Positions 1 to 64,000 of a stretch of DNA of 64,000 bases are shown here, piece by piece. The notes beneath the pieces were generated by a model that was given only the letters and a program-made list of their open reading frames with translations, did not search any database and was not told where the DNA came from. Position numbers and translations under genes: made by a program. How positions within the stretch are numbered: position 1 is the stretch's first letter; each line of letters begins with the position of its first letter. Source of the stretch: Trichosphaerium sp. ATCC 40318 (taxonomy: Eukaryota; Protista; Tubulinea); contig JALMLS010000377.1 in the NCBI GenBank assembly GCA_038496445.1, positions 261,926 to 325,925 on the forward strand, in the 5' to 3' direction.

Positions 1-751
1 GTTACACTCCATTAGTACTTGAAATAGTGCTAAAACTCAAAACATACATGAATCGTAAGTGAACCCAAAGCTGAAAGGTACCACCACTGCGTCTCTAAAT
101 TCGATTGGTTCTGATATCTCGAACTCCTTTACAATGTGTTAAAAATATTGAGAATCACATGATTCTTCAACTTGAAGACTTTAAAACCAGAAACAAATGT
201 TAAACTTACTCCTGCTCCATTAGCACTTATAAACCTCATACGGCAAGGTAATGGGCTAAATCCACGTCGTAGTGATCTTGTATTATCACAAGAAACAAAA
301 GAAAACTCATTATTTCCATAAACAACACCATATGCTCTCTCGATACCGAACAAGCGAACAACATCCGCTGTTTTAGACGAGATGCCTATTACGTTGTTAG
401 CAATCCAATAGTGATCTAAAAAGTACTCTGTTGTGTTCCCACTACCACCAATATGCCACTAGGTCCAACTTTTAGTTGGTTAGCGACAAAGGTTTTGTTT
501 TCAATTGCCGACACAATACATATTGTAGGTCCATGGCCAGCGATATCACCAGTGGCTACAAAAGGATTATCAAGTTGTTCAGTGGCACCAAGCTTTTCTG
601 CGACATCATTAAACCCCTGAATATCATCCCACTTGTTGGCACCCATAGCGACATGAGCTAGCCGTGTGTTAAACAAGCACAGACGGTTTATAAGGTATGT
701 ACCAGTGAGCACAATGGAAACCAATATAAAAATGAGCTTGAACGACAACAT
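1..751 (-). CDS. Hypothetical secreted protein, multi-exon, runs off the left edge
   Basis: ATG at 751 with hydrophobic N-terminus MLSFKLIFILVSIVLTG. A GT..CTAAC..AG intron near 386-426 joins ORFs 416-751 and 129-353 in frame (QSISSKTADVVRLFGIERAY). No family recognised. Confidence 0.55.
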
Positions 752-1666
752 ACTTGTACCAACAAAACCAATAAAATGAAGGAGGATTTAGGATACTGTG
801 TTATCAAATTTATTGACTCTGCGTTAATTGTTGTTAAATGTAATCACTGAATAATTAGTTGGGTAATTCAAGAAACACTTGACACTTTATCTTAATGTGC
901 ACTGCATTGCAACTTGCAAAAATATTTATGACTTTATTCGTTGCTGTGGTTGGTTGTAGAGTTATTGATCACGGTTTGTGTTTATCACGTGCACGTGCTT
1001 GTGAAACGTTATTTTATATATACAACATGATACATTTGCTAGATATTAGTACGCTGCTAGCCCAGATTAACCAAATGGGAGTTTTCTAATCGCTAGAAAT
1101 GTCTGAATATTTCGGAATAAAAAATTGTCCTCTGTGAACGTCGTGATGTAGCGCACTATCCTTAAACATGGCTCACCTCTGAAAATAAATAGATGACCTA
1201 TTAACCTTTGCAAACTTGAACCCTATGTATGTACTTACCAATTCAGCCTATTCAAATATACGAGCCGGCGTGTTTTAGAATAATCATGTTTGTTTCTTTA
1301 TAAAATATGGAACGTTGAGACCTCAAAAAACCTCTTTGAGCAATCCGTCAAAGTGATTCTTTTCCAAGACACATCCAATTTCTAAAACCAGCTCGCTGTA
1401 GGTACTATACTAATGTGCTGTGAGCTAAATTGTCAAAAACAAAATCAATGGATCTTAATTGTTCTTCAGGTGAAACTTGAGTTGTGAGCTATGGGCATCA
1501 AGCATTCATTACAAAAGCAACAGTCCAAATAAACATATTCTAGTTTTTCATCAAATCCGATGTCAAGTGCTCGACAGTTTACCAATTGGATCAGGAAGTC
1601 AGATTTCGTCAAATCGCGAGATCAAGCTTGATCTCTCGGAATGCTTGTTTTTAATACATTGCGATA

Positions 1667-3570
1667 ATGCAGAGCGTTTCGAGACGCAGACTGTTGTATA
1701 TTTGTGTTTTTATAGCACTCAGCAATTTCTTGGCTGTATGTTATTGGCAGAAGCAAAATATAGCGTACTACGCTAACGGAATATCACTCTATGCGTATAC
1801 ACCCCCAGGCTCGTAAATACATTTAAACCAACACATTTACAGCCCAAATGACTGTATTTTAGCGGTAATACAAGCTAAAAACGGCATCAAATTCTTACAT
1901 TACTGTAATCGAAACTATGAGGTGGTTTCGCCTGCGAAGGAGTTCAAATACACTCTAAGCTTAAATCCGCCATGTGTAGACCCGAAAAGTTCAAGCGACG
2001 CCTTTTGGAGCGCATACAAGTCAGTTTAGTAGTAAACCATTGTCTAAATAACTCCTAGAGCGGCTGAAGCAGTACAACAAGCTAATGACTGTAGAAATTC
2101 TGATTCTAAGTACATTTTATTCTTCCCTGATGCATAGTACGTCCAGAGCTTGACATATGAGATTTGCATTACGCTTAAATAAAGTCTGACATGTTCAAGT
2201 CGGTATTCGACTTTGTAAAGTTTGCACATACTCAGTGGTTACTTTAGTATGTGCGGTTTTGGTTGTGCAAGTACTTCATTAATTCGCGCACTTGATGTAT
2301 CAATGAGACTGAACTATACACTTGTATTAGCTCCTTCAGAACGTATTTGGGCGGTATGTCTTCTATTTCGGATTGTCAGTGTTTGTTTTTAAACGATTTC
2401 TAATTGTGTTAGTATTACTCGAAAACTACTTGTCCTACGCGTGAAGTATCATGCTACTTTGAAAGTATAGTGAACACTACAGAATGTAGATGGCAGTCTT
2501 TATTCAATGCAACTTCGATGAAACCTTATGAGAATATATTTGAGACTACAATTGATATGGACAGAATGAAGTTTGAAGGACTTGAAAAAATGAAGAAGCA
2601 TAATCACTTTTTACTTTCAAATACATGGGTAAGATTAAATATCACGTGATTTTTGCTTTGAATTAAAAAAATGTCTTGTTTCTCATGAAGTATAGCGAGG
2701 CCTACCCGATATACATGATGATTTTAAAGCCAGCTTAAATAGGCTAAGGTAAGTAGAAGAAAAATAAGAGTGACGAATTGACTTGTTTCATTCAGGTATC
2801 AAAGCGCATTATTGCACTACTTGCTTCGTCCCACAGCTGACATAAAATCCCGTATTGATAAAGCAAAGGATAATATAAATTTTGACACGTTACATCCTAT
2901 TATAGGCATGTTTATAAGAAGAGGAGATTCTATAAAAGATAAACGAAAACAAGTTCCCCTATCTGGTATTGTTTTTCAATAGCTCTGTTTTGGTTTAAGG
3001 TTAACCTTTTGTTTTAGATTTTATGCGGGCTGCTGAGCATTTGAGGCGTATTCATGGTGTTACCAATATATACTTGTTAACTGTACGTGTCAAAGAAGAA
3101 CAAAATCGAGAAGGTTTCTGACTTTTTTGATACTAGCGTTCGATGGAGGTTTGGAATCAAACAAAGGATTACCCTGACTGGAACTTTTATGGTCATACAG
3201 AGTATATGCATAAAGACGGTTGGCATTATGGCGAATCATATAAAGCTCATGAAAACGATAAGGATGTAGAGAAAGACATCTATGGGACATTCGTTCCTTT
3301 GTTTATTTTTAGAGAATGTGATATGTTTGTTGGTACTCTTCTTTCTAATTTTGGGAGTATTGGATTCAAGCTTATGGTACGATCTTAGTTGAACCTTTTT
3401 CCAAACAGAATACCATTACTTTCTGATGATCAATGTTTACATAGGTTGGGCATAAGGAGGGTATAATACCACCGCATGTATCACTTGTAGAAGATGTAAG
3501 GTATTAAACAAAAAAAAAAAAGATGAATTTCACGTAGACTTTGCTTATTCCATCTGAACCTGAATTGTAA
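1667..3570 (+). CDS. Alpha-1,6-fucosyltransferase-like (GT23/FUT8 family) type II membrane protein
   Basis: Manual splicing gives an N-terminal TM (RRRLLYICVFIALSNFLAVCYW), MCGFGCASTSLIRAL, HYLLRP, HPIIGMFIRRGD and IFRECDMFVGTLLSNFG, matching the FUT8 motifs CGYGC, HVRRTD and DFLVCTFSS. Stop TAA at 3568-3570. Confidence 0.75.
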
Positions 3571-4073
3571 AATAAATTCTACTAAAATCGTTAGTACGAT
3601 AAACGAAGTGTTGTAGAAGATCCTTTATGAATTGTAATAACGCGTGATAAGTGAGTACAAGCTTAACCAGAAAATGTTGTAATGTACACTAAACGACACG
3701 CCATGACAAACTATGTACTGTTTTTATGCCATGTGATTTATTCTTATGAATGGGAAGGTTCATATAGTTTTGTCTTAGGAATGGGGATATTAAGTCTTAG
3801 GAGCTTGGCAGTTCTAAGTTGTTTTGAGATCTACTGTATTGTAATGTAATAAAATTGAATTTTTTTTGTATTTTTTACTTTTTGCTATGTTGTGTGGATC
3901 TATCTGCAATTCAATATTTGAGTATGAAATTCTTGTATAGACGTTTAAGTAACTTATATCCTTTAAGTAAATTGCTTCCACTAGCTCGTGTTTTTGAATA
4001 ATTTATAATTTTATTTAATAGTTGGATAACATTGAAAACTGTTTCTAGTATTCTTTGTTCTTAAAATTTTCTT

Positions 4074-6226
4074 CTAATTTTTGCCAAGCTCTTTCTCCCA
4101 ATCAAAGTGATTGTATGCTGTCTTTTGTGCTAGATTCCAAATTTCAATAAAACCAGCAGAACTGTTTTGATTAAATGAAGGATTCTTATCGAACGTAGCA
4201 AGATCCATATCAAATAGAGAGTGAGGCGACTCAACTGCAACAATAGTAGCAGATCCCTTGTAAAGCTTTACAGTAACAACACCTACAAAACTAAGCAACA
4301 GCAACAAGTAAAACAAGAAGAAACGTCAAAAACCGCCTCTGTGGTAGAAAAAACAAAAAAAAATTTAAAACCCCCTAATGTTGCGTACCGCTGACTTTTT
4401 TGTTTTGGCTGTTCGTGTACGCGTGGATGTGGTACATGACCGGATCGTACCTATAGTAATAAATCAGCTTACTAGTAATGTAGAAATGAAGCGTGTAATT
4501 CACGTGACAATCACGTGACATACCATTTTGCTCCATATGTTAGGTAAGCCCATTTTGTATCCATGAATCGTTTCAACTCATTTTCTTCTCGTGTTGATAC
4601 CAACATTTCTAATTTTTTATGGGCTGAAACCAATATGGTAGCAGCTGGATTCTCATAGATTCCTCGTACTTTCAAACCAACAATACGATCTTCAATCAAG
4701 TGGAATACGCCTAACGAAAAAAAAAGTAAATAACCACTCGTCATAGTTCATGTCTTTCAAGGAAGCTATAGTATACATACCAACAGCGTTCCTGCCACCA
4801 ACTGTGTTGGCTTCTTTGATAAGTTCGCTGAGCTTCATTGCTTTACCATTCAATTTTGTAGGGACACCTGATACGTGTGTTAACAAAAAATCCAAAAACA
4901 AAAAAAAAACATCAAAAAAAGAAATCGACTTGATTGGTTTGTACCTCGCTCGAACTCAACTTTAACAAGCTCTGGTTTATCAGGAGCCTATAGATGTAAT
5001 GTAAGTTATACTATACAACGATGTAAGAAAATATACGCACCTGCTCAGGTGTAACACACCACTGAAGAATTTTCTCAAGAGGTGGAATCAATTTTGGATC
5101 TTCAATTTCACCACCCTCACCAGTGTTACCCCACATATTCTCATCGTATGAGTATGGTGTATCTTTCTTTTGTTTCACTGGAATACCATGCTTCTTAGCA
5201 TATTCAAGCTCCTCATCACGACCCATACCCCATTCCCTATGAACAAGGTAAGAACAAGGAATTTTTCGAAAAAAACGAAAAAGAATGCCTGCACTCCAAC
5301 AGAAAGAAAAAAAAAAAAAAGACGCTAGTTCCAGACTATGTAATACATAGGGAACACGTTCAAGCGATTTACCCACAGTTGGGGTTATTGAATTTTTTTT
5401 TTCCTTTGTGTGTTCTTAAAAAGACAATTTGAAGTGGTAACGTAAGAAATACCAACCGCTTGGGCTTGGTTTTAGTGTTTACTTACCTTACTGGAGCGAT
5501 GACTTTGAGTTTAGGATTCAAAGTTGTAATGTAACTTTCAAATCGGACTTGATCGTTACCCTTTCCTGTACATCCATGGGCGATTACCTACACGATGTGA
5601 GTTTGGGAACTGCTCCCGCTTTGAAGCTTGAAGTAACGCACCTCGCAACCATATTTCTCGGCTACTCGTACAGCGATTTTAGAGATAATTACGCGCGCTA
5701 ATGGTGTGCTAAGAGCGTAACCGCCTTGGTAATCAGCATTCGCTTTAATGGCTTCTGATAAGTATACATCTGCGAATTCGTCCCTGGCGTCGTGTACGAC
5801 AGCCTCTTTTGCTTTGAGCGTTATAGCCTATAAAAGTACGGTCAGGGTACAAAACGAACAAATGCTGTAATTCATTACCTTTTTCTTGATAGCTTCTAAA
5901 TCGTCTGCAGTTTGTCCAAGGTCAACAGTGAGAGCGTACACCTAAAAAATAAATAAGACCTTTAAAAAACAATCGCTAGAATAGGTATGCGCTGGTATTA
6001 TCGCTATGATAGCATCACTACGCTACGTACTTCGCAGTCGTATTCCTCTTGGATCCATCTGTTACAGTATTAGATGAATTGCCGCCAACCAAATAATGAT
6101 AGCGTACTTTAGCATAACAGAGGTATCTAAGCCTCCAGAATACAATAAGAGGCATTTTTTAAATGTTCCCTTTTTAGCTTCGTGTGAGGCTACTTTGATG
6201 TATGCGTTAGGTTTAGTTACTTCCAT
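4074..6226 (-). CDS. argG: Argininosuccinate synthase, bacterial-type sequence with multiple introns
   Basis: Spliced motifs [57 protein letters not shown] and KLYKG. Confidence 0.95.
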
Positions 6227-7096
6227 TGTATTGTATTCTTTCGTTTTTTTGGGTGTGACAAGCCCTGAATAGGTGAAAGTGACTTAAAGCAATGTTCATT
6301 TTTTCTTGTATTTTTTGTAGAAACGAAACTCAATAAACTCAAACAACAATGTAATGTGACGTTACTTTATATATGTGAGAACAGCATGGAGGTGCGAATG
6401 CAAAGTTTGGATAAAGGTGGTGAGCATTCTGACAACTTTTCATTGTGTGGAAAAAATCTGACGCTTCCTTCGATCTGGCGGTGACGTGAATGCAAAAATG
6501 GCGCCGGTTTGCGAAAAGCTTTCACCCGCGGAACATTGCCCAATTTTGGCCAGTGAGAAACGCTATCCACAGTCTGTAGCCTGTGTACCAAACGAGCAAT
6601 ACGACTGTAGTACGCCCTTATCTACGTGGTTCACATTTTCAATGGAGTTGACCTGCAATAACACTATTTTTTTCTGGTTTAGCTAATTTTTAACACGCAA
6701 CTTCCGGTTAGCAAGCACGTGATTTATTGCCATGTACGATCGATAAGTAATTGCTGTTTGTTGAACAGTAGTTAATTCTTAAACAGCTCTGTTGTCTTGC
6801 TATCAAAACAGACAAAAAATATCTGTCGAACAATGGCATAAGATAAGAACGTTTGAGATCAGTACAGACAAAAAAGACACAAAACTCTAGCGGGTAGGCT
6901 ATGCTACGACCAAAATTTGTACCGTTTCTTTCCCACCACTAAACCTGCACTCGTTGGAAGTAATGCATTTAAACTGGTACCTTGGTTTCAGAGTTCGGGA
7001 TAGTTATTTGACCGAAAAAAAAAAATTTGCTCACAAATAGTATTTTTCCTACCAAATTCCGGACTTTTTAGGTATTTCTCGTCCCGGTATAATCAA

Positions 7097-8611
7097 ATGA
7101 CACAACCGACATTAAACACAAGTATCTGGTTTGATAAACTGTCTGATGGTACGGTCGCATCCATCGCAGATGTATTTAGCCAAGAGTTTGCTATTGCCCA
7201 ACCAACATATTGTACGCTCTCACAACCTTTCAATATGCAATGTGCAACATATGCAGCACAGTATGTCCGTCAAAGATTTCCAGAACTCAATAGAACTGAA
7301 TTTGTTTGTCTATACAAGACATGCCACTTTGATAGAGTAATGCAACCTGAAGCAAAGGCTGTACGTATTACAAACTTTCAACCAATCTCACATCAATAGG
7401 CTAAAGCTATCCGTCTGGAACACTATGAACATAAAACAGAGGAAGATCTTCAAAAAGCTGTAGATGCAGATGTCTTGGAGGTCATTAATTGTCACCCAAC
7501 AGAACTTGGACTTCTGCAATGGAAGGTAAGATTCCACAATCGACTTCAAGATAGCTTTTAGCCTAATGTACTCAACCGTGTTTAGATATCATTCCATACT
7601 ACTTCAAAAGGCGATAGTACTTCTCTATGCATGGTGTTGTCATCTAGCCACAATCACGTTGATGGTGTATCTATTCAAAGACTCACAGGACACTTTCTTT
7701 CTGCATATGCAAAATCACTCGAATCTCCAAACACTCCACTTCCAAAACCAGACAGATTACCTCTATACTCGTACTTACCTCAAGAACACATCAATATATC
7801 TTCTTGGCAATGTGCTCTTAATTCTACATTAAGTGGGTTAGCAGTAAGAGCGATAAAACGCAAACAACCAAAGTGTCATTGGTACAAGAAAGATGCTTCA
7901 AAGAAAGAAGTCAGATATCACATTTTAAAACAAACGGTATCAGCCCAAAATGTTAAAGAGCTATTGAACAAATGCCGGGGCAGGAAACTTACTATAGGCG
8001 CTGCAATACACGCTTGCTTATTCTACAATACGGCTAAATCATACTTTGCAAGCGAAGGATCTTCAAACAAATGGTCACTTAACATTGGTCTAAGTAAGAA
8101 CATGAGACCTTACCTGAACCCTCCTCTCCCTCCTACAGTGATTGCTCCACAACAAGGTTCCGTAGAAGTATGTTTCGCTTCAGAAAGAAGAGACATTGAA
8201 TCCCTGAAAGGAGTAGAAAAAAGTGAGAAAATTTGGCAATGGGCTTCACTTTCCAGAAAAACCGTTCTAGATTCTAATTCCAGTAATGCAATATCGGGTG
8301 ATTTAATACTTGCTTATATTATCCGAAACCACCACAAACATATTGTGGATATAGAGTACCTTGGCGATCTATGGTTTTCAAATGTTGGTCTTTTTACACC
8401 GCCTCCTGAATTGTCTGCTGCAGGTATAAGAATTGAATCGACATACACTGCAATGGTTCCATTCAAGCCAGCTTATGATATTGTGTGGAGTAATACAGTT
8501 AAGGGGAGTGACATGGTATTGTCAATGGCTGTTGATACAGAAGTAAGAAACTTAGAAGATGCACAAGTATTCCTTAAAGATGTTGTGAAAACAATTACTG
8601 CACTAGAGTAA
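7097..8611 (+). CDS. CoA-dependent acyltransferase (alcohol acetyltransferase / condensation-domain-like)
   Basis: HxxxDG catalytic motif (HNHVDG), LLNKCRGRKLTIGAAIHA and C-terminal WFSNVG. Two short introns near 7361-7399 and 7526-7585. Start uncertain. Confidence 0.7.
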
Positions 8612-8889
8612 TACAAGTAAATTAAATAATGAAATAGTAAAATGAACTTTAGTGTCAAACATATTTCGATATCACGAAGCTGACACTTGCTACCTGCATG
8701 TTGCCTAGTTTTATTAAAACATGTGGCTAACGTTTTCTTTAATTTTTTATTTTCTCTTTTTATGCTCTAAAGAAGAAGCACGTGGTTTGATATTTTGGGA
8801 AGACAAAATTGAAAAAGAGTACAATTACAAGAGTTCAGTCTATTGCAGTGAAATTGAGTATTAATTAATTTGGAAGGAGTTGTTTACTT

Positions 8890-10528
8890 TCAATTTTTCT
8901 TCTTTTTCCTTGACATCTTTATTCTATTTGCAGCCCAACTTTCAAAAAAGAAAACCTCATAAAAGTTATCTTTAATGCCTCTATTATAGATGTTTACTAT
9001 CTTCTCTACTGGTCCAATAGAGTCTAAACGCTTGTATATAAGTGATATCCATTTATACGATAAGTAATCCTGTTCATCTTCATCAAGAGGTTCCTTAAAA
9101 GTAAGGAGTTGTGGAATAATATCGGTCTTCAAATCATTCCATTTAAATGTCTCGTATGTTGTTACACCATACCAAATCAAAGATACATGGAATAACGCGA
9201 ACGCGAATAGGACAACAGATACAATAGATGTGAATAAAGCAAGCGCAAAAACCCCACTAAAGTTCACAAGTAAGACCTAAATAAGACATCAATAATAATT
9301 CCGTTGTTTAGTTTTTGAAATGGTTCTGAGGTCGTACTTGTAGTAATTGTAAAAGTGACATTGTCACAAGTTCGCCCTAAATATATTTAGCAAAAAACAA
9401 TACTGAACAGGGCACAAGTATACAGTACACGTGGTAAAAATTCACGTGATGAAGAGGGGTAAAAAAAAAAGCAAGTAAAAATTTTTGGTTAATAAACGTA
9501 CAGCTTTGTTTGTGTAAGTGAGATCCCACAATCCATGACGTTCGATAACGCCCATAAGTACAGCAATACCAACATAACCACAGTATAAACATAATGCAGC
9601 TGTACTAAACAAGAACAGCAAGAAACTATACAAGTTACGTGCACCAACAGTAGTGTTTACCCAAGGGCAAAAATGATCAAATCTAGCAACGTATTTCTTA
9701 CTAATACCACAATATTTTGCGCGAGGCAACCTTTCAGAAAAAAACACGTGTTAGCAATCACGTGGTTTACCAAAAAAGGAAACAAATTGAGAAAAGTTTT
9801 GTCGTACCTTTTCAGGCCTGTTCTGGATTCTACACGGCCAGGAAAGTATAGTAAATGGTCGTAATCATAAAGTTTGGCGTAATAACCAAAGTTTTGCTTT
9901 GTTATCTCCCCAGGGTCGGAAATCGTTACGTAGTAATGCCACAGTAATACACCACCTACAAAGAAGTGTGGTATGTACCTATAGTGGTGATTAACGCTTT
10001 GTGAAGCCTTCAAAACGAAAAACAAAAACAATCAGAAAAAAAAAAGTGTAGCGTACAAATTGATTGCGGGAAGATAAGGTCCAGGTATGTGTGGCCAGCA
10101 TTTTAGCATAAATATTATGTAACCACCAATAATAAGCGAGTAATAAAATATCTATGGTTTTTTAGCTGTTAACGCTTGTTAAAAGTATGTTGTGGCGTAC
10201 CATCATGAAGGGGTTACGCTCTGTGCAAACGTATTCGCATATTGATGTGCATTTTGTATGACACGTCTTACCGCATACTGCCAACGTTAAATCGCTAGTT
10301 TTCGCGTAAGGTTAACGGTAAATGGATTTATTTAACGTTACCTGAGCCAAATCCATAGTTTTTTAGTTATTATGTTGTGTAACCATCCTAGGATAACGTT
10401 AAAACCATAGAAACTGGTAATGAGTGCTAACCAATTGGACCGTTTTTGTGCGACTTTGTTTCTCCAAATATTAACGTATAGATCAATAGAACGACGCAAG
10501 TTATATAAATTATCGTCGGGATAAGCAT
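8890..10528 (-). CDS. DHHC palmitoyltransferase (Swf1/ZDHHC4-like)
   Basis: PRAKYC..VARFDHFCPWVNTTVGARN (DHFC variant of DHHC), SDPGEIT, TTYE motif, NIYNRG and several TM helices. N-terminus MLIPTIIYITCVVLLIYTLIFG. Confidence 0.9.
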
Positions 10529-10692
10529 CCTTTATCAAGTGATTGAGCTAGGATAATTCTAAGAGGCATTACTTATTCGTTCTCAATCAAGACTTAAACA
10601 ACTGTTAGAATGCAGCTACATTTTCAGGTTTTTAAAGGGCATTGCAAGGACTCAATTAGTTGCAACTGCAATACAAATCTTTATTCATTTTG

Positions 10693-12120
10693 TCACAAAC
10701 CATGCGGCTTATGGGTGGCAACAGTCACGAGTAGGAGCCAGACAATAGTGAAGACAATCACGCAAAATACTAGTGGAGTTGGTATTACTTTATCATTCTT
10801 TTTTATCCGACAAACAAAGTATCGAGTTCCATCCCAACAGTCTTGATGAGTAATCCACACCTTGCCATACAGAAAAGTTCGTTCTAAATGATTTTCTTTA
10901 GTACATTCTTCAAAAGGAATAGCACGTGTATATTCGTCGCCTTTTCTAGGACATAATGAATAGTATTTTTGAAAAATCTTAAAGGCAACCTCCTTGTTAC
11001 CTAATATGTTGTTCAGTCCTTGATGTCTAAAAAAAGTAATTATGTACCTACTAACCTCTCTAAGACTTCATCATATCCGTCTTCATATCGTTTATATATT
11101 TGTACTGGAGGAACGTATACTGGTTCCTGAACAAAAGTTCTTGGTGGGTAGTTTTTACCGAGGATGGGAAAGCTGATTTAATAAGTCGTTTAAGTCTTTT
11201 TATATCTTTAGAGTTGTAACGTTTCATGATGTTATTAAAAGGGTTCCCTATGTCTAAAACAAGTGGCCTGTATCACGTTAACTTTGACGTTTCTATCTGA
11301 CATTGTTGTACCTTTGTTGTGCTGTGGTACTATCAATGAAGTGTTGGTAGTTCGGTTCTTTGTTTAAAATGAAAACGAGTTCATCAGGATTAGACAGTTC
11401 TCTAAGCACATGACGTGCTAGTTGCTTTAGGTTTGTATCATTGTATTTTATTGCAACTCCAATGGAAAGCAATTCAATGAGGTATGACTTTGGATAACCG
11501 ATAATATGTCTCGCCACCCGTTGTGCTTTAATTGTTCTGATAAACTTTTGTGCTACATGCATGTCTTTCAGTATCTCCCTGACAGATGTGAAGAGTAGAA
11601 GGAGCGCCTCCTTTTCGATTTGTACTGAATTGTCTTCCAAACCTTAACCGCGAAAGGCAATACCTATTATTGTTAAAACGAGCGCCTTTTTTTTTTCGTG
11701 TTATCACGTGCCTGGAAGCGCCGCTGTCGGTAATAAATCAATTCTAACGTTTTCCCCGTTGCACTTTCCTTCAAGTATTACAGAGTACGGTGTTACTGCC
11801 GTAACTTCAACACTAACCTGGAATACGTGATGATACGTTGTATATCTTCATAACGTGTTTATTTATTTCGTCCTCTGAGAGATTTTCAGAGGGAAATTGA
11901 TGAAAGTACCTAGTAGGTGTTTAATAAAGAACAACCAAACCTGGTTTAGGTTCGTACAATACAAAATCATAATCTGATGTGGGTATATCTGTTTTCTTGC
12001 CTCTTGAGCCCGCCTTTGGTGGATTTAAAAACTATCAGACCTGTTGATTACTCTTACCTTGATTACAGTTGCTTTAAGCTCTTTCGCCAAGTAGAATACT
12101 ACAGATTGTACCAACGACAT
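10693..12120 (-). CDS. 2'-5' oligoadenylate synthetase (OAS)/CD-NTase-like nucleotidyltransferase with C-terminal TM helix
   Basis: Spliced exons read AGSRGKKTDIPTSDYDFVL, VRIDLLP, FIRTIK, YPKSYLIELLSI, RHVLRELSN and RPLVLDIGNPFNN, collinear with OAS motifs. C-terminus PLVFCVIVFTIVWLLLVTVAT, stop TGA at 10693-10695. The N-terminus may extend to about 12350, and one junction near 11800-11855 is ambiguous. Confidence 0.8.
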
Positions 12121-12680
12121 GTGTCTGCGTCTTAACACCTCTTTAAAAATATCTTGCGAAGAAATACTAAGCAAAACTTGTACACCAGGGGTCAATCCAT
12201 TGCATAGGCTTGCGATGAGCTAACATAGCTCTATCCACAAAATTGAACAATCTACCATTAATAAACGGTGTTCCCTACATGATTTAGGAGGATAGTTTTG
12301 AGCCTCATCGAGCCAATATCAACACTAAAACAATAGACAATGTGGTCATAAATTTCACTTTGCAACTTGCATCTAAGAAAGTGTGTGCTGTTCAGTGGTT
12401 TAATACACGAAATGACTCGTGTTTAAAAACTTATCAACTTGCGAAACATGTATTCTAAGAATAGCAAAGGATAACTGTGTAACACAGGACATGTGCTACC
12501 GCTAGAAACTTGCGTTTTTAGTGGAGTAGAGCACTCATAAGGTGTTTACGCATCGACTAGGGCCTACAGCAGATAGGGTGTTTAAGAAATGTGCACAACA
12601 CTTAGCCAATATATTACTTAAGTGCAAAAATTCAAACCAACGAGTTTGTTGACACGTTGGAACAATTCTTGGTACTGCTT

Positions 12681-14557
12681 ATGCGAACCTCACAAATTAA
12701 ACTAGCCGGTGCGTAGCAGCAATTGATATAACCTTTCTCGTATTTTTAGTGGCTAACTTTTATTCTTTAGCTCGCTCGGTATCACGTGGTCTGCTGACAT
12801 TACCAAACGATATTCAACTTTACATATGCTCGCTCGATAAAGAAGTTTATATAAAATATCACCTACTGTCTGCTGCAGCTGCTAAAAACACTCACTTTAC
12901 GAATGATTTTAGAAAAAAGGGTACCTGGAAGCAGTGGTATTCAACAGGAGAGTTAAAGGCCATGATTCAACTACCTGTTGGCGAGGTAAAACATTGGCAT
13001 AAAAACGGACAACTTCAGGCACATTGCTACCATAAAAACGGAAAGACACATGGAAAGGCATTGCAGTGGTATGAGAACGGGCAGCTGCAGCATCAATCAT
13101 TCTATTTACAAGGCAAACTTCATGGTGAGAGAACGCAATGGCACTCGAATGGGCAGATTGCTGAACAATGCTTCTTTGAAAATGGAGAAGGGACAGGAAA
13201 GCATCAAGAGTGGTACGAAAACGGACAGACGGCAGTACAAGGAATGCTGAAAAACGACAAGTACGAAGGAATACTCCAAAAGTGGTATGAAAATGGTAAT
13301 ATGAAAGCATATACAAGCGTCACAGATGGAATAAAAGAAGGTGAAGTGAAAGAGTGGTATGAAAATGGCAAACTAAAGATACACCACTTTCGTCAATGCA
13401 AAAAAGTGGCGAGGTTTAGGAAAGAATATTTTGAGAATGGAAACCTTAAATCTTGTTTGTTCTTGGAAGATAGCACAGATGACTTGTATAACCAAGAAAT
13501 GATCAAAGAAGGTAACATTAAAACTATCGATGGCAAACAATGTCTAAAAGAAACGCACTACCACGAAAATGGAACAAGAAAATTAGAAAAATTCTGTTGC
13601 AATGGTAAGCCTTACGGCACTGCAAAACAGTGGAATGAAGATGGCCAAATTACATCTTGTGTTGAGGTAAAGAATGGCATACCGTATGGTAAGAGTGTCA
13701 TTTACAAAGATGGGAATAAGATAATAAGTGCTATGTTCAAGAACGGAAAGAAGAATGGTAAATACAAGGAGTGGCATAAAAATACACAACTGTCGTTATG
13801 TGCACACTTTGTTGATAACGTCATGGAAGGACTAGTGGAAGAATGGTATGAAAATGGACAAATGAAACAGGTTTATACGATTCACAATGGCAAAAAAGAA
13901 GGAGAATGCAATTGCTGGTACAGTAATGGACAGTTATCATCTCAACGATTTTGGAAACACGGCTTAGAACATGGAGAATGTAGACAATGGTATGAAAATG
14001 GTAAATTACAAGTACGGGCTGTAGCAAAGAATGGTAAAACGGCAGGAAAGTATGAAGAGTTCTATGACAATGGACAATTACACAAGCGCTTCTATGAATG
14101 GGATGATAAAGTACAAGGCGAAGTAAAACGTTGGCACAGGAATGGACAGCTGCATTTACAGTCCTATGTAAAGGACAGTATTCCTCATGGAGAAGAAAAA
14201 GAATGGTACCCCAATGGACAAATGAAGCGATGTTTGACTCGTGTCAATGGAAAAGCCGAAGGTTTAGCTAGGATGTGGTATGAGTGTGGTCAAATTTACG
14301 TTAAGAACTTCTTCAAGGGAGGTAAGAAAGAAGGAGAGTACAAGGAATGGTACCAAAACGGGAATTTATGTACACAATGCTACTTTGTGAACTCGAAGTA
14401 TGAAGGAGAGTACAAAGAATGGTATGAGAATGGGCAAATGAAACTACAATGTATGACTAGAAATAACTTGGATAATGGTGAGTACAAAGTATGGTATCAA
14501 AATGGAAAACTAAAGCTACAATGCGTGAAGAAGAATGGCAAAAAAGTACTCCAATAA
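12681..14557 (+). CDS. MORN-variant (YwqK-like) repeat protein with an F-box-like N-terminus
   Basis: About 20 repeats of G-x-x-K-E-W-Y-E-N-G-Q-L. ATG at 12681 and a phase-1 intron at 12709-12770 (GCTAAC branch) join it to the long exon. LLTLPNDIQLYIC resembles an F-box start (weak). Confidence 0.85.
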
Positions 14558-15399
14558 ATAACTAAATAATAAAGAAGCAATTCGTCGATAAATAAACTAC
14601 CAATTTCTTATGTTCAGAAGTGAACCACGCTATAAAACGTATATACACTCTATTTAATGGCTATGATGCCGTAAAAATCAACAATTGTGTAGCTGTAGCA
14701 AAATTTGTTCTAAGAAAAAAGTTAATCGCTTATTCACTGATTGTAAACGATATTGAGAGCATTAGTCATCATTACTAATACGCCAGTGGCGATACTATGC
14801 TTCCCAGTGCCTCAAAGCGTTTGTAAAATCGACAGTAACCCCAGCACGAGTTTGTTGCAGCTACCGACAGAGATGTACTAACCGATAAAGTGTCAAAGCA
14901 CTTGCAGGTGTTGATTGCACACCTTAATAGCACCGTGGTAACTGATGAAGGTAAGAAATCATTGTAACACTGCCCTCCAAAGCTTGGTCAATATAGCACC
15001 CTCTTAGCATAGTTATAATTTGCTCAATGTATGGTTTTTTCAAAAGCGGAACAACATCCACCTTAGGTTTACCAGTACAAATAACAAACCTAGAGCGTAA
15101 CAAAGAGTCGTAAGGTAACAAGTTTGCTGTATGCATCCGGTTGAGGCTTCTTTGATTGCCAAATTCCATCACCCTGCTAATCCTTCAAACAAATTTCTTG
15201 AAATCAATCTGACGTGATTGAAAAAATGTCAATGTAAGCATTTTTTAAAAGCAGTACGAGGAATACACCACGGCAATAAAATCAATATGGAAGTATCTCC
15301 CCAACAAAACGGCAAGTGCTTGTATGAGACGTTACCAGCTCACAACGTATAATGTCGCCGTTGTTCTAGTGAACCTGCAATAGATGCACCAACAAGATT

Positions 15400-15740
15400 A
15401 CAATCATCTTGCAAACTTATTATCGATCTAGATTCTGAAGTGTACTTAAAATGGCCTCTGCTTGAGGTTTGATAATGATTTGAAGAAACATGGTAAATGG
15501 AAGCAGTTTAAAGTTTTGAGTTACTTGTCAGGATGTTGTATGATACACGCAATATCACTTGCAAATATGAAATCATACAAGAAGAGTATTGAAGTCATGG
15601 TAAGCTACATGAAGAGTTTAAAGAGTGGTATGGCAATGGTCAATTATACGAGTACAAACAATGGTATGTAAATACTCAATTAGAAATACAACGTACATTT
15701 GTGTATGGCAAAGAAGGAGATCTATTATTAAATACTAAGC
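15400..15740 (+). pseudogene. Frameshifted, truncated paralog of the MORN-repeat gene
   Basis: Fragments in different frames: IDLDSEVYLKW (cf. CSLDKEVYIKY), FDNDLKKHGKWKQF (cf. FTNDFRKKGTWKQW) and HGKLHEEFKEWYGNGQL. Confidence 0.7.
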
Positions 15741-16100
15741 TATGGATATTGTTGCCAGTTTCTGTACAATAAATATCGCTTGCGTGGCCTTTTTATCAGT
15801 AAGAGTAGTGTTTAGATCTTGTAGGTAAAGCAAACTTACTGTATCTTGCAAATTTATTTTGATAAATTAGGCTACTTAGGGTCTAATGCAATAAACTGTT
15901 TCAATGACGCAATAATGTATGCAATAACTTGATGACATGAATTACATGCATGGTACAAGCTTACTACATCGTATTTTTTCGCTCCTTTATGTCGCTAACG
16001 AAATCCAAACAAAAAAACTGCCACGTGACACTTGGCGTAGCAAAAAAGGGAAATGTGTACTTCTTTGCATGCGCTTAATTCTGTTGTTTTTTTAGCCACC

Positions 16101-19100
16101 ATGCAGAAGGAGCAGCCCTACGAAGTGCGCGTGCACGTTATAGAAGCGCGCGATCTTCTACCCAGGCACGTTTTAATTAACTTCTCGCCTCTTGTTTATA
16201 AACATAATTCTGTACAGAGATGGAAACGGTATGTCTGATCCTGTGTGCTATGTAACGGCGTTTGGTAAAACTCAGAAGACAAAGGTGATGATCTCATCAA
16301 AAAAAAACTTTACAACACTTTTTCCTTTGACGCTAAATTAACGTTCTACAGGTGCACAATAAGACAACCAACGTCACATTCGATAGATGGTTTATATTCA
16401 AGAGTAAACATGAGATAACACCTGAAGCTCTCGCAAGAGAGAAGCTTAAGTTCGTTGTATATGATGCCAACGTAATTTTGAGAAACACGCAGATAGGTAA
16501 GGGACATAATTCCATAATTGTGTCGCACAAACGCTTTCTTTTTCGTAGGTTCTCATGTTATTGATATGGGTCACGTTCATAAACAGAAAGGACACGAAAT
16601 TTTCGCAAAGTGGCTCGTTTTGGCCGATAAAAAACATGAAGGCGTACAAGTACGGAAAATCACGCCTCTTCGGTCACGTGATAGCGAATAAAGGTGTTAG
16701 GGTTATCTAAAAATTACTGCTGTTGTTCTTGGACCAGGAGATCTTCCTTTACCTCACGACGAAGGAGAAGAGTTTCAGGATGAACAACATGGCGATTCGC
16801 TTCAATCTATGGTATCTTGTCATTTTGAGAAAAGGAAAAAAAACGCTTTAAAACTGACATTTCTTAGCTTTTGGTGCCACCTTCACTTGCAGTAGAAGAT
16901 TGGACACTTAGTATTAAATGCCATGAAGCTACATTTTTGCCTAAAACTGACTGTACGTCATTTTAATTCAGTATTGCTTGAAACATAGTGCTAAAAACTG
17001 TTTTTTTTTAAAGTGTCAAAGAGTGATCCGTATCTATCTGTTCATTTTGGTGGTAATAGATTACGAACGCACCACAAGAAAAAAACGCTATCACCTGTAT
17101 GGAATGAAGAGCTATTGTTTCCATTTGTCCGACCAACGTAAGCAATATTTTATCATTGGGATTAGTAATACTTAACTTGTATAAACATAGTATGTCCGAT
17201 GCAATCAAAATTGAGCTTTGGGATGACGATACCCTGGTAACCCTTTCCTCTTTACAACTAGTATATACTTACTTATATTTATTAAGAGGCGAGATGACTA
17301 TGTTGCATGCATATTCTATTCATTAAAAGACCTAATTGATAAAGCAAAAAATCCAGGTAAAAATAAGAAAAAAAGCCCACTTCTCTTTTCAGTTGTTTAA
17401 CAAAGCTAAGGTCTTCATTGGTGCAACATCTATTATGACCCTGATGAAAAGAAACTTGTACAAGCAGATTCAAGTCTTTGTCGTGGAATGATGCTACTTG
17501 ACTTGAAAGTCATTAAAAGACAAACTAAAAAAGTACGTCAACAAGTAAAATGTTTTTGCAATGCTGACTTGGGTTCTAGCCAAATGTCAAACCTTGTTCT
17601 GGGCCTGCTCGACCAGCAGATATTAGATACTCCCTTTTAGTAGGCAAGTAATTACATAGAGATGATAGAACTAACTAGTTTGCACATAGATGTATTTGAA
17701 GCCGCAAACATTCCTTCAAATGAAAAGATTTTTGTTAGCGCTCAAATAGGAAATGCAGGGACGATAGTAACATCTAAGCAAATGCCAACTAGGGTACAAA
17801 ATCCTTTCATAAAAGCCGTGTTAATTTAGTACTAAATCATCCTATTTTAGAATGGAACATCACGTTTTTTTGAGCAACTCAATCCACTTAATATATCTTT
17901 ACCGCAAAAAAAGGAATCACTGCCAGATATTTTCATACACGTCACAAAAAAAAAACAGAAGCGTATTGGTTATGTTAGAGTCAAGGTACACCTTCAATAT
18001 TAGCATAATATTTACACGTGACACTTTAGCCAACCGATCTCACTACACAAGGCGAACCAAAGTGGGTACGTTGAAAAATAACCAATAAGAGTTGAAAGGC
18101 TAGAACTTTAAAATACAGCGTATCTTTAGCTACCTTTGTAATTATGTTAACTCTACGTAGTATGAACTCGAACCAGATCCATGGACTAAATATAAAGAAC
18201 ATAAAGTGCCGGGCAATATACTAATCCGTCTATCATTTGGTCTACATAATGTACAATGACTTAATCAAACTGAACTCCTCTGATTTTTTTGTTTGCAGGA
18301 GGTTTCATCTCACAATAGACCATCAGCGGATCCTCTCAAATTAATACCTTACGAAATCCGTGCTCACGTTTATCAAGCAAAAAATCTGTCTCCAAAAGAT
18401 ACCAATGGCTCATCAGATCCGTAAGTATCTTGTAAAAATTTTTTTGGCTATCATGCTAAAATGTTTAGATTTGTTTCTGTTCAAATGGGCAAGGTCAAGA
18501 CAAGAACATCTATAAAGGAAGATACACTGTTTCCATTGTGGTATGAAACGAATGTCCTTAATGTTGAACTACCGACAGACTTATCGCATGCACCATTAGT
18601 CACGGTGAAGGTAAGTAAAAACCCATCAACACTCACGCAAGAAAGTAGAAAATTAAACTGCTATAGGTTTGGGACGATGACCCTCTTGGAGATGATTTTA
18701 TTGGGCGTATTGAAGTACCTGTTACGCAAATGTCACCAGAGTACCAGAAAAAACCAAAATGGTACGCCCACGTGCTATCACTGGAAACAGATTTTCAAAG
18801 CAATCACGTTTAGTGATTTCCGAGTTATTGGTGAACTAATCAAATTAGGTATACACTTACAAGTGGAAAGGGTGCATTTGAAGGAGAGATATTATTGGGT
18901 TTCCAATTAATTCCAAAGGACAGTAGTTCTAAGTATCCAGTTGTCGATATAAAACCAGAACTCATTGATTGTGTTGTTGAGGTTGATGTTGTCAGTATTC
19001 GCGAACTTGTACACTACGCGTACGATACTATATTAAGATACCTTCAATTTGTTCGTACTTAACATGTATTACTTAGGTCGTTACCATGTAACAAACCATA

Positions 19101-21953
19101 CCTCCGCCTAACGATTGGAGATGAACAAAAGAAAGGAAGTAAAAACCCTCTTGGTTTGGCTCTTCCAAACATCCTAAAGAAAAAATCTATGAAGTGCAGC
19201 CATGTCCAGTCGAGAGTACCTCAATCAAAGAGCAGTGGAAATAGCTGCGAAGTACTACAGGCAAGACTTCCTTACATTTGTACTAACTTTTTTCGTTTTT
19301 TTGCTCCCATCTCGAATTCAAATGGACACATTTTACCCGTTATTTGTTTTTGTGTAAGTGATGATTTATTTACTTCGATTAGACTCTTGTTCTTGAATGT
19401 CGACTCCCTAAAGACCCACTTTTCGCTCCTTCTTTGAACTTTAAAATGTTCGATAGCAGGAAACTTCAAGTTGATCCTGTTGTTGGATACACATCTGTTA
19501 GTCTTGGAGAATACTGCCCATGGAACCCTAATCAAGAACATCAAAATACACACGTAGATCAAAACAAAGGGAAAATAGTAAAGATTGAGGTGCCTCCTGA
19601 TAAGGACGCGTTCCAAGAGGTAACAAAAAACAGTTGTATTTTTTGACTTTCATGTCGATTTTCTTTATCAACTAACATATGGTTATTAGGCAGCAGAAGC
19701 TGCTGAGGGTATGCCAAGGCCTGTACAATTAGATATACCATCTTTCAACGTTGTGAAGCCTGGCGCTTCTGAAGACACACCATTGCTTGTAACTGGTGAA
19801 GAGACAAATCTTGAAACTGTCATAGGTTCTCTTGTTATTAGTGCTTTTCAACTCTTGATTTACTTACAACTATCGCAGATAGCTTAGAGTCTAGGGAGGC
19901 TGATATACCACCAGCAGAGCTTAATATTGACGAGATCGAAGGTGAAGTTAATGACGAAGACCAAGTCGAACTTGATGGTGCGTTGTTTATAAATATTGAA
20001 GCTTACTTAGTAATAGACGGTGCTGGTGTTCCAGGACTTCCTCGTGCTGAAGATGGCACTATCTTAGAAGAAGGAGAAGATGAAATAAAGATTGGTGATG
20101 GTAAAAGAATAAGGACAGGAGCACTTGAGAGGAAGATTACGCCAAGATTTGAAGAGTTTGATTTATTCAGAGAACAGATTTTATTGAAGCAATGGTTTGT
20201 TGATAAGAACTCTCGTTTAGTCGAAGCTGGTATTGTTAAAGTACGCATGAATAGTATTAAGAGATACTAATTAAGGTTAGGCAAGCGTCAACGTTCATCA
20301 AAAGGAAACGTGGAAGCCAGGTCATGACGTATCTCAATTACTTCAACCAGAAACAGTTAAAGTTAGAATATACATTCTTCGTGGTCTTGGACTTGTACCT
20401 GCAGATAAGAACGGAAAAGCTGATCCATATGTCGTTATAGATAATGGAACAAAGGGCGGTAAGCAAAATTAAAGCTCGACTTTAAAGGAGGATGCTAATG
20501 TAAGTTTTCTTTCTCAAGGCTTTCCAAATATCAACGATATCCAAAAAGTGCAACTGGAAACACTATTCCCTTCGTTCTACGAATGCTATGAATTCTCAAT
20601 GACAATGCCTGATAAATCTGGTCGTGTACATGTGAGTCTTTGGGATCATGATCCAGGCAAATTCGAGACAGATGATCTCATCGGAACAACTGTAATAGAC
20701 CTTGGAGACAGGCAAGAGCGCTTAATTTGATGTGTGACTTAACAGTTTTTCAAGGTGGTACAGCAAAGAGTGGAGAGCACTTAAAAAGAAACCTATTGAA
20801 AGAAGACCTTTGTTTATCGATACTTCAAAATGTGCACAGGTAAAAAATGGTTTTCGCGCACGTGATTTTGTTTGACATAACCGATTTTTATCAAATAGGG
20901 ATTGCTTGAACTTTGGGTAGATATTCTGACAACAGAAGAAGCTTCTCGTACACCAATCGAAGATATCAAACCACCTGGTAGATTTAGTCTACATTAGAAG
21001 TTCTCTCTAAGTATAATTTTTTAAGGTCCACAACAATGGCAACTAAGGATGTGTATCTGGGATGCTCATGATGTACCAGCAATGGATAACTTTGTATGAC
21101 TATTTTCAGAAGATAAATCGTTTGTAATTAGTTAACCTTATAAACAGGGCTCAAGTGATGTATACGTACTGGGAAAGATGCACGGACAAAAAGCTCAAAC
21201 GACAGATACCAACTGGTTCAGTAAAGATGGTATCCACACCGAAAATTGACACCAAACGAAACCATTCACTTTGAAATAGGAAAATGTTATTGGAACTGGC
21301 GTATGGTATGGAATGTTACAGTACCTCAAAAGATATCACGTTGGACTGTTCAAGTATGGGATAAAGATGTATTTAATCCAGATGATGCTATAGCAGAAGG
21401 TGTTATTGACTTTGGAGGATTCTTTAAGAAGGTACTTAGAACAGACGCTGCAAGTGTAAAAAACTGACTTCGAAAAGGCGTTTTATTCAAAAGAACAAAA
21501 ATTATCTCTGAAGAAACAAGAACTTGTCTTGGCGCATTCTGGTGCTAGAAACGAGAAACGAGTACGTGTTTTTGTTGTCGGTTATTAGCATCAACTAACT
21601 TATTGCTACAGGGTGTCCTTGTCGTTAGTCTTGACCTAGTTACAGCTGAATACGCTGCTAAAAACGAAGGTGAGCTCACGTGTTTTTTACTCTTTTTTGT
21701 TCTGACTGTCTTTGCGTTTTTAGTTGGTATTGGTCGTAGTGAACCCAATAGAGATCCTTATCTACCTGATCCACCTCGTCCTGCTAGCTCTTTTAATCCA
21801 TTCCGTATTGATAAATGGTTTAACTTTGGATGGAAAAAGTATAGATGCAGAGTAATTACATGTTGCATAATTTGTCTTGTACTTATCTTGGCTGCTGGTC
21901 TTCCAACATTGTTTGGATTCCTTGGATTTATCCCTGGTTTCCCATCACTATAA
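16101..21953 (+). CDS. Ferlin-family multi-C2-domain tail-anchored protein
   Basis: Repeated C2 motifs (YEVRVHVIEARDL, YEIRAHVYQAKNL..DTNGSSDP, RIYILRGLGLVPADKNGKADPY, VQVWDKD), VGIGRSEPN..P and a single C-terminal TM. More than 25 short introns. Confidence 0.9.
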
Positions 21954-22243
21954 AAAAAGGACCTCTAAGAGACTAAGGCCCATTACAAAGTAGTATAAAC
22001 TTCAGTGAATAACTTGAACACGTGTTAAGAATTATCATTCTTACTTTCTGGTTTTCTTAATTTTCTCGCAAAAAAAGATATGAACGCATTCTGTACCCAT
22101 ACTGTCATTGCCTACATATTCTTTACATCATTTACATTCTCAATCTCCATACACGTTTTTTTTAAACGGACACGTTGCTCGTTCTTTGAATTTTCAGTTC
22201 CGATCTTCTTTTTATTTTGTCAAAACACTTGCCCCAGGAACCT

Positions 22244-24300
22244 ATGTCAACTTACATAAAAGCAAAAACTTCATCGCTAGGCGACAGTACGCTTCACACT
22301 TTGTTGCAACTGGTTTAAAGTGGTATTGATCCATGTGTAGTTAAACTTGATGCTGAGCCAACATCTACGCATAATCTTGTGATTTACTCCCTTTACGTTC
22401 GAAACCAAACGGCTGAAGGTGTGTTTGCTTGAAACGCCGGCTATGTTAGTTGAATTAATTGTTTAGGCACTTTCAAAGCTGCAGCAGGCGATCTAGGCCG
22501 TATTAAAGCCCTTAAGTACGTATTCAGTTTCAACAATACGTTAACGTTCTTGTTAGCGTTGATTACGTGTGGTTATTGCCAATACACCCAATTGGCGTCG
22601 TAGACAAAAAAGTACGTTGCTCTTTCGTGCCATACCTTGTTCATAACCCTAACAGGGTTCTCTGGGCTGTCCATATGCTATCAAAGACTATAAAGCCGTT
22701 AATCCAGGTAATGAACCAAAGAAACCTAAGCACAGCTTCGTACTAAAAACGAACTTTTTTTTTGAAGAATATGGCTCTCTGGAAGACTTTAAAGAGTTTG
22801 TAAAAACGGCTCATGATCTTGGTTTGAAAGTCATGATAGATGTTGTCTACAACCACACTTCTCCTGATTCGCCTTGCACATCAAACCATACTGTAAGTTG
22901 TGTTGTAGAAAATTTTTTTTCGAAGGCCATCATAGCTTGCTGACTTGCTATTTTTAAGGATTGGTATAGGTTAGATGATGAAGGCAAACCTACAAGATCT
23001 AATCCAAGATGGTCAGACATTGTTGAATTCTCGTGGTCTGATAAGAATGGCACAACTCTTATTCTTTTTTTTTGTTTTTATCACGTGACTAACATATGTT
23101 TTCTTTTAGGCAATTGGATTATTAATGACGAGCTTTGCTCGTATCTGATAGATGCTCTTGTTCATTGGACAAATATTGGCGTCGATGGATTCCGTTGTGA
23201 TGTTGCAGGCAACATCCCTTTAACTTTTTGGAAAGATGCAAAAAAAGCAGTTTCTAAAGTAAACCCTAAAGTCATCTGGCTTGCCGAGTCTGCAGCTCCA
23301 GTGATAATAGAAAAACGGTATGAAAGTATAGTCAAGCGTTAAATTTGATGTACTGATTTATTATAGACGTACTCTTGGGTACCCAAATGTTACAACACCG
23401 GAACTATTTACAGTGTTTGATCTTTGCTATGACTATGAATTGTTCGCGCTTTTCATACACGCAGTCTGTACTAATGATAACAATGAGAACTTGAAGACAT
23501 TTTTAATGCTTCAACGTTATCAACCTACAATGTACCCAGCTTCAGCCAGTGTAATGCACTTTGTTGAAAACCACGACACACCACGTTTCAACTCTGTTGT
23601 TTCTCAGGATAATATCGCACGTGCTTGGACTGCTTTTCAAGCTTTTCTACCTGGAGCAATGCTTTTACATGGTGGACAAGAGTCTAACGCTACAAAAACA
23701 CCCTCGTTGTTCGAGAAGGCACGTAAAGCGAAAGGATTTAAAGAGAAGGAAATAGTGGTTTTTAGTTTGATTGTTTACATTTTTTGGGTTAGGATTCGAT
23801 TCCTTGGAGATCGTATGGGACGTCAGATTTTCTTTCAAGGATATGCTTGGTAAAGAAACATAAGGCTTGTGGTGGGTTTTTTAATGTCATCAGTGAAAAA
23901 CCACATATTGTCGCACAATGGAGATGTAAAACAGATAAAAAGTCAGGTCTGCTTGGTATATTTAATGTAACTGGTAAAAGTAGTGTGAAACCAAAGATTC
24001 CGCTATCAGACGGACAATATCTTGACCTCATCTCAGGTACCCATTTGTGCCTTGATAGCGTCTTTTTAACTGCACAGTTTCCTAAGAACTAACAATGTTT
24101 AAGGTCAACAAATCAATGTTGCTTCTCGTACATGTCGTGTCACTGGGCCAGCAATGGTTTTGGAGTACTTGGACAAAATGATATTTGATCGACTCTCAAA
24201 CACCATCATGGATAGAAGGCGTAGGAGTAATAACGATTCCACCAAAAAAGGCAGAGGTCGCGGAGGTAGACAAAAAGGAAGAAGAGGAAGACTTCAGTAA
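22244..24300 (+). CDS. GH13 alpha-amylase, bacterial-type, with a basic RG-rich tail
   Basis: VIYSLYVRN, VWLLPIHPIG, GSLGCPYAIKDY, MIDVVYNHTS, GVDGFRCDVA, WLAES and FVENHD, so all GH13 catalytic regions are present. Confidence 0.9.
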
Positions 24301-24504
24301 AATAATACAGCAGTATTACAAAATGTCAATAAAAAATGGTTCTCAGGCAAAGAAAATCAAAATCAAAATCACGTGTCTCTAAAGGTTGTTATACGTAATG
24401 TTGTCTACATCTAGCTAAATCAGAGGATGATTTCTTCGCCTTTTGCTTTTAAAGTAGCGTGGTAGTCTGTTAACAACTTACTAATTATTTTATTCTGGTA
24501 TTTT

Positions 24505-25653
24505 TTAGCTTACACCTACAACCAGTATCTCTTTACTGACTATATTCAAATCCTTCTAACACAAGGCATACGACCATTACTGTATACTGGAGGTGTTACT
24601 TCTAGTCCAGGATAATAACTGAAAGTTGTATGAAAATCGAATGTAAAGGTACCAGCATTAATCCTGCTTGCTATTTAAAAACAAGAATGAGTATAATAAA
24701 ATACAACATTAAGTACACTACAAATAACCTCTTTTATATAGCGTACCATCAATCTTGTTAACATGTGTAACTCGCCCAGTTTGTGCATATACCCCAAGTA
24801 GCGTATCACTTATGCGCGTAAGAGAAAATATGACGCCTGTAAAAGTACTGAACGGTGTCAAGCTGGCTGCACTTATCCGACATGTGTCTTCAGTAAGCAA
24901 AGAAGTATCAAATGAAGATATAGTTGCTCGATTATTAGATGGTTGGCGTGTCACTATATACGTTGTACTACCATCAATCTCAACTAGGGAAATAGTATTG
25001 GACTTCAACCTTAAAAAAAATGACTTCGTACATGCATCAATTGGACGTAAAGATTCTAGAATACATATGTCTGTCCTATCTTTGATACAAGAACCGCCAG
25101 GTGTTATGTCAATAGTGTAACGAACAAATCTTGACTCATTGGAATCTAAGACAACAAAGTTGTTTTCGTCAATGAAGTTTCCACCGGCCGGGTTTGCAGG
25201 TACATTCGCTGCAGCGCTTGTGCAAAGAACGGTACCTTCTGCCACATCAAGGATGGATACGGAAGGATTAGTTCCAAATGTAAGTATCATAGAGCCATCA
25301 AGAGAAGGAACTGTGACGACATTAGTATAAATTTTTGCTTGTCACGTGACTAACACGTGACTAGCTTGCAATATGCTAAGGTTAAATTTACCTGCGGCGG
25401 CTATGCTTCCTTGAAAAAATATTGGCTCTGGAAAATCAAACAACCTTTCTAATTGGATTAAGGAGTTCAGGAGTACCAAAAAACAAGGCCTACCATTAGT
25501 AAAATCTAGATCTAGTTGTGATAGTACAATAGCCCCAGGTGCTATTTCAGAGCGAATGACGCTTTCTGGTATTTGAGCGGATGAAGAAGCGCACAGAATG
25601 AACCCAAGCGCTGCGTAACACGATATTAAGGCGAATGTGCGTTTTGCGAGCAT
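24505..25653 (-). CDS. Hypothetical secreted beta-rich protein
   Basis: Signal peptide MLAKRTFALISCYAALGFILCASSSA. ORFs 25342-25680 and 24718-25290 are joined by a short intron. No family recognised. Confidence 0.6.
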
Positions 25654-25744
25654 TGTTGTTTTATGGTTTGTTGCTAGCAATTTTGGCTTTTAACAAGCGA
25701 ACTTGTGAATGGGCTTATTTGTCGCTCTTGGTCAAGACATCATT

Positions 25745-25816
25745 TCGTCACAGGTACTTCTCTTGATGGCTCTATGATACTTACATTGGGCACTAATCCT
25801 TCCATGTCCATTGATG
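25745..25816 (+). repeat. Diverged inverted copy of about 70 bp from exon 2 of the adjacent gene (25244-25319)
   Basis: CTTCTCTTGATGGCTCTATGATACTTACATT..ACTAATCCTTCC occurs here and as the reverse complement at about 25261-25307. Confidence 0.85.
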
Positions 25817-26199
25817 CAACATGAAGATATTCAGTTAATGATCCGAGACTCAACGGGCTCCGTGAGAGTCCGAGATGTAACGCTATATAGCGACATATAA
25901 CTTACAATAGAATTAACTTACACATATATGTACCACTCACTCATCTTGCTATATCCTCTCCGTTACATGGGCGGGAAGTGATAAGAACTTGGTGTATATT
26001 TCCGAAGGGTGTTTCAGAGTTTAGCAGAATTTCTGCAAAATAATGAAATGAGAAATGATGCACTGCCGATCGAGTAAGCAAAGACGTGTAGTGTAGCGGA
26101 ATTATCATCAACCAAAACACGCTTTCGCAGCAAACTGAACACGTGGTTTTTAGAATGGGCATGTGATTAGTTTATTGACTTAACAAGTATTTAATTTTA

Positions 26200-27565
26200 C
26201 TGGTTTTAAATTCCATTGTCGTATTTTTTAGCACGTGCAATTACCTCTTGTCTTGCCTCCTTTGGTACCTAGTGGAGACTTAACAAAATGCTATTTAATA
26301 CATATTAAAGAGTCACACCTTTGCAATTATGAAGTGTTTTTCATCAAGAGGAGTAACGAATTCACCACCAACTTCAGCTAAATGATGAGCATCAAAAGTA
26401 ATGTCACCATCCACGAGTGATATGACGTTGAAAGGTTCCATGAAATAGTTTACATCAAAGCCCCATGCACCGCAAGAAACAGTCCTACCACCAACAGATA
26501 TTCGTATACCTTAGATACAAATAAATATTTATGTGCTACACTGAAGTATGTACCCATGTTTGTGTGAAGATTCTTGGATTCAGGATCAAATTGTTGTACT
26601 TTAGTCATCATTGCCCATACGTTTCCCATGAATTCTCTATTGTTGTTGACACCTTCAAGGAGCTGTGGGAGGATTGTACTGCCAATATAAGTAGTTCTAC
26701 GAGGCCCAACAAGAGTCCACAGATTGCCTATTTGACTGTTAACTTATAGTATGAACTTCTCCGTTGTCAGACCTTTATTTTTTTGTAGTTTGCTTGCGAT
26801 CATATCCATATAGCATATATGCTTACAAAATAGTTCATACTGGGTATCTATAAGCGAAATAGGCTTTTTCTCGTAGCTCATTTCGTCAATATACTACACA
26901 ACAAACAAATCAGTCGTAATGCTGTTAAGTGTTGTAATTATTGCGTACCGTTGTACATCCGTATAAGGTTGTACATGCCTTGATAATATCGAAGACAAAT
27001 TGTATGTCTTCAGGGGAAACACCGTATGCCATTCTGAGGCACAAGCAAGGGTAAATTTGCTCAGGAGCGTCTTCATCGAGTTCTCCATCTGAAGAAATGT
27101 AAGTTTCGAGTTGCCTTCACAAAGATTATGACTTACCATCCGTGTATGTCACTTGCTCATACGTAGTCCAAGTTGTCTCTATAAAAAAACGTGACTTATC
27201 ACAATAAAAGTGATAAGTTTTATCACCCCACGCTTCGGATGGCAAGCTCTCAGTAGACTTTCCAACTAATCCATCAAGAGATGTGCCTTAAAGCAAGCGG
27301 TTAAAACTTAATTACAAGAAAAAGGCAGTTTGGAAAGTTTTCGCAGAACGAACGTTTAAACAGTTTGCTTTTCTCACTAGTCAAAGACGTACCGGATACA
27401 CCACTACATAGTTCTTGTATCAAATGGCATGAAATACTGTTATGTATGCCTTCCTCGTCTAAAGCGAATACTTCTTTTCCTGTAGCACTTTCTACTGAGC
27501 TGGCAACTTGTTTAACGGTAGGTTGCTCTCCTGCGTTGAAAATAATCTTAAACCACACAGTCATT
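26200..27565 (-). CDS. Hypothetical multi-exon protein
   Basis: Open exons flanked by GT/AG (MTVWFKIIFNAGEQP..., DGELDEDAPEQIYPCL..., GIRISVGGRTVSCGAWGFD...). Boundaries approximate. Confidence 0.5.
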
Positions 27566-27715
27566 GTGAGAACTAGAAGGTGCTTCTGCTTTGTGTTTGT
27601 TGACACCTTAACTTTATTTGTTGAAATTAACTTAAGCCTGCTTCGCTTCCTCCAGTCGTTTGACTTTTTTTGAATAAGTTGAGTTAATGGCAAGTTTACT
27701 AAAAGGGTACACTAT

Positions 27716-28783
27716 TTACATGAAGTCTAGAGAGTTGCCATGTCTGTTAATTTTGTGTCTTTTTAACCACCTGCATATCTGTCTGTGCTTCAAAAGTTCC
27801 TTTGCTTCCTCGTCCGTTAATTTGTTACTATTAATCAATAGCTTAGCAGCACCAGGGCTTTTACAATTTACAGCCTTTGCTAGTAAGTATTGTTGTGCTG
27901 TAAACCTCCAATATTTTTTTCGTCTGCTAGGTTGTTTTGACCATATTTTAAACGCTGCACATGACATTAATAGAAAAACAAGATAATTAAATATATCAGT
28001 AACTTAAAAAAAATGAGGACATTGCGATTTGTACAATTACGTGTCACGTTAAGTTTTTGAAAGTTCTTATCTTTACTATAATCTTGTTCATTGAGACAAA
28101 GGCAACAATGCCTGAATATGGAGGAAAAAAAAAGAAGTAAAAAAACACTGCTTGCCTTGGTTTTCTTTCATTTCTTTAGCTAACTGCGGAGGTGAGAATT
28201 TTTTAACGTTGTAAAATATTGGCGGAAATCCATCTCTAACACCAGGGTTTAGATGTCCCATTGTAGTATCGTCTGTTATCTTGCCAAAACGATGTGAATA
28301 CCCTACTGCAAGTTTTGAACCAAGCCAGACAAACAGCAAATCTGTTGCACCAAGATTAAGACACATTTGTTCCCGAAGATCTTTGAACGTGTCACTGTTT
28401 TTAATTTGAAGCGTAAGCACCTTCCCAGCAGAATTTTTGAACATGAGTTTCCAGGAGCCATAAATCTTTCCACCATCTCTCTCAAAGCCGTCTAAATGAG
28501 GGTTGTAGAGTGGTAAGTATTGTTCAAGTTTTTTCACGTGGTCGTATTTAATAGAGTTGTGTATTATGAGATGGGCGTAGACAGATGGTTTACACGCTGA
28601 TGCATCCACCACAGCGTTGAATTCTCGTGATGAAGACGCAAACGCTCTAAAATCACCAATATTCTTTAAATAACACAGTATCTCATCCCACACCTCAGGA
28701 GGTAGCTCTTGCGCGTAGTTAGATGTATATGTATTGTGTTTGCTTAGTGATGTACCTGTATTACCACGCTCTTCTCTTTCCAT
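27716..28783 (-). CDS. F-box protein with a ubiquitin-like domain
   Basis: ELPPEVWDEILCYL..DFRAFASSSREF (F-box) and LMFKNSAGKVLTLQIKNSDTFKDLREQM (Ubl). Phase-compatible introns link it to ORF 27716-27967. Confidence 0.7.
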
Positions 28784-28908
28784 AGCACCGGTTTAGTACG
28801 AAGTATTGAAAGAAACAAGCGGACTTGTGTCCGCTGTCAATAGCTAGGCGTCACACTAAATTCTGGTACAAAAAGTTTTGACGGATTTTTTAGAACCGTT
28901 AACGGTTT

Positions 28909-29849
28909 TTATTCTTTTACAAGCTTGAGCACTTTGAACGTTGCTTCAAACGAAGCGCCTTCTGTAGGTGAGCAAGCATACAAACCTATAGGAATGTCAT
29001 TTCAAGGTAAGCTTTGCGAGGTGTACCAGCTTGGATTGTTTCAGGTGCATTTAGATGACATGTGCGCATCTCTTCCCACTGTGGCTCTTCATTGTACTTG
29101 TCAAACGGCTTGTCTTTTGTTCCTACGGAAGCATAAATACAAGCTTTACACTAATAGGGATGGTGTACCTTCAGGTGTGTTTGCCCAAAATATGCGAAAA
29201 GATTTACCAACACGTTCAAGTTTGAACCAAATATCTATTGATCCACTGGAATACGGTGCTGTTGCCCAGTCAGAATATCCATCACGTGTTACTACAGATC
29301 CTAATCTTAACACAACAGGTAAGGGCTAGATTTCAATAACGGTACCATACCTGTTGGTTGGAGTTTCTTTCTCGATAGAAGCTTTTATCCAGTTATCAGA
29401 ATCAACACGGATCATGAGACCCTACAACCAAATTGTCATGGAAAACGAGCTGGGAATAAGAGTCTATCATACTGCTTGGTCGTATTTTGATGTAGGTTTG
29501 TACTCAACATTTACTATCAATGCCTTAAAATCACCTTTTATGTCCTTGTAAAGAAAGTGTCCATTGTCATTTTGAAATCCATAGTGCGTCCTGTTATCAC
29601 GAGTTAGTATAAAAAGGAGGGCGTGAGACTGAAATGCAGGGGTTTGCAATGAGCAGTGCAACAATGCCTGCACTAGAACATCTCACCTTTGCCAAAAATC
29701 TGACTTTTCTTTAGTGGTTACTGTGGCCGTTAGTGTACTGTTTTGAACGTTATAAACATACCAATTAAGTGTTTACCATCTTCTACTACTTTCAAAGGTG
29801 GGCTAAACCACTTCATTTCTCCAAGCGGCAAAGATGTTGTTTGTGACAT
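28909..29849 (-). CDS. DUF1349 / Ree1-like concanavalin-A-fold protein
   Basis: Spliced SDFWQRTHYGFQNDNGHF, YDQAGLMIRVDSDNWIKASIE, LGSVVTRDGYSDWA and GLYACSP. Confidence 0.85.
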
Positions 29850-30142
29850 TGTCACCTTATAAAACTGCGTTAGTTCGATACAATACGCGCGCATACAAGT
29901 TCACGCGCATTATCATCAACTGGGAAAGCGGTCAAACATAAAAAACCAAACAACAACGTAAATACAAGCCCCACGACTGCAATTTTACAAAAACTTTTCA
30001 TAGTGACTCAGCGTCTTACCTAGTTTAATTGAACGTTGACTCAGCCGATTTCATTGATGTCAGACTCGCAATGACTTTTTTTTTCATCTGTGACCATACG
30101 ATCGTTGGTAGTTCTGGCCTCGTCGTGAGCTACTCGTTGAGT

Positions 30143-31620
30143 ATGGAAGACGATGAAGTTAAACGGCCAAAGTACAGGTATGTTATTTAATTTGTACTGA
30201 TTTCTATGCTGCAAGACGTGTAACAATGCACAAGGGAGACACGTAGAGACAAAGATATTGGTGTTAGAGCGTTTTCAGTAAACCAAGAATCAAGGTAATT
30301 TACAAACACCGTATAAATGCGCTCATTCGCGTAGATTTATCATTGTAGCCAATGTGCCAGCACTTGGAGACGAATTAGAAATCCTGCCGCAATTAGAGCT
30401 CTATGGAACTATAGACGAGTGCGCACGCCAACAAAGTTAAACCGCTGACATTTCTTTGACAAGTTGGCGGTTAATGGACGAAAATGAAGACAAGTACACC
30501 TACGTTTATTGGGTAGCGTATAAATCAATCGCTGATGCTAGAACAGCAAAGAAGAATTTAAACAAAACGCCATTCAACCACAGCTTGCTTAAGGTACGCT
30601 TAAAACATCCTCAACGCCTGTATTTCGCTCCACAGCGCATAACAAGCAGGATGATGTCAAAATCAAACTGCAATTTCATCGACAACGCCTTATATCATTC
30701 TAGATTCGATACGCTCCTGAATACGAATCAATCCAAGATACACGAACTAAACTAAATGAGAGACGATACCAAGTACTCAGTAGACTACCACATGCCAAGG
30801 CGCAGTTTGAGCATTATTATGGAAGTAATCAAACACAGCCGTACAGGTATACAGATGGAAGGTTTTGGGCTGAATACTATCCAGTACCAGAAGGTAATGT
30901 CAAAACTTCGTGTCAAAATTTGACAATTGACTTTTTTTTAAGATAGTGCTCTCACAACCCAAGGCGCTTTGCCTCCACCACCTATAGAGAATCACCCTGA
31001 TGATAAAAACCCTCCAATCGAAGAGCAAGCCCCTCCTCCTCCTCCTCCTCCTCCTGAACAACCCAAGAATGCGTATGACTTTTCGTTATCTATGGTTACA
31101 ACTTCTAATATATGGTTGTTAGAGAAATTTATGTGGATCCCAATGCACCTTATCAAAATGTTTATTACCCATCCACAAATACAAACTATGAAGAAATAAT
31201 ATATCAACCAATAAAACCGTATGTTACGTCCTGTAAACACATAACACAGCTGCCCTCTAATACGATTGTAGAGAGCCTCCAAAGGCAAAACAACCAGAAC
31301 CAAAGAAGACAGAGAAGCCAAAAGAGGTTCGTTTTTCAAAGCAGTATTATGGTATTAATACTGTGCATAGGTAGCTCCAGTAGTTGGTCCTGCATTACCG
31401 CCACATGTGATTAAACATAAGCAAGATAATGCGTCTTCTATCGCTTCAGCAGTATCTGAAGCAAGACGTGTCAATAGTGTTAACCAGAGCGTATCTAATA
31501 TTCATAGCAAGATAAGGTACCTTGCCTTTTCAGCTACAAAAACACTAGACTATATTAACAAAGATTATTAGATCATTACGCGATGGTAAGCCTAAGAAGA
31601 AGAAACGAAGAAGAATATAA
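30143..31620 (+). CDS. RBM48: RNA-binding protein 48 (minor-spliceosome-associated RRM protein)
   Basis: RPKYRE..VRAFSVNQESRFIIVANVPALG, LYGTIDE, ARTAKKNLN and YAPEYESIQDTRTKL, with C-terminal RRRI. Confidence 0.85.
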
Positions 31621-31681
31621 ATTGAGTATACTTTTATTTTTGATGTAAATAGAAAATTCACAAAACAAGACAACAAGGCCG

Positions 31682-33239
31682 TTAAGCTTGAGCGAAATGT
31701 TTTGGCTGAGCTCTAATGACTGGAATATAAGCTTTATCATCAAGGAATCCATCAGTATAGGGCTGCAGGGGAAGAGGCACGTGAACACCAAGCAACTTTC
31801 CGTCTTCATCAAGATGTTGATAATTCTCAAGAATACAACAAATTGTGCGTGTTGTTGCAGTCAACGTTGAGTTCAGCATATGTGGATGCCTTACACCGGT
31901 CTGACCTTCTTCAGTGTTCTGAATCCTAATACCAAGTCGTCTTGATTGGTAGTCTGTGCAGTTTGAACAAGATACAAGCTCCTTGTAATCAGCTTCGTTA
32001 ATCTGATTGCCAGGGAACCAGGCTTCCAAGTCATATTTCTTGGCTGCTGCATTATTAAGCTCGCCTGATACTATGTTTACTACACGGTACGGTAAACCTA
32101 GAGCTTGGTAGAATGCTTCTGAAGTCTCAATAAGCTCCTCAAGCATATCCCAAGATTTTTCTGGTGCAGTGATGATGAATTGTTCCAGTTTTTCGAACTG
32201 GTGTACTCTAAAGATACCCCGTACGTCCTTTCCTGCTGATCCTGACTCTTTCCTGAAACAGGTTGAATAACCTGAATACTTGAGAGGTAGTTGCTTTTCC
32301 TCTAGAGCTTCATGACTAAGTAAAACAATCAGCAGTTAATCCAACAATAAGGAAAAAATGTATTGAAACGAACGAATAGTAAAAAATAGTTGATAAAAAT
32401 CACGTGAGCGTACCGATGATAAGCACATAATGGTTGTTCTGAGGTTGCAATAAGATATTGCTCAGCGCCCTTATCGCCTGTTAACTTGTACAGCTGTTCA
32501 TCATAATCTTCAAGTTGTGCTACTTCTCCCATTATTTCTTTATTCATAAAGAAAGGCGTTTGAATCATTTTATACTTTTTCTTTGCAAGGAACTTCATTC
32601 CAAAGTTGATGATAGCTTGGTTCAGAATAACACCAGCATCAGTCAAATAATAACATCTGCTTCCAGCTACCTTTGACCCTCTTAGAGGCTCAAATCCGCC
32701 AATCATGTACAGTATCTGATGGTGGTGATACAACCCCTCTTGAGTCTTGATTGTACCGTACTTTCTGATCACTTCATTTTGCGTTTTTTTTTCTTCACCG
32801 ACTGGCACCGTTTCATGAACAATGTTCCCTATTAGGTTCACTTTTTTCTCTAGTTCTTGCTTTATCGCATTCACTGATTTTGTAAGATCCGCTGTTTGGT
32901 TCCGTAAGTCCTTTGCGTCACCGTTCAACGCCATGGCTTCGTCGACTTTGCCCTAAAAATACGTTTAATGATACTTCTGCTAAAAACGTTCTATAGCGCT
33001 GTTTCGTGTACCTCTTTGCGCAGTTTGCCGATTTTGGTCTTTAATGCGTTCCTTGCAGCTGATTTTTGTTCAAGGTCAAATTGCGCTTTTCTTAGACGCT
33101 TATCAGCGTCAATTACTTGGTCTACAAGCGTAACGTCTGAAAATCTTGATCTTTGCGACTTTCTCACATCCTCCGGGTTAAAACCTCTGTCAGTGCGGAA
33201 TCTATTAATATCTAGTCCTGTACGAATAGTTGTTGTCAT
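31682..33239 (-). CDS. SARS: Seryl-tRNA synthetase, cytosolic type
   Basis: LDINRFR, IGNIVHETVP, YLIATSEQPL, GIFRVHQFEKLEQF, YDLEAWFP, ELVSCSNCTDYQSRRL and HMLNSTL. Confidence 0.97.
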
Positions 33240-33639
33240 TCTGGTGTACTTTTATGATGATGCTGAAATTCCACTGGTTTTTTTTTCTGAGATTTTTCTG
33301 TGTTTGTTTCAGTCATCGCTTAGCGAAAGTTCAGGATTTTAGCGAATGGAGTTTTGTGTACAAGTAAAGTGTACGAAATATTAAGGGTTTATAAAGAATT
33401 AACGAATCTACAAGCAAAGCATTTGGAGTCTCCGCGACATCTTTTCATTGAAGTTAGAAGATTTCGTTAAAACAAGATTGCTCGACACAAAAATGTAAAT
33501 AAAAGCTGTGACCTGGTTCATGGCTGGCATCTTATTAACAAGTGGTACATTACGTACTCGAGTCATATAGAATAATTACTGGGTTAAGATGTATACTATT
33601 CACTAATTGGGTGGCCACCTTTTTCGGCGAAGCAGCGTC

Positions 33640-36600
33640 TTAACAACTTTGTTTTTCAAGCTTTTTTTTAATGTATAGTACAAAATTGTTTTCATCTTTT
33701 TTCTTCGCTTGTGTGTACTTAATGAAAACTTCTTCTACTTGGACCACAATGCTATACTTCCTCTAGCTCCAGGAGTTGCCTACAAAAAGTTTAGAACTGA
33801 ACTACATGTGGTGCACCATCGTGTAGCCCAAAAAAAAAAAAAGGAGAATAGGTGAAAGACATTAGTGTTTTGCGTACCCGTGCATTCGGTTTTAATTGGT
33901 TTTGTCTACAATACATCAACTGTTCACAAAAGGCACTAATAAACTCATTAATAATCTGTAAATTATGAGTATAAAGGGAAGTACATCAATTCTTGGTGTG
34001 AATCAAAGAACATTGTTGTCTTTGTGTTATTGAAATCCAGGCTCACTTTCGAAGCTGTTTTTGAACACCAGTAAGTAATTATTGTTTACAACCTTGTCTA
34101 TTTCTTCCGGAATGTACCTTTTTCTCTATTATCAAATCTAACTGCTTGAATGTGCTTTAGCTTTATCGCTCTACTGACATGAAAATTCTCTTTCTTTCCA
34201 ATAAGTCGACCAAAAACAACACAATCATTAAAAAGATAATAATGTCCTGCTCTATGACCACCAACCTACATAACATCAACACGAAATCTTCATTGTACAA
34301 TAAAAATTGCTTACGCCTTTACGATACTTTCCTTCCATGATGAAGATTCGTCTAGGTTGTAACTAAAACCATCAATAAAAATCACGCAAAAAAAAACAAC
34401 CGAAACAAGAAATCCTTTTGAAAAAAACTATCAAACACATCAGTCCTCATACCAATTGCAATTGTTTATCCTAAAACCCAAGTCAACACATAAATCATAA
34501 AGAAAATTTATAAGGCACGTACATCTCCAAGAAAAAAGTTTGAGAAGCTCCTGAAGGACGTAAAAGTTAGATTTTGAAAATCACGTGATTGGTTTTTTTT
34601 TGAAAAAGTACATTTGTATAGACATTATCTTGTCTTGATTCTCTTGATGTCTCTTCAACTCATTCAACTCATCTACAAGCTCAGAGAAGTCTTCTACTGC
34701 TTTTTGAAGATTTGGAAAATCTGGATGCATAGGTGGCGTGTACTTCATTAATTCCTGTTCAGGATTTAGTTGCTATCAATGTCATTGTTTTGGTAATATT
34801 TACCTTTAGTACAAGTGGATACTTCATTATACGTTGTACAGGCATTATAAGCCATCCATTAAGGTCAAGACCTTTACACCTTAGTTCTTCATTTTGAGAC
34901 TTTAGGATAAACGCATTAAACAATTTGTTTGATTCCCGAAGCTTCGCCTTTTGTTTTGACACGTTAGTGAATAAATAGAACTTGTCTATATTTTTCTCGT
35001 ACTGTATGCGCACAACGTGAATCATATTTAATACAATAAGGTTTATAAGCCTTAAAGAAACCCATCTAAAAAACAAGTAGTCAATTATAAGTCTCACTCA
35101 AAACTCTTCTCCATAAAACAAAAACTGATTGTGGCTCTAGGGCTACCTTTTCATTAAATATTTTTCCAAACATTCTATCCTCTGTCTTTTCCATTTCTTT
35201 TGATAAAGCCTCATATACTTCCAGGTTTAAGGAAGTCAACATATCCTAAAAATATAAATAAGAATTCGCTGTATGGTTTTTTAAATGTTCCAACAAAATC
35301 GATGAACAAATTGGGAAATAAAAGTACCAAGTTAGAGAAAATCAGTAAAATGTCATCACGTGTAACACCAGCAATTTTACTTAATGGTGTCTTCCAAACT
35401 TCAGACAATATTCTCAAATCATCAGTGTAAGCCTACGAGTATACGGGTGAGTAAAAATTGACAAGCTTTTGTTAAATGTGGTAAAAATATTAGTGTAGAC
35501 GCACTTTCTCTGTTGTGAGGATTTCCTGTTGAACAAGTTCTTGTCTGTCCTTGCTTGTTAAATTCTTTTTTGTTGTTGTAACCAAGTTTGGTTGACCACG
35601 CATAGATAACGTTTCATCACCTTCCATATCTTCCATCATATCTTCCAACGTCCTTTCACCTTCAATAACAATCGACCGAGGAACCTACAATAAGACATTA
35701 GCAGGAGCTGAATAACAACAACAAATTTTGTAAGCGACGTACTGCAGCAGGCTGGTCATTTTTGGGTGTGACTTGCAGCGTAGCTGGTTGTTGCTTCTGC
35801 GGTCTACGAGAAAAATGAGCGAGTTATTTTAAGCAAATTTTTTTTATCTTCACGCACGTGTTGTAAATAAACGAAGAGACATTATTTTCTGTATTTGATC
35901 GTGGTCTATCTTCTGATAAATTACTAGGATCTGCGAATGTAGTATTACTTCTCATCTTGTGTTTTGTTTTAGGAGATCTTGATGATTTCAGTTTTATTCG
36001 CCTTTTTTTTGATTTTCTCAAAGGTGACTTAATATTCCTCTGTTGTGGTTCTACTAGTTCTTTGGGCGTAGAAACCTTCGGTGTAGGTTTAGGAAGAGGT
36101 TTTGGTGCTGGTTTCGGTAGTGGTTTAGGAGGAACTGTTTTGGTGTCTGCTTTTGGTAAATTCTCAAAGGCGACTGGCGGAGGGACATTAACCTTCTTTT
36201 TTTCGACTGGTGTTGATTGAAGGTTTGTAAAAATTTGGGGTGTTTTTGGTTTTGGAATAGGTATCCTTTTAGGGCCTGGAGAAACCGCTCTTGGTACTTG
36301 CGGTGGTGCTGTTCTTGGACTAGGGGAAGCAGATCTTGGGACAGGGCGCTAGAAAGACGAAAATTAAATAATTCTTATTAACTGAAAAAAACTGGGCGTG
36401 GTAGAATAGGTTTAGTGTAACGTACTTCTATGAATTTTTCTCTGAGAACGGACTCTATAGGGCTTATTGATAGCCCGCTTGTATCAGTCATAGACCCACT
36501 CTCTGCGCTCGCTCTTTCAGAGGAGGGAGAATTGGTAGGAATAGCCTCAGAGCCATTTTGTGTTGTACTACTTTCGCTTGACGTTTCTGAATCTAATGTC

Positions 36601-37142
36601 TTTTCTCTCCGTCTCCTCGGTTTATTATCACGTTCTTTTGACTTTTTCTTTTTTACTCTCTTCGGTGATGACCGTTCAGACGTATTTGAATATTCTTCAA
36701 GATCTAAATCTTGTACTAATTTAACTAGATCGTCGAGACTTAGTTCAGGTTCTTCTTCCGGTGTGTTTGTTATAATTTCTTTTTTAGGTTGTGGTACTGT
36801 AGACTTCTGTTTGTGATGTCCTTGTAGTAAAAATGTAGAAGTACGCATATTAGTAGGTGCATCATCAGGCTAACACAAAATTAATGTCATCAAGGGTTTA
36901 CAAAACCGCGCACGTGATATTTTTTTTACAAGCATCATTAAAACACAAAAGAAAAGAGCAGTGCCGCGTACGTACCTTTGCAAATGGTTTCCACACTGAT
37001 CCGGCCTCAAATTGATTTATAAGCTCTCGTGCTCCAATACTGTCGGCTTTAAATAATCACGTGTTAGCGATTTAATTAAGGGTGCCTGCAACACAAAAAA
37101 AAAAAACCAAAAAATAATAATTCGTACACCGATCTCGCCCAT
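33640..37142 (-). CDS. RhoGEF (DH-PH) protein with a long Ser/Pro-rich N-terminus
   Basis: [53 protein letters not shown] and HYYLFNDCVVF. Ends approximate. Confidence 0.85.
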
Positions 37143-38125
37143 TAGATGCCTCTGGTGGCGTCTATATTATGTAAAATGAGTTTAAAAATATAGGTAAACA
37201 CATAATAAATCTCCAAATAACTCAGCAAGGAAGTACGATCAACAGATTCATAAAAAACATTGTACGTTGTTATTTTTTGGTAAAACAAGAAAAGATGTAC
37301 GTACAGGTGTCCCACGAACATCGGTACCCGTTGGGTGAGCGGTTGTGCCTGAGGAATAAATCAACAACGCAGTAATACATGTATGACGCGGGTTATAATA
37401 CTGCTGTTTGAATGAAACTCGCGGTTTGTATTCAAACAAAGAATATTTTTTCAAAAGACAGTCTAAACAAAGTTAAACCTAATCCTATGCGCATACCACC
37501 GTTCATGGTTTTTGATCACCGCTTCTGGTACGCTGTAATGGTTTGCTGATGGTCTAAAAGCGGACTAAAGAAAATGGAGGAGTCAAAACGAATCTGAACA
37601 AACAAAAAAGTGCCTGACATCGTCTCTAGCCTTGGTAGAGCTGTGAAAAACTACTAGCGTTGCTTTTGCATAATATCTCCACAAACTCTACTTCGCAACA
37701 CGTGACTGTACGTGCCAAATGCGTACTTCCATAGGCCAAACATACGAAAATCACACGTGACAAGTTTTTGATTTTGCAAAATTACTTCAAATGTTTCGCT
37801 AGTTAGTTCACTGTTCGTTCTTTGTGTCCATCACACGCAATGACATTATTCTTACGCGCATAGAGCTTGACTGACTTAGTTGTAGCCTTTGGCGGCACGC
37901 CGCAAAGAATTAACATGTAGAAGCGCACTAAAATTACAACCAACGACACTGCCACATCACATAATGTTAGTAGATCTTTTGTGGGTTTTTGTTAAAAATT
38001 TCCAGTTTGAAAGGGCGCCAAGAAACTCAAAAGTAGTTTGATTACCAAGCGCTATAGTTGATGAGTGGAATAAGTTGGTTGTTTAGCTTAAACTGTTCAA
38101 CACAGTTTTGTTACATTTAGAAGAA

Positions 38126-41100
38126 ATGCCACCAAAGCGGAAAAAGAGGCCAAAACGCTCCCAAGCGAAGAAATCGAAGAACGAGACAGTCGACTTGCCT
38201 GATGAAGTAGTTTTAAACATATTCACTTACTTGCCCGTTGATAACCTCAAAAACTGTAGATTCGTTTGCGTAAGTGAATAGTAAATCGATATAACTGTAT
38301 TAAACTTGATAGACGCAATGGCGGTTAGTTGCTCTTGATTCAACTTTCGATTGGCATATTGTGGACAAGTTAAGCTTCACTGGCGTACGTACTTGTCCAT
38401 GAGCCTTTTCTTGATCCATTTAATTTTTTTTCAAGTTCAAGCCGACAGCTGGCGAGACCGCTTGGTTCGCGGCAATAAACCACGTCCCTGCAGGTCCCAA
38501 GACAACTGGCAGGCGTAAGCCTCATAGTGGTGCCTTGAAATCGTACGTGTCATATTTAAACGTTTACAAAACTCTCTACACGCGCTGTGCCATATTAACG
38601 ACTCTTTCTTTGTAGGATCAAAGATATCTCAGAAACACCCGGGTTACAAGCAGGCGCATTGAGGTCCTTTCAATCGGGGCTTTATATTGAAGTAAGTTGG
38701 CAGTACTCCTTTCAGTTTCACGCTGGTTTGGGCTGTGTTTGAGACAGTTTTCTAATCAACTTTCTTAGCTCTTTAATGAAGAGGACGAAGAAGTATCAGG
38801 ATACGCTAAATTGCAGAGTAGTCACCTTGAGAAGTGCCATCAAGCAATTTACAACATGACATTTGACTCAAAAAGTGTCGCTAAAGGTAAAATATGGCGC
38901 GCTGAAGTAAAGGCATCAAGGAGAAGTACGTTGTCGGATTGTCCCAGTTAAAAGTGACTTTCTTTCTTATTCCTGGAATATCTTTAAACCTGACGAGCTT
39001 GTAGGCGCTGTAGTGAAACTTTACGTTAATTTTAGGAAGTAAGGGCCTTTATCAATGAAATGTTTCCAAAAAAAAAATTAAGAAAACAAGGTGTTTTAGT
39101 TAGTTAAACTGTTATTTTTAGGATAGAAACACTTCTACGCAACGGAGTTCTCACGCCTAAAAACGTGCCTAATGCAAGGATCCTTTTCCGTGCTATTTCT
39201 CGTGATCTGTATCCAAGGTTAGAGCCATTAATTGGGAGTAACGGACGAGCACTAAAAGAACAAATAATACCTGCTGTATGATTACTTCCTTTTTCTTTTC
39301 ACCTTCTCCAAGTCACTCACTATTCAACCCTTCTTATCTATTTATATAGGGCATCTATAATACTATAGCTCAACCTGAATCACTTGCTGCCACGCTCTAT
39401 AACTACCAACTTAACGCAGGTACAGTGCTCTGCTGCGAAGAAAAAAACTATATCTGACAATCGTTGTTTTAACTTTTTGTGTTAGTCAGTTGGATGAAGT
39501 ATGTTGAAGATAACTGTAGAAAAGATCTTGGTCGCTATGCACCATACGTGATATGGGGTAAGGTATGTAGTTAGCTTAGTCAAGGAGGTAGATGTAACTA
39601 AAGGGTTTCCACCTAGATGTCTTATCAAGTTTGCTTCGATTTAAAGCAGAAAGCTATTTACCCCAAATCGTTTGTTAAAGAAAAGACTTCTCCTGCTTTT
39701 CATGGAGGAGTTCTTGGAGATGAAATGGTACGAAAAACAAGGACTACACCCTTCTGTTTATGGCATTTAAGATCTAATAGCCATTTTAGGGTCTTGGAAA
39801 GACAGTATCTGGTAAAAGAAGCTTTAGGTTTTTTTAAGTCTATACCTGATTGTTGACTGTTCTCTTTTAGTTATTGCATTAACGCTTATCTCTGAACCTG
39901 AAGACTTTGACGGAGAAGATTTTCGTCGTATAAACGGCAAATACTACTGGAACACAAACGCGACTCTTGGTAAGTTTATTAAGATGTCTAGTGTTAAAGA
40001 ACATGATCACTTACTTTCTTTTTTTAGTTGCTGTACCTAATCAACTGGCGCAACAGTGGATAGATGAGTACAAGAAGTACTCAAAGAAAAAACTCAAGAT
40101 AATCAAACTCACAACTGTTGGTCCTCACGGTAAAAAGACCCACAAGGATTTGGTTGATGCTGGTACAACAAACATCTTCTTTAGAAAAAAAAAAACACGT
40201 GATAAAAAACTTACTTGATTTTTTTGTAGATATTGTCGTTGTGTCCCACCAATTCTTGTCAAATAAGAACTACCTAAAGCGTCGTACTATGCATGAAAGA
40301 ACTAGTGAAGGTGATGAACCTAAGAGTCAAAAGAGCCCAAATTTGAACAGCATTTATTGGCGTCGTATTGTGTTAGATGAAGGTCACGAAAAGTTAAAAA
40401 AAGATTCCGAAGGTACAAACGAAACGGACTCTTTGTTTTCTATTTTGTTGTAATTTCGCTTTTCCTCACATATTTTATTAGCCCTTCAGTATCTCCAGTC
40501 AGAATATAAATGGTATGTCACCGGCACACCATTCCCAAGCGAGTACGTATCCTAAACCTTTAGCGAGAATGGCGTGTCTAACGGTTTTATAGGGAGTCCA
40601 TTTTTAGGTGTTGTCAGTTTCTTTCTGGCAAGTCTGATTGTGTTCCACACCGTTTGACTCAGACATCGCGTAAAAGTACTATCATTCCACCAAATTCTAT
40701 GACTGTAGCACGTATTTCTGGCTACCAATGGTCGATAATGCAAGGCACTCGTAAGTGCAACTTTTTTTACTCGATTGTTCGAGTCATTCTTACTGTCACT
40801 TCTCTTCCCACCCATGCAATCTTATGCTCTAGTACTATCCTTCTTGATCGCTGGATAGTGTCTAATCCAATAATTGTAATATTGCATGGCGGGGGAAGAG
40901 GTAGCAATGTTGTATCAAACTAATACCAAAATTAGGTGTTACTGAAATTCCTAGATCACATTCTAAAAACCTTTACTTTTATGACACAGAAGACTGTGCC
41001 ATAGAATATGATACGTGCGTTACTTAATTTTTGAGGTTTTGAATAGAACAAAAAGTGACACTGTTTTCCTTGTAGATCATTGCTTATCGAGTTGTTGTTC

Positions 41101-42915
41101 AAAAACTTTGTTTGGCGTCATACCAAAGACAGTGTTCAAGATGAGATGAAGATACCGCCTTATAAAGAACAACTTGAGCTTCTATCATTTCATCCAATAC
41201 AAAGGCTAGCTTATGAATACCATGAAGCATTCGAGAGTCGAGGAGGTAACTAACAATCGTAAACCAAGAACAATTCTAGTTTTGATTAATGTTTTTTTGT
41301 TTGAAATTAGATAGCCTTGCGAAGATGTGCTCAATGCTCGCAAACACCAATTTACATGCTGCATATAACACATTGGGAGTCACCATTAGATACAGAATAC
41401 AAGCTGTCCAAACTAATATCACACAATCCGAGAACACAATCAAAAACCTAGAAGCACGTGCCAGAGTAAACAATGTATGTAAAAAGTTTGACGAATTTTT
41501 TTGTTTGGTTTTGATTGTGTGGTAGGAGGAGTATCTCAGAAGTATGATCAAGCGCCAAAAGAGATCCCTAGATCAAGCAAGAAATCTCTTAGAATCACTT
41601 GAAGAATTCCTAACGAAGCACAACGCAATTGTTCGTTTTTTTCTGACTTTTTCTCTTGTCGTCTTGAAAAAGTCTTCTAACAAAACTTAAGGCTCCTAAG
41701 TCCACCATGAAATCGATTGAGTCCAAGAAATTCCAGATTGGAGAAAATGCTGTTGATAAATGTACATCTATAGAAGATCTTATCAGTGCTATTGAATTCC
41801 GTGGTATGGTTCCAGTGGATAGAGAGTCTAAGGAAGCTATGATGGATCAACTTTTACCTGTGTTGAAAAAAGAACAAAAGTTATATGTCATGAAGTACCA
41901 CGCTTCTTTTCGTTATACAAATCTATCAAATGATGAGAAAGTATTACTTTATGGTACAAAATTCGGAGCTATGTTACAGTACATGGAAGATATGTGGACA
42001 AAGGAGCCAAGCGCCAGAATTATTTTATTCTCTAGAGTATGTTGTGAACACGTGTTTTTTTTTGCTTCGATTTCTTTGTTGCTCACGTGTTTTAGTTTAC
42101 TCAAGTTCTGGCATCTGTCAAGAGAGTTCTTTGTGAAAATGGAATTTTATCTATGATGGTTCAAGGTACGAAAGATGTTGCTGAATTGGAGAGTGAAAGA
42201 AAAAAAAACAACTAAAGTTAAAATGCTTTGCCAAGTTTTTTGAAATACTTTTGTTTGTTGTAGACCTTTCTTGCTGAACTGTTGCCTAGGCAATGTCTTT
42301 GTTCGTGAAAAGGCAATAAAGTCCTTTAAATCAGATTCTACTAATAGCGAGGAGTACAAAGTACTCCTAATGAGTTCCGAAAAAGCAGCTTCAGGAACAA
42401 ACCTAATGAACGCAAAAGTTGTCATTTTGTTGGGTAAGTTTTATCTTCACATCTGACATATCTAACTCATGAATTAGACCCGGTTAGTGGAACACATGAT
42501 GAAGTAGAAGCCCAAGAAGGACAAGCAATTGGTAGATGCTACAGGTATCAACTTTTTTTCCTTTTGTTTGTCATCTCTTCAGTTTTTTTTTACTGAACAT
42601 TTTTTCACTCAGAATGGGCCAATCAGAACAAGTACTTGTCCTTAGATTTCTTGTTGATAAGACAGTAGAGCATTACTCTTACCTTGAGTATAAAGAAGGA
42701 GCAGCATCACGAAAGAAAGCAAAGAAAAGTAAGTTACTGCCTGTTGTCTATTTTTTTTATCAGATTTCTAACACGTGTTTGTAACAGAACAAGCATCTGC
42801 TGTTAAAGCAAGGAAACCTCTTCTTACTAGACAAGCAAGTTTCTCTGGTGCTTTTGCTGGCTCATCAAAATTGATGAGTAACTCACTATCAGAACTTGTT
42901 GGATTGAAGAAGTAA
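38126..42915 (+). CDS. F-box plus SNF2-family (Rad5/Rad16/SHPRH-like) ATPase
   Basis: DLPDEVVLNIFTYLP (F-box), GGVLGDEMGLGKT, WRRIVLDEGH, WYVTGTP, ASGTNLMNA and QAIGRCYRMGQ. Confidence 0.85.
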
Positions 42916-43055
42916 CCGAAATAACCCTTTTTACCTAATAAAAAAACAAAATTTCTTGAAAAACTATTCTCTGGTCTGGAGTGAGCAATACAAAATTTAT
43001 TTGGGCTAAAAATACAAGTTCTTGCAATACCAAGTATGCTTCCAGAACTTTCCTA

Positions 43056-44488
43056 TCACGTGGTCTTTGTGGCTTCATCAGGCAATGCAGTACACCATGG
43101 ACAAAACCTATGTAAACTTGTGAACAAAACATCATTTTAGGGCAAAAGTGCGCTTACTTTAACTTTTCTCGGAGTATGCCGTGACATGGACCGCAATAGC
43201 ATTTGCTACAAGTGTTGCATGAAACAAATAAAGACTCAGCCACTAAAGACTTATCACCTAAATTGCACAAAGAACAAATTGAATGAGGCTTGCTAACACG
43301 TGACATTTTTGGAAGCGACAGTCCATTGTATTCGCTCTTAAGCATGTCCACTGGCCTTACCAGTGACAACATACATATTGGACATACCCTCGGAACAGAA
43401 CACACCTTCGAGAGCGTAAGCTATTATCATCTTTAAACTTTGCACATACCATTGCCATACAACGTGGACATTGAGACAGTGTTTCTGCCTTGTGTAGCTT
43501 CAAGTGACAAGCACATAGACCACTTTTTGTAGACCGCTTCACAACGCCCACTTGCATTGTTTCAGATACCTTTTGTGAACTCATAAGAGAATTAATCTTA
43601 TCGGCATAACTAAGAAGACAATCAGCAACTATTTCAACGCCAAAAACTGACTTGGTTATCATTGCATGCAACTCCATTCCATTTGTCGCTGTATAAGTGT
43701 TAATGGTGAAGAAAACAATCGGTAACTGTTCATACCTATAACATACTCGCCACCTGTCTTTTGTGTTATAATCTTTGGTAAGTAAAACTCGGCATTTATC
43801 CCAACAATGGATACTTGAACATTCATTACGTTACACTTTTCAATGGTCTTCATAATATCACCAGAGTCATGAGTAGCATGAGACGCCATTATAACCATAA
43901 TGTAGCGCACTACAGAAGGTCCAGGATACTCCCTGTTCAACGAAGAAATGAGAATCGTGCAAGTACTCAAGGCAACGCACGAGAGAACTTGAAGAGCAAG
44001 TTTCATTCCGTTTTCCAAAGACACGTGTCCTCCTGGTGATTTTAGTTGAGCCAGTGTGGCTCTATAAATGTTGACATTAGATACATATGCTAAGACACGA
44101 GAAAGATACAAATTTAAGCGCTGCTGGTTGTTATACAATGACGTTTAAGGTTGTGTTTTTGGGCGTTTTTCAAGAATTGTTTCACTTGTGAGGTGTCAGT
44201 AATGGTTTTATACGCGTACGTTAATGCTGCTTTGCTCTGTAAGTCACCTACACGATGAATTTACGCTTATTGGAGTAAATACGCTAACGAACCTTCCAAA
44301 TTCACTAACTTTGCGTTTTCTTGCATTTTGATGAGCTTGACACTTGAAAGCGGATTCTTTTGTTTAAAGTACGGGAGAAAACCACGTAAACCTGCTAACA
44401 TTACCGCCAGCCTGCTAGGCAGAATATCACGCTCTAATACAGCCTTTGAATTGTCTACAAGAATGCATAGACACGCATTTCGCCTCAT
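43056..44488 (-). CDS. TFIIH p44/Ssl1-like protein (vWA plus Zn fingers), divergent
   Basis: ILVDNS..ERDILPSRL, NPLSSV, SLENGMKLA, THDSGDI, AEFYLPKIITQKTGG, CACH, CPRC, CPIC and a C-terminal Cys cluster. The start may lie slightly upstream. Confidence 0.75.
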
Positions 44489-44774
44489 TACTACCTATTA
44501 ACAAGCCCACGTACTAGTGGCAACGGTACTGATACCCAAAACCTATTAACAACACAAAGAAAGCTTACACATGACTTAACAAAGATCACTGAACAAGCTC
44601 CACTGTACTAAGCGTAACGCATGTGACACGTTTCTTTTTTTTTTTTATTAACTAGTGTTCACTTACACTAAAATACAATCAAATTCACAACACCATCTTC
44701 TACAAAGAACTTAAGAGTTCTTCTTTTTTTTTTTTGAGACAGTTGTGAAGTAACTAACATTAAAAAGAAGCCAA

Positions 44775-47700
44775 CTACTTTTTTTTGGATTTCTTCTTCT
44801 TTCCTTTGCCTGTCTTGAATAAACTACGTTTCCGCACTGGTGACGTATCTAAAAACTATCAGAAAAACAATGAAAGACGGTGTAACAAGGTATTACCAGT
44901 ATCCACCGTTGATGACTCTAAAAAGTCAAGTGCATTTTGTAAGTCTTCACGTAAGTTTGCATCAGACGTGTCAAGTGTTCTTGCACTCTGCTTTTTATTC
45001 TTCCGTACTTCGCATAATTCTTTGTAATACTGCGATTGCTTAAATCTAGGCCATATAGTACCACGCACATTAGCAAACATGTGCGCTTGTGCTTCATCAA
45101 ATACCTAAAGAAATGTAAGTAAGATAAACACGGCAGAATGGTCATTAACATACGCTGACATTAACAGCATCTTTTGAATCGAGCTGTGCTTTTATAGGAC
45201 CCTTTAAGTCCGCATCTATAGCTACTTCATATTCAACACCTGGTTCTAAGTACCTAAATCCATACGTGTTAGTTTTTCCTACTTGTATTCTTTTTTTTTT
45301 AATGGAACATACTTATCCCATATGTATTTAACTAGTTTTTTAGCTTTGTCTTTATCCTGCTCTAATCGAACCTTCTCAATAAATAGAACGAATTCAAGTG
45401 CTTCTATTGTATGCTGTGCAACCAAGAATTTTTTAAAATACTTGAGCAACACTGGATCACGAATCTAGATAGACATTTACAAAAAAAATAGCAAAGAAAA
45501 CTAAAAGATACCTTGTCAATGATCAAGCGTTTGTGACTGGGTTCGTGAGTTGAAGGGGATGGTGAGTTTGGCGTAGATCTAGCCTTGGCACTCGAACGCA
45601 TAGGCGCAGATGGTCGGGTGGGCATGGATCGGCTTGTAGCAACTGTACCACCACGTATAGTGCTTGCAACAGATGATTGGCGCTCACTCAAAGGTGCACG
45701 CTCTGGTTTGTCTCGTTGAAACAACTTGAACGCCTGGTTCTTAGGGCGTCTTGAAGAACTCTTTAAAGTTCCCTAAAGCAAAAAGACGTCAGCTGAATGA
45801 TGTTCAGGTTGTTTAATGAAGGTCATACAGAATTTGAAGAAGACGACAAGTCCTCATGTAGAAATGCTTCAGCATTTGATACTTGGAATTTTCTAGGTGT
45901 TGTTGCTTTATCTATAGATGCTGGCTCTCTTTGTACAACAAGAGGTCCTATTATCATTCGTTAAGCAAAAGAAAAAAAGGAGAAAAAAGTTGTTTACCTT
46001 GAGCTTCTGCATCTTTTTTACAATGTGCCCAATGTTTAGAAAAATCAGCACTTAAACTGTGCTTTAAATATCTAGAAAATAGGACGTTCAATAACCCTTG
46101 TAAGCGAGCTTGAACTTTATTGAATATAGTGGGTGTGGGATTTATTAGTGCCATAGCTACTTCATCACGTAACTTTGGAGATATATTTATAAACCTGCAT
46201 TTTATTAGCTAATAAATAACACCAAAAAAAAAAAATGACTACGTACTCCGAGTTGTATGATGTATCTGTCATATATTTTGTATATAATTCTTTGGCCATT
46301 TTTATTCTTTCCTTATCACCAACTTCCAAGTCATTAAACCTAGGACGATTCGACAAATGAGTATGAGAAATAAAATTAAAATCCTAAATATTTCTGAAAG
46401 CCCGAGAAATCAGCAACGTACTTGTGTATCAATAAATAAAACTGTACAATTGGTAATCCATTCTTATGGCTTGAACAGAACCTTAAAAAGTACTCCAATG
46501 GAGCAACATGTCCAATGACGCTTGTTAAATCAGTATTGAAGGTTCTAGCTTGACCTACAGTTTTTGTCAGGTCCAATTAAAAAATAATAAAAAAATACAA
46601 AGCAAAATTATACTAGCTTACGTCTGAACGGCACCAAGCTTTTACCATAATTGGCGAGTGCTGATGCATACATATCAGAACCCACAAACCTAGGAAATGA
46701 GCAAGTTCTCATTAAACCAAGTATCTCCTTGGCAGCTTGTGTAAATAAATCCGATGTAATATTCTCTCCTCGAATGTTCTGTTCAATTTCTAAACAACTG
46801 GTTAAACACCAATACAAAAAAGAAGAAAAAAAATATTTGAAAGGGCCTGACTGGATTCGAACCAGCAACCGATTGGATTGCGACCAATTGCCATACCATT
46901 AAGCCACAGACCCTTGCGTTAATAACAACACCACCCACGGTTTTTTCCGCGCCGAAAGGATAGTGTTTACAATGCAGAGGCTGAGGTGGGGGGTTTTTTT
47001 TTTGTCATTCATTGAAAATGAAAATAAAAAATTGTAACTTACCATCACGTGTGGGACTATCAATATTGATACTACTTGGCGCTTCTTTTTGTACATAAAC
47101 TCTGAATATTTCCTTTGCCATATCTGCTCGCTCATACGCATCAGACGCTAGGTTTATATAAGGCAAGTTGCTGTTCAGAGAACCAAGGACATAAAAACCC
47201 TATTTTAGATAAGATCATACATGTCAGTTCCTCGTAACGCTTCACTTTGAGCCAGAAGTTTATATTTTCAGTAGAATGTTGTTTTACACTGTATTCCTGT
47301 ACAAATCATTAACATTTCAAAAAACATAAACCATCCATACTTTAAACGCATTTAACATTGCAGGGTCATTCACAATATCTATGAATTTAGCTTTGGCGCG
47401 TTGCTATTAAAGGTTATTAACGTTGACACACGTGTATAATAATAAAAAGTTAGTACATCGTCGATAGGGCTTGTGGCAGCTGTTTTATCTGATTTCGCCT
47501 TATCCATTAGATTTATTTGGGTAACAACATTATTGAGAGCGTCCTTCGTCTTTGTAGTAATTTGTGTTTGACATTCAACAAGCTTACAAAAAAAGAGCGT
47601 TAGCAACATAAACAATAAAAGATGACAACAACCAATCTAACAAAAACAATGTACCATCGTTAGAAGTTGCGATACGGCGTCATGTTGCTTAGTACCAAAT

Positions 47701-48488
47701 TGTTCTAAGACTGCGCCAAGAGACAAATATGCTTGTTGGTATTTGGCAGTATGAACCACAACGTCATTTAGGATCTGGTTTTTGACAAAAAAAGTTAGCA
47801 TTTAACTATCTCTGGAGGTACACAAAAAAAATGAAACCATTTTATTTCTGAGCACCTGATGATGTCTCCCACTATCAGCATTAATGTCGTCTTCAGCGAG
47901 GTTTGTCCTCAATCTTTGTCTTGATTCAGTAAAATTTGCATGATGTTTTTTAATATCGTTAGTAAGATCCTACATAGCATATGTGAGCGTCAACAAAACG
48001 TTCAAGTGGTTTTTAGGGTTTTTTCGTTAAGTACATTTATATGGCGCCACAGGTCGTCTCCAAAGGTGGGGAATGACATTTTACCAAGTGTCCCAGCTAC
48101 AGCCTTGGTCTAAAAATCCATCGGTTAGCAGTGGATGCCTTTATTTTAAAAAACCCTGTACCGTGTCATTCGAGATAGTTGATTGAGCCACGAAGAGACA
48201 GTGTGCAACATTAGAGAGGCTTTGGTCTTCGTCAGGTGTAGATAATTGTAAGAGTAATTCCGATAGCTGTTGGCTCGTTCTTTGTAGTGCTATAGCGTTT
48301 AAGGATATACAAACAAGGTAAAATACGAAAAAGGCAAAAAGGGAAAAAAAAAGCCAGGCAGTCGTACTGAACAATTGTTGGGTGTAATTGTTAACCAGTT
48401 GAAATACTTTGTCCCAGTGGTTTTTAATATTTAGCGCGTTTCGCGTGTGGGCTTTAACTTTACGCCTTGTTGCGCAATCTGCAACCAT
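44775..48488 (-). CDS. Protein with a helical N-terminus, three RGS domains and a polybasic C-terminus
   Basis: RGS motifs YSVKQHSTENINFW..SFPRF, LEYFLRFC..VQFYL and YFKKFLVAQHTIEALEF..IWPRFKQS. Tail KGKKKKSKKK then stop. Confidence 0.8.
46842..46913 (-). tRNA. tRNA-Cys(GCA), intronic, atypical anticodon loop
   Basis: Full cloverleaf: acceptor GGGTCTG/CAGGCCC, anticodon arm ATTGG-TCGCAAT-CCAAT, T arm GCTGG-TTCGAAT-CCAGT, discriminator U73 (Cys identity) and a downstream T-run. Confidence 0.85.
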
Positions 48489-49004
48489 GTCATCATAGTA
48501 CGTCTAAGAGCAATATACATTATACAACAACCCTATCAACTACCAAGTGCGTACGTTAAAGCGATAACTCGCCGTGCTAGTCATAGGAGAATAAACAGAG
48601 GTTATTTCGTTTACTTAAAGACCAATTGTTCGTGCTGTAGCGTTGTTCGTTTTAGTTTGCGAGTTTTTGACTTAAACCGAATTGCATTATACTGTTTACT
48701 GTTACTTGCAATACCGTTTCATCACGCCCAACCAGAGAGTAGGCAACGAGGCGGTGAAACCAAAAAACCGAAAGAAGAAAAAACGCTTAGAGCGTTAAAT
48801 GATTGAATCCTTGATAGGTTTTTGTATTAAATTGAGGTGCGATTTGTTCGTTCTAGGCTTTGCAAACGCATTTTGGGGGAAGTTTAGGATTTATATTTTT
48901 TCACAATCCTACAAAAAATTGTTGCATAGATTTACATGCGCTGTGTACATTTGAAGTTTAACCAACATTCAACAAGCGCGAAAAGAAGCCTTTTCTAGCA
49001 TGTC

Positions 49005-50608
49005 TCATTTTTGCAATTAGTTCATCGGGTTGATGATACCAATCAGGTGCATCTTGACCAGGTGGATACCTGTAGTTTAGTAACAGCTCGCTATTCTTTA
49101 CAGTCTCTGTTGTGATTAAAACTACGCCACTACACAAAGTTAGAAAAACAATTACAATAATTAAGAGATGGGTGGTAAGGTATGTTGGAGAAAAAAAAAA
49201 ACAACAATCGAAAGCATATATATGTACTTACCGCCCTGCTGCAGTGAAGGTTTGATGCCCGTAATATTTGCTGTTTGCATCATCTTCAAAGTATTGATGC
49301 GGTATGTATTGCTGAAGCTCAGGAGCAAGCCAGCCAGGATAATCGAATCCGAAAGGTAAGACATTTGCAGTTTGACCACGTGCAGGATGATTAACATATT
49401 GCCCTATTGCAAATTGGTTTCTGAACTTTGCCAGTTCATCAATCATAGATTTTCCTCCTCCACTGGTGGCTATGTGGTACAGCTTATTTTGGACCTTGGA
49501 AACAGCGTTCTCAGCTACTTTGTCCCATTTGTTGCCATCGACAAATATGTCATCGTATCGCCTAAATGAGCACAAAATAAATAAGCTTTGCTTTTTAGGT
49601 GGGGGGTAAAGAAAAATTGTTTCTTAACACTAATTTTACTCTCACCGTATCAAGTATTCATTCTTAGCACCTACACTATCAACGTATACAGAACCAAGTG
49701 ACTGTGCGTAGTGGACGAAACCGGGATAAAGTACAATGACAGTGCCAGGTAACGCTTCTCCCTTGACGTATACACCGTATCCAGACGATGGGTGATCAAT
49801 CTCCGACTTTGTGACGGATAGTGTAAATCCGTCTGGATGCTTAATTTCCTTTCCTGGATTGTAAATAGCAATGTCATGGTCCTCTGAGCGCTCTATCAAA
49901 TTCTCGTATTTCTCACTCTGTTCTCATGGTTAAAAAAAACCATTTGCTTTTGCACGTGTGTAATTGCTAATAATTTTTCAAATGAACAAAGAAAAAAAAA
50001 GGTACCACGTGCTTCTCCAGCTTCTGAGGATGGAAAATTGGCTTTGGATATGGATTAAACCCTCCGTCTTCATTAACATACCTAGGTTATAAAAAATCAA
50101 AAACACAAATTGCAACCACTGAACAAGACAAAATTATTTTGAGCACGTGACGCACTTTAGAAGATCTTCAACTTGGTCTGCAACTAATTGTTTTGCTCTA
50201 CCATTCAACTTGTATCTTGACAGCTTCGACGCTGCCTTTAGATCTGCCCACTCTTTTGACAAAAAATGAGTTTAAAAAAAAAACCCAAAAGTTTTTTCTG
50301 CTCTGGTTGAAAAACGGCCCACAACAAGTATTTATTCATTGTGGTTATAAATGTACCTTCTTGGGTTTCTGCAGTTATATCCCCGTTCCATTGTGGATTT
50401 TTCTTTCTGTAGTGTTTATATCGCTTATTATAGTTACAACAGGTGACTATAGCGTGCAAATCAATTTTTTCAGCAACAGTTGGAGAAATGTGGATGTTGG
50501 GACTGGTGACGGCCTATCTACGCGTAAAAAAGACGAAAACAATCAACCTAAAGGTACCTCGTGATATTTGCTGCTAACAAACTCTTGTACTTGCTTGAAG
50601 ACACGCAT
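49005..50608 (-). CDS. SETD9: SET domain-containing protein 9-like
   Basis: SGYGVYVKGEALPGTVIVLYPG, NEYLIRRYDDIFVDG, AIGQYVNHP and ELLLNYRY..PDWY. Confidence 0.8.
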
Positions 50609-50780
50609 AGCGTACAAATATTGATATGCCCTTCACCAACAGGTCACCTAACAGAGTGCTAGCGGAGGTAAATCTCTCTTGGAGTCTAACCTTTTGACTT
50701 TAGATAAACCAACGCAAAAAAAAAAAAAAATCCCTCGCCGCATTTTAGTATTTATTTGTCCGTTCTCAAATACAGCACTT

Positions 50781-53406
50781 ATGCTCCGCCGTGTGGTCCA
50801 CCGTCGCCGGCAAGGCCATAGCCGGCGAAATTACGACAGGAGGCGACGTAACACTCAACAACAAAGAAGAAGTATGCAAACCACTATGCGAAAGACTCAA
50901 AGACGCCGCTCATGTACTTCGTAGAATATGCTTGCTGTCACATACTAACTCAAACAAAATTATAGTTTGGACTGGAGTGATAGTAGGTACATCACTAATC
51001 GGTTTATACTATTATCAAACCAGACGTCGAGAAATTCCTTTGGCTATAAAAGAGGAGGATACCACCGTACTGGAAGATCTAGAAAACGGCCAGCGTACGA
51101 ACCATCCAATTTAGAGATTAAAAAAAAAAACCCCACTGTAAATTCACTATTTTCCTTCTTTTCATTGTTTTTTTTTTTTTTTTTACAGTTGAAATTGCGC
51201 TCATTCCAGTTTTTTTTTAGTCACCGAGCAGGTCAAATATATGCTTGAAGACCTAAGTGAGTGTTCCAAAGACACAATGAAAAGAGATGTCGTAAAAGTT
51301 GCAAAGAAATATGGTGTAGATAAAAGTACGTCCGGCGCCTTTAAACTAGGCGACGCAGCCACATCATAAAAATGTGTGACGTGGTTAACTAATGTCAAAT
51401 TAGACAACCTGTGGCAATTTGTAACAGCTGTAAAAACTGTGGCATCTCATTTACTCCCAAAACCCACTTTACCTTCAACACGCTCAGATTTAACGGTAAA
51501 CCACCCCCCAAGTTTCGTTCAATCACGTGCTAACCTATAAAAAAATTAGGCAGCAAAAGCTCTCGTTGTTAGCGCTATTGTGATTGCAGAGAACCTATGT
51601 GATGTGTCAGGAGCTAAAGCAACTCTACAATTACTGTCACTTGAATTTTTATTACAAAGAGTTGCAAAGCTTTTATCAGAACCAGAAGTTGAAAAATACG
51701 CACTAGCACCAGTGTTGGGTAAATTGAAGGAAGTTTTCGATCATCCTGCATACTACGACCTCGATGAGCCAAGAACTAGGGCGCTCCTACTTGGATGTAC
51801 GTAACAATTACTGCTGAAAATTGAAGGAAAAAAAAAAAACCTGTTGTTTCTTTTTATATACTGTAAATTTATTGCATCTCTTTCACCGAGCCTGATTTGT
51901 TCCGTTTTTTTTTTTTGTAGGCGTTGAACAATTATTGCCATCCTTGAACAACCCACTCGAAGAGAAGAATCTATTGAAGAAGGCCATTATGGTAACAAAT
52001 GCCGATATTAGTCAGGGCAAAAAACGAAGAAAGACAGAAAAAGTCGTTAAATTAAAGAAGGAAAGCGAAAAAACAACCTTGCGCACTGTGATTGAGAACC
52101 TCAACACGTACTTGCCATTCATAGAAATAGTGATAGACGACAATAAGGAAAAAGAAGGAACAGAGGAAAGACTAAAAACAGAAAAAGAATTAAAATCAGT
52201 TGCTGAGAATGTTCAAACCATGCGTACATCTTTAATGAGACACCTCCTAGACCTATTTTCCAAACGAAAGGAGGGCAAAGAGGCACTAGAATTCTTTAAA
52301 CGTACGTGTACATGCAACAGAAAACATTTTGGTAAAGGAGCTATCATTTTAATTTCTACTTCTTATCTTAGATGTTGAAAATGAGACACGTGTACCAAGG
52401 ATAATCTTATTCGAGGCATGGCTCATTAACATGCGGATTGCACATTCTGAAAGGGACTGGGATGCTATCAATGAACAAGCATTACACGCTTTCGATTTGG
52501 TTAACGTTATCGAGTCAGAAGGTCCAAAGCCAAACTCAATAACTGTTGCAAAAACTTTTTCACAAAACCGGTAAGTGAACCACGATGAACTTTTACAATT
52601 CTTATCCACTAACTTGATTTTTTTTTTTCTTTCAGACACGATCCTCTCACACTCGTACCAGAATTACTTGACACGCTTTTGCGATTGGGAAAATATCAAC
52701 AAGCTATTGCTGTAGGAGAAGAGCTATTAAAAATGAATTTCGCACGTCTTACAGACGTTGCTGTTCTATCTGCTCTTGGTGAAGATAATACGATATCTCA
52801 TGTCGAATCTAGTATCTTACACGCTGAGACGCACTCCAAGATTGCTTATTGTTACTACCTCTCTGGAGCACGTGAGCAAGCCTTGGAAAACTGTCAGGAT
52901 GCAATAGATGCACTAGATGCATTGGACGAGAGCAAGTGCGTAAAACCTCGGTAATCACTACAAAAAAAAAAAATTTACTCAGAGAGCCTTGTAACAACTT
53001 TTATGGCGAATTTATGCCTTCACGTGTGGTGTTGGTAACACTAATTTTTTTATTTTGTACTTAGATATCGATCATTGCAAGCAGATCTCGTTATGCTCGT
53101 TGATAACCTTTCATCAAAAAACTATCATGCTGCAACTCAGAGACTACAAAACATCATTTCCATTCCAGAAATGGAGCCTAGAGCTGTTGTACGTTTTTGC
53201 CCATTGCCAAATTAACTATATTGTAAATAAATACGACTAATGGATGTACTTTAATAGGAGCTTGCAAAGTCAGCACTGAAGCTTGTAGCTATGGCTAAAC
53301 TCGCTGATAAAAAAGGAGACACAGGAAAAAACCCACAAGTTTACAAACACATCGTTCCTGAAGTTGTAAACCAGCTACCTCGCTTCACAGTACGCCATCA
53401 AATCCC

Positions 53407-53437
<31 letters not shown>

Positions 53438-53833
53438 TTCGTTTTGCAATAAAGAAGATTTGTTGTTATGCAACTAATTTCTAAACGCTATTTAGTTCGA
53501 GGAAGGTATTATATATGGTGACATCGCTAATTCATCGTCTGATCGCCAAACAACGCTTGGAGGTAAGTCAAACAACAAATAAGGAATAAACCAATAAAAC
53601 CACTCTGACGTCTTTTTTTTTTTTTAATAGTGCTTTGGGCGCTTTTGCATTCTGATCAAGAAAGACAGCTATCACCTCATGAGTACAGAATACTTCAACA
53701 CCGTATCATGCAATCTGTAGAGAACAACAAGGACGGTATGGAATGGCTAGAGACGTATATAAAACCGTTGATTCCAAGTGAATTTAATCAAGACTTTGAA
53801 GAGGAGCTCTCGTTAAAGAAAATGACCGCATAG
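50781..53833 (+). CDS. Helical-repeat (TPR-like) membrane protein, possibly mitochondrial
   Basis: Arg-rich N-terminus, TM WTGVIVGTSLIGLYYY, and TPR-like LGKYQQAIAVGEE and AETHSKIAYCYYLSG. Many short introns. Confidence 0.6.
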
Positions 53834-56800
53834 AGCGTACGAGCTCATTTTTTCTTGATCGTGACAGGCTGTATAAATTTTTTTCGACTTTGTTAATAAA
53901 CCTGCCTGTTCTAAGCATAGAATGCGCATTTTTGTCTGTGACCACCAGTTTTGTGGTAATTACAAGCGTTATGAAATATCACTTGTCAGCAAAGCGTTAG
54001 CGACTAAAGTACGTTTTTGTTGGATTGTATACCATAGAATGGGCGGGACAGTTTATTTTTTTTTAATTGGGCGGGGCGCTTGCGGGAGATAGTCAATGCA
54101 AATTCGTCGGCGACAGAAAAGGCGAAACAGCGATACCAAAGGGAACAACGGAGGTAAAAAGCAACTACAGAGACTGAAATAAGAGAAAATAAAGCGATTT
54201 TGATGAGCTCGAAAGTTTTGTTTTTTTTTTTGATCAAAAATATCCACAAAAAAAGAAACCGTACAGACGCTACAAACTGAGAAAGGGCGCACCAAAGGGG
54301 TTAAAAAACCCAACCGCGAGTGGTTTATGACAAAAAAAGGGTGGTACAAAGCGCGCGGGCGGGTAGAACGCGGCAAACAAACCTTCGAAAAGTTTTTTTT
54401 TTACCCACTGTGGATATTTGTACCGGCTTTGAAGTGAGTAATAACGGTGTTGAACCAAGCCAGGACCACGAAAACTCGATATTTTCGGGAAAGGGAGCCA
54501 GTCTTTCAACCGTGTAGCCTAATGGAGGCGTAAATGGAGAAAAGACTATGAGGCATAAACCAAAATCAGATTCCCCCAAAAACGCTAGGCGATTTACCTG
54601 CGCGGAAGGACAAGGAAAAATTTTGAGTGAAATGCGCCTGCAGAAATCGCATCTCTTTCCCTTGGCATAATCGAGAAAACAAAAAAGAATCGGTCGAACG
54701 CATAAAAAAGTGCATTTGAAGAAAATGCAGCAAAACGCGACGTCCGAAAGCCCTTTTGTTGTACCCGATGAACGAGCCCACAGGGAGTGCACGGTGACCA
54801 TGGGTTCCGCCCATCGTGCAGCACATTTACGGTGACTGACTATCACGCCTGAGCAACACTCCCAAAATACAGGAGTGCGCTCAAGTGTGACGGTTAAGCA
54901 CGAGGACCTAGGATGCTGTCGTCTTCTACCATATAAGCCCCCTATGAAACATGCGTACAAACATAGCAACATAGCAACATAGGCATTGGTAATCGACTTG
55001 TGGCTCCAACACAACCTTTCGTCTGAGGTGATGACAATGTGTGTTCTGTAACTACAGAACACTGTTTATCAAGGCATAACGAAAAGGGTAGTCTGTATTC
55101 TTCTATCGCAAGAAAAGACACTTTTGGACCAAACACGTGGTTCTATTGAGTTTTTGAGCGTTTTTGAGCACATGACTGTAAGTCCTCTTTGCTATGCGAT
55201 CCCTCTTACTTCCTACTGGAAAGTAGACATGAGCATTTTAGTTGCGCTTACGCACACACACACAAAAACCACGAGTATGGCTACTCTAGCTTTCTTATGT
55301 GATAGAAAAGGCCGAGTTAAGCTCGTCTCTTAGTATATCCATCGATGACGATGCCAGTTGGTTGTTGTTGTGTGTGGTAATTGCAGCTTTAATACTTGTC
55401 CACTCCCAGAATGAAGAGTTCTCTTCTATCATTATAACGCACGTTTTAGTACGGAGCGTAGAAATGTTAATCGAGTTCTTGGGTTACGAGACTGTACTCT
55501 CAAAGATACAGCAACACAACCACTTCAATAGTGTGTGATGTTAGTGACACAAAATACTCTCAAGTACTTTGTATCATTAGAACGCAGACATTGTTACAAT
55601 ACAATATTGTCCTGAGTGGATCAATGTTTATTGTACAACGTGGACACCTGTACTCCTCCTTCATCTTATCTCTGTCATATGAAACGACAGATTGATAAAG
55701 AGATGTCGATCGAGTCATTGTCAATTAGACATGTTGAAAATTGAGCTTGTAGCCCTGAGTGGGCAAACAGTTCAATACAACATGAGTTGAAGCCCTGAGT
55801 GGGCAACAACTACTTGTGTACAAAACCACATGTTCTCTTCTAGCATTAGAACACTCGTTTGGAGTGTAGAAATGCTAATCGAGTCATGGTCAGCCGAAAC
55901 TTGGCTCCCTCTTCTAGCATTAGAACACTTTATCACAATGTGTAGAAATGCTAATCGAGTAGCAAGATTTGGCAAATTCACGGTTCCTAGTATGTGCAAG
56001 TCACATCACCAAGAGCACGTGAATAAAAGTTGAAGCCCTTAGTGGGCAACAACTACCAATATAAACACATGTTCTCTTCTAACATTATAACACCTCCAAA
56101 AAAGGTGTAGAAATGCTAATCGAGTCCAGAGTTATACAGCTCTAAGTATGTGCAAAGTCACATGCTTAGGTTGAGAGAAAGGAATCAAAGTGTTCCAGAT
56201 ATTTCAACAGAAGCTGTAACAACATATCCAAAACACCCAATGGAAAGATAAAGTATCAAGTACTTGGGTAATAATAGATGTGAGCCTGAAGCAGAAATGT
56301 GAAAGGCAAACTTGACGGAAAGGCACACAAGCCAAGTACATCAATAAAAGCAAGTGTAGCAAATTGCTACAACTTGAAGGCTTAACAAGGAAAGGCACAG
56401 TTCAAGTACTTGAATAAGTAAAGAAAAACCAAAAAAAAAAAAAAAAAAAAAAAAAAAGAGTGTATGAAAAATGATGCAGTTGCAAGCTATTACCGACGAT
56501 GCCTCAAGGGCTACTCAGTAAAAAAAATAGGCATGACTCATCAAGAAAAGTAGTCCTTTAAAAAGACACAACCCTATGCTGTTGTGGCAATGTGCTCTAT
56601 GAGCATCTCTTGCCATAAAAACCATAACCAAGACACATCAGCTTCTTCTCCAACAAGAAAGGCTGGTGTTGTCCGGCACCAGGTATTTGTGATGTTCATC
56701 AAAAAGACCTTCGTCTATATATCCTCCTTGAAAGAGAATAGGAATAAAGATTGAATGGTTTCTTATGAAGTTCATTCTTCAAAAAACCACCTAAAAACCT

Positions 56801-56870
56801 CAACCACCTTTGGTCTGATGAGAATTTATTTTAAATGCAGCTATCTGCTTTAAAACTCTGATGCAAAAGG
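53834..56870 (+). other. rDNA upstream spacer (NTS / 5' ETS)
   Basis: Non-coding stretch between the last gene and the 18S start, with A-tracts and internal repeats. The Pol I start site could not be identified. Confidence 0.7.
55419..56170 (+). repeat. Modular imperfect hairpin repeats in the rDNA spacer
   Basis: CTCTTCTAGCATTAGAACAC-n-GTGTAGAAATGCTAATCGAGT consensus at 55419, 55833, 55909 and 56072. GCCCT(G/T)AGTGGGC at about 55752, 55792 and 56035. ATGTGCAA(A)GTCACAT twice. Confidence 0.9.
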
Positions 56871-59521
56871 TACCTGGTTGAGCCTGCCAGGAGTGATAAG
56901 CTTTCTCGAAGGATTAAGCCATGCAAGCTCAGCAAAGAGGTATCCTCGGAGCCGCAAACGGCTCCTTAAAACGGTCGTAACCCACCCGACAAGACTAATA
57001 ATGGTCACGTCATTTTGCACACAGGAACTTGTTTCCTAAACGCACTATAACCAAAACTCGTGGCCTCCCCCGCGGATAACCGGGATTAAAGGAAACCTGC
57101 GGCTAATACGTAATGCGCCTAGCGCTGCCGATGGGCCCCTCTGCTGCAAGGACCCATCGGTCGCATCCAACGCTCAGGAGCGGACGATCACCCGATCCCA
57201 TCTTGGTTCGCCAAGGGAAGCAGCCTCCCCTTAGGAAGCGGCGTCCGTACTCCGTCGGGAAGAGCGGCGTTGGGGCATGCGATGGAGTTATGAGGAGTTC
57301 TCTCTGACTAGACATGTTTCTAAAAAAAAAAGTTGAAGTTTACATAAGTGAAACTAGGTGAAAGAAAAATGAACATTGTTCAAATCTCGATCCTTCGCTG
57401 AATGTGCTTCTTCATAAAGATCATATCGATATAAAGTTGAGAGTTCTCCCCCTCCACGAGTCGGAAGGGCGGCCGACCTATCAGCCAGGCGGTAGGGTAA
57501 CGGCCTACCGCGGCAGTGACGGGTAACGGGGAACTAGGGTTCGGTTCCCGGAGAAGGGGCATTAGATACGGCCCCTGTACTTACGGGTAACAGCAGGCGC
57601 GTAACTTGGCCATTGATTGCAAATCGAGCCAGCGACTGAGTGTAACGAGGCCGGCATTTAAACCGGTCGTCGCAATGAGGGGCAACTGAATGTCGCCCTG
57701 AGAAACTATTGGAGGACAAGTTGGGTGCCAGCACCCGCGGTAACACCCACTCCGAAAGCTTATACTTTTGCTGTTGCTGTTAAAGCGCTCGCAGTCCAAA
57801 CAACGACACAGCTGAGAGGGACAAGGTTTAGATATAAGAATTTATTCTTTTGAACAAACCCCCCGACTCTTTTTCATCGCCCGACCAGGCATAAATGGCT
57901 TCGCTCAAACGCAAGGTCAGTTTAGGCTTCGGCCGCTATGCCACCCACCAGCATCCTGGAATTGGGCTTTAAAAAAACAAAAAACAACACTTTACCAAGT
58001 GCGACGCTCAAGTCTCATTTTAACTAAGTATGAACAATATCCTGATATGCAAGTCTGAGTGAAAACTCATGTTCTTCATTAAGGGAATAAAAACATTGTG
58101 AATTACAAAAAGTACTTTGAGGAAAAACTTGAGTTAGTCTTCACACTAATAAAGAACACACGATTACTAGGTGCGTACGGGGTAGAGAGTGTGGTATCAG
58201 CGAGGAGTGAAATCTTTTGACCTGATCCAAACTACCCGAAGCGAAGGCGCTCTGCAAGGGCGTGGCCGGTGATCTAGAACGATGGTGGAGGGAGCGAAGC
58301 GGATTAGAGACCCGTGTAGTCTCCACAGTAAACGATGCCGACTGAATGGGCGCCGGGCAAACCAAGGCTCGGGGCCCGTTCCCACGGGAAACCGAAGTAA
58401 TCGGGCCCAGGGGGGAAGTATGGTCGCAAGGCTGAAACTTAAAGGCATTGACGGAGCAACACCACCAGGCTCTGGAGGCTGCGGCTCAATTTGACTCAAC
58501 GCGCGACAACTTACCGGGATCGGACGCTCTAAGGGGACGAACAGACTGAAGGGTCTTTTCCGAGTTAGCTAACGGTGGTGCATGGTCGTTTTAGGCTCGT
58601 GGACTTATCTGTCAGGTTTATTCCGATAACGGGCGAGATCGCTACTGTCACATTGATTCCCCCGCCTCGTGCGGGACCCCTGTGCAGGACTGACGGCGAA
58701 AAGTCGTAAGAAGCGGCGGCTATAACAGATCCGGGATGCCCCCAGATATTCCGGGCCGCACGCGGCCTACACTGCTTAGTTCAACGGGTTCCTGGGCCGA
58801 ACAGGCATCCGGGCAAGCCCTGAAACCGCCAGAACACTTCTTCACGACAGCGAGTTAAACCTCAGATTTTATTATCTAAATACGACTACACTTAAACGCA
58901 CCTTCGGAAACTACCACCTTCATAACAAAAGTCTGTCCTGAACCTAATATAAAGAGTTAACCCCCTCGTCGAGGCTTTTTAGGAAGTTAAATTCCTTTAA
59001 TGTTAAGATGAGAAGCGCTGTTAGATGAAAACTTACATCTTTGGACTTGTTCCTTAGTGTAAACATTGAAAGAGCTGTGGATCGTTTCAAATTAACAAAC
59101 AAGGTTTCTTCTTCACTTAAATGCTTTGACTTGGAAGATTATATCTTTACCAGGCAAACTTTATTATGAAGCAAGTTTCTGCAATGTTCATAAAAAATAC
59201 ATGAAAGCGCACCGTGTGGTCGATTTGGATGTTAAGTGTGCTCAATGCTGCTTCTTCGAAAAGACACATGCGTGCTTAGGGACTGGTTGCTGTAACTGTA
59301 GCCACGAACGCGGAATGCCTCGTACAGGTGTGTCATCAACGCACCTGGAATCTGTCCCTGTTGCTTGTACACACCGCCCGTCGCATCGACCGATGTGGGT
59401 GCGAGTGAGACCAGGGGGGACGACCGGCTTGCCGGTTATCGAACCTGCTCGAACTTGCGCTCATAAAGGATGATGAAGTCGTAACAAGGTTTCAGTAGGT
59501 GAACCTGCTGAAGGATCAATA
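56871..59521 (+). rRNA. 18S rRNA gene, highly divergent, about 2.65 kb with inserts
   Basis: TACCTGGTTGAGCCTGCCAG start, GATTAAGCCATGCA, GTGCCAGCACCCGCGGTAA, TTGTACACACCGCCCGTC and AAGTCGTAACAAGGT..GGTGAACCTGC..GGATCA end. Confidence 0.97.
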
Positions 59522-59757
59522 CTATTGGTATTAAACCCTTAGAAGCAATTAAACCAACTTTTAACCAAGTTTAAAAGAAAAAATTGGAGTATCAGCTCTG
59601 GTTTGGTAAATCTAATCTTACCTCGGTAAGTGAAGATGCAATCATCCTCTGCTGTGGTGATATCTTGCATATCTGCCAGCTCCACAACCGCCATTTTGGC
59701 AAACCAAAACACAGTCGTGGCACGACTATAAAGAACGTCAAGATTTTCGAAAGAAAC
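59522..59757 (+). other. ITS1
   Basis: AT-richer spacer between the 18S end and the 5.8S. Ends approximate. Confidence 0.75.
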
Positions 59758-59924
59758 CAAACCTTGTCGGTGAACGGTTAGGCACCTCCCCCGAAGAAGG
59801 CCATGGATCACTATGAAACCAGCCACCGGAATCGCTCTCATCTGAAGGTGGCATTGCCGAATGCCTCAGGCCGCGTTCTGTATTCTCACGAATCACAGGC
59901 AAAGGAGCGTGACTCAGCGACGCC
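59758..59924 (+). rRNA. 5.8S rRNA, very divergent
   Basis: Position in the unit. GGCACCTCCC pairs with LSU GGGAGGTGGCC (about 60451-60461), and the 3' GTGACTCAGCGACGC pairs with the LSU 5' GCGTCCTGAGTTAC. Confidence 0.8.
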
Positions 59925-60126
59925 AGCAAAACAAACACTAAATTTATTTGGTGCTGCGTATGGTGTACACACTTAATCTTCTAAAAAAAGAAAGTGGTTG
60001 CCACAACTAATTAATAAATTGCCGGAAGTGATGTTCCTCCAGAACTCATGCCTAGCTTACTTAAGCGAAGCTTTAGAGCGAAGGTTGGTTTACATACTGA
60101 ACTGAAAGCATTAAAAAAAACACAAC
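59925..60126 (+). other. ITS2
   Basis: AT-rich spacer enclosed by the 5.8S/28S proximal stem. Confidence 0.75.
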
Positions 60127-62744
60127 TTGCGTCCTGAGTTACACTTGGCGACCTGCCTAAGTTAAGCATATCATTGGGGCAGAGGAAAGGAAACCAAAAG
60201 GGACTCCCTGAGTAGCGGCGAGCGAAAGGGGACAAGCTCAAGCCTGAATCCGAGCCTAGCATCGGAGTTGTGGGCTAAGGCGTGGTGGCTCTTCCAGACG
60301 TTGACGGGAATTACGCACGAGTCGTAGCCGTAGAGGGTGCGAGCCCCGTACGCTGTCAACCGAGGAAATAGAGTCCCATCGTCCAGGAGTAGTATGGTTT
60401 GGCCGTGCCATACGAAGTTACCGGGAGGTTACCCGGCAAGGCTAAGTATCGGGAGGTGGCCGATAGCGCACCAGTACCGTGAGGGAAGACTGAAACAGCA
60501 CTCCTCGATAGAGGGTTAAAAGACCCGAAGCCGGCAAGGGTACAAATGGCACGGAGTACGTAGGTGCCCTGCACCTAATCTGCACATGGCAGACGCTCTT
60601 GTAGCGAGGGAAAAGCGACCGGGGCCTTGTGCCCTGGAAGATTATAATGAAACAAAACGTCGAGGGGAAGGTAACATAGAAGTGACTAACACAAAAAAGT
60701 CATACTGGCTAACTGTGCTGTCCACACCATCCTACAAGCTGAAAAGCATAAAAACGTGGGTTTGGTTGAAAGGACATCAAAAAGCACTTTTAAACCTTTA
60801 AATGGCGTTGGTTCACTGAAATTACTGAAACCTCCGAATGTACGTCTTCTTCCGAAAGGAACGAAGTTCGTCATTCATCGTCCACAACCTCAATGAGGCT
60901 CTATGCCCTTATTGGGCCATGGCCTCCGTGTATCCCGTCTTGAAACACGGATCAAGGAGTTCGCCGAGCGTGCGAGGGTGAGAGATCAAACCTCCAACCC
61001 GCACAGAAATGAAGCCAAGGATAAGCTCCTAGGCCGTCAAGTTCTTTATATAAAAACAAACGTATTGCAGTCACATGTATAAGTTTGCAAAGATCGACAT
61101 AAAAAACCGACTATGCTATTATCATGTTTTTGTTACGCAAGTAATTAAAAACACGTCACACCAAAGTAGATACACTTTGCCATCTCCGGCGTTGTTCTCT
61201 TGGCAGGCGATAGTACGTTGGGCGATACCCGAAAGGTAGCGATCTATACCCGAAAAGGGGGAAGGCGGGAGAAATCCCGCTGGACGCCCGTAGCGTTGCT
61301 GACGTGCAAATCGCTCGCCGGACATTGGGTATAGGGGCGAGAGACCAAACGAGCTGCCAACGTAGCTGGTACCGTTCGAAGTATCCCTAAGGATAGAGGG
61401 GGTCCGTGACGCCGGTCTCGTCTCGTAGAGCCACTGGAAAGAGGTATCGGAGGCCAAAGTTGCCATCGACCTATTATCAAACACATAAGAGGCGACCGAC
61501 TACAGGCCGAATGGCTGTAGTCACCGAGACGGTGGACCCCTATTGGGCCGGTCTTGATAAGCAGGACTGACGAGACGGTTTTAAACGCGAGCAGCAGCAA
61601 AGGCGCCCGAATAGGCAGTAACCAAGACAACGAAGGCGGTGTTCCAGTTTAGACAGCTGGAAGGTGGACATGGAAGTCGTCATCCTCTAAGGAGTGAGTA
61701 ACTTCTCACCAGCCGAATTGGGACGCGCCGAAAATGGATGGCGCTAAACTGCCTTAGCCGCCGCTGCGCGATCGCCCCGGCTCGGCCCAGGGTGCGGTAG
61801 GACGGCGTGCTGGTGGCGTAGAAGGGGGGCGGTGGCGTCCACCCGGAGCCACCAGCAGTGATGATCTTGGTGGTAGTAGCAATTGGAGCCTGGTGAAACA
61901 GTGTTTATCACAGCCAGGTCGCCCAAGTGGGGAAGGGTTTCGCGGTGATGGCATTCAGCTGCGAGTTAGCCGGTCCTAAGCCAGCTCCTAATAGAGTATA
62001 CTGTTTGATGCTGGCAGACGACACCTTGTTCGGATGAACTTTACTGTTTTCTGAAGACTGGTGGAAGTCTGCGATGCTTTCAACTCGGCGAAAGGCAACC
62101 TGGTGAGTAATCCAGGGCATGGGTAAGGAGGATGCATTTGCTTTAGAAGTGGCAACACTGAGAGAGAGAGCGCACGCGAGCAACCACACTTCTGCGGGGC
62201 CTTCTCCCGCGCCTAAGCTATTCGAGGGAAACTCCCCGGAGCCACGTAAAGCGGCGAAGGGAAAGAGTCGAGGGTAGCTAATGGGAAAGCACTTTTGCTT
62301 TCTAGGGGTGTTGGTGAGCTCGTTCTCACGAGGCTGCTCCTCTCCGAAGCCGACACTTTCGGGTGTTCAGTGTCCTCCAGGCTCATACCGTACCGAAAAC
62401 CGCATCAGGTCCCCTAGGTTAGTCACCTCTGGCGCTGCACGGTGTAAACGGCGTAAGGGAAGTCGGCATACGCGGCCCGTAACTTCGGGAAAAGGGCTGG
62501 CTCTGCTGACCGGGACCCGGGACGACGTGCGTCTGCGCTACTTCAGTGTAGCCCCTTCGGGAACGGCGCACAGTCCCTGCAAAGAGGTCCACAAGCGGAT
62601 CATGGCGGAACTCTCAGAAGCTTAGAGAACCCAACTGTTTACTTAAAACTTAGCCCTTTGATACCTCCTCTGAGGTCTGACAAAGGGTGACTCCTGCCCA
62701 GTGCTTTGAAAGTTGCGGTGCTTAATTTCACCCAAGCACGGGTT

Positions 62745-62794
<50 letters not shown>

Positions 62795-63511
62795 GTAACT
62801 AATGACGCGCATGAATGGATGAATGAGGTTCTCGCTGTCCCTACGCCGACCGTGGCGAAACCACAGAGTCGCGAACGGGCGACTTTTCTACCAGCGGGGA
62901 AAGAAGACCCTGTTGAGTTTGACTCTCACCACGCTTAGGGGCTTGGCACTGGAGGTATAGGGTAGGAAGTAGTTTTTTACGAAAGGTGTAACACTTCTAC
63001 TCCGGAGGTCGGGCCCCAGACGCATTCAAAACGGGCGAAAGCGCCTGCCTCTTCGGAGGACGTGGCGCTGCTCGAACCATACAAGTCGGTCTTTAGGTTG
63101 AGGCGGGCCCAATCGAAAGTGCGGATTACCTTCCGATTCCGAGACTTTGACAAGCATTAAGGCGGACAGCGCGTGGCCGGGAGTTTGGCTGGGGCGGCAC
63201 ATCCGCTATAGGGTAACACGGATGACCTAAGGGGAGCTCAGTGGGGACAGAAACCCCACGTAGAGGCCAAGGCTAAAAGCCCCCTTGAGCAAGAGTGGAG
63301 CCATCGCTCTTGCACCCTAACGGGAGGCCTAGAGATCCCTCGTGACTAGTCATGTAACCTGACACTGGGGTGACAGAAAAATTACCATAGGGATAACTGG
63401 CTTGTGGTCGCCAAGCGCTCAGAGCGACGCGACTTTTTGATTCTTCGATGTCGGCTCTTCCTATCCAGGTGTAGCAGAATGCTCCAAGGGTTGGATTGTT
63501 CACCCACTTAC

Positions 63512-63555
<44 letters not shown>

Positions 63556-63955
63556 TTACCCTACTGGTGGGCCTATTTTATTAACATGCGCGTCGTCGGT
63601 AGCGATGCCTCAGTACGAGAGGAACGGGCATCGGTGGCCTCTAGTGTCCGCGGACGTCCGAGAGGGCGGTTCGCGAAGCCACGCCATTGGGAGTACGGCT
63701 GAAGGCCTCTAAAGTCGGAAACCCAGCCGCCAAGAGCCGCGCGGCGACATTGTCGTTGCTGCGCCTCCTCGAACGAAAGGCTTCGGCCCGCAAAGGTTCT
63801 ACACTATGGCACAAGTAGCACGTCTTAGCAAACGCCCGCAGGGGCCCCGTAAACCACGGGAACTCGAACAGGGTCTTAGGGCATTTACTGTTGTAAGCTA
63901 GGGAGTCGCTCAAGCCTTCGGGTGCGACGACCTGCTGAGGCAGAGGCCCGACTAA
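60127..63955 (+). rRNA. 28S rRNA gene, divergent, with expanded D regions
   Basis: TTAAGCATATCA, AGTACCGTGAGGGAA, CCCGTCTTGAAACACGGA, GTAACTATGACTCTCTTAAGGTAGCC, PTC GGGATAACTGG and TCGATGTCGGCTC, sarcin-ricin loop AGTACGAGAGGAAC. 3' end approximate. Confidence 0.97.
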
Positions 63956-64000
63956 ATTGTATTCAGAAATCTTCAATGTTACTCATTCTTCTCCTTTTTT

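Follow-up and report, generated by a model that had tools for sequence, protein, structure and literature searches.

A transcribed and spliced OAS-branch CD-NTase gene in Trichosphaerium that is probably a recently inactivated pseudogene

The locus at 10688-12303 on the minus strand of contig JALMLS010000377.1 from Trichosphaerium sp. ATCC 40318 (positions are those of the window, the whole 64,000-nt stretch that was analysed) is best explained as a pseudogene: a member of the OAS branch of the CD-NTase superfamily that was inactivated recently and is still transcribed and correctly spliced. This reading is assigned a probability of roughly 0.8. The window copy can yield neither an active enzyme nor a membrane-tethered one. 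The evidence comes from RNA contigs that fix the exon structure, from an MMETSP-derived relative that supplies the reading frame, and from other expressed forms that differ from the window at the sites of the lesions.

Structure of the gene and its transcripts

The RNA evidence is drawn from Logan contigs, which are assemblies, rather than from raw reads. Contigs are designated here by their runs: X1 is one run with another organism label, and X2 to X5 are four runs from a single sample. The X2 contig is 1110 nt long, shows zero or one differences from the window and no gaps over 10963-12303, and is spliced at five places. The RNA contigs divide the gene into six exons, separated by five introns that measure 44-48 nt and are GT-AG in four cases and GC-AG in one:

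12058-12303, minus strand: exon 1, 5' leader, then ATG at 12120 (MSLVQSVVFYLAKELKATVIK); X2 covers 12057-12303
12014-12057, minus strand: intron 1, 44 nt, GT-AG; joint seen in X2
11958-12013, minus strand: exon 2, Pol-beta NTase motif AGSRGKKTDIPTSDYDFV, with G-S at 12010-12005 and DxD at 11974-11966
11910-11957, minus strand: intron 2, 48 nt, GT-AG; joint seen in X2
11712-11909, minus strand: exon 3, YFHQ...SSRIPG leading to TAG at 11815-11813, then in the next frame VSVEV...RIDLLPTAALP, with the third catalytic Asp at 11742-11740
11664-11711, minus strand: intron 3, 48 nt, GC-AG; joint seen in X2 and X3
11312-11663, minus strand: exon 4, OAS C-lobe (FIRTIK, PKSYLIELLSI), with in-frame TAA at 11646-11644 and two deletion scars
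11268-11311, minus strand: intron 4, 44 nt, GT-AG; joint seen in X1, X2, X3 and X4
11048-11267, minus strand: exon 5, end of the OAS core (RPLVLDIGNPFNN...) and linker, with one C lost at 11146-11148
11001-11047, minus strand: intron 5, 47 nt, GT-AG; joint seen in X2, X3 and X4
10688-11000, minus strand: exon 6, orphan Cys-containing region, helix at 10717-10773, TGA at 10695-10693; X3/X4 cover 10688-10997

At intron 3 the cut could be placed at any of four positions, of which only GC..AG gives a recognised splice type. The 183-nt 5' leader (12121-12303) contains several short upstream ORFs. The 3' UTR is very short, the transcripts ending about 5 nt past the TGA (10688-10695).

The original prediction had joined motifs across guessed introns of 29-70 nt, and the motifs themselves are present on the minus strand as listed: AGSRGKKTDIPTSDYD in exon 2 and RIDLLP in exon 3, which together supply GS, DxD and the third acidic residue, IRTIK and PKSYLIELLSI in exon 4, and RPLVLDIGNPFNN in exon 5. 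Translation of the window places them in three minus-strand frames, and the only ORF listed at the gene is indeed a 115-aa piece (11293-11640). The introns are a different matter, since the RNA contigs give five of 44, 48, 48, 44 and 47 nt, the third of them GC-AG. Either a tiny intron or a frameshift had been proposed at 11800-11855. Introns of 19-37 nt are ruled out there, as X2, X3 and X4 are unspliced across 11711-11851 and the real introns measure 44-48 nt; because these contigs run continuously through that interval, the break in it is a frameshift, and this half of the proposal stands.

The ancestral frame was traced with P0001, a complete 443-aa ORF from an MMETSP transcriptome. A conceptual window protein of 401 aa, written with an X at each of four breaks, was aligned pairwise to it and proved colinear with P0001 residues 1-272, start included. 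The N-terminus in exon 1 is colinear with the P0001 start, both halves of exon 3 match P0001 in pairwise comparison, and the exon 2 piece is 78% identical to it. Pairwise E-values for the window pieces against P0001 are 2e-13, 1e-6 and 9e-24.

Lesions in the window allele

The spliced transcript of the window allele is not one reading frame, as the joining of exons into a single protein had supposed; it falls into three segments between which the frame changes, and contains a TAG and a TAA. Segment 1 runs from ATG 12120 (MSLV...AGSRGKKTDIPTSDYDFVLYFHQ...SSRIPG) to the TAG at 11815-11813, which is produced by a frameshift near 11816. Segment 2 reads VSVEV...RIDLLPTAALPGIAFRG to the TAA at 11646-11644, then GLEDNS...FIRTIK...PKSYLIELLSI...RPLVLDIGNPFNN..., and stops at a TAG at about 11062. 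Segment 3 comprises the last ~130 codons, from ...PRTFVQEP... through the hydrophobic helix to the TGA at 10695-10693. The frame change that separates segments 2 and 3 lies near 11146, where the loss of one C from the C-run at 11146-11148 puts the C-terminal region and the membrane helix out of frame.

Exon 4 has suffered two deletions, of 11 nt at 11644/11645 and of 22 nt at 11578/11579, and contains the TAA at 11646-11644; the 66 nt between the scars are read outside the ancestral frame. Direct repeats, of 5 bp (TAACC) and 6 bp (CTGACA), flank the lost segments and can be read as scars of slippage or microhomology-mediated deletion.

Translation of the window allele from the first ATG yields at most a stub of 71 aa, without the third Asp and without any of the C-lobe. 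Initiation at an internal ATG may yet give a fragment that consists of the C-lobe only. Neither product can be catalytic, and in this allele the catalytic core and the membrane helix lie in different frames.

It might be argued that the gene is intact and functional in the organism, that the breaks are assembly errors, and that the window encodes a tail-anchored OAS-like enzyme. Two of the lesions do fall within short stretches of a single base (CCC at 11146-11148, and 11816-11818), and other contigs differ there by one base. However, the spliced X2 RNA agrees with the window at every base of all four lesion sites and carries both stops and both frameshifts; the presence of the lesions in an RNA contig shows that they did not arise in assembly. 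Losses of 11 nt and 22 nt, moreover, are not of the kind that homopolymer errors produce, and the form that differs from the window at these sites, described below, is itself broken. An intact gene hidden by misassembly is therefore improbable. An in-frame stop retained in transcripts had been named in the original prediction as the mark of a pseudogene, and X2, identical to the window, retains it: a two-lobe reading frame is absent from the window copy, with the TAG, the TAA and two frame changes all present in window-identical RNA.

Other expressed forms

A second expressed form, represented by X3 and X4, is either a second allele or a very recent paralogue. It differs from the window by 0-4 substitutions per piece and has 11 additional nt after 11644, 22 additional nt after 11578, and one additional base each at 11816 and 11145; it has one base fewer at 11366 and a 178-nt gap at 11852-12029. 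When these differences are applied to the window, the restored stretch reads ...GYHWVKVWKTIQYKSKRRRSFYSSHLSVKLIQFVREIL..., which aligns residue for residue with ...YWPLVWKEIQQFSWRRKHVFSSHFAKKAVQFMRDAL... of P0001. The restored translation, KVWKTIQYKSKRRRSFYSSHLS, is 37% identical to P0001 over 139 aa (E 2e-26), whereas the window reading of the same bases, GLEDNSVQIEKEALLLLFTSV, gives no alignment with it. Because the two additional segments restore a stretch that matches P0001, it is the window allele that has lost 11 nt and 22 nt.

The same argument applies to the C-run. At 11145 X3/X4 have CCCC where the window has CCC, and the frame is restored into ...PRTFVQEP.... X1 differs from the window by -11 nt at this position. 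Both changes join the core in frame to the C-terminal region, so that the loss of one C falls to the window. The membrane helix is thus in frame in both X3/X4 and X1.

The X3/X4 form is broken as well, at different places. Its 178-nt gap removes all of exon 2, and with it GS and DxD, and one base has been lost from the A-run at 11366-11369, which yields VFI followed by a stop. The gap at 11852-12029 has non-canonical ends and 3 bp of microhomology. The frame stays open from the same ATG into the RIDLLP segment, giving a product without GS and DxD that may be an accident or a selected inactive isoform. It counts against the pseudogene reading that the window form is still transcribed and spliced, at depths similar to those of X3/X4.

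The X1 fragments cover 10804-10960 and 11110-11554 and contain no break there. In the core frame X1 differs from the window at nine positions, six non-synonymous and three synonymous, which are too few to judge selection.

Family assignment

The gene is a predicted member of the OAS branch of the CD-NTase superfamily, as had been proposed from its motifs (GS, DxD and the third Asp). The separate exon translations gave no meaningful match in Pfam (including OAS1_C), PADLOC or PDB, and the assignment consequently runs through P0001. When the central exon was searched exhaustively with phmmer against 1.84 billion representative proteins, P0001 was the one match, at E 7.1e-5. A word-indexed search with P0001 returned only P0001, for which no contig is on record.

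On Pfam OAS1_C, for which the gathering cut-off is 19.9, P0001 reaches 28.7 bits, and no other Pfam family is above threshold. Against the porcine and human OAS1 structures it gives E-values of 1.7e-4 to about 2e-4 over residues 13-255, an interval that spans GS, DxD, the third Asp and the C-lobe motifs; through it, AGSRGKKTDIPTSDYD and RIDLLP of the window align with GSSGKG..SDAD and FDVLP of OAS1. Two cyclase models match P0001 as well: that for oligonucleotide cyclases in PADLOC at 8.6e-11, and CBASS_cyclase_a of NCBIfam at 1.7e-12, where its 47.1 bits fall below the equivalog cut-off of 200. When window exon 4 was added to a profile of the P0001 C-lobe, the OAS2 match moved from 5e-4 to 9.5e-5 and the OAS1 match from 8.6e-3 to 2.1e-3. 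By Atlas features, the central exon alone falls with OAS1_C, DZF_C and CD_NTase_C clusters at 0.91. An AlphaFold2 model of P0001, computed with no alignment, had a mean pLDDT of 35.8.

Membership in another nucleotidyltransferase family (poly(A) polymerase, TUTase or CCA-adding-like) rather than in OAS/CD-NTase is more doubtful still than misassembly. P0001 does have weak, sub-threshold matches to MTPAP-like_central (E 0.0063), Polbeta and NTP_transf_2, families that have the same N-lobe fold. Against this, OAS1_C is the sole Pfam family above threshold, the only significant solved structures are OAS1 and OAS2, the CBASS cyclase models match the full core at 1e-11 to 1e-12, and the ten Atlas clusters nearest to P0001 are all OAS, DZF or CBASS. 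The OAS branch of the CD-NTase superfamily is the preferred assignment.

The C-terminal region and tail helix

Beyond the core the gene encodes ~130 residues in all, a variable linker followed by ~100 residues with four Cys. This region has an open frame of 145 codons that spans a correctly spliced intron; at this base composition the chance of such a frame is about 5e-5. For the C-terminal 101 aa, no homologue was found in Pfam, in the Atlas (best 0.48) or in an index of 5.8 billion proteins, and BLAST gave no match between the C-terminal region and the C-terminus of P0001. A Pfam match of the same 101 aa to Caveolin was at chance level only.

The tail helix, LVFCVIVFTIVWLLLVTVA at 10717-10773, has a mean Kyte-Doolittle hydropathy of 3.0 over 19 residues; no other segment exceeds 1.4. 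It is preceded by RIKKNDK and followed by seven residues before the stop. This layout is that of a predicted tail anchor in the ancestral gene. The extra C-terminal residues and hydrophobic helix of the original prediction thus belong to the ancestral frame; in the window allele the helix is cut off from the core.

Genomic context

No second copy of the OAS-like gene was found in the window by tblastn. A scan of the large ORFs in the window gave matches only to MORN, DHHC, a tRNA synthetase fragment and Ssl1; no effector of the RNase L kind is among them. The genes on either side are:

about 8890-10540, minus strand: DHHC palmitoyltransferase gene, adjoining the OAS-like gene
12749-14557, plus strand: MORN-repeat gene, an intronless 602-aa ORF of nearly all MORN_2 repeats (WYENGQ...), Pfam 2.6e-65

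The DHHC gene matches Pfam DHHC at 1.4e-19 over 9445-9747 (minus strand), and its catalytic motif is DHFC (RFDHFCPWVNTTVG) rather than DHHC. It is broken up by short introns, and the loose end of an X1 contig implies one of 44 nt at 10387-10430. The MORN gene and the OAS-like gene are divergently transcribed. Farther along, at 56871-63753, the window holds an rRNA operon that adjoins ordinary protein-coding genes. Its small-subunit rRNA is unusually long (2651 nt, versus 1831 positions in the model), and its 5.8S, at 59759-59922, scores 27.8 bits, below the Rfam gathering score of 42.

Inactivation and the ancestral protein

The least probable explanation is expression of the locus by recoding, that is, by programmed +1/-1 frameshifting with stop readthrough, or by a variant genetic code: both premature stops do come after GGT (GGT-TAG, GGT-TAA) and the first break amounts in formal terms to a +1 shift at a stop codon of the Euplotes type, but the 22 codons past the TAA are in the wrong frame relative to P0001, so that readthrough would give a scrambled segment, the third break requires a shift in the opposite direction, the forms differ by indels with deletion scars and not by conserved slippery sites, and neighbouring long ORFs, such as that of the 602-aa MORN protein with no internal stop, fit the standard code. 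A ciliate-type code is ruled out, these neighbouring ORFs being stop-free under the standard one.

If the locus is a recently inactivated pseudogene, its ancestral protein would have consisted of a Pol-beta-type core of ~270 aa (GS, DxD and the third Asp), a region of ~100 aa that contains Cys and is specific to the lineage, and a tail anchor that may have kept the enzyme at a membrane, on its cytosolic side. If it worked as OAS and the clade C CD-NTases do, the GS/DxD/D centre would have polymerised NTPs into 2'-5' oligoadenylate or a related nucleotide signal. Inactivation would have involved the frameshift near 11816, with its TAG, the microhomology-flanked deletions of 11 and 22 nt, with the TAA, and the loss of one nucleotide at 11146-11148.

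The working membrane-tethered signalling enzyme envisaged in the original prediction does not exist in the window copy, whose transcript keeps both stops and both frameshifts, and since this copy is dead it tells nothing direct about signalling. It is possible, if rather doubtful, that an intact orthologue or paralogue persists in the lineage, for example in the X1 organism, in which the covered parts are in frame. Such a gene would encode a tail-anchored OAS-superfamily synthase that produces a nucleotide signal at a protist membrane surface; it would have acquired membrane targeting separately from human OAS1 p46, which is prenylated, and the orphan Cys region might serve as a sensor or partner-binding module. 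Were an intact tail-anchored copy to be found, it would be a convenient case for the repeated evolution of membrane placement in OAS-type sensors.

The locus is informative in other ways. A sparsely sampled protist branch of the OAS/CD-NTase superfamily appears to include a form that carries an orphan domain and has a transmembrane anchor at its C-terminus. Turnover of the family is quick here, with two expressed forms broken at different places, as expected of fast-evolving immune gene families. Finally, the joining of motifs across guessed introns can overstate the intactness of a gene; in this instance RNA evidence altered the verdict.

Comparison with known systems

P0001 is the only relative found library-wide. 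The two proteins are colinear over the NTase core (P0001 residues 1-272) and 53% identical around the active site. The C-terminal 170 residues of P0001 are unrelated to the C-terminal region of the window gene; they end ...VANLLGYY and show no hydrophobic tail by eye.

The resemblance to vertebrate OAS1 and OAS2 (PDB 1px5, 4ig8, 4rwn, 9h1z) lies in the order of the motifs, GS, DxD and a third Asp in an xDLLP/xDVLP strand, and extends into the C-lobe, where the R..K helix (FIRTIK versus LIRLVK), P-x-x-Y-x-x-E-L-L and RP-(L/V)-(V/I)-LD-x-x-N/D-P are shared. The alignment of P0001 to OAS1 covers OAS1 residues 46-308. Sequence identity is low, with an E-value of about 1e-4 for P0001; the window protein is ~20 residues shorter before GS, and the window copy is broken. 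Human OAS1 p46 is targeted to membranes at its C-terminus by prenylation; the unrelated ~130-aa C-terminal region of the window gene has no CaaX box and ends in a predicted transmembrane tail anchor.

An OAS-like gene in a protist is to be expected. CD-NTases of the OAS type, with PF10421 as the defining domain, are reported from 8/12 eukaryotic supergroups by Culbertson and Levin 2023 (PMC10732462), who place them within the bacterial clade C CD-NTases. P0001, non-metazoan and with OAS1_C, fits this definition and scores better still on CBASS cyclase models. In text searches of that paper "transmembrane" occurs only with STING, no tail-anchored OAS architecture is described, and the word "pseudogene" is absent (PMC10732462). 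A full-text literature search for tail-anchored oligoadenylate synthetases gave nothing relevant beyond one pertinent match, MiD51. The combination of OAS core, orphan region and tail anchor is thus a layout for which no published example was found, and it is seen here only in decayed copies and partial contigs.

Kinship with the bacterial CBASS CD-NTases is at the superfamily level only; the window gene has spliceosomal introns and no CBASS operon context. MiD51 and MiD49, membrane-anchored NTase-fold proteins of the Mab21/cGLR superfamily (PMC3926961), offer a likeness in layout, an NTase fold held on an organelle membrane through a single helix. In these proteins, however, the anchor is N-terminal, the superfamily is Mab21, and the function is that of Drp1 receptors rather than immune synthases (PMC3926961).
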